The position numbers and the translations under genes were made by a program. A stretch of DNA of 64,000 nt, from assembly GCA_964188305.1 (NCBI GenBank), contig OZ076899.1. One strand, written 5' to 3'. The stretch is from Podarcis bocagei (Eukaryota). The notes beneath the pieces are model-generated. The model did not search any database, had not been told where the DNA came from, and saw only the letters and a program-made list of their open reading frames with translations. Positions 1 through 64,000 of this stretch are shown piece by piece; position 1 is the stretch's first letter; every line of letters starts with the position of its first letter.

Positions 1-199
1 TGGCTAGTAGCCATTAATGGTCCTTTCCGTGAAGAAGAGTTTTGGATAACTCTAAAACTTGCACACTTGGCATGACAGAGGTGATTTCGGCTTCCTTCAG
101 GGCCACCTTTTTATTTTACATCTATTTAATGACGCTTTTTTAAAACAAGGTCAAGTAATGCCCAGATAAACACAAGGAAAGAAGACAGGAGAAATGCTG

Positions 200-1020
200 C
201 TCATTGGCTTTCTAATGCTGTCACAGGCAGCAAGGACTCTAAACCGGGATCTCCGAGACCGGATATCCGCTTCCACACACACTCTCTCTCTCTCTCTCTC
301 TCCCCACCGCCATGTCAGGGAAGAGACGTCCAATAGGAATGAGCAAATCCGAGAAGCGCGGCTTGATTGTCCATGTAAATCGAATCACAACGCGGGCCAA
401 CGGCGAGCGAGATCCTGCCTTACGTCACAAAGAGCAGGTCGCCAGGCGATGACGAAATGCAGAAGCGCAGTGGGAAGGAAGCGGCGCTCAGTCCTTCGAA
501 CCGCCCTTTATGGTTGTGGCGCTTCGGCCCCGCCCCTTCGTCTGCGTCCGCCCGAGGGGGCGGGGCCCGCTGTCGGCATGGTGACAGCGTCAGGGCCCGA
601 GGCAGCCCGAGGCCCAGGCGCCGCCGCCTCGGGGGAAGCCGCGGGGCCGGTAAGGAGCCGCCAGGAGGAATGAGTGGCGGTGGGGCAAAAGAGCCCACAG
701 GCCTGCCGGTGGCAGGGCAGCCCTGGGGTCTCCCCGGCCCGGGAAGCCTCGAAGGTGCCCCGCCGACCCCTCTCCCGCCCCCGGTGACTTCTCTCGTCCC
801 TGCGGAAGGGGGCCGTCGAGGACCTTCCTCCTCGCAGGGTGAACCTGAGGCCGCTTTAGTGCTGTCCTACACGCCGAGGCAGTGTGTGGATGTGAACCGG
901 TCAGACCCCAAAGCAACCCCGGCCAGCCTGCCGCCTCGGAGCCCAGAACCGCAGCCAGTACCACTAGAGGTCCTCGCAGGCCCAAACACCTGGAGGGCGG
1001 CGCCAGGCTGGCTAAGGCTG
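200..1020 (+). promoter_or_regulatory. CpG-island promoter and probable non-coding first exon of TTLL13
   Basis: CpG-rich stretch with ATTGG (203-207), CCAAT (330-334), CRE-like TTACGTCA (420-427), GC box GGGGCGGGG (~557-565) and a strong donor CCG|GTAAGG at 649/650. Confidence 0.6.
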
Positions 1021-2284
1021 CCAAAGATGGGGTCGCTGGTACCCTGCAGGTGTAGCTGGGAACAGCTCCCACCCACTCTTGGCTTACCTGCCGTCTGCTG
1101 GTATTTGTCCAGTAACATCTAGAGGGCTACAGAAGGTCCCCTGCCCCTCCTCTCCCCAATATCTGCTTCTCCAGAGCTTCTCTCTGTGGCACACCGCCCT
1201 TCCCCTTTTGCAGGCATGCAGGTCACTTGTGTATGGGCTCCTCTCCTGGAGGCTGTCTTCCTCTATCTGGTGCCCTACAGACTGTTTTATGACTTCCATA
1301 ATCCCTGACCATTGACCATACTGGTTGGGGCTGATGGGAGTTGTCATCCAATACATTTTGGAGGGTGGCCAGTTGGGGAAGGCTGTCTTAATGCCTTCCT
1401 TCTCTCCCCCCCCCCCATGCCTTTGCAAGGAGAGCAAGTTGTGCTGAAACTGGAAGTGCAGAGTTGGCTACAGAAATAATATTTTAATTCTTTGGTTGTA
1501 TTCTTTTGGTTTAGTTACTATCATTTACTTTTGTTTAAGATGAATAATGTAAACAACCCTGTGATCCGGACAGCCTAGAAATATAGTAAATAAACAATGA
1601 ATATTATACTAGTACAGTAGTGCTCAATCTATGCTTAATATTGCTAAGGCCAGCACAAGTTTGTGCCACTCCCTGCCACACTTTGCTGTAGTCTGGCTGT
1701 CCAACCTCTCCAAGCTGCCCTCTCCCTGTCCCTTTCTTGTTCAGTGTCTCTGAATGTCCCACTCTTCAAGCAGGGCAACTCCTCTGTCTTTGGCTGCTAA
1801 ACTGCATCCAAGCCTCTCCAGTAACTTGTGGGATATGTGCTCTGCTGGTAAACTGAATCAACTGCAAGTAAAATGTGGATTTAGAAATGCTTCAGTTTTA
1901 GAATCTGGAGAGTTACTGCTAGTCAGAGCAGGTATTAATATGAAAGTGGACCTGCCATTCTGATTCATTATGAGGCATTTTGGCTGGAAGTTTTAGAGGA
2001 ATGGAGGATGTCCTAGGTGGCTGAAGAGGCTTGGAAGAAACCCACAAAGATGGTGCTACCATTTTAAAATTTACCTATACCCCGCATTCAGGAACATCCC
2101 TGGGCAGCTTACAAATAATTAACATTCCAGTAAAACAAAAGCATTAAAATACCACAATACAAAGGAGCATTATAAAGAAGACAAGTTTGCTTTGGATTAT
2201 CAGTAACTAGTAAGAAATGCCAGAGTGGCAGGATCTGCTGACAATCCTTCTTCCCTGTGCTCTTTTGCAAGAGTGCCTGAGAGA

Positions 2285-5200
2285 ATGAAGATCAATACAG
2301 ACGAAAGCAGTGAGTCTGAGAACGAAACTGATGAAGACGAAGATGAGGATGACGAAGGGGGCCTGTCAGATGAGTCTGCCAATGAATGCCTTAAGAGGCT
2401 GGATGCAGAAAACAAGGAAAAGCAGCGAACCCAGGGCCAAGGGCACAAAGGCACTAAGCCACCAGGGCAGAAGAGTGACCAGCCAGGGGTCTCCCTGATC
2501 GATTTGGAGGAGCAACTGGCAGACGAATGTGAGCTGGAAGAGGCAAGGAGGAGGAAGAAGAAGAAACACAGGTGGGTCACTTCCGGGTTTTCCCCTTGGA
2601 CCCCCTTGTGAATCTCTTCGGGGCAAGCTATGCAGTTTCCATTTGCACTTAGGAGTGCAGACACCGCTGCTGTTGGAATCCCAGTTCTTTACTTTGGCCC
2701 CCCAAGTCATTGTGTTCTGTGCCCCAAGGCCACGGGGGTCAAGGCCTGGTGGGTTGGCCCCATGTTTCCATAAGCATTTCCCCTCCCAGCAGCCGCTGCT
2801 TGTCAGCTCAAAGTTTGCTCTCCCCAGCCACTGAGCCACTGTTCCATCTCAATTCCAGGCTGCTGTCCATCAACCTCGCCAGCTGCAAATATGAGAGTGG
2901 TAAGTTAGGGTTGCTTCTTGGTGGCTTTCTCCTGTACCCTGAGAGCATCATCACATGGGCCCTGGTTATTGCTTGGTCTCTTGGACTGGCTTTATGCCAT
3001 TCACAAGGGAAGGAACCAACAGCAGTCAGGGTGACTCCAGGCAGCTTCTGAGTTGGTTGGGCATGGGGACCTGTGAGGTACCTGCATTAGGATAAAAGTT
3101 CCCAGGGTCACTTTTGTTTTGGAGGGTTGCTTCCCCCCACCCCCCGCCAAAGGGGTGACTCCTGCTGCTCAGGTGGTTGCTGCACTCCTGCTGCCACCAG
3201 CAAGATCCAGAGGGGTTCCAGTGCCTCTTGGATCCATGTGGCCCTCTTTCTTTTGCTGCAGTTAGGCGTGCTGCTCGACGCTGTGGTTTGAAAGAAGTGG
3301 GGGAGGACGAGGAGTGGACCGTTTGCTGGACTGACTGCTCAGTCTCCTTGGAGCGTGTCATGGAAATGAAGAGGTTTCAGGTAGCTGGAGCAGAGCCAGA
3401 GGGGAGGGAGCTGTGGCTGGCAAGCAGGTTGGAGTCAGGAAGGGAGGTAGTTAGTCTCTGACATGTCACAGCACTTCTGATCTCTTATGCTGATTCAGGC
3501 AGTTTTGGGACTTGAGTGGCTTGTGCCCCTCTGCTGGGGGAAGCCCCTGGTGTCAATCAACACATTTGTCCATGGGCATAGCCAGGATGTTCATTAGTGA
3601 GAGCAGAACTTCAGTTGGCTATTGATTTTTATTCATTGGGGGGGGGGCAGCTGCCCATGCATCTGTCCGATTAAGCCCTGGCTCTTCCATGGCTTTGTCA
3701 CTACCAGGAGGGCATGCCTGTGTGCACTCCACTGCCTTGCTCTGATCCAAATTATCACAAGGAGAGGGTGGTGGGCAAGGTCTGGCTACAACCCCTCCTA
3801 GACAGACACTGCTTAGCCACAAATTAGACTACCAATGGCAAAGCATTGTTAGACGGGCTCCCTTTACTTGGAACCTTTGCTTGGTGCAGAATACAGCAGC
3901 TAGATTGTTGACATTTATGTTGTGAACTGCCCTGAGATTTTCAGATGGAAGGTGGCATATAGATTTAATAAACAAACAAACAAACAAACAAACAAACAAA
4001 CAAACAAACAAACCAATCACTTGCAAAATATCCTGCCATCTGCATCTCTCGCACTGGTTCCTGTGTATTTCTGTGTTCAATTCAAAGTGTTGGTTTTTAT
4101 GATTGGTTGTACTCAGTTTTAATATGGAAGCTTTCTAGGGAATCCTACAAGAAAATTCCCCAGGCAGTTCCTACATTCCAATATCCATTAAAATGGATAT
4201 TGGAAGGTGGCATAAAAAATACCCTAAACAAACAGCAACACTCCTTTCCAGAGATGCTGCTGATTCTCTTCCCCTGTCCCTGCTCTATTTTCAGAAAATC
4301 AACCACTTCCCAGGCATGGCAGAGATCTGCCGCAAGGACCTGCTTGCCCGCAACCTCAACCGCATGCTTAAGCTCTTTCCCAAGGAGTACAGCATCTTCC
4401 CACGCACCTGGTGCCTGCCAGCTGAGTGAGTGAGGGGACTCTGATCCAAGTGGTGATGCTGGGGGAAGGGCAAGCAGTGGGCCACTGTTGGGGAGGGGCT
4501 TCTATCACTTAGTCATCCTATGCCAGTTCTGGAGTGCACACACACACCCTTATTCAGATGAATAATTCCTGCCACTGGCTTGAGAGAGGGCAGCCTTTGT
4601 GGAATCTCCCATATGCCAGCTTCTGTGTTGTGCCTTTATAGCTATGGGGACTTCCAAGCGTATGGGCGCATGAGAAAGAACAGGACTTACATCTGCAAGC
4701 CAGATAGCGGCTGCCAAGGACGGGGCATCTTCATCACACGCAATCCCAAGGAGATCAAGCACGGCGAGCACATGATCTGCCAGCAGTACATTGCCAAGGT
4801 GGGCCTGTTGGACACCAAGAGAGAACGGCCTCCCTTTGCCTAAATGCATAACTCCTGCCCTCTTAGCATAGCTGGCTGAGAAGGCTGGCCTTGTCTGGGG
4901 ATTTTTGGTGCAAGACTCCTGAGCTTACTGGCTGTCTGCCCCTGACCACCAATCACAGACCCACCCCTCTCTCTGCAGCCCTTCCTCATTGATGGCTTCA
5001 AGTTTGACATGCGCATCTATGTCCTGGTCACCTCCTGCGACCCACTGAAGATCTTTGTCTATGAGGAGGGGCTCGCCCGCTTTGCCACCATGAGGTACAT
5101 CGAGCCCAGCAGCAGCAACCTGGTAAAGAAGGGATGTTTCCCAGGAACTGGCATTTGCTTTGTAGAATAATAAGCTGTTGTGGTGCCTGATGTGATTTCT

Positions 5201-8200
5201 GGGAGCTCTCCAAGAGGGGGTGGATGGATGTAGTGTCCCTGTGGCACTTTGCAAGTGAAAGATCAACCCAGATCCATTCAATGGAGACTTGCTTGAGAGA
5301 TGCTGTCAGGAAAATGAACTGCCGTCCTTGCATCCCATGACAGGCAGCACTGAGGCATGGGGGCAAGAGGGTTCTGACACTGCTCAGGCAGGACTGATGA
5401 ATGCTGTTGGTCCAGGGAACCTAGGCAGGAGGGGAACGGGCCCCCAGGTGCGGACAGTAAACCCTCCCACTGTCTCTCTTGCAGGAAGACATATGTATGC
5501 ACCTGACCAACTATGCCATCAACAAGCATAACGAGAACTTTGTGCGTGATGACAATACAGGCAGCAAGAGGTATTTTCCTTGCCAAGCCCCCTGCAGGAG
5601 CAGAGCTGGGCCTTCTGCTTGGGGGAAGCTGCCTTCTGCTAAAGTGACTGCTTAGATGGGCAGAGGCAGCTGGAAGCAATGCAAGCTAGAAGGACAGTGC
5701 AGGGTGGGGGGGAAATGCACAGGTTCAGGTTTCCTCTTAGCCAGAAACTTATCTAAGACCACTCAGGCCATCAGTATTATGGAGGAGGGGTAGAGGGGAC
5801 ACATTTCATATGGAGAAGATCTCATGTTCAATTTCTGGTAGCATCTCCAACTAAAAAACATGGCTGAAGGCAGGAAGGGTCTTAGTGCTTGTTTGGAAAT
5901 ATGCCCTGCCGAAAGGGGACTGTTCTGGTTGTCCTGCTGAGCCCCTTTCTTTGTGGATGTGGGGATCAGGGTTTGGGGTTTGGCCATCCTCAGGAGCAGA
6001 GTCTGGCCTTGACATCCCTGCAGCCCATTTTCATCCCCATAGGAAGCTGTCCACGCTGAACAGCTGGATGCGGGAGCACAGCTATGACACGGCCGAGCTG
6101 TGGCGGGACATTGAGGACATCATCATCAAGACCCTCATTGCTGCCCACCCAGTGCTGAAGCACAATTACCGCACCTGCTTCCCCAACCACATATCGGGCT
6201 GCGCTTGCTTCGAGATCCTGGGCTTCGACATCCTCCTGGACAGGAAGCTCAAGCCTTGGCTCTTGGAGGTACGTGGAGTGCTGTTGTCCTTCTGAAGCAG
6301 AATTCCCAATGGGAGCATGCACTGCTTCTCTGCAGCAAGACCCTTTCATCTCTGCAATTCTATGATTTTGAACACTCTTTTGTTCTTGATCCCAACGAAG
6401 TCTGGGAAGAGTCTCAGCCTCTTCCTTGATAGTCCCTTTTCCCTGATCCAGCTAGTCTCCATCACTCAGTGGTAGATGGTAGATGCAAGCAGGTCCCAGG
6501 TTCAGTCCAAGTAGGGTTGAGAGAGAGACTCCTGCCTGAAACTCTGGAGAGCTGCCACCAGTCAGTGTAGACAGTATTGAGTTAGATGGACCAAGGGTCT
6601 GACTCGGTATAAGGCAGCTTCCTCTGTTCCTATGTCTACTCTTTTGTATCTTGAAAGAAGCAGGAAAGGTGTCTACAAATACCTTGGAAGTCAGAGGTGA
6701 GGTGGGGTGGGTATCTTCAGACAATAGTAACACAAACAGGCACATGAGACTGAGTCAGGATGCTTCCAGATCTGTTTTAAAATTGTCAATCCTGATTGGC
6801 TGCAAATGTCAAACTTCTCCCCACACCCTCCAGGGTATGCCAGCCTGTCGTTCATTCCCAGTCCAGCCACTTCAGGCCCTTGGGGAACATGTTCCATCTC
6901 CCTGAAGCACCCACTGTGATCGTGACTGCTCCAGTGTCTTACTACCCCCTACCTAACTAGCTGCAACTGTATACAAAAAACTGCAAACTATCTCTTGAAA
7001 AAAACTAAGCATCAGAATAGATGCCTCTGTCCTAGAAGGAGTGGAGGTCCTGAAGTCTCATGGGACAAACCAGATCCCAGAGTGGCCATCTTGTAAGGAA
7101 GCTGCATGTAAAACCCAGGCCCTTCCCCATTGCTCTTTCCCCTCCAGGTCAACCACTCCCCCAGCTTCACCACTGACTCCCGCCTGGACCGTGAAGTGAA
7201 GGATGCCCTGCTCTGTGATGCCATCAATCTTATCAACCTGCGTGCTTGTGACAAGAAGAAGGTGCTAGAAGAGGACAAGCGGCGGGTGAAGGAGCGCCTC
7301 CTCCAAGCCCACCAGCCGCCCCGAGAAGCCAGGTAACCCAGCCTTGCCCTGGCCATGCTGCCTCCTTCTCCCCCCAGAAGCAGCTTTTCCTGGCTTTGCC
7401 TTCAGAGATGCCCAACACCCAGTTCCTGCAGCCTTGTCAGGTTGCACGTCGGCCTCCAACCACCACGAGGGAGGGGAGAAAATGGAGCAAGGAGCCAATC
7501 AGATGGGTTTGCCTTTATTTCTATGGTCCTGTAATGGGCCATTTGGCAGTGCAGGAGTCCTGGATCCTGGCATGTGGGTCATTGGTTGCCTTGGCCGAAG
7601 CTGTGCAACACCCCATGCAGACAAGGTGGGGGAGCAGGGGGAAGAGAGGGAGGAAAGTGGCTTGAGTACCAGTGAGAGGGGAGGCCAAGGGGGACGCAGA
7701 GGACAGCAGTGCCCATTAGTCTCTCCCTCCCCGGCAGAACCTAGGATTTCTCTGCTGCCGGGGCCCCAGCCTGAACTCTCTCAATCTGCAGGCGGGAGCA
7801 GTTGGAGAGCAGTCAGGCCGCCTGGTTGGCCCAGGCCGAGAAGTACGAGAGCAGCCACCTGGGTGGCTACCGAAAGATCTTCCCATCACGGGGCACAGAG
7901 AAGTACAACCCCTTCTTCAAGCACAGTGGATCCCTCTTCCAAGAGACTGTGGCCTCCAAGGCCAGGGAAGAGTGTGCCAGGTAGGGCAAGGGGAAGCCAT
8001 TCCTCACAGGGCAGGCTGAGCCAGGCCTAGCCCTTGCATGTACACACACATGGACATGCAAAAGGATGACACACCCACACACAATGTCTTGTGTCTTCTG
8101 TCAGGCAACAGCTGGAGGAGATTCGCCAGAAGCAGGAGCAGAGGGAGAGTACAGCTGCGAAGAAGAAGAGGGATGTGAAGGAGAACTTGCAGGGGGAGTC

Positions 8201-10584
8201 AGCAGGGGAGAAGGGAAAGGGCAAGCCAGCCCTAACTCGCATAGCCTACAGCCACAGCAAGACCTGGAACCCAAAGGTACCTCATGGGGGAGTGAGGAGC
8301 AGCTCTTGAGTCCCTCCCTCTTCTAACACCAGGGAGGAGGAAGGACTTTCAAGGCCAGCTGCTGCACCTAGAGATGGAACTATTCTACTTTAGGAGCCTG
8401 GTGAATGTTTCTTTTTTTTAACTTGCATGGTTTAAATCTTCTGCCTGCCCCAGGGAAAAGTGAGAGATCCCATAATCCCACCCCAGCCTCCCTGCTCCTT
8501 TCCATAGCTATTGCCCTCATATATTTAGCCATAAATGCAAGCAGCCTCTTTTTGCTGGAACTGAGTTTGCAGTTCTGAGGGAGCCAGTGGCTTTCTACAT
8601 GCAGTGCAATTGCAGAAGGGTCATTTTTTGCCTTTGGGCAACCTGGAGCTTGAAAGAGCCTGAGTCCCGCCAGACCTGGCGATAAGGGCGGGCCTTGTGC
8701 TTTGTCTGGCATGGCTGCAGAGGAGCTGGCCAGAGGGCTCTGTGGGATACAAGCTGCAGGGCAAAACAAGATCTGGGGGCTAAAGCTGGAACACAGCGTC
8801 CTCAATCTTGGCCTTACCGAATTAGATCTGGTTTTGCTTCTTATGTGGAGGAGGAGGTGTGTTGTTTTGTTCTCTGTAAGCTGCTTGGTGAGCTATTGAG
8901 GATCTAAATATCTAAAATGAGCCCAGCTCCTCTTCTCAAGTCTGACCCAGGCTGCCTTTTTCCCTAGATATCCTCCATACCATATGACAGCATGACCCCC
9001 CAGGCCATTGTGGAGGAAGAGGAAGTGGAGAGGGTCAAAGCCCTCCTACGGAGGGAGAACCTCATCCGAGGGCTGGGCATCGTCGACCAGCTGACACGCC
9101 TGCTCCGCAACACGGAACCCAAGCCTGTGGAGGTCCAGAGGCCACACATTAACATCTCAGAAAGCCAGGTATGCAGGTGCTGTTTCCAGACCCCAAAACA
9201 CACACTGGGTGGAAAGTCTTGGAGGAGATCTCTCTCCAGCAAAGGAGGAGGGTTGGAACAAACATTGTTCCCTGGCTTTGGAGGGAGCTGGGTTCCTGCT
9301 CCTGCCTTGCAATCAGCCTGCCTTGCTCTCCGGCTTTGTTCTCTGCCTGCAAAGCAGAAATCCTTCTGACTAGTCTGAAAGGGCCAACTGTTGTGCCTTA
9401 CCAAGGCTACGAAAATGTTTAATGGCTGGTTTGGGGAAACATGACCAATGGGGAGTGGATGCCTGCCATTCCCTTTGGATGTGCTATGTGGGTCTTTGTA
9501 AAGAAGCGGTCAGTGTGGGAGGGGACACCTCAAAACCTGACAGCAGCCACAGGTGACTCCTGTAGGGTCCCCTTTCCAAGCCTCACCCTGCTGCTTTTTT
9601 CTTCCAGCCTCACTTTCTCCAGGACATGTTTAATAACCGAGAACCACAGAATCTGATGACCCTCGTCCCCCTCTCCCTCCTAGGGGGCTCCGTCCAGGAG
9701 CTGGGCCAGCAGATCATGCAGCAGCAGCCCACAGCCCGTGTCCAACTACTGGGAAACCAAGGCTTCATCCCAACCATTTTGGGTGCCCTGTCGGGCTTGG
9801 GCTCGTCTTCCCATGAGTCCTATTCCACACACTTCAAGCCGCAGCTCCACATCCAGCCCCCCAAGAACATGAGCTGGTTGGGTGCGGCCATGGTGGGCGA
9901 GCCGGGTTCTCTGGCCCGGATGCTGAAGGCAGGAGGGCGCCGGTTTGGCAGCGCCAAGAACAAGCTGGAAGTTGGTGAGTATTGTGGGTGAGAGCCTTGT
10001 GGTCCTCTGGTGCTGCCCCAGTTGCTCCACGACCACTGCCAGCAGCAGCAGGAGGGTTGAGACACCAGGAAATGTAACCTTTCCCTGTCTGCGTGCTCAG
10101 GAACCCCAAGACTCGGGAACAGGGGCAACATGAGGGCCACAGCCTGCAGTGGAGACAGGGCAAGCAAGTATCTTGGCAGGTGTGTCCAGCAGTGGTTCCA
10201 AGGGGCAGCCAGACCACTGAGGAGCAGGGAGCACAGGCGGTCTTCTTCAGCACCACCACCTCCTCCTCCCTCCCCCAGCATGTTGCTTGCCCTACAGGCA
10301 TGGAGCCCGGCCACCCATGCCTCTCTCCTCCTCCTCTTTCAGGCAGCCCTGCAAGCAAGCGGCCCCTATACATGAGCTCCGGTTCCCTGAACTGCCTGTC
10401 ACACGGTGGCAAAGCTACCAGCCACATGTACAGCAGCTTTCCCTTCCCCTCTGCGGCAGCTCCGCTAAACCGCACTGACCTGCATGGACTGGCCATTAAT
10501 TCTGCGTCTGCTCCACTCATCCGACGCACCAGCCCACACCGCTCCAGCAACATGGCCACTCTGCATCTCAACCAGCCCAGGTAG
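2285..10584 (+). CDS. TTLL13: Tubulin polyglutamylase TTLL13 (TTLL6/13 family), 14 coding exons, ~848 aa
   Basis: Exons 2285-2571, 2859-2899, 3262-3380, 4295-4425, 4642-4798, 4979-5122, 5485-5570, 6043-6268, 7148-7332, 7792-7980, 8105-8276, 8968-9168, 9608-9974, 10343-10584. All introns GT-AG and phases consistent (2547 nt). TTL motifs: [71 protein letters not shown]. Adjacency to NGRN favours TTLL13 over TTLL6. The start codon is the least certain part. Confidence 0.88.
3968..4013. repeat. (AAAC)n microsatellite in a TTLL13 intron
   Basis: Uninterrupted AAAC tandem run. Confidence 0.95.
6460..6635 (+). mobile_element. Squamate tRNA-derived SINE (Squam3-like); related copies near 21195-21345, 24100-24210(-), 33190-33380(-)
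   Basis: Recurrent motif CCTGCCTGAAACTCTGGAGAGCTGC..CCAGTCAGTGTAGACA..ACTGAG.TAGATGGACCAA..AAGGCAGCTTCCT occurs several times in the window. The family name is from recall. Confidence 0.6.
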
Positions 10585-11117
10585 CCTCCTCATCCTAGGT
10601 CCGCTCAGGCAGCAGCAGGATGGACCCTGCTAAGAAGGTCCTCCAGCCAAACTTCCTCATGATCTCCTTGTCTTTCTCCTCCCCCAGGAAAGGCACTTGA
10701 CTTGACCTCTTGGCGGAACAGCAATCCAGGAGCCAGAAGAGCTGGGGGACTTTGCTGCTGCGGCCTGTGCCAAGAGGGGCAGTAGAGGAAGTGAAGCCCC
10801 TGCCCTGTGGAGGCAGTGGCAGCAGCAGCAGTGGCCTGGTGCCATGGCCCTGGGCACAACACATCCACCCCAGCCAGGCAGTTGTCCAGGAGCCCCTTGC
10901 CAACCTACTCCTCCATGCCAAATTCATTTCCCCCTTTCCCCACTCCAAAGCAGCAGCAACAAATTCTAATAACAGTATTAGACATCTTTGGCCGTGCCCC
11001 CACTTCCTCCATGCCAACTCCCCTGCCGCCAATGCCAGTCAGCCTGCCAAAGGCCAGGTCCCAATCCTGAAGAGCACTATGGGCTGGGAATGGAGTTTCT
11101 TTTGTAACCGACTTTGT

Positions 11118-11123
11118 ATTAAA
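11118..11123 (+). terminator. Probable TTLL13 polyadenylation signal (ATTAAA)
   Basis: ATTAAA about 530 nt after the stop codon, followed by T-rich sequence. Confidence 0.5.
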
Positions 11124-11284
11124 GTTTTATACGGTTATACAATCTGGGGTCTCTCTCTCTCCTTTGACTCTCAAAGCACAGCAGCTTGTTCTCCCAGACG
11201 GTAGTCTTTGCTGGGAGCAGGAACAGGGACTTCCTTACCCCCAAAAAAGTTTTTATCCCTCTCTCATAGCACTAGAGCTTGCAG

Positions 11285-11630
11285 ACACCCAATGAAGTTG
11301 AATGTTGGAAGATAAAAGGATGTCCAGCACACAGTGCAGAGTTAAAACTATGGCACTCCCTCCCGCAGGAAGCACTGATGGCCACTGAATTTGATGGCTT
11401 TAAAAGAGGATTAAACAAATTCATGGAGGAGAGGACTATCAATGGCTACTAGCCACAGTGCCTATGCTCTGCAGCCATAGTTGGAGGCAGCAATGCTTCT
11501 GAATACCAACTGCTGAAACCACAGGAGGGGAGAGGGCTCTTGAGCTCAGATCCAGCTTACAGGTTTACCATGAAGGCATCTGTTTGGCCACTGTGGGAAC
11601 AGGATGGTGGGTAGATCCAGCAAGCTCTTC
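11285..11630 (+). mobile_element. CR1-type LINE 3' fragment
   Basis: GATGGCTTTAAAAGAGGATTAAACAAATTCATGGAGGAGAGG..ATCAATGGCTACTAGCC resembles reptile CR1 3' ends. Confidence 0.6.
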
Positions 11631-12261
11631 AAAGAGGCAGAGGAATACAAATAATTCATTGTTCTTTGCCCTTCATCATACTTGAATTTCAGTGAAAGGG
11701 ATGCAAAGGGGGCCATGGGTGTAGGCAGGGAAGCAGCTGCCCCCTAAATCAAGTAAATAAATAAAAATACTTAACTGACCAATCGTATCGCAGATAGCTC
11801 GGTTCTCCCCCCCCCCCCATAAATCCTGGCTGTGCCCATGGATGGGGGCTCTACTATTTACTTCTAGGCAAACTGTGGCAGACCCTACCCCACCCAGGGC
11901 TAGCCTCCTGGGTGGGATGGAAAGCATAAGCCTCCGGGCCCACAAGGTTTACAGGGGGAAAACGGGATGGACCTTATTTTAGGAGTAGAGTATCCAGTTT
12001 GCATGCAGCAAGTCCTAGGTATATTCAATGAAAGACTCTCCTGAAGAGCCGCTGCCAGTCTGTGTAGACAACACTGAACTGCAGGAATTCTGCATCAGGC
12101 CATTACCTCCGAGGCGCGCTTTTCCTACTGAAAATCAGATGGGCTAAGCTCGGCCTCCGTGGCGCCCGTTCCGGATTGCGCCCGCCTTCCGGAAGAGCCC
12201 GGCCCGCCCCCACGTGCTCCTAAACGGCGCGGCCTCGCCAGTCTCTTTCCTCTGAGCTACA

Positions 12262-13264
12262 ATGGCCGGGTCTGGACGCTTGGTGGGTCTGAGGCGGGTG
12301 GCTGCTCGGCTGGCGGCGAGAGAGGCAGAAGGCAAACTGCCCGAGGAGCAGCCGGAGGTGGAGCAGGAGGTGGAGAGGTAAGGCCCGATCCCTCGACAGC
12401 TTCCCTCCCTGGCCCAGGAGCTCGCCTGCCCGAGACGCTCATCTCTCTCTCTCCCCGCCGACAGGTTGCTGAAGCGCCAGGAGAAGGCGATCCGCCTGCG
12501 AAAAATGCAGAGGCTGATGGAACCGCGCGGGCCCCCTGAGCGCACCTTGACCCGCCAGGCCATGGAGCAGATCCGGTAAGAGCGGAGGCCAGGGAGGTCG
12601 ACCGCAGGGAAGGTGGCGGAGGAGGAGGAGGAAGGGGAGCCCCGACGGCAGCTCGCGACGAGCCGCGTCTCTCTCTCTCTCCGCCCCAAGCGGGGCGCGG
12701 GCGACGCTTCTCCAACGCGCCCCTGCAACTTCTCTTTCTCCTTTTTGCGCCAGGTACCTGAGCCAGGAGCTGCCGGAGGAGTGGCCCGTCTCCCGCCTGG
12801 CGCGGAGCTTCCAGGTGGAACCTGGGGTCGTCCTTCGAGTCCTCCGGAGCCGCTTCTCCCCTTCACCGGAGCGGAGAGCTAAGCAAGACGCCAAGGCCGC
12901 CGCCGCTGTGGCCTCGATCCCCGAAAGCAGCGCCCGCCCCAGGATCGTCGTGGCCACCGAGGCCGCCGGCCGTCTACTTCCCGCCCCTGGCGCTGCGGCG
13001 GCGCTCTCCCGGCCAGTCGCCCCCAGGGCGGCACGTGCGGGCCCCTCTGCGCCGGAGAAGCAGCAACAAAAGCAGCAGCAGCAGGAGGAAGAAGACGAGG
13101 AGGAGGAAGGTCGGGGTTGGCGGGGGCCGAGCCCGGAGGAGCTGGAAGCGATGGTGGCTGAGGGCACCTGGGAGTCCCAGCTGAAAGTCGTGCAGAAGGG
13201 CCGAGAGTTCTTCGACAGCGATGGGAACTTCCTTTACAGGCTTCCCCAAACCCAGCAGGCCTGA
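12262..13264 (+). CDS. NGRN: Neugrin (mitochondrial ribosome biogenesis factor), 3 exons, 245 aa
   Basis: Exons 12262-12377, 12465-12575, 12754-13264 (738 nt). Translation contains LKRQEKAIRLRKMQRLMEPRGPPERTLTRQAMEQIRYLSQELPEEWPVSRLARSF and C-terminal KVVQKGREFFDSDGNFLYR. Arg-rich N-terminus looks like a mitochondrial presequence. CpG island with TTCCGGAA and CACGTG just upstream. Confidence 0.93.
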
Positions 13265-15314
13265 GCATCTGGCAGTGCTGGAAGGCACTGGCCTCTTTTT
13301 GCATGTCAAGGGCAATACCTTGTCTGGATTGTCCCTGTAGCTAAAATGGCCACATCCAGCTCCTAAAAAGGGGGTGGGGTCCTGTTGTGGTGGCCCCTCC
13401 TCACTAGAGTCAAAAGCTGGCCCTTCAGGGGACTTCCTGCTCAGATTCTGCTCCCAGGCAGCTAGGAGAAGTCTGCTGCCTGCAGTACAAGGGACCACCC
13501 TTGCCTAGGCTTTTTCTGTCTGCTCAGAGCAGAATCATCAAGCATTGAGAGGTGAACACCAGGCTTATATAAAGGGTCCTGCTGAGTTTCGCCTTTACAA
13601 AGTGCTGTGATGCAGGTGGTTAGAATTTCCCTTGGACACATGCAGATGAGAGACTCAGAAAGAGCCATGTGGCCCTGCAGGGACTCAGCAGTAGTGACTG
13701 CAGCAACAGCAGCAAGGTCTCCCAGGCCTATGAAAGCAAGTGCATGATGATAAGCCTCCATGCCTTTCTGAAAGCATTTTGGAAGGGATTAATAGCTTGG
13801 GATTCTTAAAGTTCCTCAGATGCCTGTTACCCCTTCTTGAGAGGAAGCCCCAGCCACCTACTATGAAAAGCAGGTTGGGGAAGCTCACTTACTCTTTTTA
13901 GTGTAGAAGTTGGTAGGTTGTTGTTTGGTTTTTTTGCAGGCGCCAGAGAAGTAATTCTTAGCAAACTGCCCAGCTAACCTGGGCACTCAGCCCCTCCTAA
14001 CCTGCTGCCCTCCTGGTGTTCAGGACTATAATTCCCATTGGCCCCAGCCAGCACAGCTGATAGGAGCTAGTCCAAAATATCTGGAGGGTACCAGGCTGGG
14101 CTAGCGAGGCCCTGCTTGAATGTCTGTCTCGTGGCTGGTGTGTGAAAGGGTAGCCCATAGGCTCAGGGCTTGGAAGTGCCTTGCCTGCCCTCTCCCTTCA
14201 ATTACTTGGAGCTGGGTGAAAGCTGTGCTCTTGCACTGAGGCCTCATTTGGGTGCCAGAACGCTCCTGCCCTGCTCCTTGGTGACAGTTTGGCCCTTCAG
14301 ATCATGAAAATAGTTACCTGAGCAGGATTGGTGGCAGGACACAGCATAAGCAATTAAAAGGATTTTTATGGATAAAATTCTTCTCAGCCTAATAATAGGA
14401 GGGATCCATATTCTGTGCTCCTACCCATGTCTGTCATGTCAAACAAGCCCAAACCAGTTCATCCTGAGCATGAGGGAATTCCTGTGTGAGGAGCATGAAG
14501 TGCCTGCTGTCAGAGGGAAATGACTTTCTGATCCTCCTATCAGTGATTTGGGATGATCAATAAAAGTGCAAGATCTGTAGGGTAAGAGGAATGAAGAAGA
14601 TGTGAGTGTGCTCTACCCTTCAAAACCTCAATTTTCTGTTGTTGTTTTTTATTTTACAGAATGTAAAAGATTGTGCTACAGGCAGAGGGGTCTCCCGTTT
14701 GCTGGCTTGGTGGGATACTTTTACGGGTTTCTAAAGTTGAGGTTTCAGAGTTCCCATTCTAATCAATAGGAGGTGAAGCCAAGCTGGGGGGGGGGGTGCT
14801 CCACTGCATGTGTCTGGTGAATGGGAAGCACATGATGGTCTTTGCTTCCCTCTGTCCTCAGAGCAGAGAAGAAGATGAGTGAGGCTGAAAAACCCAGGAA
14901 AAGAAAGTAAGCTATACTGGGCAAGGCTCACCTTTGTGGAATTGGCATTGCTCTTAGGAAGACTTCATGGGACTGGAAAAAATGGGATACCAATATGCTA
15001 CATAAAAAGTCTTTACTACTTCTGTGGCATGGAAGTGGAAGCAGGAAAATAAATTTACACTTTCCAAGTTCATGAGTGAATTATAAGCAATAAAGATATG
15101 AGACAGTCTCAGCTCAAAAGTTTTTTCTGTTATCCAAGCATTTCTTACAGCTTTTTCTACCCTCAAATCCTTATTTAAGTAATAAAATACTTAAATATTT
15201 CAAGTTAATGCTTCTGTTTTATTCTACAAATGTGCAGTTAACTGCATTCTTATATAAAGCAGCAAGGGGGGTTTTTCCCCCCTTTAATTGGGTGGGGGTT
15301 GAGGCTTTATTGTA

Positions 15315-15635
15315 AGGAACGTGCGTGGCGCTGTGGTCTAAACCAGAGTCTAGGGGTAAGCTCCCGTTGCTTGGTCCCTGGTCCTGCCAACCTAGCAGTT
15401 CAAAAGCACATCAAAGTGCAAGTAGATAAATAGGTACTGTTCCGGCAGGAAGGTAAACAGTGTTTCCGTGCGCTGCTCTGGTTCACTACAAGCGGCTTAG
15501 TGTGCTGGCCACATGACCCGGAAGCTGTTTGCGGACAAACACCGGCTCCTCAGCCAGTAAAGCGAGGTGAGCGCTGCAACCCCAGAATCGTCTGCGACTG
15601 GACTTAACGGTCAGGGGTCCCTTTACCTTTACCTC
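15315..15635 (+). mobile_element. Sauria SINE (lacertid-type) with 13-bp TSD and internal deletion
   Basis: GTGGCGCTGTGG head, AAAGTGCAAGTAGATAAATAGGTAC core, GGCCACATGACCCGGAAG and (ACCTTT)n tail. TSD TGAGGCTTTATTG at 15300-15312 and 15636-15648. Confidence 0.9.
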
Positions 15636-16884
15636 TGAGGCTTTATTGCAGTCGGTCTGTGAAAGGGCTCTGCCCTTTTATTCATTTCAGTGAACTTGTG
15701 TTGCAGAACCTCCAGGTACCCTCATTGCTTTCAAGATGGGAAGGGCTACCACCTGGTAGCAGAACAGCAGCGGTTGCTTTGCATGCAGTCTCCTGTATCT
15801 CTAAAGGGGAAATACATTTTGCCAGAGATCTGGAAAAGTGGGCTGCCTGTTGGAGATGCTAACTGCTAGATGAACCTAGTTCAGTAGCACCTTAGAGACC
15901 AACTAAGTTAGTTATTGGTATGAGCTTTCAGGTGCATGGATTTTTAAAATTTTGTTTCAACTAGTCTTGTCAGTATCAGTCAGCCTTATGTCCATCAGTT
16001 GAATAGCATGACCCAAACATACTACCAGGGCTAGAGTTGCATACATTGCCCTGTTTCTGTGATGCCTTCGTTCGTTTTACACTTTGTAGAGAACAAAAGA
16101 ACAGTGTAGCTGCAGGCTGAGTCAATAAAAGACCCATTACTGTAGGTAGCCAAGACAGAGGTTTGGGGAAGACTGGCCTTTTGCAGGGCATTCAAAACAC
16201 CCTCAGCTGAAAGGGAATGTGGAGCAGCGGTTATGGTCCACCACAGCATTTTAAAGCCACATTTAACAACTCCAAGTATACATGATGGTGATTGTGTTTT
16301 TTAATGGAAATTCTGGTTTAATGTAGGTTGTGTACTTGATAGCAACACGGAGAGTAGGATGATTTATCCTCAATGCTACCCTCCTCAGCTCATTTCCCAG
16401 GTGCATAGAGAAACAGAGCTGCTTAAAGATAGGGGAACAGTTGGGGATGATCTTAATTGCGAAAACGGCCGCGTGCTGCTGCAGTCAAGTTTGCACAAAC
16501 CCCTTCAATCTGCACGCCCCTTTTCAAACAACTAAGCTTGGATTTCCCTGCCTAGGTCGAAGTACGTATTGGATTTAATAGTCCTTTCCTGGCTGCTACC
16601 ATTTGGTTGAGAGCGGTGGGGGCGATCAATTGTCCAGCTGATGCCACAGTTTCCTCTGCGTCTCATTTCCACCCCTGCGGAGGCGACGGCGGTAAAAGAA
16701 CCCGGAAGGGGCCTTTCCATCCCGTTGGCAGCCCTTTCCCTTCCCCGCCAAACCAGCCCACCGCCCTCCCTCCATCGCCTTTGCAAAAGGGCTACCGGAG
16801 TGCCTGCCCGCCCCGCGTGCTCTTGGGCATTAGGCCGCCTGCGCTTTGCATCTGGGGAGAGCAACCGTTTCCCCGGCGGTGGCC

Positions 16885-18426
16885 ATGAGTGCCCCGGACG
16901 CGGTGCGCCTGCTGGACGCCGCGGACTTCGCGGCCCGGAAGCACGCGGCGCAGCGCCGCAAAGACCCGGAAAGCACGCCGTACATCAACCACCCCATCGG
17001 TGAGCAGCCTCCTGAGCATGTGCAGTGTGCGCTTTCTTTTGCAATGCAGTGGGGACGGGGCTACACTTCCAGTTCGTCATCTGTCGTGGATGCATTAGTT
17101 GAGATTCCTGCATTGCAGGGGGTTGGACTAGATGGCCCTCGGGATACCTTCCATTTCTACAATTCTCTTATTCCTTTTAGAAGCTAAGTACTACCCCTCT
17201 GTCTAACCCCCCCCCCCCCAGGTGTAGCCCAGATACTGGCACAGGAAGCTGGAATAACGGAAATTGCAATACTACAGGTAAGGGCACTCCCTCTCCCTCC
17301 CCCTCCCTGATATTTTCCCTGTCCTAGTTTAAAGCTTCCAGGCACAGCGTGGCAAGGCTTAGCCTGGAAAACTCATAATAAGTGTGCCATTAAGCATGTG
17401 TGAATGGCCTTGCATTCCTGCAGAGAAGTACTTCAAAGAAGAGGGCAGGGTGTTGGGGATCAAAGTCTTTTAGAAACTGAGCATCAAGAACCTCCTATTT
17501 CCAGGCTGCTCTCCTCCATGACACTGTTGAAGACACAGACACCACCTTCTCAGAGATCGAGGAGCACTTCGGGGAGGAAGTGAGGCGAATTGTGGAGGAA
17601 GTGACGGATGACAAGACTTTGGCCAAGAAGGAGCGCAAGCGGCTGCAGATTGAACAAGCTGCTCAGAGCAGCCGAGAGGCCAAGCTGGTGAAACTGGCAG
17701 ACAAGCTGTACAACCTGCGAGATCTCAACCGCTGCACACCCCGAGGTCCGTCTCTGGCCAGCCACCTTGGGCAGCCCTTCTGAAAGGAGGGGGAGTAGCT
17801 GGCATGGGATGGCAGGATCCTTGCTGTCCTTTTCTGTGTTACAGAACAGGAGCTCAATAACTAATTTATTAAGACTTCTGCTCTGAATCTATAATCTGGT
17901 GGGGGCAGGATCTAGTACAGCATTTTAAAATATTCAGCTTGGACAAAACATAATACAAAACCTTCCTATGCTGTACACAGTTCCGGCCACACACAAAAAT
18001 GAGTTCAAATATCAAAGTCATGTAGCTTTTCCCAAATTAGTCTCTGGTGAGCTCTGCTGTCAACTGAAGAGTCAAGCACCTATGAGAACAGGTTTAGCTA
18101 GTAGACATCAATGCTGTTGTGGAACAGGTCAGGGAGATCACACAGTCTCCACCCCACTTCTTGAGCGGCTCTGATCCCCTCCTTAAAGTAGCAAAGCAAG
18201 TCCAGCTGTCACAGTGTGTGGCAAAGCAGTAGTCAGGCTTGTGTATGGATGCAAGTGTGAATTTCTGACTTGTGGGTTTGTCTCTCTTTGGCCAGGCTGG
18301 TCCGAGAACCGAGTCCAGGAGTACTTCCACTGGGCTTCGAAGGTAGTGACGGGCTTGCGCGGGACAAACCCGGTGTTGGAGGAAAAATTGTGGCTGCTGT
18401 TTAAAGCCAGAGGGCTACCTGAGTGA
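16885..18426 (+). CDS. HDDC3: HD-domain (p)ppGpp/NADPH phosphatase MESH1, 4 exons, 180 aa
   Basis: Exons 16885-16999, 17222-17277, 17505-17745, 18296-18426 (543 nt). Motifs: [73 protein letters not shown] at ~18743. Confidence 0.95.
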
Positions 18427-18973
18427 CATGGCTAAGCTGCAGTCAAATCCACTGGAAGGGAAAGGAGGCCACAAAGCTTGCTGAGCTACTAGATAAAAAA
18501 TGGAGAATTTCGCCAATTTGTCTGCGGTCCCACTTACTCTTATCCTGCCTCACTAGGTACTGTCAGTGTAAAGTGATGCCCTCTACATATATTTGGAATA
18601 CTCTGAAAGTATGCTGGAAACAAGGCAACCTCGCCAGATGCCTTATCCATCCTCTGGAACAAGTGTAGACATTATGGCATACAAGGGGAGAGGATGAAAG
18701 TAGCTCACTTCTTTCTCTGCCCCTCCACCCCCAGTCTCTGCAAATAAAGAAGAAGGCAACCTAAGGGTACCACTTGGCCTACTCCTTTCCCCACGTGGCC
18801 TGGCTATTGCAGCACCTTTGGAGGGCAAGACTACAAAGAACTCTCTCACACCTGCAGTTCAAGCACAGCATCCTTCTTCTCTCAGCTCATTATGGGCATC
18901 TACAGAAGATCACATTGCACTATGGTTCCTGGAGCATAATGGAGTGTCTCCGTTCCCAGGATCTTACTTCTCT

Positions 18974-19360
18974 TTTTTTTAATAAATTTTTTTATTGGTT
19001 TTTCACAATTTATATAAACACAAGCAATACACAATACAAACATACATACACAAAAACAAACATGTATAATTTCATATCCTTTTTTTCTTAAATCTTATTT
19101 CACCGACCTCCCCATACCTCCCCTTTCTGCGTTCCAATTCCTAAATTTATTTCAGCAAATCCTCACCCTTAATTTTATCTAATTGTATTCTTTTCTTTTC
19201 TTTTAACTTAATCTTTACAGCTGTAATCCACTTACTTTTTATAACCATAACATTTTAGCATTCATTAATTTTACAGTATTCCTTAATATAAATTTTAAAT
19301 TTCTTCCAATCTTCTTCCGCCGTCTCTTTCCCCTGGTCTCGGATTCTGCCAGTCATTTCT
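18974..19360 (-). mobile_element. 5'-truncated L1-clade LINE 3' end with 18-bp TSD
   Basis: TSD CCAGGATCTTACTTCTCT at 18956-18973 and 19361-19378. Minus strand reads EMTGRIRDQGKETAEEDWKKFKIYIKEYCK (ORF2 C-terminus-like), followed by an A-rich tail. Confidence 0.8.
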
Positions 19361-20134
19361 CCAGGATCTTACTTCTCTCACCCACCCACTTTGCTTGGCT
19401 GGATAGCAAAAGCATGCATGTTGAGAGTGGTTCTCAATAAAAGCCTTGAGCAAGTTGTGACTCCGCATTGGCATCAGTCTATAAAACTTGCAAGGAGGTG
19501 GGCTTATTCCCTGGCTATCGGTGAGGGGTAGAGGGAGGGTTTCCAGCTTCAAGGATGGGGTGAGTGGGAGTGCTGCCCCTGGTATAAATCACCAAAACAA
19601 AGTTTCTCCAGGTGATAATGCTTTTCTCCTTGGGCTCATGGAGCTGACCAGGCATTAATGCAGCAATGAAGTGGCTGGCCTGACAACGTTAGAAAAGGAA
19701 ACTGCCCCAAGGGTGGTCACAGTTTGCTTTGGGACTAAGGAGGGGAGAGATCTCCGAGAGGTGAACGCTCGCCTAGGAAGGGAGCTGGCTGGGTTGGGGG
19801 GGCAGCCCCCCTCCCCCAGGGATGGGGCAGTATGCACCGAAGCAGCCTGCTGCGAGGAAGGCAAGTAGCGTTCCCTCTTAGCAGGGAAACAAATGCGGCC
19901 GCGGTTGGCTCTGCCCTCCCAGCATCACCGGGCAGCCAATGAGAAGTTTCCCCACCACCTCAACGAGGAAAAATGGGGGAGTCGGAACAATAATAACAGC
20001 GGACGAGGGCGCGAACGGAAGCCGGCTGGGCCGCGTTGTCATGGCAGCAGGTCCACTTCCGGGCTGTCCCGGCAGCAACAGCGTTCGCTGTGGAGGGTTC
20101 CGGGAAGGAAGGGCGACGTCCTACCCTACCAGCC

Positions 20135-23100
20135 ATGGCATCCCCCGGTCACCGCGACGCCCCGGAGCTGCCGGACTTCAGTCTTCTGAAGCGCCTGGCG
20201 CGGGACCAGCTGGTCTACTTGCTGGAGCAGGTGGGATGGGCGGGTACTGGGGCGAAAGCGAAAGCTGCTCCTCATGGCCCTTGCCTGGCAATGACGCTTC
20301 GCCTCTTTCTCCGTCTCGCTGCAGCTCCCCGGCAAGAAAGATTTGTTCATCGAGGCCGACCTGATGAGCCCCCTCGACCGTATCGCCAACGTCTCCATCC
20401 TCAAGGTGCGCGAGGAGCTCCCCGCTCGCTCCCTCTTCCTGTTCCTTCAGGCAGGCAGAAATTCGGCAGGAGCAGCTTCTCGCCCCCGCCCCCTTGTAGT
20501 ACGGACAGCGGTGGGAAGGCTTCCCATGTTGCGACTGCCCGGGCTTTAAGGCAGCTGCTGAAAGCACAAAAGCTCACCTAGGAGAAAAGGGCAAGGGGCG
20601 GGAGACTGACATGAGGGTGCTGGGGTGAGGAATTGAACGTGGAGGATCCCACTTGAGCTGTGCCTACTGGCAACTTCTGTCCAATTTAGTTGCTGCATAA
20701 ATCAGAGGAAATGGGGAAAGAGGAAAAGGGAGTCACCCCACCACCACCACCACCACCCTCAAGAAGCAGGGGTGCTGTGCAGGATGTGGAGCTGATCACT
20801 CTGCTTCCATCTCTCTTTGCAGCAACATGAAGTGGACAAACTTTACAAAGTGGAGAATAAACCAGCCCACAGTACCAGTGATCAGTAAGTGTGAGGCAGG
20901 AGGCCTGCCCTGTCTGGCCAGGGCTTACTGAGCCTGCTGCATGGGGTTGCCTGCCTGCCTCTTTTCTGCTTTCCAGGGAAAGGTGGTGTTTCTCCATCCC
21001 TGAGCCATGGGACAAGGTCACCCACAGGCAGACAGAGCAGAGCTGTTTCTAAGACTACTCCTTTCATGTTGTCTGTTTTGTTTCTTTCTCCCAAGATTGT
21101 GCTTTTTGGTGCGGCCACGGATCAGGAACATGAAGTACGTGGCAGGTAAGCTGGTGGTTTGCATGTGCTGGCCTGAGGGAGGAGCAATAATGGTAGTTGT
21201 CAGTGGTAGATCTGATTTACATGCCAAAAGTTCCAGGTTCAATCTCCAGGTAGGGCTGGGAATGTCTCCCTGCCTCAAACCTTGGAGAACTGCTGCCAGT
21301 CAGTGTAGAAAATACTGAACTAAATGGACCAAGGCTGCTTCCTAGCTCCCAGGCTTAGCAGGAGGTCCCAGTATGGACAGTCTGTGCTGAGCACCTCTGA
21401 AAGAAATATGAACTGTGTAGTGGTCTGATTATAGCAGTGCCCTGAGCAATTATGGAAGAAGGGTATCATGACTAGGTTAGAGCAGAAGTCTTATCTACCC
21501 TGCCTATGGTAATGTTTCAGGCTGCTACCAGAATTCAGGGGGATGCTGAGTAATTGGGGAGTGGGTTTCAGCCTGTCTCTTCTCCTGGTTCTTGGCAGTC
21601 TGCCTACCTGCATCTATCTCAACAGGTATTTCTACCACACACCCCAAGCTGCAAGAGTATGGGACTAAGGGGTCTTTGTGCAAGTTCCTGGGGTGTTCTG
21701 TATTATTACAATCTGTTGCAAAGCTGCCTTGAGATTAAATTAAAAATATTCTAAATAAAAAAATGTGGACAGCCTTTTCCTGGATTGCCTAGAAAGGGCT
21801 TGGCCAGCCTTGCCTGCTCCTTGACTCATTTTTTTTTTCCTAGACATAGTAAACGCCGATAAGGCAGCTGGCCGGACCCGCAAGTACAAGATTATCTTCA
21901 GTCCTCAGAAGGCGAGTCTCTTGTAGCCGGGAGTTGTGGGGTCGGGTTTCTTGGGATTTACCTTCCAAGTAGTCCAGGGGTAGCTCAGCAATGATGTGAT
22001 GTGTGGACCTTCTGAAGTGCTGCTGGCTGGCTGGTCCCTCTGGCTGGGTGGTATTTCCCAGTCTGGGCTGTGGCTGCTGCCTGGGCTGCCCAGCTCTAAG
22101 ATGCATTGATTTGTGGGCAATACTGAGCTAGATGAACCAATGTTCTGATTTGTTATAAGGCAGCTTCCTGTGTAGTCTGGGCAGTGGGTGGTATGTGGGT
22201 GTAGAATTAGGCGGCCTCTTTTATCTCCCAAGCCCCCAGACGTTTGGTTGAGCTTAACATGTTTCAATTTAGCCACCGCCAATTTCACTCTCTGCAACAG
22301 TTTAGAGGCTAAAATTGGTTGTGCCTGTAAAACACCCTCCTCTGCCCTTGGAGAAGTCTCTTCAGTTTTTCTCAGTAGAAGGGGGTTCTAGGGGCACTTA
22401 GACTGCTTGTTCCCAAGGCTGCCTGGAGCTGATTGTCTTCTCCAACCCTTTCCAGTTCTACACATGTGAGATGGTGCTGGAAGAAGAGGGGATCTATGGG
22501 GGTGAGTTTCAGAGACAAAGAACAGAGATTTTGCTTGGCAGGACATCAGGATCAAAGTCAGAGGGTGGGGAGGGGGCTGTACTTGAGGAAAGCAGCAGTT
22601 CAGCTGGTGATTGGCTCCCCGGCATCCCCTACCCCAAGCTCAGAAACTTTGAGCAACGCTGTCCTGTTCATGCTTACTCAAAAGTAAGATGCACTGTGTT
22701 TCATAAGGCTAACTTCCAGTTAAATGGCATAAGATTGCAGTCTGAATATGCCAGTGTTCATTGTTCCATGTATGGGATTGATCTGTGTTGTGGTTAGTTA
22801 ATTTGTGGTTAGTTTTTCATCTTTTAAGGTATTTTGATCATGTTTTAAGATGATTGTTCACTATGCTGGGCAACACCAGGAGGAAGGGTTGTGTATAAGA
22901 AGAATGAATGAATAAGTAATATTGCTACGTTTAAAATAAAATTTAAAAAACACCTCTGACCAGTCACCTGAGTTACTCCAAGCAGCTAATTTAAGCCAGT
23001 GGAGAGGTTGTATCATGGGTCAAAGGCAAAATCCCCCTTGTGTTGTCCTGGTTCCTTGGCAGACGTGACCTGGGATGAGTGGTCCTTCTACTTACTCCCT

Positions 23101-26100
23101 TTGGACGATGACATAATCAGCATGGAGCTCCCGGAATTCTTCCGTGACTATTTCCTGGTCAGTATTGACTCCTGCAATGTCCCTATCTATTCACACTGCC
23201 CTCCTCCCCCTTGTTTGCCTCAGTGTCACACAGCAAGTACCAGCTCAAGAATTTTAGGCACAACTTCAATTTCCACCCTCTTGTGTCAATCACAGCTTCC
23301 TTCTCTTGTGGCCCAGTAGGAAGGAGACCAGCGCTGGATCAGCACCGTGGCCCAGGCCTTGCAACTGATGAACTCTCTCTATGGACCATTCAGCAGGACC
23401 TACGGAATTGGCCGGTGTGCTAAGGTGGGGCCTTGAGGAGGATCAGCTGAAAGAATGTGAGAGGGGCCTGGTCCAGAGAGCAGAAAGTCTCTGGGTAGGA
23501 TGGGGTGGGCATGTATTGAGTATATAAGCAGAAAGAGCTCTGAATACAGATGTTTCCAAGAGCTTTCCTCCACATTGGTGAGACCTTAGAATCATATCAT
23601 AGTGGGTAGCAAAGTTAGTGCAAGACAAGCAAGCAGCTGGATTCTGTCAAGTCACTTAAACGGGGCTGTTGGGGTCAGAGGCAGGATTCCTGCCTCCTTG
23701 ATGGGGGCTTCTCCCAGCTACACTGGTTGGGCTGACGGGCAGGTCTGATCTTCTCCCAGATGGTCCATGAACTCTGGCGTGAAGTGGTGGAGGAAAGCGA
23801 CATTGACAGTGTGGGCCGGAAGCCAGAGATTGGTCACGTATTCCTTGTGGACAGAGGTAAGGGCATGAGAAGTAGGTTCTGTTAGACGGGCAGATGGGGC
23901 CTGGTATCATGCCTGGAGTCCTGGCCCAAGGTTGTGACTGGAAGTTTCTGAAAGAGCCTAAGCATTCATCTGTGTAATTCAAGCAAGTACAGCTATTTTT
24001 GTTAAGCTGAGATGCATGAAATGCTGTAAAACAAAAGAGATCTCCTGGACGTGGGCCCCTGGCTTCAGTGAATTCAGATCTTTGGTCCACCTAGCTCTAG
24101 GGGCAGCTATTCAGGATTTCAGGCAGAGTCTCTCTCCCAGCTCTTGCCTGGAGATGCCATTGAACCTGATGCCCTCTGCATGCAAGACAGTTTCTCTGCC
24201 TAGGATGGCCCTTCCCTCTTATGGGTGTGGGTGGGGAAGAAGCCTAGGGTGTACACCCCCTCTCCTCCCAGGAGGTGTCCCCTTCTGTTCTGATACTCTT
24301 TTCTGCCACCTGCCCATCTCACCCCCTCCTGGCTCTCTTTTCAGACGTGGATTATGTCACAGCCCTTTGTTCCCAGGTTGTGTACGAAGGCCTGGTGGAC
24401 GATACTTTCCGCATCAAGTGTGGTAAGTTTCCATTCCTGGGGGGGCTGCTTCCCCACCTGCTACCTCTCCAAAGGTCAGGAGGGCCTGCCTGCCTCCCAG
24501 AACAGTCATTGATCAGCTGACACTTGGGGGCAGAGGCTGCTCGCAGGCCAGGTGTCCTGTCAAGCGAGCACCCTGGTGAATTCACTTTCTGCAGGGAGCG
24601 TTGACTTTGGCCCAGATGTCACCTCCTCCGATCGGAGCATCAAAGTCCTGCTAAATGCTCAGGACAAGGTGAGTGTCTGCCTTCCCTTCTCCTCCTGAAG
24701 GCAGGTTTGGTCAGGGAATTTAAGGCCTCTCGATAGCAGCAGAAGGTGCTGCCCTGTTGTGGGGGCAAGTGGTGGGAGCACTAGTGCTGTGAGCTGAGGG
24801 TTGGCTTAAATGGGGGGAGCTAGGTGCTGTCTGGCCACCCTACTTGCCTCTCCCTGCAGGTCTTCAGTCAGATCCGCAACGAGCACTTCTCCAGTGTCTT
24901 CGGTTTCCTGAGCCAGAAGGCCCGGAACCTGCAGGCGCAGTATGACGTGAGTGGGATAAGCAGAGAGGGGCAGTGGGGGGCGGGTAGGATTCCTGGATGC
25001 CTCAGGATGCAAGAAGTGTTCTACCTTTGCAGCGACGGCGAGGGATGGACATCAAGCAGATGAAGAACTTTGTCTCCCAGGAACTGAAAGGCTTGAAGCA
25101 AGAGCATCGCCTATTGAGTCTCCGTAGGTCTCCTCCTCTCCCTCCTGGGGCAACAACATCAAATGGGGGAGGGGCAGCTAGGAGCAGCAGAGTGTCATCA
25201 CTGACTTCCTTCTACAGACCTGGCCCGGTAGCCTCGTTCTGGGGTGGGGAATCTGTAGCCCATGAGCCACATGCTGCCTTTTGCCCATGGAGAGCAGAAG
25301 AACAATGGGGTTGAAGTGGCACAAGGAGAGAGGGTGGGAAGAGTGCTGTGCACCCCTGCAGTGCTGTAAACTCCATCCCCTGTCAGCAACAGCTTGTGAT
25401 TTGTCTTTTTCTCTGGGTCAGTGCCTCCCTTGATTAGTGCTGCCCTAGTTCAAGAGTCTTCCTTGTGCCTGCAGATATTGGAGCATGCGAATCCATCATG
25501 AAGAAAAAAACCAAGCAAGATTTCCAGGAGCTGCTGAAGACAGAGCATGGTGAGATTCTGACCTTTCCCCCCTCGATCTAGCTTCCTGAGCCCTAAGAGC
25601 CTCATTTTCAGGCATGTAAAAATCCAGGTGCTCAGTAGCTGAAGAAGCCAGGAAGCTGGTTTTACATCTTTTCAGGCTTCTAGAATATCTTACTGCCTCC
25701 TGAGTTTTGGAAAAAACCCAAAAGCCCTCAGTGCCTTAGATGTTCTTGTTGCTATTTCTCTCCCCTCAACTGAAATTCCATGCTTGCTACACCCAAGATT
25801 TGGACCACTAAACAATCAAGAATTTATCTATTGCAGTTGAAGACCTATAGCGGTTGAACTTGATGATAATACTCAGGTGCTGAATTTGGGGAGTTAGACT
25901 GGAAGACAAGAGAGACAATGGGGTGACCGGAGAGGGAACCCCCCATACTTGCCAATCTCAGGGCTCCTTTCTGTTTCAAAACCGGTACAGTTAAGAGGGT
26001 TCTCAGCCTCAACTGATGGATTCTTATGGAACAGTTTGTGCTTTCTAACCCAGAAGGTTTACAAGTGCCTCTGAGCATGGCTGTTGCAAGATATGCTGCT

Positions 26101-28678
26101 GGGAAGCAAAGGGATTTTTTTGAGGGGAGGGGGAGCATACTGAAACTCTCTAGTAGAGTTAGAAAGCATGGGCTGATTCTGCTCTCCCCGCCCCCTGCCC
26201 CGCTTGCCTTTGCAGCCCTCCTGGAAGGATTTGACCTCCGCGACAGTATCAGCTTCATTGAAGAGCACATTGACCGACAGGTAAGGGAGAGGCCCGGGGT
26301 GGGGAGAAAATGCAAGCACTGACCTCAGTTGGTGTCTGGGTTCACCAGATCATATAATTGTACAAAAAGTTAAAATTTCTTTCTCCCTCCTTGCAGGTCT
26401 CCCCCCTTGAGAGTTTGCGCATGCTGTGCCTGCTGTCCATCACGGAGAACGGTGGGTGCTCTGCTGCAGGAGGAGGGGAGCCATGGGAGCGTGCAGGGGT
26501 GTGCTGCAGCACATTCACATCTCCTTTCTTCTGGTTGCTCCAGGGTTCGCCCCCAAGGACTATCGCTCCCTGAAAACCCAGTACCTCCAGGTGAGGCGGG
26601 AAGGAAGCAGTCCTCCTTTGGGCAGGAGGAGAGGGAAATTGGCTTTCCTGAGCCTCTGTAGATGTGCAGTTCCTCCTGGCTGGTGCTGGTCCTGCTGGAC
26701 TCATGCTCCCCTTTGTTGTGATCCCCTGCAGTCCTCCTCTGCCCTGATGCTCATCTCCCCCCACCCTTCCCTTCTAGAGCTATGGACCAGAGCATCTGCT
26801 GACCTTCCATAACCTGAAGCACCTGGGGCTCCTGACAGAGCAGGTGCCAGGGGAGACCCTGACAGCCGTGGAGAACAAAGTCAGCAAGCTGGTGACGGAC
26901 AGAGCGGCAGGTACAGCATCCTGCAGCAGCAGTTTCCCTTTGGAGCCTCTGTGTGTCCTGTGGAGGGGCATCCTGATGAGCCAGGAAGGAGCAGCTCCTC
27001 AGCAGAGCAGACAAGAGCTCAGTGCTCCTTGAAACCTTGTTGGCCCCAATGACCAGCTTCCTTTTGCCCTCCTCTTCCAGGGAAGCTCTCGGATGCCTTC
27101 AACTCACTAGCCAGGAAGAGCAATTTCCGAGGCATCAGCAAGAAGCTGGGACTAGTGAGTGCTATGCGGGGGGTGGAGCCGTGAGGTTGGTGTGGGGCAG
27201 CAGGCATCCTGATAAGACAAATCTCTCCCCCTTCTCCAGATCCCCCGTGTGGATGGCGAGTACAACCTGAAAGTGCCCCGGGACATGGCGTACGTCTTCA
27301 GCGGTGCCTACATCCCCCTGAGCTGCAAGTTGATAGAGCAGGTGCAAACCAGATCTCCCCTCTTCCCTTGTGGCCCTGGCCAGCCTCCCAAGACAGGCCC
27401 CAGTGCCCATGTCCCTTATTGTGGCTTCTGCTAACTCTACTGCCATCTTGGCTGCCTCATGCAGGTGCTGGAGCGCAAGAGCTGGCTGGGCCTGGAGGAG
27501 GTGGTGCGGCTCCTCGGGGGAAATGAATTTTCTGTGGCAGGTCAGTGGCTGGGAGCAAAGAGTGGGCAGCACCAACATGCTCTGTCAATACTCTTTCACC
27601 CCATGGGGTATTCTCTTGTTATCATTTCCCCCACGTGTGATAACATACGTCCTCTGGGCATGGAGTGGTGTGGGGATTCGCCATAGCCTGAGCAGTACAG
27701 GAAGCTGTGTACGTTCCCTCTGTTGTATCTCTGGAGTGGTGGTTAGACATTATACTCATTATTTTAAAAAAATGCAGCATGCCTTCTTGACTTTTTGAAA
27801 AAACTAACCAAAAACTAATACATTTTTGTAAAACACGACATTATCAAGCACCAGAGCTTGAAGTGAGGAAGGTGCTTCATACCATCTAGGACACCGACTG
27901 AGAGCAGCTCTCTGGGGATTGAGGCAGAGTTTCCCCCCCCCCCAGCCCTCCCTGATATATAACACTAACACACACAAATACACCTGCTTCAGTTGTGTGT
28001 TCATGCCTGCCTAGAGCTTAAGCATTTCCTTGGAATTAAACCAAGGGAGACCAGCTGCATCCTCCTCTGTTCTCCTTGCAGAGACCACTGTGGAGGAGAA
28101 TCCTGCCTGGGACTCCCAGCGCATCGTTCTGGCCATCTTCTTAGGTGGCTGCACCTTCTCTGAGATCTCAGCTCTTCGCTTCCTTGGCAGAGAAAGAGGT
28201 AAAAGCAATCCTTGAGCCAGAGGCAGCAGCGGCTTGGGAACTGGCAGTGGGCCTGCCCTGTTTTATGATCCCAGATAACTGTTTGTTTGGCATAATACAT
28301 CTTTTTAAAGACTATTTTAAATGTAAGAGGAAAGCAAGAATTTAGCTCTTATGAAGTTTGAAAAAGGGATCAGAAGCTGGAGAGGCCTCTCTGTATAGCT
28401 CCTTGTAATACATTGTTTAATAAATTATGCAGATAAGCAAACACATGCAAGCTTCCTAAATTAACATATTTTCAAGGCTTTGAATTTAGCTATTTTTGCC
28501 TCTCTTAGAGCAAGCCAGTGGAGGCTTTTGTTCTCACCAGACTCCAGGCAGCCTGGTTTGCCTTTTGCAATTTCATTCTCTGGCTCCCCTTTTTGCAGGG
28601 ATCAGGTTCATCTTCCTGACGACAGCCATCACCAACAGTGCCCGGCTGCTGGAATCAATGATAGAGACAAGGGCATGA
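20135..28678 (+). CDS. VPS33B: Sec1/Munc18-family protein VPS33B, 23 exons, 617 aa
   Basis: Exons 20135-20230, 20325-20405, 20823-20884, 21096-21145, 21844-21911, 22456-22501, 23063-23157, 23320-23424, 23760-23856, 24345-24422, 24595-24668, 24860-24946, 25033-25123, 25475-25549, 26216-26280, 26397-26451, 26544-26590, 26778-26910, 27081-27154, 27240-27341, 27465-27540, 28082-28198, 28599-28678 (1854 nt). Begins [26 protein letters not shown] and ends [35 protein letters not shown] at 29091. Confidence 0.96.
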
Positions 28679-30839
28679 GAGCTTCTGCAGCAAGGCATGG
28701 GCGATGGGCATACTTCAAGCAGCTGTGGCAGCCCTCGGATATTGCAGCAATGCTACCTGGAAAGTCTCCCCACTGCTTCCTGTAGGCTGGCAGCTGGCAA
28801 GTTGTTTCTCTACCCAGCAAGAAATCTGGGCTTGGACGTCTCTTCCTTCTTGCTCAGCCCGCCCATGGCAGGCAACGGGCTGCTCTTTCAGGAGCTTGAC
28901 TCTCCACTGCTTTGAACTTTGGGCTGCCTCCTGTCCAGTGAGAGGGCCTTTCCTTCACCCACCCTGGAGACACTTGGCCTTCCACTGCCCCCTTCCACTG
29001 CGACTCCTCCTGGCCTGCCATAGCACTGGGAGTATGCAGGGAGAGGTGGTCACCTGCAAATGTGACTCCTCCTGCCAGTTTGAGCAGTGCAATAAAGATG
29101 TGTCTGGTAACTGGTCTGAGCACCTGCTCTTTCTTCTTTCTCCCTCCGTCTCAATATGGGGAAAGTGTGCTGGCAGGGAAACTGCTTCTTTTGTCATTGA
29201 CTACCCGGTTTAAGGTGCTTTGGAGCTTCTGCCAACAGATCAGTGAAGCCAACCAAGAAGCGGGGGGAGGGAAGGAAGGCTGCTGTAGCTGTAGGGGAGT
29301 GGCACAAAGCCAGTGGGAGCTGGGAAGGGCCCTGGCCCCCAGGGAGACTGCCTCAGCACACAGGAGAGAAGAGGAAGCCATTGCAGACCCTCTCCCCTCA
29401 ACGAAAAAGAGCCTCTTTCAGCCTCAGGGTCTGTGCAAGATCCAAAAGAAAACTGAGCTGCAGTTGCCAAAATGACTACTCTACACAACTATTTACATTT
29501 ATTACTAAGGTTTTATATCCTTTTTTTTAGTTAAAGTGTTAGGGCTAAGGGATACATAAAAATAAAAATTTCAAATAAAATAGATCACGACATAAAAGCA
29601 CAAGAGTGAAAAAGCAACAGAGAAGGGAGGTTCCCAAATATCTGAAATTCTACCTCCTTCCCTACAGACCGTCTTGGGGGCAGTGGGGGCCCTCTTGGTA
29701 GTTCCTCCACCGTCAAAGGTGGAGGGGGGGCAGCCCAGAAGAGGGCCTTCTCTGCAACAGTCCCTAAGCTGTAGAACTCCCTACAGAGGTGCATCCAGTG
29801 CCTTCATTGTATAGCTTTTTGATAATGCTGAAGATGCACTTCTTTGTCCTAGCTTTTGACATTTGAGGTGTGTTTTTAGGGTGCACCTTAATTTTATGGT
29901 TGTAAGTTGTATTGTTTTTTAATATTGTTAATGCTGAACCTATGCTGGGACCTCAGGGTGAAGGACAGGTAATAATAAAAAAGGAGGAAAAAGAGGACCC
30001 CCCCCCACTCTTTAGAAGAGGCAGAAGAGATAAGAGAAACTGTCACCGTACAAAACAACTGTGCATAATGGTGCAAAGAAAGCTCATGTCTGCTGGTGTA
30101 TTGTGGAAGATAAGAGTCATAGGCCATTCAGACCTTTGGCCAAATGAGACCTTAGGACAGTATGTCAAAAAACGCTTTCTGCTTCTGGGAAACACACAGC
30201 AGCACTTTCCTCTATCTGCTTGCTTTCTCGACTTTCTTTGCTGCAGGAGAAGCTGCCTACTCAGTCAAGGTGTGGATATTTTTCCCTTGGGAAGGAAGGT
30301 GAGTAATCCAATGCGCAAGCTACAGCAAGAAGTGGAGAGAATGGCTGGCCGCCAGATCCTACAGTCATGGGGGAGGGGGGCTCAGGCGGAACAAACACAA
30401 CCCTCGGAAGGAAATGCACCAAAAACAGAAAGGATAGCAAGACTGGCAGTGCCCACCAAGCATCAGCTGCCAGAGTCATGACACCCCATGGAGGGTGGCA
30501 GCCCCAGGACCATCTTCCCCTTTTGGCATACACAGCAATGGCACTCCAGCATCCCATCCCTTCCTATGGCAATAGTGGTAGTGCCTGCCACCCGCTGTGC
30601 AAGCAAACAGGAGTGCAAGTCACACCATTTTTTGGAGGAACAGCACAGCATAGACTTTGGTCCTTTGGCAGAAGAGATGCACAGCCTTGTGGACAAGCAC
30701 TCAAGACCCCCTGAAGGGGAAAGAGTGCCTTTGTCAAGAATGCTGGGCAATGCAAAACGCTGGTGGTTGGTGCCCACTGGGACTGGCAGGAAGACCCAAG
30801 TAGGTAGAACCAGAGCCAATTTTTCTTTTATTGATTACA

Positions 30840-31040
30840 TTTCTATCCCGCCTTTCTTCCTCCAATGATATCAAGACAGTGCATGTGCTTCTACCCGCTT
30901 CTCCATTTTACCCTCAGAACAACCCTGTGAGGTAGGTTAGATTGAGAGCAGTCATAGAATGTGGGGAGCAGCCCGAGGTCACCCAGTGAGCTCCATGGCT
31001 GAGCAGAGACTTAACCTCCAGCCACTAAAGCACACTGGCG
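30840..31040 (-). mobile_element. Old SINE fragment (MIR/CORE-like)
   Basis: ACAACCCTGTGAGGTAGG..GGTCACCCAGTGAGCTCCATGGCTGAG resembles the reverse of MIR-like SINEs. Confidence 0.45.
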
Positions 31041-31062
31041 CTCTAGGACTGACAGGCTAGAA

Positions 31063-31198
31063 CAGGCTTCCTTAACCTCGGCCCTGCAGATGTTTTTGGC
31101 TTGCAACTCCCATGATCCCTAGCTAGCAGGACTAGTGGTCAGGGATGATGGGAATTGTAGTCTCAAAACATCTGGAGGGCCGAGGTTGACGAAGCCTG
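31063..31198. mobile_element. 136-bp hAT-type MITE upstream of PRC1
   Basis: TIRs CAGGCTTCCTTAACCTCGGCCCT / AGGGCCGAGGTTGACGAAGCCTG; perfect 8-bp TSD GGCTAGAA at 31055-31062 and 31199-31206. Confidence 0.88.
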
Positions 31199-31699
31199 GG
31201 CTAGAACCACCCTCTGGTCGTCAGGAAGGAGCCAGGCAGGTGGGGGTAGCCTGAGGGTGTGGGGCAGCGCCCCATTTGCCTCCATGGCCCACGAAAGGGG
31301 TCCCGGGGCTATGGCAACTGCTCCCTCTGTGCTGGCTGCAATCGCCTGGCCGTTGCCGTTTTCCTCCCCTCCCCCTGGCCTGGGCAGAGACCAGGGGATG
31401 GCTGGGTGGCACCCGTCCCCGTCCCCTCCAGCAAAATCAGTGCGCATTCGGGGAATCCCCGGGCCAGTTTTGCAGAGGGAGGACCCGCTCCGTCCGGCCC
31501 CAACCCTACTTTTAAAGCAGGGGCTGGAAAAGCCGGTGGGCGGATCCCCACTCCAATCCACGCTCCGCTTGACCGGGCCGGCTCCTCCTCCGCAGCGCTA
31601 TGTCAGAGGAGATGCTTGACACATTGAGATTCGCCTCGCGCAAAGCACCGTACGTGTGCAACTGTTACGTTCCTTCCTTCTACGTTGCTACCCTCCGAT

Positions 31700-31870
31700 A
31701 GGCTACAGTGAAAACAGCGCTTCCCTCTCATTGGGCAGAACGAACGCTGTGACGGAATAAACGCCAGGGAGGTGTCGTCCGTCTGGCAGTTGGGGGCGTG
31801 GCGGCGCCTTATACGGAAGCCAATCAGGGGGCGGCGGGGTAGAGTTTGAATTCTAGGCGGAGGCGCAACG
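31700..31870 (+). promoter_or_regulatory. PRC1 G2/M promoter with CCAAT boxes and a CHR element
   Basis: ATTGG 31730-31734, CGGAAG 31814-31819, CCAAT 31820-31824, GC-rich CDE-like GGCGGGG, then TTTGAA (CHR) at 31845-31850, about 130 nt upstream of the ATG. Confidence 0.75.
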
Positions 31871-31979
31871 GCTAGCGGAGTTGCGCGACGCGGAGCCGAA
31901 TAAGCAGCGGCGGTGGCAGCGAGCTAGAGAGCAAGAGGGAGAGAAGTGGGCTGGCTGGCCTTGGCGGATACCCGCGGCC

Positions 31980-34900
31980 ATGAGGAAGAGGTGGGCATTT
32001 GGAGGACGAAGTAGGGGACACTCTCTGGTTCGCAGGCGGCTGCCCGTCCGGTGTAACTCCGCAGTCGCCTCGCTGCGAGCCAGGAGCGGCCTCTGCCCCG
32101 GAGCGTCGCTCTCTTCCCAGGTGGCTGGTCGGTCATGGGGAGGGTTCCTTTTCCGCCCCTGACGGACTACCTTCCCTCTCTCGCAGCGAGGTTTTGGCCA
32201 GCGAGTCGGTGGCCTGCCTGAACCAGGCGCTGTTCCAGCTGCGCGACATCTGGGAGGAAATCGGCATCCCCGAGGACCAGCGCCTGCAGCGCACCGAAGT
32301 GGTGAAGAAGCACGTCAAGGTGAGCAGGGCCGAGAGATCCTGCCAACTCTGCCAGCTGAGCAAGGGCGAGGCCATGGGATGCCTTATGCTGACTCAGAGC
32401 AGTGGCCCATCTCCCCCCGCATTGGCTGCACTGACCGGCAGCCAATGCTGGGGTTTCAGACAGGGCCTTCTCGCAGCCTGACCTGGGAGTTGGACTTTCT
32501 GCATACAAAAGCAGGTGCACTGTCACTGAGCTGACATGGTCCTTTCCTACTAGGGCTGGCATAGATATTAGGCAGGGTGAGGCTGCCTCATAGCCCCCAG
32601 GGTGGCAGGGCGGGGCACTGCAGCTGGAGGCAGCAGGGCAGGGTGGCATTTTCCATTTTGCCTAAAGTGACTAAATGAGACACCCCATCCCTGTTCCCCA
32701 TTGCACTGTTCAACCAGGTGCTTCTGGGCTACAACTTCCACTCTCCCCAGTTAGCTTAGCTAGTGGTCAGAAAGGCTGATGGCAGCTGTAGGTCCAAAAA
32801 TATCTGGAGACTGAAAATGGAAAATGCTGTTCTGGAGCAGGGGCTCGCAAACTGGTCAGAGGCTCTTCATTCAGGTCACTGTGGCATGTCTACTTTAACT
32901 GTTCATATCGATTTTTAACCATAATTTAATTGCTTGTTTCATTTGTTTGTGTTCTTCGTATTTTGTTGTATTGCTATCAATCTGTTTGTTTGTTTGTAGT
33001 TTGATTTATATACCACCCTTCATCTCAGAGCAGAATAAACCGCGGAATAAAATCATACAGCATCTGACAATAGAGCATTACAATTGCTACAGAAGGTGGA
33101 AAAAATCATTAAGCAGTCTGGGTGGGGGGAACAGAGAATAGAGGAAGCTCACCTGGCCTCACGGTTCAAGGTCAAGACCTGTAAGATGAGTTCTGTGACT
33201 GGATTAGACCAAAAGCCCATCTTGTCATGCAACAGAACACAGGAAAGTGCCTTAGTACTTTGGTCCATCTAGCTCAGTATTATTCATTGGCAACAACTCT
33301 TCAGATTTCCCAGCCCTACCTGGAGGTACCAAGGATTGAACACCTGAATGTAAAGCAGGTGTTCTACCAGAACTGTGGCCCTTCTCATCCTATAGTAGCC
33401 TCACTGCCTCCTGTGGGAGCGAATTCCGCAGTTTAACTGTGTGCTGCATGAACAATTTTCCTTCTGTTTGTCTTGAATCTCCCTACATTCAGCTTCATTG
33501 AATGACCTGTTTGGTTATCACTGTCTGCTTTCTCCACACCATGTGTAATTTCCTACTACTATATTGTAAACAAAATCTGCCCTTATTCCTTTATGGGGTA
33601 CACAAGAGCCCTTATAGAGTCCTTTGTAGGTTCTCCATTGGTAGGAGAAAATAAAAGGCCAACCAGAGAATATTGAGAAGCAAAGCAGCTAGTATTCCTG
33701 ATCTTTATTAAAGCTGTTGCAGCAGGGTGCTCCCCTCACAAGCAGGAGAGAGGAGGAGGACCCCGAACAATGGCGCACAAGGCCTTATATAGCCATTTTG
33801 AAATTCCCTGCCCTGGAGCTCAAAACCATCCCTTCATACATCATACCTAAATCACAGAAAAGGCGGTCTACAACAGAAATTTGAATGCTGTTCTGCCAGG
33901 TTATCTGACAATGCCTTATCTGATTGCCTTTCCTGGTAGTCTGGCCATTCCTTTGAGATGGTAATTACTTAATTCCTGAGACAATGGGAAGGTTTTTTCA
34001 CCTCCTTCCTCCTTGCAGAGAAACACTTGGTCAGCTTGGGAGTCAAAATGGTTTAAGGACGGTCTTCCTGTGCTGCTTCAGACATGTGGTTTATATGTTT
34101 ATTTATGTATGTGTTTCCTTGGTGCATTTATGAACATATATCTCTAAGACCTTAAAATTCTTATAACAATATCATGCCTCCCGTTATCACCTTTTTTCAA
34201 AATGCTGTAACCTATCCTCACAAGGGAGTTGCTTTAGCACCTTGATCATTTTGGTTGCCCTTTTCTCTACAGTTTTTCTAAGATGCAGGAACCAAAACAA
34301 CCTCACAGTCCAAGTTCAGCTGTACCACATTTGTATGAAGATGTTACAATATAGGCAATTTTATTTTTGGCCCCTGTCCTAACAGGTTCTCTTTGGTGAA
34401 GGACTTGTGCATGATCATCACAAAAAGCAAGCCCACATGTACAGGGCTTTCTTGGGAATGATCAGCGGGGGCCTACTGATGTGGAGCTGCAAGCACCAGG
34501 GGAGGGGGTTTCCTAGATTAAATTGACTGGGCTCTGCAGCTGCTGTAGTGTCCTTGCTTGCTCTGGGTTCAATGCTGCTTGCTCTTGTGCCACCAGGGCT
34601 TGCTGGACATGATGATTGCGGAGGAGGAGAACCTCAAAGAGCGTCTCCTGAAGAGCATTGCAGTGTGTCGCAAGGAATTGGTGATCCTCTGCAAGGAGCT
34701 ACAATTGGCTCCTTTCGAGGTGAGACTGTGGGCTGGCGAATGTGGCTCAGACGCCGTCTCTTAGAGGGTGGTCCTGCTGAGCTCAGGAGGACTGTTTTTA
34801 TCACAGGAGGACGAGGAGACCACCATCCTGCAGCTAGAGAAGGACCTGCGCACCCGTGTGGAAGTAATGCTGAAGCAAAAGCGGGAGAGAAAGCAGGAGC

Positions 34901-37900
34901 TGAAGGTGCTGCAGGAGCGAGACCGGGAGATGTGTGACCTGCTTTGCACAGCTCCCTATGACATTGACAGTGAGGCTGTGCCCAGCTTGGCGGAGCTGGA
35001 CCACTTCCGGCGCCACTTGGCAGGACTAGCAACTGAAAAGGTGGGCACACTTTGTGTGTGCATGAGCGAAGGGGGGGAGGCTGAGCTTGGGGCTTGATGG
35101 GTAATGTCCTGCTTTGTCCTGCTCCTCCAGGAGCGCCGGCAGAAGGAGTTCCTTGACACCAAGAGGCAGATCATCCTGTGCATGGAGGAGCTGGAGCACA
35201 CCCCTGACACCAGCTTTGAGCGAGATGTCGTGTGTGAGGAGGAGGACGCCTTCTGTCTCTCGGAGGACAACATTGCTGCCCTGAAGGATCTCTTGCAGCA
35301 GGTCAGAGGGTGGGGTCTGGGGGAAGGATCTGGGGGGGCCTTGCCTGTGACATCCCATCTCTTCTGCTGCCTTTAGTTTGGCTAAGGCTGGTCTTTCTGC
35401 CCCTAGCTCGAGAGCAGGAGAGCCCAGAAGGAAGCCTTGTGCCAAGAGCTGCGTTCCAGGATTCGGGTGCTGTGGGAGCGGCTGCAGGTGCCTGCGGAGG
35501 AAAGGGAAGCCTTTGCCCCCTACATGGTGGGAGCCAAAGCCGCCATCATGGATGCTGTAAGGAATACTAAAGGCCTGAGGCCTCGGACCAGCAGCAGTGG
35601 TTCCTGTGCCAAGCCAACAGGGAGAAGGGGTGCTTCGTGCTGGGCAGTTGCGCTCAGGACCAAAGGGGAGCTGTTTCAAACCTTCCTCTGCCTGCTCCGA
35701 ATCCCAGTGCACCATGAGAGCCCCCCTCATGTTCTGTGGTGCACGCAGGAGGGGAGAGGGGGTCAGTGCCATCAGGGCGTGTGTTGACCTTTTGCTCTTC
35801 CCCGTTTAGCTGAAACTGGAAGTGGATCGTTTGCAAGAGCTGAAGTTTCAGAACATCAGAAATGTGGTGGAGGCCACCCGGGCTGAACTGGCAGACTACT
35901 GGGACAAGTGTTTTTATGGGGATGAGCAGAGGCGAGCCTTCTACCCCTACTATGAAGGTGAGCAAGTAGACCCTTCCCCAGCTGTTGCTGCTGGGTATAG
36001 ATTGATTGACTGTGGCCTCTTCCTACTGGGCATCCTGTTTTTCCCTTCTCCTTCCCAGATGACTTCACTGAAGAGCTGCTGCAGCAGCATGAAGAGGAAG
36101 TTTCCCGGTTAAAGCAGTGCTACGAAAGGCATCAAGAGCTGTTTGAATCCATCCACAAGTGGGAGAAGAACTGGCGCCTCTTCCAGGAGCTTGAGGTACA
36201 GCCAGAAGACACACAGGTGGCCAGATGTCTGGTGCTGGGCCAGGTGGGAAGCCACTGAGGGCCAGCCTAGGGTGGCTTCCCAAGCACAAGAGGCCTGCCC
36301 ATTTCCCAACTTCTCCCTTTTCAGAGGAAGGCGACGGACCCCAGCCGCTTCACCAACCGAGGGGGTAACCTTCTGAAAGAGGAGAAGCTGCGAGCGAAAC
36401 TTCAGAAGACTCTTCCAAAGGCATGTGGCCCTTTCTGCCCTTGGGAGGGACTGAGGCAGTAGGCCCAACCAGCCTGCTGTTTGCTTTGCACCCTGGTTGT
36501 GTAGCTTAGCTGAAGCCAGTTGTCTCTCGTTGCAGCTGGAGGAGGAGCTAAAGGGGCGTGTGGAGCTCTGGGAGCAGGAGCAGGAGCAGGCCTTCCTGGT
36601 GAATGGGCAGCGCTTCATGGAGTATGTGGCAGAGCAATGGCAGCTCCACCACATGGAGAAGGAGAAGGAAAAGCAGGAGCGAGTGAGTGAACAAGCTGAG
36701 AGCCCTCAAGGAGCTTCCATCTCCGCGTCGCTTAACAAGGACCCCTTTGTCCTCCTTGCTTTAGTCTGAAAAACAGACTCCTTTTTCTCTTCTCTGGCTG
36801 GTGACTGAAATCACAGGCGGCTTGGCCAAGGTCTCCAAAAGATGGGAATGAGCTGAACCATCCGCACTGGGTGTTTGAGGCCTTGCTTTGTGCGTCTGAA
36901 GTACAGGGGAGAGGGAGATATATTTTGGAGCAATGGTCCCAAAGCTGACACATGCTGCTGTGAGAACCACCCAGTAATTTGAAGCTTAAAATTAGCTGCT
37001 GGGCTATCTTGGGCAACCTGAGCAGGAGTCATCAGTACCCCTCTGGCAGTGGGTAGGTAGGCTGAAGAGAAGATGCCTGCAGAGGACTTCAGTCCCACCA
37101 GTCTTGTAGCCAGACATGAAGGACTTCTTGCTGCCTTCCCTTTTGTGGCTAATCTAACTCGCTTGCCATCCCCTTCTGGGGCTTCTGTGGATACCAATCA
37201 CCCAATTCCTTTTTCTTCCAGCAACTCAAGAAGTCCCGCCAAATTGAGGAGGAGATGATGTATGGCAGCACCCCACGGACCCCCAACAAGAGACGGGGCT
37301 TGGGCTTCATCACACCCAGCAAAGTGCGGAAGGTCCGTGTTGCCATGTGATGCTTCATGCAGAAGGGGCACTTTCTTTGCTTGTTCATTCCCTAGTACCA
37401 CATGTGCAATGAATTATGAATTTTGGTGGTTTTTTTTTGTTATTCTTGAAATAGTTATGGGATGGCAGTGTGGCTTTTGTTGAGCATTTCAATTGCACAG
37501 TAATGTAGAAAAGTGGTGTACAAATTAGCAATGAAATAAAAATGCTGGAAATGTAAACATTAGTGCAATAAAACCAAATGATTTTCATTGACCAAGGAAA
37601 AAATGCCCAAGGAGCCAAAGAGAATTGAGAATCCCTCACAGTGGCTGTAAGAACCTGTTTTTGCAAAATACTGAGTGGAAACGCAAATTCCAGGAATAGC
37701 TGAGATAAAAAGCAAAGATGTGTGAATCACAAAGCTCACACAAGAGGAAAGGAGGCAAACCTAATAAATTTCTGTAGAACTACAGTATATTTACTGATTG
37801 ATAGTCTAGCAAGGTATACTCCTCAGGAGATGATGTAATAGTAAATAACATAGCTATAACCCTTTATTAATCCTGACCTTTTGCACAATATTTTCTTTTA

Positions 37901-39650
37901 TATAAAAAAACCAAATCCTATGGTGCAGCCACATCCAGAGCATTATACACGGTTCTGCTTGCTCTTAATATGTATCCACACACCCTTCCGATATTTGATA
38001 GGGTTGGAGATGGTGTAAAAAAGGGGGGGAGCTGCACCTCCACTGTGAAGAGATGTTTTATTGCTAGGCGCTTGGGGTGGAAAAAAAGTGCTTTTGCCAC
38101 CTGGAGTTAGGGAGAGCGCACTTGTGTTAACTCATGGCTTTTTCTTGCAGCTTAACACCACAGCTACCCCGAACAGCACCATCCGTTCAGCATTTGGGGG
38201 CTCTCTGTTCCACTCCCCAACACCCCACCCAGCACTCTCTGGAGGAAAAGTAAGCAGCAGCTGCTGGTATCTTAAATTCTTCCTGTTTCCAACATTCAGT
38301 CCTGGGTGCAAATCTTTATAGCTACGCATGGACCCAAGAGGGAAATTATCAGCAAGGGCTGGGGGCAACCTCATGGTTTACTGAAGTGCAAGAAAATTTT
38401 TATTTTTAAAAAAGTGTTAATGCTTATTACTTGCTTTGTAACACATTATTTAGGCAGCATACATTTCTTCCTCCCAACCATCTTAAGCAACGGGTACTGC
38501 AAGTAGAAAAGAGGCCACTTTTATGCCAAGTCAGAAGAATGCAGTGCCCTCGTAGAATGTTGTTCTGTGTTGTCCCCCACCCACCCCTGTGGCTTACTGG
38601 TTCTTGGTTGCTCAGTAACCTTTTCTGTGTTGCTTTTCTCTGCAGGGCTCCAGGAAGCTTGTTGTCAAAAGCTCTAACCTCCAGTGCTGCTCCCCTCTGC
38701 CTCCGCAGCCTCTCCGGACTCCCAGCCGCATGGCCCCCAAGTCCCCTCGCCCAGGACCCATGGAGCACAACAAGGAGAACGTCGCTCAGCTCAACAGAAC
38801 AGTTCTGAGCGGTGGGTGCATCCCTGCAGCCCCTGCCCAGAGCACCTGCAGCATTAACTCTGTTGCCAGCACCTATTCCGAGTTTGCGGTAATTTCCCTC
38901 TTCTCTCAACGCCTCTAACCTGACAGCCACCACTCTCAGCAACTGGGCTGCCAACTGCCCTTGCCTGCCCCACTCATTCCCTTGGGGAGCCACAGGCCAC
39001 CCAGGATGCTGTGAGCCACCCTTGAACTGTAATGAAGCATGCAGTACAACGGTAATCATTTCACATTTTCCTTCCCAAGAGCACCCCCTCCCTAGCTGAG
39101 CCAACCTCCTAATGCAACGAGCCAGCTGTCCACTCTCCTCTGCCTGGTTGGTCTCAAACATGGATGGCACCTGGCCCCACACCTGGCTTGCGGTGGCACT
39201 TTATGGATAAACTCAGGTTGCATGTGAGCCTATGTAATAAAGCCCTAGCCCCATGTATGTGTTTTATGGAATGGAAAGCAGCTTTGGGGAGGGGTGTGAA
39301 CAAGCATAGAGCAGTGGGGAGGGAAAGAATGTACCTGGACACTGGGAGGGGGGGACATTTGGAATGGGGTTAAGCACCTCTTTATTCCCCTTGCATGTGT
39401 TTGCCTGCAATATACCTGCACGGAGCTTGGTGTCAGTGGGAAGGTGGGTTGTGTGGTGTTGGTACACCTTCCCTTCTGCCCTGGGCTGGGACTTCCACAC
39501 TCACAAGAGGGTCTCCACTGCTCTTTGATCCAGCTTGCTCAGTTACATCACATAGAATTTATCTTTTCACAGCAAGAACTTTCAAAGGCTTCCAGATCTG
39601 ACTTCAAATCCCGCATCCTTAACTCCACGGTTTCCAATGCTGAGAGCTGA
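31980..39650 (+). CDS. PRC1: Protein regulator of cytokinesis 1 (MAP65/Ase1 family), 14 exons, ~605 aa
   Basis: Exons 31980-31990, 32187-32319, 34597-34719, 34807-35040, 35131-35301, 35407-35556, 35810-35957, 36059-36195, 36325-36420, 36536-36682, 37222-37332, 38151-38249, 38709-38888, 39573-39650 (1818 nt). Motifs: MRKSEVLASESVACL..IWEEIGIPEDQRLQRT, DPSRFTNRGGNLLKEEK, CDK/NLS region TPRTPNKRR..TPSKVRK, SINSVASTYSEF. AATAAA 39859-39864. Confidence 0.96.
33565..34168 (-). mobile_element. Solo LTR (604 bp) in PRC1 intron 2, antisense to PRC1, inserted into an older CR1-like fragment
   Basis: TG...CA ends with 4-bp TSD ATAT (33561-33564 and 34169-34172). Minus-strand TATATAA (~33790) with AATAAA about 80 nt further on (~33709-33704). 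Flanks ~33430-33560 and ~34173-34370 read as one continuous reverse CR1-like sequence. Confidence 0.75.
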
Positions 39651-41019
39651 CGGGGAGCTTGTACACAGCGGCAAAGGAAGGTAGCCAAAGGAGCTGGCAC
39701 CACTGGACTTCCCTCCTGGGGTTAGGCAAAGCTGTGTGCCTCCCTGCTTGGCCCTGTTGCCCGTGGCAATGGAGGCAGGGCCACTTTTAACTATTTGTTC
39801 CTTGTTTTTACCACACTGATTTTTTTAAACAATTTTTTTTTTTTTGTATATTAAAAAGAATAAAATGTAAATGTTGCAAAGGGTTTCTTATAAGTAAGCC
39901 TACTCTAGTGCACAACTTGCTGTCTAGTCTAGGGTTCCAGCAGCAAGGGAAGAGGGATCCTGGCCCACCCCAACCTATACTCTTGCAAGCCTCTGGAACG
40001 TTGGCTCCTGCCCTCTGCTAGGCAAAGGGTGTGAGAGAGCCCACAGTGGCAGCACTCCCTCCATCCTGTTTATGCAGGCAGAATCTTTACTGCCCTCCTT
40101 GGTGCTTATGCGGTTGCTTTTGGGGGAGGGAGTAGTTGCAACAGAAGTGGGGAGGGAAAGCAGGCAGCCCCTAAACTTGCTTGCAGTAGGAAAAAGTGAT
40201 CAAGTCCTGGGGCTTTTTAGGACGCGTCCCCATGCTTGCTCCAGAGGTCTTGTTCCACTGGAGAGAAGCACAGCTCACCTTTAGTTATGACAAATGGGAC
40301 AGGGCTGACTTCTTGCTGCTGCCTTTGAGCTGGGCTAGTCCTGCCTTCCTCTTGGGGATGGGGAAGGAGGAGGAGAGGCTTCTGCCAACCACCCCCACCC
40401 TCCCCATCATCGTGGCTAGATTTGCACCTTGTTTTCACTACAGTGTCCTTTTATTATTTATTTGTATGACAGTATGTTCACATCTTGTTTATCTGCTGTT
40501 CTGTATAATGACTAATCAATTGTATTGTTCTGATGAGGGCTCTTAGCTGAGGAGAGCAGTCTAACTCTACTCCACTTCTACCGCAATGTCCTGCTGCCTG
40601 GCATCTGGCTTCTTGCCCGAAGAACCATGACTGTGTTGCAGGCTAGTAAGGATGACGGTGGCAGCAATAGCTTTATTCACAAAATGACTGTTCCAACATC
40701 TGTTTTGTCCATCATGGCAATTTAGCGCTACATAAAATATGCTCTGTATAACTCTGCCTCTGTTGTGTTCTTGGAGGTGCTAAAACAGCTCCCTCTTTTT
40801 TCTAAAGATGCCCTTGTGTTGTCCATTGAAGTAGCTGTTACTGGAAGGCAGGTGGAGGGAGGATTAGATGAAGCCACTACACCTGATCTGGGACTTGGAT
40901 AAAGTCGGATTGAGCCTCTACTCAGACAGTAGAGCATTGGACTGGAGCAGCAGTAGGAGTAGGTCCTGTCCATGCTGTCTTCCCAAAGGTTTCTGGATTC
41001 TTGCCCTCCATCTCACCTG

Positions 41020-44000
41020 TTATCGGGCCACAGCATGTACATAGGTAGTCCATGGTCCACATACCACGTCTACTACACGTAGACCCCAGTCCACAAAGCA
41101 GGACACCCTCTTTGCCTCATCAGAGCCGGCTGTCTGCCCATGCCCCAGTTGGCCATATTTACCTGCAACCAAGAAGAGCTATTGGCACCAGTTTGCCCTT
41201 GGAGCAAGAAGAGAAGACGGAGTACTAACCCCCCAGCTTACTTACCCCAGCCCCAGGTGTAGAGCTCTCCTGCACCTGAAATACAAGGATGACCTGCGTT
41301 TAACTTAGGTTGTTGAAGGATAACAGTTGAGCACCTCTTTGGCGGAATGGGGCAGATCCAAAAAAACAATGGAAAAGGAGAAACCTTCAGGACACTTTTA
41401 CGCTATGTTGTGATTTCCCAACCATGCAAAAACCAAAGAGCTTGCGCTGTTTAGGAACTCCATGCGCAGCAATTTTGACAGTAAGCATTTTTGGAGGGCT
41501 GCTGGGCATCCTTACACATAAACTGTGTTAGACATCACACACATTTTACGCTTGTTTGTCCTTCACTCTTGGATGTTTCCCCTTCCACAAATGAGGCTCA
41601 GGCGGACAGCAACAGCCCCAGGATATTTTTCAGGTACTGGGCAGTGAAGCCTTCATCCTGCTGTCCCTGTGCTCCCCTCACTGAAGGAAACCCAGCGTCC
41701 TCTTACATGTCACAGCAGCGGTGTGTCGTGAACCACAGCTGATCTTACAGACATCTGCCCCATCTGGCATATCCAGCAAAGCAGGGAAGGCTTGGATCGA
41801 AATGAATGCAGCCTTGCAGGGTCCTTGTGCTGCCTCCTGCTCTGCCAAGCTCAACTCCATGTTCCCTAGAAACAACCCAGTATAAATAAAACTGCCAAAG
41901 TCAACTCATACCCCAGCAACAGCTGTGGGGTGTAGTGTATGTTTGCCCTGGGCCAAGTTTGCCAACAGAGCATCTAGCTCTGTCCCAGGAGTGGCCTCAC
42001 CTCTCTTCACCTCTGCCGTGGTGGCTCTACTCTCAGCCACAGATTTGGAAGGTAGGGCCAGTTGTCCCGTCTCATTCCAGCCCCAGACGTACAAATCACC
42101 TGCTTCTGGCAGAGAGTGAGAAAGAGAGCAGCTAGGAGCTCTGTCCAGGACCAACGTGGCCTTTTTCCCCAAGGAAGAGGCCTCATAGGGCTGGCAAAAT
42201 GTATTCTCCAGTGAAAGCTGGTTCTGGCCCTATGAGGGATTTGGCTTCCCATGCAGAGGGGAGTTTATTATTTGAAAGCGATGGGAATGGGAAGGGCTGT
42301 AGCAGAAGCCTCACCCCCATATTTATATTTTTGGGTTTATAACTTTAAGAAAGATTAAGACAGAAAAAGTAAATAAGGGCAAAGGAGGTAACTGTTAGCA
42401 GTATCTTTAACAGCTGTGAAGAAAAGGGAACTTCACTTCTGTAGGAGATGCATCTCTCAAAACCCCCATGAACAATTTAAGCAGCGGCAGTGGCTGATTG
42501 ATGGTCTTAAGTCAGCCCTGGCCATTGAGGGAGGAGGTCCAACAAAAATATGTGGACAGCCACAGGGTCCCTGCCTCTGTTCAAGGAGCAGGAGCCCAGT
42601 TAACCCCTGACACCACATCAACAAGCCTCAAGAGGTTGGCATCAACAATTCTGTTGAAATTTTTGTTGCTATTGTTATTACCAATGTAAAAAAGCAACAC
42701 ACAAACACACAAAATGTAAATGTAAAAAAGCAACACACAAAAGCAACACACCGCAAGTCTATTTTGGGGTGCTGGAATCCCTAGCTAGTCATTGCTTAAG
42801 ATGGGCCACTACAGACCATGCCCTCCTGCCCCCTTACCACTAATGCCAGCTGAATGCCATCCTCCAGCCGCCACATCCACCAGGGGCACCCCATACAAGG
42901 CTTCCACCAGTTGGGGCTCTGTCCTGCTCTCCAGCTCCCCATGGCCCAACTGCCCGTGCCTGGGAAGAAAAGACAGGAGGAGGAGGAGTAGCCACCATGC
43001 TTCCCCTCCCCCTCCCCCCAATGCAGAAGCCCACCTAGCACTAGGTAAGAACCTAAGAAGAGATCTGCCTGATCTGGCCAATGACCATTCTAGTCCAACA
43101 TCCTGTTCTCATATTGGCCAACCAGATGCCTGTGGAAACCCACAAGCAGGATCTGAGCCTAAGAGCACTTCTCCCTTCCTCTACTGGCTTCCAGTAACTA
43201 TGGAGGCAGAGCTTGCCATCATGGCTAGTAGTCATTGTGAGCTTTCTCCTCCATGCAGCAGCGTAGCGTGGGTTGTCAGCACCCGGGGCAAGGCAAGTAA
43301 TTTGTGCCCCGCAGTGGCGTAGCGTGGGTTGTCAGCACCCGGGGCAAGGCAAGTAATTTGTGCCCCCTAACCCGTGGATTTGCGCCCCCTAACCCTAACC
43401 CCCAGATGTTGCGCCTGGTGCGGCCGGCTCCCCCTGCACCCCCACGCTACGCCACTGGCGCCCCCTAACCCCTAACCTGCCGCCGCTGCCAGCTTCTTCT
43501 AGCTGCTGCCTGGGCTGGTCTGGTGTGGTTCTCTCCCGCGCTCAGCGCTGCGCTGGGCAGCCGCTGCACTGTCCCTCCCCCAGATAGTCCCTCGCTCTCT
43601 CTCCGCACCACACGCCTGGCACCCACCCCCTCCACAGTGGGCGGCGACCCAGCGGCTCGGATCGGATTCGCACAGCCAGCACTACAGTGAGAGAGAGTGA
43701 GTGAGCCAGGTAGGGGCAGAGAGCTGCGAGTGTGAGCGCACCCCCCGCAGATGTTGCGCCCGGTGCGGCCGGCCCCCCTGCTCCCCCCACGCTACGCCAC
43801 TGCCTCCATGAAGTTGCCCAACCCTCCTCTAAAGCTGCCAGCCATCACTGCCTCCTGCGGGAGGTCGGTTGCTAGTTTTAACCATAGCCCTGCTAGGAGG
43901 GCAACACTAGTCCTGCCCCAGACTCACCTGCCGCCTCCCCACGAGAAGAGGGCCCCCTCTGTGTTGAGCAGCACCGCATGCTCGTAGCCCAGGGCCAGCT

Positions 44001-45026
44001 TGCGAGCCTGCAAGGTGGAGGGCAGAGGGGTGAAGAAAGGGGGCCGAGGGGCCACGTACCCGCCAGGCACCAGGGGCAGCTCTGGGGCAGAAGAGAGAGA
44101 GGGTTAGGGGCAGAAGGGATGGCTCATCCTGGGGTGCAGCAACAGCTTCCTCTTCTTTCAGGACGGCGCTTCTGCCAGCACACCTACCTACCTACCTACC
44201 TACGGTCGCTGCTTCCTCGGGGAGGATCTCGCACTTCCACGCCGGCTCTCCTTCCAGGACCAGGGCCGAACCCTCCACCGGCCAGCTCTCCACCGCCGCC
44301 TCCCGCAGCACCAGCACGTGCGTCTCCGACGGCAGCACATCCCGGCAGTCCTCCGGCAGCGCCGCGCACACCGCGCCTTGCAACAGCACCGGGGGGGACC
44401 CTGCGGGAGGCAGAAGGCAAGACGGGGCGAGGGGGGCGGATTGGAGCTCTCAGTCCAAGCGGAGCAGGAGGCAAAGAAAGAATATCGGGGCCACAGAATA
44501 GGAGGAACCCCCCCCCCGCCGCCGCCGCCACCAGAAAGGCGGCTTGGGGTCACCATCAAGGCTCATGGAGAAACCTCCCGCTCTCCTCTATCGACGGGAT
44601 GGGGCTTCTGTGACCTGCCTGGCGTCGTTGCATCTCCCGCAGCCCCAGCAGGCAGGGGAGGAGTTTGGGGGTGCTGATGGGGGATGCTGAGCAGCATCTC
44701 CCCCACGGCCGGGACCCCTTAGTCTGTCCCTTCCATATGTCTTGGAGCGCGCGGTTCCCCGCTGCTGCTCAGCCTAAGTAAAAGGGGTGGGGAAGCATGA
44801 ACCCCGCATGGCTCCGGGACTCTAGTGGGTGCCTCTCACCGCCGGCGCGGACGATCCCGGAGAAGCTCCAGCTCGGCCTCACGCAGCGCACTGGCCCGGC
44901 CTCGCCCCCGACCAGCAGCGGCGCCACTTCCAGCCCGGCCTCCGTCGCCTTCCCGAAGCAGAAGCCGAACTGGAACCAGCCGCCGCCGCCGCCGCCGCCG
45001 CCGCCTCCCTGAGCTCCCTCCGCCAT
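41020..45026 (-). CDS. RCCD1: RCC1 domain-containing protein 1, 8 exons, 366 aa
   Basis: Exons (minus) 45026-44840, 44400-44200, 44081-43928, 42959-42838, 42105-42001, 41865-41707, 41275-41246, 41162-41020 (1101 nt). Motifs: [80 protein letters not shown]. Minus-strand AATAAA at 40677-40672; convergent with PRC1. Confidence 0.94.
43256..43802. mobile_element. hAT-type MITE containing a nested shorter copy of the same family (43312-43457)
   Basis: TIR CAG(TG/CA)GCGTAGCGTGGG / CCCACGCTACGCCACTG; perfect 8-bp TSD CCTCCATG at 43248-43255 and 43803-43810; a second TIR pair lies inside. Confidence 0.85.
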
Positions 45027-45279
45027 CTCCGCCGCCCGGAAGGCGAGCGCCTCTTGCGGCGGGTCGAGTACAAAAGGCGCCTCAGTCGGCAGTTTCCACT
45101 CTTTCTCTGGCTCTGGCGGAGGCTGCCTTGGGCCGCCCCGGTGTCCCGCTACCCTCCCCCCACACCCGAAAACAACTTGCTCTTTCCGCTCAAAGTTGAT
45201 GGCTAGTGCCGGGACTGGGTAAAAGGCGGATCCAGATGATTTTTAACGTATCCTCATGAATTCATATTATTTTTTCATT

Positions 45280-46745
45280 CAAATTAAATAAAACCACCAT
45301 GATACTGTAGACCATGTCTGTAGGCAGAACCAAAAAAATCACGCACCCACTGTTTCGTGGGGCCACTATGGTGCAAAAGCATGGTTAACAAAACACGGAT
45401 CCTCATGATTTTTGCACTAGATCAGCCTGAAGCCACCATCAGATCAAACATCATGGCCATGGGCACAGCATGCACTACAAAAATCACAGATCCATGGCTT
45501 CCTGGCCATACCGTGGCCCAAAAACATGGTTCTGAAGCACAGATCCTCATGGATCCTCACGCTTTTTGCATTGGGTCACCCCAAACACACCATCAAATTA
45601 CACATCATGCCCACGGGCACAGCCTGCACTACAAAAAACTCGGATCCACGGCTTCCTGGCCATACCGTGGCCCAAAAACAAGTGGTACCAGTCCTTGCAG
45701 TTTCCTTCACAGTAAGCCATAGTTAGGTCACCACTCTCCTTCATGGATCACTGCCTTGTCGTGGCAAAAGGGCTTGAACAACTCAAAGAAACTATGAATT
45801 ATGCTGTGCAGGGCCACCCAAGATGGACAGGTCATAGTGGAGAGTTTTGACTAAACGTGATCTACCTGGAGCAGGAACCGGCAAGCCACTCCAGTATCCC
45901 TGCCAAGAAAACTCAATGGACAAAGACAACAGGCGTATAAAAGTTATGACGCTGGAAGATGGGCAATTCGGCTCCAGGGGCCACGCATTCACTCCATAAG
46001 ATGCAGAGACATTTCCCCTTACTTTTTAGGAGGAAAAAAGTGTTGTCTTATGGAGCGAAAAATACAGTAGTTTATAAATGTTACCCAAAAGGTAGACCTC
46101 TGTTATGATGGACTCAAGTTCTGTCCTTTCTCTGATTTAACTGTCTGCCATACAGTCTTTGCTGAATCTGGATATTAGTTGAGAGTATGTAAGCAGTTTC
46201 ATATTTTTTATCCTCTTTAATACTTCGGCATGTTTTTGATCTCTTCTTGAAGATGAACCATATCTTAGTAAAATATATAGTCGGACATTCGTCTCTTGGC
46301 TCAAATAGTAATGTCCCAGTAGTGACACTAACAGTGCTGGTGAGTGCCTTTTTATGATTTTTGTGGTGCAACTCATGATTTTTGCAGTGCATGCTGTGCC
46401 CCTGGCTATGATGCGCGATTTGATGGTGAGTTAGGGGTGGCCCAATGCAAAAAGCGTGAGGATCCATGAGGATCCGTGCTTCAAAACGTTTTGGGGCCTG
46501 TGTTGCCAGGAAGCTGTGGATCCGTGTTTTTTGTGGTGCATGCTGTGCCCATGGCCATAATTTGATCTGATGGTGACTTCGGGCTGATCTAGTGCAAAAA
46601 GCATAAGGATCCTTGAGGACCCGTGTTTTTTAACCATGTTTTTGCGCCATTGCGGTGCGACAAAACAGTGTATGCGTGATTTTTTTGGTTCTGCCTACAG
46701 ACTAAGATGTGGTCTAAAGTATCATGGTGTTTTTATCTTGTTTCA
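45280..46745. repeat. Long diverged inverted repeat (arms ~45280-45680 and ~46375-46745), foldback-like
   Basis: The right arm is the reverse complement of the left, e.g. TGTAGGCAGAACCAAAAAAATCACGCA vs TGCGTGATTTTTTTGGTTCTGCCTACAG. The arms contain ~154-bp sub-repeats. Confidence 0.85.
45735..45965 (+). mobile_element. BovB (RTE) LINE fragment
   Basis: ATGGATCACTGCCTTGTCGTGGC..TGCAGGGCCACCCAAGATGGACAGGTCATAGTGGAGAG..GGCAAGCCACTCCAGTATCCCTGCC matches the recalled BovB/Bov-A-related region. Confidence 0.75.
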
Positions 46746-47610
46746 ATATAAAAAAGCTGTAGGTGCCTGAGACAGTGAACTGGGGCAGTACTGGACTTAT
46801 AGTGCTTCTTAGAAGGTAATAATGGTTGTTCCTTCACATCTGTCATAAGCTACAAGCAACCCAGGTTGCCCCAAGAGCAGGCACACAGGAGCGCAGTAAC
46901 TGCCTCCCCACCCCCACCCCAGTACAATGAAGCTGAGAAAGACAGTGGTAGAAGGAACTCCTCAACATACGGCTACAGTCCTTGCGATAATTACCTGGGT
47001 TATGTCCCCCTGGGCTTCCTGCTCAGTAGGCAAGCCTAAGAGTGCACATTAACTCTGCTATTAAAATCACTCAAGGCTTTTCTTCCCTGCCCCTTACCAG
47101 AGAAACAGCTTGATGCTTGTGTTACATGTGTTACCTTGAATGAAGCTGTGGAGAGAATATCCTAAATAATTCAAACCAGGAGCAGAGAGGAACTATTATG
47201 ATGCCCCTACTACTGCCAAGCAGCTGGTGAAGCTGGACCACAGAAAACCAGGGCAAGCCTGAAACCAGGTCCCCTTTCCCTGTTTGGCAAAAGGTGCTGC
47301 TTTGGCAGGAGAGGGGCCGGGGGCTGAAGTACCTCTGCCCAGCTACTGCTGATGGTATTGCTAGTGAAGAAAACAGCTAGTGGAGAGAACCAGGAGCACT
47401 TCTGTGGCTTTCTTTGCAAAGGAGTTTGAAGGATTCTTCATTCTTTTGAAGTTTCAAAAACCTCTGTGGGATGGCAGACCCTCCAGATCACCTGAGAAAC
47501 TTAACCTGACAGCAACCCGTTGCGCCCACATCAAATTGGTCCATGGCTCTCTCAAGGGTTAAAAACGAAAATCTTTCTTTCCCTAACGCATGAGGTGATA
47601 TGAGGTGATA

Positions 47611-47867
47611 CAGTCATACCTCATGTTACGGACGCTTCAGGTTACGGGTTTTCAGGTTGTGGACCGCGGGAAACCTGGAAGTACCGGAATAGGTTACTTC
47701 TGGGTTTTGCCACTCGTGCGTGCAAAGTGCTAAATCACGCTTTGCGCATGCGCAGCTGTGCCAAATCGCGCCAGCACCTGTGCAGACGCGGCGCTTCAGG
47801 ATGCAAACGCTGCGGGGTGCGGACGTGCCTCCATCACGGATTATGTCTGCAACCTGAGGTTCCACTG
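47611..47867. mobile_element. Tc1/mariner (Tigger/pogo-like) MITE
   Basis: TA|CAGTCATACCTCA...TGAGGTTCCACTG|TA; TA target duplication and CAGT/ACTG termini. Confidence 0.75.
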
Positions 47868-48975
47868 TATCTTACTCTTTCCTGCAAATGACAGTTCATG
47901 CCATGACACCTAGAACCAGCTCCAGGCCCAGTTTTAAAGTGCAAAGGCAGCTGGCCTGAATTATGAATGTGCTGCAAAGCCCCCATCCCACCCCCGCTTG
48001 GTTTTTAAAAGTAAAATGGGGGGGGGGAGTTTAAAACCCTCAAAAGTATGCCATCTATTAGTACATGGCAAGTGAGTGGTTGCTTTCAAGAGTTTAATGT
48101 AAAGCAGGAGGGAGGGTGCTTCAGCCTTCGCTCCTGGGCCTAGCAACACCATAGGACACGGGCTTGGTTGTTCTTCCTTGTGGGAGGGAGGTTGGTCCAA
48201 GTGGGAAGGGGTCTGATCATCTTCTCCCTCTGCCTGAGTCACTCTGGAGGTCAGACATATCCCTAAATGGTGATGGGTCCCATCCCCTCAATTTACATAC
48301 AGCCTAGTTCAGTTCCCTCCCCATTCAATCAATGCAATATTGAGAAACACACGAAATCAGATTTACCGAAAAAGTCATCTGTATAGTTTCCCATAATCTT
48401 TTCATACAGTTTACATTCTTTCCCACATCATATTTGCTTACAATAAACGGTGGTCCTGTTTGCCACAGAGGGCAAGAGGAATGGATTGTCAGTAAGGCAG
48501 TTTCTTCCTACCCCAAGGGAGGGGAGGAGGCCTCAGGAGCTGCAGCCTCAGACCATGAAGGAGCAACTCCAGAGGGACAGGAAGGCTGTGATTTCCAGCA
48601 GCAGGAAATTAAACAAAGGCAGCCATGCAGCACAAGCAGCTCCGTGACCCCAAGCCTAGGGGTAGTTGGGGAGCCCACCACCCGTCACCACCAGCGCTGC
48701 CAAGGTGTGTGGCAGCAGCAGCCCAGCGATACCCTCCTTTAGGTGAGAGACACCTAAGAGCACCAAGAGGCTGCCAAACAGCCCCTGGAGCTGCCTTCTG
48801 TGCCACAAAATGGTGGCACCAGCCCCTGTGGCTCTGAAGGGTGCCAGCAGCAATCGCTGTGGCTCACTCCCCTGGTCCCAGCAGCCCCAAGCCCCCTCCC
48901 TCCTGTGCCCTGGTGCTTGTGCCCAGCAGCAGCGACAGTGCAGTGTGCCCAAGCAGGTTGGGAGGGGGGCAGCTC

Positions 48976-51900
48976 TCAGTCCCCCTCCTTCTCGGCAACT
49001 GCAGGAGGGTTGGGCTTGATCAAGCCATAAGCCACAGCCTGCGCCAGGCACTCCTGGGCCACTTGGGCAATCTGGGGCTTGTCCTTGGCCTTGGCCATAA
49101 CAGACAGGATCTCCATCGTCTCGCTCTCCATCAGCTTCTCGGCCACCTCCTTGTCAGCAGCCACCATGTTCCTCACTACCACCACCCCGCGGTGCTGGAG
49201 CTCGGTGGCAGGGCTGAGGAGCAGGGCCTGCAGGATCTCCAGCCAGTGAGTCGTCTGGGGAAAGAGAGTGAGAGGTCAGTTAGCAAGCAGGAAGGAAACC
49301 CAGCATCCACCCAGTTCCTGGAGACCCTCCAAAGGTCTGCCATGCCCAGTGGGCAGCTGCTGGGCTCAGCCCACCCTCCAGGCGGTACTCACCACTTGAG
49401 GGATGCGGGAGCAGATCTGGGGCAGCAACGAGGTCAGGACGGCCAGTGTCCCTGAAGCTGCCCGCTGGAGCCTCTCGTCGTCCTCCCCGCTGTACAGGAC
49501 CAGCAGCTTCAGCCGGTCACTGCCCTCCACCAGGAACAGCTCCCCGACCTGCCCAAAAGAGAGATGTGAGTGGAGATAAACCTCCCGGGGCCCCAGCACA
49601 GCCAGGTGGCCCAGTACCCCTGCTCACCTCTGGGCTCAGCGCCATGTTGCACATGCACTCAGTGGCTGCCAAGCGGATCATTTCGTGCTCCTCAAACATG
49701 TAGCCCTCGATCATGGGCACGGCCTTCTCCTTCACAATCTTCTGCCTGCAGGAGGAGGAGCCAGCAGGAGAAGGTAATGGCCCCTGCCTCCAAGGAACGT
49801 AACCCTCCCAGAGGACAGGGCTGGGACCCACGGAGATGGCCAGCCTGCCTGCCTGCCTCTCCAGCCTTACCGGAGCCGCTCACTGGTCCCCGCCAGGTTG
49901 GTGAGAGCCATCAGCCCTTCGAAATTCTGCAGGGCACTGCGGTTCAAGTGCAGGAGGCCCACCAGGGGCCGGACCACCTCGTAGATCTGCAGCAGGAGAG
50001 ACAAAAGGCTCAGGGTGGGGGGGAGAGGAAAGGGGAACCCAACCCCATCCACTGCCTTGCTGTGATGCTGCCCTCACTCCACACTGACCCGTTCGCCCGG
50101 AAAAGCCATTTCGGGGGCGGTGGTGATGGTGATCTTAGCCAGGGCCTGCGCAGCCTTCGTCTGCCCTATTTCAGTGCCTTCCAGGGCCAGAGGGATGAGT
50201 GCCTAGTGGTGGAATAAAATCCATATTCTGCTTGACTGTGAAAAGCCTTGATGCCCCAGTACTGCTGCAGGGCAAAGCCAAACAGGAGAGGGTGTGTAGG
50301 CATGTGTGAGGCTCACCTTCCCGCCTCCAGCAGCCACCACAGCCCCTCGGTCCTCAGGGTCTTCCACGACAGCCAGGAACACCCTGAAGCACACAATAGC
50401 AGGCACTGAATGTGGGACCCAGAACACTCTCTCCATACACACACAACACACATCAATTTGAGATTACAGGAAGGCGTCATCTTGGCTTGACTGAATTTTC
50501 TGAGCTCTTTGGCTAAGCAGAAACCCACAGGTAAGAAGGCCAGCATGTCTCCTCTGTGTAGCAGGTCTGGAGGACTTGCCTGTGAACAGCAATACCCGCA
50601 TTGCATGGGGTTGGGCATGATGACCCTTTGGGTCACCTCCCTTCTATGAAAGCTCTACAGGGGTCAAGGCCTGTGGCCGCTGGCCTCACCTGGAGATCAG
50701 CTCCCGGCAGGCAGGGCTCAAGGAGGGGCTTTCACTCTTCACCATGCAGGTGAGCGCTGACACCACACCGGCAGCCAGCAGCTTCCTCACACGTTGGCGC
50801 ACGAACTCTGGCTTGTCCTGGGCAGGAAGAGATGGAGAGAGAGGATGAGAATAGGTCGTGGGATGCCTATTATCCACCTCCTACTCCTCCTCTCACCCTC
50901 CTTGCTCCATCCACCAGCATCTCACACAATTGTGGTCTTTGCATCACAAATTTCTAAAAGCTTCCCACTCCAACCTCAACTCCCCATTATCCAAAAAAAC
51001 ATTCCTGAGGAGGGCAGAGGAGCCAAGCCCAGCCACACACACCCCAGCCTGCTAGAAGGCTTCCACTGGCCCCCTCAGGGCACTCCTCTCCCCACTCTCA
51101 CCTTTGGGTGCTTCTCAGGGATGTGTTGCTTGGCATACTTCGCCAGCTCCACCATCTGGGGGTCAGGCTCCTCTTGGTCGTAGCTGCTGGTGCAATTCAC
51201 CAGCGTGGAGGCCACTGCAAAGAGGACGCTTCGGTTCTCTGACTGAGGGGAGCAGATCGGCGGCAGGAACAAAGACAAAGAAGCAGAAGAAGGTGGTAAG
51301 TCGGGATCTTCATGATTCTTTGGGACCAAGGGCCACCACTTGTGCATTTGTTACTTCAAGACTAGGCTACTGCCAGGCAAAGTAAAGTGTGCGCGCCCTT
51401 GAGTACTATTCAGAAGCATCAGCTAATGCAGAAGAAGACAGCCCAGCCATAGAACACCAGAAGCTGATCAGAAGTGATCTCTTAACATCTCTGCACCCCT
51501 GGACGGACTGAGTTGGGCAGGTAGGTGGGGCCACCCACCTGTCAATCACCAGATGTAATGGTGATGCTGCACTTTAAAGCCTCAGTTTCCCGACTTCAAA
51601 GCACAGCATGGTGCTGTGTGAAAGGCTTTTTGGGAGCTGCCCTGCCCTGCTCTTGAAACCTCTGGAAACTGGAGACTGAAAGAGCAGTGCTAGGAGGAGC
51701 AGTTTTTCCTGAATGGAATCCACTTTCCCGCCAACTTGAGCAAGGCTGATCAGCTGATGAGAAGCTGGGAACAAGCCTTGCCTCAGCAAAGGAGCAATCC
51801 CCTTTAAGCTCTCAAGTCTTCCTTTGAAGCCCCCCCCTTACCCCCCCACCTAACATAAGGTGGCCATGCATGGCTTACCCAAAATGGTGGACCAAGTTTG

Positions 51901-54900
51901 GCTCACAGGCCAGAAGTTGCCAACCCCTGCTCCAGAGCCTGGTCTGGATTTGAAAGCCCTAAAGGGGCTGGTGGGCCAACTCTACCCCCCTGGGCTGGTC
52001 CTCCTGGAGGCAACCAGCATGTCTCTGGGCTGTACAGAGCCCACTGCGGGGAGATATAATCAAAATGCTTCCGCACAAACAAGATATTCACACACAGAGA
52101 AGAGGTGTGTTGTGGCAAAGGGTTCTCCGAAACACTCATTTCCTATGTGGAGGAATCCTTTTCTTCTTGGGTGCTGTTGAAGTGGGGGAAGAATTTCATC
52201 ATGTGAAGCTCCAGTTATGGATCTGAAGTGGTACAGTAGAGACACTTCACTGAGACTCGGGAAATTTTGCTACAGAACAGCATTTTACATCTTAAATCTT
52301 CAAATATATGAAGGGCTATCACATAGAAGACAGAGCAAGGTGGGTTTCTGCTGCTCCAGTGGTAGGAACCCAAACCAATGGATTCAAATGACAAGAAAGA
52401 AGATTCCCACTAAACATTAGGAAGAACCTTCTGATGGTAAGAGTTGTTTGACAATGGAACAGACTCTCTCGGAAGGTGGTGGACTCCCGCTTCACTGAAA
52501 GTTTTTTTAGCAGAGGCTGCATGGTCATCTGTCAGGGATTTTTAGCTGTAATTCCTGCATTGCAGGGGGTTGGACTAGATGACCCTTGGGACCTCTTCCA
52601 ACTCTACAATTCTAAAAATTACTGGGTACCATATACTACAGCTGGGTTGCTATTCCTAAGCAAGGGAAATTCAACATAAACAAGGCAGAGGCAAAAAGAG
52701 CCTCTGGACATGCCCAGCTGCCCATTCCTCCCACAGGTACCCCACCCACCCATCCACTTTACCCTCCCTCTTGGAAGAGGACCTCACCCTGGCCAGCCAG
52801 AAGAGAGCCTGCAGGGCAGCCTTGTCCTCCAGGAGCTCCTCCTTAACGTCCGCATCCAAGGAGAGGAAGGCCAGTCCCTCAGCTGCCCAGTAGCGGGTGC
52901 CGGCATCGATGGCCTCATTGCACAGCCACCTGGAAGCAGGAGAAGGAGAATCATGATAGTGCCTCTACCAGCTGAGACCCTAGTGGGCAAGGAGCATAGG
53001 AAGCCCCACCACCCCAGGCTTCAGTGGGGCATGGTCTGTTGTGCAGCTGCCAGAGGGACTCATTCTTGTCATCCATCAGCTCCCACCAGCTCCCAAGATT
53101 TTGAGAAAGGGACAGGCAGCCTGACCTCCTTCTAAAGGGGAAGGCAGTCACATGGCACAGAAGAGGCTAAAGCGCCTGGGACATGGGGGAAGAAAGCAGC
53201 GCTCACTCACTTTCTGCACTGCTTGGCCAGCTTCAGGGTAGAGCCTTCCGCAAACTGCTTCATGCTGAAATCTGTGCCCCCCGCCGAGCCCAATTTGCAG
53301 AGGCCCTGGAAAGAGAAACCATGATGTGCCGCAGTTGCCACCTGACCCCAGAACTTCCTTCAGTCTGGGAAGATGGAAGAGGAACAGTGTTTGGGCCAGA
53401 GATTTGGGTTATAATATACAGTTTAATGATTGGATAAAACTGTGGAATGAAAATATAAAATTTACGGCATGTACTGTGTTAAAGGAAAATGTTATGAAAA
53501 TGATTTATAGATGGTACATCACACCTGTAAAACTGGCAAAAATGTATAAAACATGTAATAAGTGTTGGAAATGTAAAGAAAAAGAAGGAACATTTTATCA
53601 TATGTTGTAGGATTGTAAGAAGGTGAAGGGCTTCTGGGAAATTATATATAATGAGATGAAAAAGATGTTGAAATATACGTTTGTTAAGAAACCAGAGGCT
53701 TTTCTTCTAGGAATAGTAGGAAATGAAATAAATAGAATGGACTGTAAACTTTTCCAATATGCAGTAACAGCAGCGAGAATATTATTGGCCCAAAAATGGA
53801 AACAGGAACAACTGCCGACGCTCAAAGAATGGAGAATGAAACTGATGGAGTATGCTGAACTGGACAAACTAACAGGAAAGATCAGATATATACGAGATCA
53901 AAAGTTCATTGAAGACTGGGGAAAATTTTCAGACTATCTGAAAATAACGCTAGTGGGATTTCAAGAAGTTCTGTAAATGATAGAGGACTATTGTATTGAT
54001 GAAAACTAAGTGTGTGAAGGTTTATAAAATGCAATATAAAATTAGGAAATGCGTATTTCAAAATTTGAATAATGGATGATTGTCAGAGAGGTTGAAGGAA
54101 GTCTAAAAGAGAAAATATGTGATAAATTTAGATTGGATACTATAAATGTATGTTGGAAAATTTAATAATTTTTTTATATATATAAAAAAGAGGAACAGTG
54201 TTGGGTCCCACTGCAGCCAGAAAATGTCTCCCTCCTTCTCCAAGATCTGCTGCCTCTTGCTCACCACCAGGGCCCGGATGCGAATGCTGTCGCGCTCGCT
54301 GTGCTTGTAGATCTCCTTCAGTAGTGTCACCCCATTGGCAGTGATGAAGGTGGCCCGCTTGGCCTTGTCGGCAGCATGGATCAGGGCCTCCACGGCCACA
54401 AGCTGGTCGGCCTCCTGTGACGAGGCGCACAAGGCCAGAATGCTCTCCATGATGCCACTCAGCTCCAGCACCCTGTTCCCAGCCTCGGAGGGGCCTTGCA
54501 GGAGACAGGAGGCCGTCTGGATGGCCCGCAATTTCCCAGGGACGCCATGGTCCTGGAACCAGCCCCTGGGAGGTGAAGGAAAGGCGGCCCGTCAGGAGCA
54601 GCCAGGAAGCTACCACAGACATTCCAAAGCTGAAACCCCAAGCTCTGCACCAGAAAGAAGGCTGGAGTCTCAAATCCGAGATCAACCAACGGCACCTTCT
54701 GGCAGCAAAAGTCCTCCTCCCACCCACTATTATGTATTTATTTCATAACATCTATATATCACGTGATTGTAGAAAACCTCAAAGTGGTTTATAAAAAGAA
54801 ACAGTAAGATTATTAGTACAAACAACACATTCTAAAAATTAAAACCAGCAATAAACTAAAAGCACACCAGCATTTTAAATATATGGGTAGGCTTGCCTAC

Positions 54901-57900
54901 ACAAAAATGCTTTCAGTAGACGTCAAAAAGAGTAGAATGAAGGCGCCTGCCTGATATCATCACACTAGAAGATCCATTTATTATAAATGCAGAACGGGTA
55001 TTATATGGCACTTGGAACAGTGCCAATTCTGCAGATGGAAGTGGTTGAGTGAGCATATCTGGGTTAAGGCAGTCTCACAGGTAAATTATTAAGGGCTTTG
55101 CATACTAATAGTAACCTTTTGAACTTGTCTCGGTAGCAAATCAGCAACCAGTACAGATCTCTGAGCATGGGTGCTATATGCTGACAAGTTTTTGCTCCTT
55201 TCAGCAATCAAGCTGCAGCATTCTGCGCTAACTTCAGCTTCCAGATCAGATGCAAGGGAAGCCCCATATAGAGCGCACTACAGTAATCCAGTCTTGAAGC
55301 AACCAGTACATGAATTACAGTAACTGGGTGTCTCTGGCCAAGCTGATGGGCTGTTATGACGCTTTCGATGTCTGTCAGCAACTAAGCGCTGAGCATCACT
55401 CCCCACCACTTCATTTGCCCCCCATGCCTTCCCAGCACCCCCTACCAGAAGCAGCAGTGGGCAGCCCCCGAGTCAGTCACAGGCCTACCTGACATAGTCC
55501 TCGCAGAGCCGGTGGAAATTCTCCCGCTCCCCGTCACACTTCAGGTCCCCATAGAGCTTGCTGAGGAGGACGGCTGCGCTCATGAGGGTGTTCTCTGTCA
55601 CCCGCAGGCCCCCGGGGCTGTGGCTCACTGTGCCCCCCACCTCCAGGATCTGCTTGAGACCTAGTGAGGACAGACATGCTCACTGGCGCTGGCGAGGGAC
55701 CCAGGCCAGGAAGAGGAGGGGCTCAGGAATGGGCTAGACGTACCCTGGTCAATGACCCAGAGGGTCAGGCAGTTGTTGGGGTCCTTCAGCGACTTCCGGG
55801 GCACCACACTGATCAGCAGGTTGAGGATGCTGTCCCGGCCATAGGAGGAAATGCTCTCCCGGGTCAGGGCTTCCAGCAGCTGCTTGAGGAGCAATTTCAG
55901 CTCTTTGGATGTATCTACAGGAGCAGAATCAGAGTTGAGGAGGTCTGAGCCTCCTCTCTCCAGGCCAGCATTCGCAGCCCAGCTCCACCCAAGGCATCAG
56001 CACGAAGATGAGCTTGGCACGACACAAAGTGGATGCTGAGCCCAGCAGGGAGGCACCCAAGAGACTCACCCAGGACCACAGCTTCCTCCTTGCCACGCAC
56101 ATCCCTCTGCAGCCCCTCCTTGAGGGCATCAAACATAACCTGCAGCAGGCTGTAGGTTGCCAGCGAGACTTGCTCGTCCTCCATCTCTAGGATAGCAAAG
56201 AGGCGCTGGGGCCCCAGCTCAGCCAGGATCACTGCAGTCTGAAAGAAGGGCAGCATCCACTGAGACTTGGGGAGGAATCCAGGCCTGTCTCTCAAGAACC
56301 AGTTACCTCCCCCACATAGCTCAGAGCAGAGCTGGATACCTGCCTAGTAGGCAACTCCACAAGTGCAACTGTGGCTTGTCAGTAGGAACTCTGAGGACCC
56401 ATAAACCTACCCAAGGAGACAGAGTTCAAGGGGGGGTTTTTTATACTAGAGGAATATCTAGGTTATCTTGCAGAATGTATTCAACAGTCTTGCTAGCCCT
56501 CTGTCCACCACGGGAAGTGATCATAGACTTGTAGGGTCGGAAGGGACCCAATGAGCCTTTCAGTTCAACCCTCTGAAATGCAGGAATCACAGCTAAAGTA
56601 TCCCTGACAGAGGCCATCCAAACTCTGCTTTAAAACCTCCAATAAAGGAGAGTCCACCACTTGGAGGGTGTCCATTCCAAGAGGCTGAACAACATCAGGC
56701 CCTGCAGTACCCCACTTGTCACTGGACAAGGAACTGTTGGGGAGCACTCTTGGTGAACCACTGGTGGTTAGCCAGACTCCAGCAAATAGGAAGCCCGAGG
56801 TTTCCTCTCAACACTGGAGCAGCAGAGAGGGAGGGGTGATTCCATCCCCTTCCCCAGCCTGAAGCATGGGCGGAAACTCAAGTCTGTGCCTGCCAGGTGG
56901 ATGGTGTTGCAACCTATAAGCAGGTGCAGAGGCAGAGAAAGCTCGGGTGCCTCTGCAGCCCCTCCCTGGCTCTGTGCTGGAGGGGGACAGAAGAGACCAC
57001 TTGGTTTGCCTCTGACCTCCTGAGGCATTTCAAAGATGCAGTACAAGGTCAGGGACAAGTTCCAGGCACACACACCCTCAGAGAAGTGGCATGCCCTTGA
57101 AGCAACAGGTTCTGGAGAGAGTTTTATGCATAACCTGTCAGCAAATGGACTGAACCTGTTACCGCCCCCCCCCAAAAAAAAAGAGTGAAGAAGCTTTCAT
57201 CTTAAAAAGTGGACATACCCGAGAACGATGCCCACTGCAAAGGCCAGTGAGGGTTCGCACAGCTGCTAGCACCGTGTCTGCCCGACCTGTATCCAGCAGC
57301 TGTAGCAGGAGGCGCACTCCGTCATTCTGGAAAATCTTCTCAGCACCAGGCTCCTCGCGAGCCAAAACAATCAAATTCTGAGCTGCCTGGACAGGAGAAG
57401 AGCCAGTTAGCTGGACAAAGGGACTCGCTTTAACCGCTCCCCATCAGGCCACACAGCTGTTGGAGGGGCACACCCAGAATTTAGAGCTGGAGAGGTTTGG
57501 AGATTCTGGCCCATAATAATTCCATTGTCCTTGCTTCTCTAAGAGCCATGGGGGTGGGGATCTCCTCCTTGGGCAGAGCTGGGAAGCCTGCAGAGTCCCT
57601 CCAGGTGCTGCTGCACTGTAACGCCCATCAACATTAGGATGACTTGATGTTATGAACCGCCCTGTGATTGTTGGATGAAGGGCGGTATACAAATCCCATG
57701 AGACAGAATGAATCACTCTAGACTGAGACTGATCGTATTAAAATAAGCACCACCCTAATATATTCTGGTTTTGTCAGTCACGGAAAAGGAAGTTACGGTA
57801 CAATGACTCAAAGTCCTCCTCCCTTCCTCCCTCAGGTATCCTGATCCAGGCATCAGAAACCCTCCCTCTGGCTTTTGCCTACAGGCAAATTTGGAAATGC

Positions 57901-59524
57901 AAAACTTGCATTTTGAAATAGAAAACAGAATTGGAGACTGCCTAATTCTACAACTGCATCCCATATATGTACAGCTGCAGCACACCTAAAATTGCTCTTC
58001 ATCAGGGCACATCACACCTCCTACCTGCTTGCTGATTAGAGGGGTACCTTTTGTTTCTTGTCCAGATCTTTTTCTTCAGGGTCCAGCAGCAACTTAAACA
58101 TCTGCTCCACTTTGGAGTCTGTGCGGGACATGGCTGTCATCTGAAACAAACAGGCAGTTGGTGAGAAACCCCACAGTCGTACTTCAGAAGCCCAGTACAC
58201 ACCTGAAGCCCAGAATCCTTCCTGGTTGGAGAGCTAGGCTGCCCCACAAGGGAGGCGCCTACCCTGGCAATGCCCACACTCCCCCAATGCTTCTCCTACC
58301 TTCTCATGCATGCTGCTGCCAAGGTTGCGCAGAGCCTCCTGGAAGGCCTTGTTCTTGGGCTCCAGGCTCACACACCTCTGCAGGTCCAGGAGGGCCTGGT
58401 CGAAGCGGCCCAGTTTCTGCCGGGCTTGGCTGCGCCGGAAGAGGCTCTTCACATCATGCCCATCAGCTTCTATAGCTGCAAACAGGCAAGAAAGTATTAA
58501 GAGGCAGCAAAGAGAAAAAAGGCAGCTTCTGCAGAGAAAGAGACTTTTGGAAGGAGAGTAATCCCCCACCCCACCACACCCCTTGCAGCTCACCTTTAGA
58601 AGCGTCCAGTTCTGCCTGGACATAGTCCTCCTGCAAAAGAAGCAGAATGCCAGAGAGGCATTGGTGAAAGGAGATGTAAGCGGGGGAGCAGGGCGGGGGA
58701 GTGAGGGGAGAAGAAAATACTCAAGAGGAGCTCAGGCTGAAAATGACAGCCCTGACCACCTTTCTGGGGGACATCTGTCAAATCCTAAATTCTCTGCAGG
58801 TTACAGGAGGAGAAGGAGGAGGCAAGGCATCAGGCTGGCCTCTCACTATATGGCCACTGTCTTCTCAGTCCGTCATAGCCAGACAGCCAGGCCCGAGGGC
58901 TCCCCTTGACTGTGCATAAAGGCACCTCAGCTTCTAAGGAGCAGCAGGGTGAAAAGAAGTCCACCTAAAGGGGCTCAGCACAGTTAAATGAGAGATGCAC
59001 AGAAACGTTGACACTGGGGGCAAAGGGAAGCTCTGTGGCCATTTAGGGGAAAACACACACACAATGCCTGCTACCTTCTGATGCGTACTACGTCACTTGA
59101 GAATTTTGAGAAGAAAAGACAATAATCCCTTAGAATCTCCCCAGGAGTGTCCAACTTTTCTCCTCCTGCAGAAGAGAGCGGCAGGTAGGCAGGCTGGCAC
59201 TGCCCCTTGGGGGGCTCCCATAACTCAGGCAACCCTCCCGCTTTCCCCACTTCCCCACTCACCAGCTTGAGGTGGCAGGCGGCGCGGTTGCGGTGGAGGA
59301 CAGCGCGGTGCGGGTCGGGCTCCTCGCCATCCCCAGGGCAGAGGCTGAGGGCCCGGGTGTAAGCGGCCAGCGCCTCCTCATAGCGGCCTGTCTGGAAGAG
59401 CTCGTTGCCCTCCCGGCGGAGCTCCGGGACCTGCGGAGATAAGAGGGGCGGGGTGGATGAGCGATTCGGTTTGGGGGTCAGCTGGGCTCCCACCGCCCAC
59501 CCCACTCACCGCCGTCTCCTCCAT
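48976..59524 (-). CDS. UNC45A: Myosin co-chaperone UNC-45A (TPR + central + UCS), 20 exons, 941 aa
   Basis: Exons (minus) 59524-59510, 59430-59263, 58630-58594, 58475-58300, 58140-58048, 57386-57219, 56238-56070, 55914-55744, 55660-55489, 54565-54265, 53305-53211, 52929-52788, 51242-51102, 50817-50690, 50383-50317, 50202-50089, 49986-49871, 49745-49628, 49548-49393, 49254-48976 (2826 nt). Motifs: [69 protein letters not shown]. Confidence 0.96.
52300..52615 (+). mobile_element. CR1 LINE 3' fragment; shorter related tails at ~17085-17180(+) and ~56520-56680(-)
   Basis: AAACATTAGGAAGAAC..TGGAACAGACT..CCTGCATTGCAGGGGGTTGGACTAGATGACCCT..TTCCAACTCTACAATTCTA tail. Confidence 0.75.
53392..54187 (+). 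mobile_element. 5'-truncated L1-clade (L1/Tx1-like) LINE in UNC45A intron 10, 15-bp TSD
   Basis: ORF2 C-terminus with CCHC knuckle ([17 protein letters not shown]), broken by a single stop at 53608-53610. TSD AAGAGGAACAGTGTT at 53377-53391 and 54188-54202; A-rich tail. Confidence 0.85.
54730..55330 (-). mobile_element. L2-clade LINE 3' fragment
   Basis: Minus strand near 55300-55210 translates [29 protein letters not shown], the typical post-RT L2 motif; AT-rich tail near 54740. Confidence 0.7.
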
Positions 59525-61154
59525 GGCGCGCTCTAGTGACGCCACGCGAGCGCGACAGCCGCTCCCTAACCGACCCACGTGCTGGCAGCGCCTCCCTTGG
59601 AGCGCCCAGCGGAGAAGAGACCGGGCGGCCCGGGAGCGGAGCTGCTCCACCTCCCGCCGCGCCCGCCCCGCGTGCCTTCTTGCCGGCTTCCTGTTTCTTG
59701 CAGGGGCACCTCCCGAGGATTCGTCGGTGGAGGAGGCGGTGGAAGCTGCGCTGGTGAAGGCGGTAGAAGTGAAGGAAGTCGACGGTCATGAGGGCCAGGA
59801 CGAGGCAGCCGTAGAGCCCCACGCCCAACAGCGGCCCCAGCGGGCTCCTGTGGAGGGAAAGCGGGCTCAGACGGAAGGACGGGAGGAAGAGGGGAACCCC
59901 CAACACCCCTCTCGCCCCCCCGTCCCCCCACAAGGGCATCTCACCGGGGCGCGGCTGGCGGAGCAGAAGCCGAGGCATTGCCGCGGAGCCTCTCAAATTC
60001 GGGCCGTGGGCAGCAGGACTTGAAGCGGCGAGAGGCGGCAGGCAGGCAGCAGTAGGCGTGGGTCGGGGGGTCGGTGAGGCGTGGGCAGTAGAAGCCGGCG
60101 TGGTGGAGCCCGGCGGGGTCCCGGTAGCCCTCGCAAAGGTGCACGTTTTGGGTACCAGCTGGAAAGAGGAAGCGATTGGAACAAGCTGGGTGCTCGGGGG
60201 GCTGCCCTCCCTGCCGGGGCTCGCGGGAGAATCGCGGGGAGGGGGGAGGATACTGCCGCTCCAGCCCTGCTGAAAGCCCATACAGGAGGACCCCGGGGAG
60301 GGGGCAGGCAGGCCCAGGACTGCCGTTTCAGCGTCTCTTCGGTCGCCTGGCTATAGAGTGGTTGGCAGTCCTGTGGAAGCGGGCTGAACAGCGAGGGAAA
60401 GTATCCTAATAAAAAAGGCTGCAAAGTCGCGGACACTTCTGCTAGAGGAGAACCACTTCCTGCCCTGAGCCAGATCAGACCTCAGACAACCAGTACCCAG
60501 GGTCCAGGGACATTTGTTTCCCATAAAGAGTAAAGCCAAACCCACTAAAGACTGAAAGTGACTGGTTCTGTGCTAAGGGATTTGAGGGTACCCAGTTCCG
60601 ATCAGACAGATCTGCATTGGCAACGCACAGAAGTCTGTCTGGTGAAGTTGTCCTTGGGTTGGAAGATGCAAGGAGCTGGGAAAGGTTTTCCTCATACTGA
60701 CTGGGAAACTGAGCAGAGCACTTGCAGGCAAACTGGCCTATGAACACAAGCTTAACTCTCTGTCTCAAACACATTCATGCACGCACTCCAATTGTCATGC
60801 ACACAAACACAGGCCCATCATTCCTTGTCAACATGCTTGGATCCTAGGTTGATTCCTTCCTTCAGCTGGTGGGACACCCCAGAGCAAGTGGCACCCTGCA
60901 AACAGGGCTTTTACTTAGCTCTAGGGTGGCCCTGAAACCCCTGAGAGTGAGAGTCTTGCTCGAAGCAGATCTGCACATGGGCTGAGAAGCCCCTGGGAGA
61001 CTATAGAGACTGCAATTTCAAAGTGTGGGTTTGGCACGGCAAGTTGGAGCTCCTGGGGGGCTACTGTGCTGGTGGGGAAGGGAGAGAAGGGAGACCAGAT
61101 GCAGGTACCTGTCCTGAGAAAGGCCAGCAGCAGCAGGCAGGGCAAGAGCAGCAT
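59478..61154 (-). CDS. Shisa-like (SHISAL1/KIAA1644-related) single-pass membrane protein, 3 exons, 209 aa, overlapping the UNC45A start
   Basis: Exon 1 61154-61109 ([15 protein letters not shown], signal peptide, donor ACAG|GTACC); exon 2 60158-59945 (acceptor TTCCTCTTTCCAG; [44 protein letters not shown]; donor CG|GTGAGA); exon 3 59847-59478 (acceptor TTTCCCTCCACAG; [28 protein letters not shown], then a basic tail). Phases 1 and 2 join exactly; total 630 nt. Confidence 0.8.
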
Positions 61155-64000
61155 CTTCCCGGCAGCGGCAGCAGTGTTGAAGGCTGAGGCAGCACTGATT
61201 GTCTCCTCCTAGGGAGGGAAAGCAAAGAAACCACACAGAGCTGCCTGGCTCCCGCATCCATTACCGGGTACCATCAAGCACCTCCCTGCGCCATTAGGCC
61301 AGGCTGCACTTAACGGCTTGCCTCTGCAGGGACCTTGCCAAGCTGGGGGCAGGGAAGATCCATTAGGGAAGCGACCTGGCTAATGGGAGGGGCCAGAGTT
61401 TGGCCTAGTAGTGGGGAGAAACGATGTGGTCAGGAGCCTCCCCAGCGGGGTCTTCAGCTCAGGAGAAAGGCCCAGGGGGCTTTTTACGCCAAGGCAGGCC
61501 TCCACTCAGAATCCAGGCACCTGCTGTGTTCAACATCAGGAAAGACAGACAAGCACTTTCTGGGCAGCATCCCATATTGGCAGGGGCAGGGGGCAGGCTT
61601 CTACAGAACAAACAGCCAAGAATCCAGGAGCACTTCTCTTGGGTATGGGTTTTACTGGGCTAGATAATATTCATCTACTGTAAGAATGTAAGAAGAGCCT
61701 ACTGGATCTAGCCAGCATCCTGTTTTCACAGTAGCCAACCAGGTGCTGAACCCTAACCCTGTGGGAAACCCCCAAGCTGTAGGCAACAAAAGTTTGCATT
61801 TGGCTTCCTAACAGTGCCACTGGTGTTCTTGGTTGCATTTGTAACACTCAGGGTTTTGTCATTGTCTAGAGCTACACCTTTTGATGAGGGTAACTGATGG
61901 GTCTCAAACCCTCCATGAGTTAAGGACTTTCCCTGCATGTGAAGACAGGCTCCAGCGGATTGAGCGTACGAGACCAGTAGTGGGTCCAACAGTCAGGAGG
62001 CAGTTTCTGCACATGCTGTAGTAGAGGGAGTGAGGGTCAGATGTGGCTCGTCAACCTGGGAAGGTAGCCTACGTAGGAGAAGGAAGACATTGATCCTAAA
62101 CCTCTACTGCCTTGTGGGATATCTTCAGGACAAGAAAAGGAGTAAACCCTACAAAGAATGAATGGCACCTCGTACACTTGCTTCTGGCAACACTTGCAGC
62201 CAAGCTGGTGCCAAATGTTTTGCTTTCCTTTGGACCACATCAGCAAGGCCAAGAGGGTGGTCTTGTCACCTGGGAGATAAGGACCTCTGTATGCACTGCC
62301 CAGGCTTGGGCTCCATGGAAGGTCACTTCAGAGCTACCAATGCAGCGGTTTGACTCTTCAGGAGAGATTATGTGTGGTTCCATTGTCCCGTTTGTGAAAT
62401 GGAACTTCCCCTCCCTCTGTCTGTGTTGTCTCCTAATACTATTCAGAGTGGGGCAGGGATTCTGGAACAGATTTAGGGGGTGCATGGGGAGAAGAAAGGG
62501 AGGAGGGAGCTCTGTGATTAAACCAGAGATTCTCACACTTTGCTGGATGCTGCCCTATAGAATCAAAACATTGATTGTGTCCATTAAAAAAAAATCCATT
62601 ATTGTGAAATTTTGGGACATGAAACATTGGGTCAAACTGAAGAAGTAACTGGATAGAGAATCCCTTTAGACTCATTCCTGGTTATGTTATTTGAACGTTG
62701 TGGAGGGAGCTGCCAAACTGAAGACTGCATTTAAGTGTGAATTATCTACCTGTTGTCTATCACAGATGTGGGTTGCAGAGGGACCTTCTCTGCTCTGAAT
62801 AAGCTGACTGAGAAGGAAGGCAATGGAGGACCACTGCTCAGGCTTTGCACACAGACGGTCCCAGGCTCAATCCCTGGTGGTATCTCCCCCAAAAGGTTTT
62901 GGGCCATAACCACTCCATACTTCATTTCCAGGAGTTCTGCTCAGATCCTCATTTCTCATTGACCGCAATCAGAATTAGATTGCATTAATCATTCATAAAG
63001 CTGGCACAAGTCCTTTCAGAAAGGTTTGTAATTAGGGCTTTGTTTTTTCTCTTAACTGGCCATATTTCTTTTAAGGGTGGGATCTGTGCATGCTTGCCTA
63101 TGTCCTGTCATGCTTCCAGTTAATGATTCAGATGACCTTGCAGTTCTACCTTTTCCACTGCCTGCTACCTGACCTTTTTGTTTTTCCCCTTGAGCTGCTC
63201 CCAGGGATTGAATCTGGGACCTTTCAATGTGCAAAGGCGGTTGCTCTACCCCCAGTTTCCATTCTTTCCTTTTGGAGGTGCATAAAACCCCATGAGGCAC
63301 ATCCTGAGAACTCCCTTACTGCTTTCCCTGCCAGTGGCCTAAGCCCACAGAGCTCCCAGCATGATTTTTTGTAAGGGGTGCCTCTTCACACTTCTTGCAG
63401 GATTGGCCCTTCACTGAGAGCTCCTGCCTTCTGTTTATACTAGGAGTTTAGGGAATAAAGCATGGGATGGGATGGGTGTGGTGTCTCTCACCTTTTGAGC
63501 ACATTTGCAAGGAGAAATGAGTCCTCTTGCCTGTCTACTGACTGGGGCAGGGGAAGCAGGCTTGAGGCCAAGAAGCTGCTAGCTTGCCAGGCACTGCTCC
63601 TTGCAATGAGAGACTGGCTGCTTGACAGGTGCTCCAGTCGACTTAGGAAGCCCTACCTTTGCCCTGCCACCCCTCCTGATCCCCACTTGAGACCCTGCAC
63701 CACAGGTAAGGAAACAACATGTGACCTCTTGCTCCTTCACCCATCCTTCAGGGGCTGCCACCCACCCCACAACGCCTGAGCTCAAAGGTGCCATTCCCAT
63801 CTCAAGCATCAAAAAGCAGCCGCAGCACATGGAACCAGCCTACCTATCACAGCCCAAGCCTCTCCGCAGCTGATGTCCACATCAGTTTGCTCTCCTTCTG
63901 GCCAGAGTCTCTACAAACCCAGGTACAATCTGGTTCTGGCCGCCTTGGTGCCTGCCCCATGAGACACGGATCACTTCCCCTCACAAAGGGAAGCCGCATT

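Follow-up and report, generated by a model that had tools for sequence, protein, structure and literature searches.

The 64,000-nt stretch of Podarcis bocagei DNA analyzed here (the window) very probably carries a genuine, selectively constrained orthologue of shisa-like-1a (shisal1a), placed just upstream of UNC45A and in the same orientation. The gene type is already known, with orthologues listed, uncharacterized, in the annotations of other genomes, and our analysis adds a squamate member. The more interesting part is the comparative result. In a frog, an ordinary AT-rich spacer containing poly(A) signals separates the two genes, whereas in every amniote examined shisal1a abuts or overlaps the UNC45A start inside a single CpG island; in rodents, RNA contigs link both genes. 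Our account of the locus as a whole, which we hold with moderate confidence, combines a shisal1a orthologue, two promoters, read-through into UNC45A and a coding overlap produced by a lineage-specific tail.

Gene structure and predicted product

A sequence-only reading of the window had proposed a hidden, 209-residue Shisa-like membrane protein, and its exon coordinates, splice sites and phases proved accurate. Three minus-strand exons (61154-61109, 60158-59945 and 59847-59478), all joined at GT-AG sites, form a spliced coding sequence of 630 nt, or 209 codons plus TGA (Table 1). The exon 1 donor (CAG/GTACC) is also kept in python, and a signal-peptide-like first exon is found in python, the snake contig L001, turtles and birds. 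Microtus, Cinclus, Rhea and Ascaphus have an intron at the protein position of intron 1, where snakes have a short in-frame remnant. Exon 2 is bordered by the acceptor TTTCCAG/ and the donor CCCG/GTGAGA, and snakes (with introns of 86 and 128 nt), vole, dipper and frog splice at the intron 2 junction too. The exon 3 acceptor ends in CTCCACAG/; the transmembrane (TM) and juxtamembrane part of this exon aligns with turtle CRLNQRRFYSLLSSSRLGK and frog YRLNKATFYITLSHSRFGK, and the tail has no alignable counterpart among the relatives compared.

Table 1. Features of the Shisa-like gene and the start of UNC45A, in window coordinates (a slash marks an exon border)
Feature	Position	Strand	Remarks
Promoter-like block	61155..61387	-	Adjoins exon 1 on its 5' side; TAAT cores in four motifs: CCATTAG, CTAATGGATC, CCTAATGG, TAATGGATG
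Shisa-like exon 1, coding part	61109..61154	-	ATG and signal peptide; phase-1 donor ACAG/GTACCT
Intron 1	60159..61108	-	950 nt, GT-AG
Exon 2	59945..60158	-	Six-Cys Shisa_N ectodomain and NAS sequon
Intron 2	59848..59944	-	97 nt, GT-AG, phase 2
Exon 3, conserved part	59700..59847	-	TM helix and juxtamembrane segment; hydropathy peak
Exon 3, unconserved tail	59478..59699	-	Arg/Gly/Ala/Pro-rich; ends at TGA 59480-59478
CpG island	59200..60400		Covers Shisa-like exons 2-3 and UNC45A exons 1-2; exon 1 outside
UNC45A first coding exon (MEETA)	59510..59524	-	Strong Kozak context, GCCATGG; donor GCG/GTGAGT after 59510
Same-strand coding overlap	59478..59524	-	47 nt; Shisa-like frame crosses the UNC45A ATG into UNC45A intron 1
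Alternative Shisa-like stop	59378..59380	-	Applies once the 79-nt UNC45A intron 1 has been removed from a read-through mRNA
UNC45A TPR exon	59263..59430	-	tblastn with the rodent UNC45A N-terminus matches 59445-59263

The product would be a type I single-pass membrane protein: behind a cleavable signal peptide come a six-Cys Shisa_N ectodomain with a single N-glycosylation site, one TM helix and a short juxtamembrane segment that is conserved. Signal peptide and topology were judged solely by hydropathy heuristics: exon 1 carries a hydrophobic stretch, and the strongest hydrophobic 19-mer, at residues 93-112, forms a single hydropathy peak (1.98) after the Cys domain and is followed by a basic stretch, as expected of a type I protein. 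The cysteines, at positions 24, 40, 52, 53, 64 and 65, all align across vertebrate relatives; the NAS sequon is at 76. The profile comparison proposed by the sequence-only reading gave a Pfam Shisa_N (PF13908) match for exon 2 alone at 23 bits (E 8.5e-5), barely over the gathering cut-off of 22 bits. The protein ends in WEPS, which does not match a class I PDZ ligand, and [LP]PxY occurs neither in the window protein nor in eight relatives (seven shisal1a and one SHISAL1). The lack of PY and PDZ motifs sets the protein apart from Shisa1-9, but not from the Shisa-like subgroup.

By analogy with the wider family, the most likely role of the protein would be that of a small transmembrane adaptor, using its ectodomain and TM helix to bind other membrane proteins and changing how these are trafficked or how stable they are. 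Literature searches on shisal1a, on UNC45A with bicistronic and on UNC45A/HDDC3 read-through returned nothing relevant; we found no paper on the shisa-like-1a/UNC45A gene pair and no published function for shisa-like-1a.

Orthology and selective constraint

With exon 2 as query, phmmer recovered 89 family homologues at E<=1e-3, and the top group (50-61% identical) consists of proteins named shisa-like-1 or shisa-like-1a from birds, turtles, frogs, fishes, a vole, a pangolin, a whale and a python. NCBI predicts "protein shisa-like-1a" in many birds, turtles, amphibians and fishes, a python and few mammals, and orthologues range from sharks to some mammals. The suspicion that automated pipelines already list the locus was therefore correct (Liasis olivaceus, many birds, turtles, frogs and Microtus), and the gene is hidden at most in this genome, its orthologues being annotated elsewhere. 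The window species' own protein was not found in a collection of 5.8 billion proteins by a word-indexed search with the exon 3 region, which came back empty: the TM helix and tail offer too little length or conservation, and the species' own protein is absent. The squamate absence suggested by the first family-profile search was rejected as a sensitivity limit of the word index; a squamate-focused profile recovered a python protein and three snake contigs. An owl shisa-like protein is filed as "Unc-45 myosin chaperone A" in Ensembl/UniProt. The arrangement of the locus accounts for such inconsistent models, which also include fused Shisa-UNC45A proteins and UNC45A lacking the TPR exon.

A maximum-likelihood tree of 34 proteins places the window protein inside an amniote clade (100/98) within the tetrapod shisal1a clade (97/86). 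SHISAL1 proper forms a separate clade (97/99), and Caretta carries both paralogues. On this tree and the Pfam match, the earlier assignment to the Shisa family as a paralogue of SHISAL1/KIAA1644 holds, and shisa-like-1a appears as an ancient paralogue, not SHISAL1 itself. The window clusters weakly with snake and mammals within the amniote clade, a placement that probably reflects long-branch attraction.

Loci retrieved from other vertebrates, a further comparison that had been suggested, carry the gene upstream of UNC45A in reptiles, birds, an amphibian and a mammal. MAN2A2, shisal1a and UNC45A lie in this order on one strand in seven species (Rhea, Microtus, Ascaphus, Cinclus, Terrapene, Athene and Liasis); the window contains the UNC45A side of this arrangement, and MAN2A2 falls outside the 2.8 kb left upstream. 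The junctions of the three-exon layout (signal peptide, Cys domain, TM helix plus tail) coincide in the alignment with those of Microtus, Cinclus, Rhea and Ascaphus.

Selection was estimated on a 92-codon core comprising the ectodomain and TM helix. Between window and snake, the dN/dS check urged by the sequence-only reading gives an omega of 0.28 by maximum likelihood and 0.18 by YN00, versus 1.03 and 2.32 in off-frame controls; python and the other snake give 0.14-0.15 at a dS of 0.17. These values (0.14-0.28 versus at least 1.0 off-frame) indicate purifying selection on the ectodomain and TM helix. Between the two snakes the tail has an omega of ~1 at very low dS. NG86 estimates (0.74 for window versus snake; 0.74-1.05 among GC-rich sequences) were rejected because a GC3 of 0.86-0.98 biases dS; maximum likelihood, YN00, the off-frame control and the snake pair agree on purifying selection.

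The shared boundary with UNC45A

The UNC45A ATG (59524-59522) is crossed by the Shisa-like frame as CAT GGA GGA GAC. Only the splice at 59510 joins an in-frame ATG to the TPR exon, because the in-frame stretch upstream of that exon has no ATG; tblastn with the rodent UNC45A N-terminus also matches exons at 58476-58297, 57389-57198, 56241-56071 and 55864-55742. The alternative Shisa-like stop coincides with the end of an ORF at 59378..59650. The sequence-only reading had located the ATG and both Shisa-like stops (59478 and 59378) correctly and misplaced the TPR exon boundary by one base.

Its central claim, that the Shisa-like coding sequence overlaps the UNC45A start on the same strand in another frame, stands for this genome but does not describe a conserved feature. 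The stop lies 47 nt beyond the UNC45A ATG here and 17 to ~1650 nt upstream of it in relatives: two snakes have a spacer of 17 nt, the vole one of 222 nt and the dipper one of 334 nt, and the frog spacer of ~1.3 kb (1285 nt) is AT-rich and holds several poly(A) signals. The window is the sole examined locus in which the Shisa-like ORF extends beyond the UNC45A ATG. The overlap comes from a lineage-specific lengthening of the tail, free of protein-level constraint and unconserved, and for these reasons is probably incidental. What the amniotes conserve is the absence of an intergenic spacer or terminator. From the start codon of the Shisa-like ORF to that of UNC45A, the putative window mRNA contains just two further ATGs, a count that is uninformative alone.

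In all amniote loci examined, the interval between the Shisa-like stop and the UNC45A ATG contains no AATAAA or ATTAAA. Within the window, the reported lack of both hexamers on the minus strand extends for about 4.5 kb downstream, the nearest AATAAA being at 54982 and 54742 and the nearest ATTAAA at about 54166 and 53427. In rodent Logan contigs (L004 from one run; L007 and L008 from two runs of another rodent), the Shisa-like ORF precedes the UNC45A ORF; splicing uses canonical plus-strand sites, and Shisa exon 3 and UNC45A exon 1 make up one exon. These contigs prove continuous transcription and shared exons rather than single molecules, because de Bruijn-graph contigs can merge overlapping same-strand transcripts. 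The bicistronic mRNA envisaged by the sequence-only reading gains indirect support from two rodents, alongside the 17-nt spacers of two snakes; since the spliced rodent contigs carry both ORFs, we lean slightly toward read-through into UNC45A in the window species as well. The upstream promoter might, as the same reading supposed, also suppress UNC45A initiation or transcription. Two gene models running from Shisa-like into UNC45A (Terrapene and Athene) were given no weight as read-through evidence, both bridging runs of N, and a 993-aa Shisa-UNC45A fusion in fin whale is a prediction only.

The CpG island, which had been said to contain exon 3, spans exons 2-3 and leaves exon 1 outside. Its GC content is 0.68-0.70 and its CpG observed/expected ratio 0.58-0.89, the latter being <=0.35 in all but two of the flanking 200-bp bins; it presumably holds UNC45A's own promoter. 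The block directly upstream of exon 1 is the sole upstream block conserved with python (69% over 297 nt). Its TAAT-core motifs are invariant or nearly so in a three-squamate alignment, and TAATGG/CCATTA occurs at four sites in ~130 bp versus 0.39 per kb window-wide, all of which suggests that the block may act as a promoter.

We propose that the amniote gene, having neither spacer nor poly(A) signal, would use as its last coding exon the exon that bears the UNC45A start codon. The CpG-poor, TAAT-rich, squamate-conserved upstream promoter would drive a transcript through exons 1-3 that runs on into UNC45A, yielding a bicistronic-type or 5'-extended UNC45A mRNA, and the CpG island inside the Shisa-like gene would give rise to ordinary UNC45A mRNA.

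Other readings of the locus can be weighed against this proposal. That the ORF is a chance product of a stop-poor, GC-rich CpG island with fortuitous splice sites might be suggested by the ~69% GC of the region, its several long overlapping ORFs on both strands and the marginal Pfam score. This reading is effectively refuted, since orthologues from sharks to mammals share the three-exon layout and neighbors, and since constraint is specific to the annotated frame; exon 1 and the upstream block are conserved too. It is possible, but unlikely, that the two genes overlap and are independent, the Shisa-like mRNA ending shortly past its stop codon at a non-canonical or intronic poly(A) site, somewhere in UNC45A intron 1 to intron 2 or beyond, without UNC45A coding exons, and UNC45A being expressed from its own CpG-island promoter. 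The island is centered on the UNC45A start, suggesting a separate promoter, NCBI annotates the pair separately in python, birds and vole, and further down there are weak hexamer variants (AAGAAA at 58076 and 58059, AATATA at 57764). Moreover, when many exon junctions follow far behind the stop codon, nonsense-mediated decay is normally triggered, an expectation that argues against abundant bicistronic mRNA and favors an early 3' end. Set against independence are the long interval lacking AATAAA and ATTAAA and the rodent contigs, from three runs, in which Shisa exons are spliced onward into UNC45A exons.

We consider it improbable that the exons are a mere 5' leader of a UNC45A transcript from a distal promoter, with the 209-codon ORF at most a regulatory uORF or a decaying relic. 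One rodent does fit such a description, its ORF being frameshifted after the Cys domain and its TM helix lost while the exons persist in UNC45A transcripts. The human and mouse lists (PMC10531659) hold only Shisa-like 1, 2a and 2b, without shisa-like-1a, and the protein evolves fast (dN about 0.3, window versus snake). Against this stand the frame-specific purifying selection in squamates and the intact cysteines, sequon position, splice sites and ORF in the window, two snakes, birds and turtles. Returning to the two-promoter, read-through account, we can extend it, tentatively and with more doubt than belief, to a history. The amniote ancestor would have lost the shisal1a 3' end and spacer. 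From then on, the gene would have been expressed solely as the first cistron of read-through mRNAs shared with UNC45A, transcribed from its own promoter with homeodomain-type sites. Tissue-specific adaptor output would thereby be tied to local translational dampening or nonsense-mediated decay of UNC45A, and in mammals that lost the ORF the exons would persist as a UNC45A 5' leader, the gene having been absorbed into the UTR next door.

Shisa-like-1a emerges as an ancient vertebrate membrane-protein gene missing from the human and mouse Shisa gene lists. Its locus offers a tractable natural case for asking how same-strand neighbors without a spacer are expressed at the RNA and protein levels, whether a housekeeping chaperone can be tuned by a cistron upstream of it, and whether a dying gene can find new use as its neighbor's 5' leader.

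Comparison with known systems

The closest counterparts are other shisal1a genes, for example those of Liasis olivaceus (171 aa), Cinclus cinclus (XP_062357146.1), Rhea pennata (XP_062439974.1), Ascaphus truei (XP_075431593.1) and Microtus ochrogaster (XP_026640037.1). The window protein shares with this group the signal peptide, six-Cys Shisa_N domain, N-x-S sequon, TM helix and HF[YC]R juxtamembrane motif, together with the exon junctions, the location immediately before UNC45A in the same orientation and membership of the amniote clade. It differs from snake and bird members in its longer, unrelated tail (94 residues after the TM helix versus 29 in python), and from snakes in the 950-nt intron 1 that replaces their short in-frame remnant.

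SHISAL1/KIAA1644 is built in the same way and likewise shows the motif C-E-x-Y-x-D-x-x-G-x-x-H-x-G-F-x-C-P-R-L-x-D ... Y-C-C ... K-x-C-C. SHISAL1 adjoins RTL6/PRR5, not UNC45A (preprint 10.1101/2021.12.29.474483). Identity with exon 2 is about 42%, and a highly conserved SHISAL1 signature is absent from the window protein.

Shisa1-9 are transmembrane adaptors that act in Wnt and FGF receptor retention and, as CKAMPs, as AMPA-receptor auxiliary subunits. They resemble the window protein in having a signal peptide, an N-terminal Cys-rich domain, one TM segment and a cytoplasmic tail, the last typically Pro-rich with a PY ([LP]PxY) or PDZ-binding motif (PMC10531659). Their pattern has eight cysteines; the window protein has six, and lacks both motifs.

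Vertebrates have several bicistronic or read-through pairs, including CERS1/LASS1-GDF1, SNURF-SNRPN and conjoined genes. As in these, two unrelated same-strand ORFs follow one another here without an intervening terminator; a spliced RNA contig carries both in rodents. The shisal1a-UNC45A pair differs in that its ORFs overlap out of frame in the window, where translation of both cistrons from one mRNA is putative, and in that UNC45A seems to own a CpG-island promoter inside the upstream gene.

Gene model and overlap with UNC45A

The three-segment splice model proposed in the sequence-only reading held: the exons tabulated below join into a 630-nt coding sequence of 209 codons. The encoded protein has a hydrophobic N-terminus, six cysteines (residues 24, 40, 52, 53, 64, and 65), an NAS sequon at residue 76, a sole strong hydrophobic segment (residues 93-112), and a 94-residue tail rich in Arg, Gly, and Ala. 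Its assignment to the Shisa family found support in a match of exon 2 alone to Pfam Shisa_N, albeit a marginal one (23 bits against a curated cut-off of 22).

The overlap with the UNC45A start, which the same reading had placed on a single strand, was also recovered. The Shisa-like frame crosses the UNC45A ATG in a different frame and ends at 59478, or at 59378 if the 79-nt UNC45A intron 1 is spliced out. The reported lack of a nearby poly(A) signal proved correct, the earliest same-strand AATAAA 3' of the Shisa-like stop lying at 54982. Exon 1 sits in CpG-poor DNA, outside the CpG island; given its extent, the island is common to exons 2-3 and the UNC45A start.

Coordinates of the Shisa-like gene, UNC45A, and associated features (window positions unless a contig is named)
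Feature	Position	Strand	Remark
Shisa-like exon 1 (coding)	61154-61109	minus	canonical GT-AG, matching phase
Shisa-like exon 2	60158-59945	minus	canonical GT-AG, matching phase
Shisa-like exon 3	59847-59478	minus	canonical GT-AG, matching phase
UNC45A start exon (MEETA)	ATG 59524, donor after 59510	minus	same strand as Shisa-like gene
UNC45A TPR exon	59430-59263	minus	same strand as Shisa-like gene
CpG island	~59200-60400		covers Shisa-like exons 2-3 and UNC45A start
Conserved non-coding block 5' of exon 1, ~230 bp	61155-61387; L001 (snake) 975-1192; L011 (python) 9765-10000	minus in window	

Between the window and python, upstream conservation is confined to the block 5' of exon 1. In three squamates it carries four TAAT-core motifs (CCATTAG, CTAATGGATC, CCTAAT[G/A]G, and TAATGGATG), three of them invariant; the CCTAATGG site differs at one base in python. 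TAATGG is the classic Q50 homeodomain core. Rhea and Cinclus each have a single copy ~100 bp 5' of the ATG, Ascaphus has one at -35, and none was found upstream of the vole gene. This conservation suggests that the block is a dedicated promoter for the Shisa-like gene, and the TAATGG cores hint at tissue-specific control.

Orthology and selection

Exon 2 served as query in a full HMMER scan of 1.84 billion cluster representatives, which returned 89 matches. The best-matching group, 50-61% identical to exon 2, bears the NCBI names "protein shisa-like-1a", "shisa-like-1", and "uncharacterized LOC"; it includes birds, turtles, frogs, caecilians, salamanders, coelacanth, sturgeon, bichir, and sharks, and mammals are represented by a few species (vole, pangolin, and gray whale). 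SHISAL1/KIAA1644 proper formed a second group (~42% identical). In a maximum-likelihood (ML) tree, the window protein fell within an amniote clade (100/98) nested in a tetrapod shisal1a clade (97/86), and SHISAL1 proper formed a distinct clade (97/99). Because the turtle Caretta carries both genes, shisal1a and SHISAL1 are paralogues, as had been guessed from the sequence. A squamate-focused profile recovered an olive python "protein shisa-like-1a" and three snake contigs; it also showed contig L001, the closest relative fetched, to be a snake. A tree of UNC45A N-termini grouped the window with L001 as a sauropsid lineage apart from birds and turtle. The window most likely represents a squamate other than a snake.

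We tested selection over the 92 codons from HLCEGY to LHFYR. Between window and snake, omega in the annotated frame was 0.28 by ML and 0.18 by YN00, versus ML values of 1.03 and 2.32 in the +1 and +2 off-frames; the NG86 estimate of 0.74 is biased upward by a GC3 of 0.86-0.98 and by the compression of synonymous differences. For python and the other snake, where dS is unsaturated and ML and NG86 agree, omega was 0.14-0.15 in the core (dS 0.17) and 1.0-1.6 in the tail (28 codons, dS 0.04-0.06). The ectodomain and TM helix are under purifying selection. The snake tail, on the weak test that this 28-codon segment affords, appears to be kept as DNA and not as protein, the pattern expected of a segment that also serves as UNC45A promoter or leader.

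The juxtamembrane motif of the window protein still aligns with turtle and amphibian sequences, and the residues beyond it do not. Among amphibian proteins (P0013, P0016, P0113, and P0115), frog shisal1a tails terminate in a common motif, RPLEG[HN]V or near matches to it such as RPLEANV, that might be a PDZ-type ligand, and the tails of caecilians and a newt end alike in DIKCE[ATK]. Amniote tails have neither, which fits a loss of the gene's original 3' part when it was pressed against UNC45A. GC-rich tandem repeats, of the PRSPAPRAERPP type in Rhea (L002 11200-13200) and the RPGPARGGTQRQELPTA type in turtles (P0116, P0120, P0139, P0144, and P0166), have expanded the stretch from the TM helix to UNC45A, hence the very unequal tail lengths (proteins of 188-367 aa).

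Locus architecture and rodent transcripts

All seven loci fetched for synteny (Rhea, Cinclus, Athene, Terrapene, Liasis, Microtus, and Ascaphus) have the order MAN2A2 - Shisa-like gene - UNC45A, with the Shisa-like gene on the UNC45A strand, and the window and its relatives have a layout of three exons in common (signal peptide, Cys domain, TM helix plus tail). The vole locus (L003) has HDDC3 in the interval from MAN2A2 to the Shisa-like gene; the six loci from outside mammals (bird, turtle, python, and frog; L002, L005, L006, L009, L010, and L011) do not, and its absence there looks like the general non-mammalian state. All that is left of intron 1 in snakes is a stop-free in-frame stretch of ~66-87 nt (L001 1239-1312; L011 10047-10135). 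The python keeps GT...AG around it (CAG/GTACC...TTGCAG/) and could still splice the remnant to give ...LLQP/AQNAHLCEGY, like the window. In L001, which has GC in the donor position and lacks a corresponding acceptor, the remnant seems to be exonised.

From Shisa-like stop to UNC45A ATG, the distance is -47 nt (an overlap) in the window, 17 nt in python and the L001 snake, 222 nt in vole, 334 nt in dipper (Cinclus), 1651 nt in Rhea (81% GC, repeat-rich), and 1285 nt in the frog Ascaphus, where the spacer is AT-rich with several AATAAA/ATTAAA. No canonical poly(A) signal was found in this interval in the amniote loci examined, so the conserved trait is the missing terminator and, mostly, the lack of a spacer. 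The out-of-frame overlap in the window is a local lengthening of an unconstrained tail.

Three rodent contigs, one from a vole-like rodent (L004) and two from separate runs of another rodent (L007 and L008), are intronless relative to the vole genome with junctions canonical on the plus strand, and therefore stem from spliced RNA. Each carries a Shisa-like ORF followed by the UNC45A ORF, and Shisa-like exon 3 and UNC45A exon 1 form one exon in both rodents. Short-read assembly could have joined two overlapping transcripts in these contigs; even then, transcription runs on without a break, and a single RNA population contains the spliced exons of both the Shisa-like gene and UNC45A. The vole ORF is intact (165 aa). 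That of the other rodent (L007 197-799, L008 33-635) is frameshifted just after the Cys domain (EFEVL/VPGQSV... in place of EFEALYQVNLS...) and lacks the TM helix. Its exons nevertheless persist in spliced UNC45A transcripts, a pattern that resembles decay of the ORF with the exons retained. One read-through contig has a 5' end (L007 1-125) that maps in plus orientation inside the vole HDDC3 gene body (L003 6998-7128), suggesting a distal 5' exon antisense to HDDC3 in that rodent.

Existing annotations agree with such a link: an owl Shisa-like family protein is filed under UNC45A, and a fin-whale gene model joins the two genes. Models running into UNC45A in box turtle (absorbing the TPR exon) and burrowing owl (absorbing later exons) were discounted as read-through, as both bridge assembly gaps (L009 17214-22213; L010 9363-9412) exactly in the GC-rich stretch from Shisa-like exon 3 to the TPR exon; both UNC45A models are truncated at 808 aa.

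Proposed coupling and relation to known Shisa genes

The gene, its domain architecture and orthology, and purifying selection on its ectodomain and TM helix are established, as are the CpG island common to both genes, the lack of a terminator, and the co-transcripts in rodents. In Podarcis bocagei, transcripts from the exon 1 promoter would run on into UNC45A, and the bulk of UNC45A mRNA would begin inside the CpG island. Ribosomes on the 209-codon ORF would traverse the UNC45A ATG, so such mRNAs would give little UNC45A. We found no paper on shisal1a function or its coupling to UNC45A. The comparative series, from a frog spacer with poly(A) signals through amniotes with fused transcription units to one rodent in which the ORF decays and its exons stay, offers a modestly interesting and testable picture.

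By family analogy, the protein is predicted to act as a small transmembrane adaptor. Unlike Shisa1-9 in the family description (PMC10531659), it carries neither a PY nor a PDZ-type motif. The Shisa genes listed for human and mouse include only 1, 2a, and 2b as Shisa-like members (PMC10531659); shisal1a, as the sequence-only reading had thought possible for automated pipelines, is already predicted in many genomes, including that of the python, a snake with the 17-nt arrangement.
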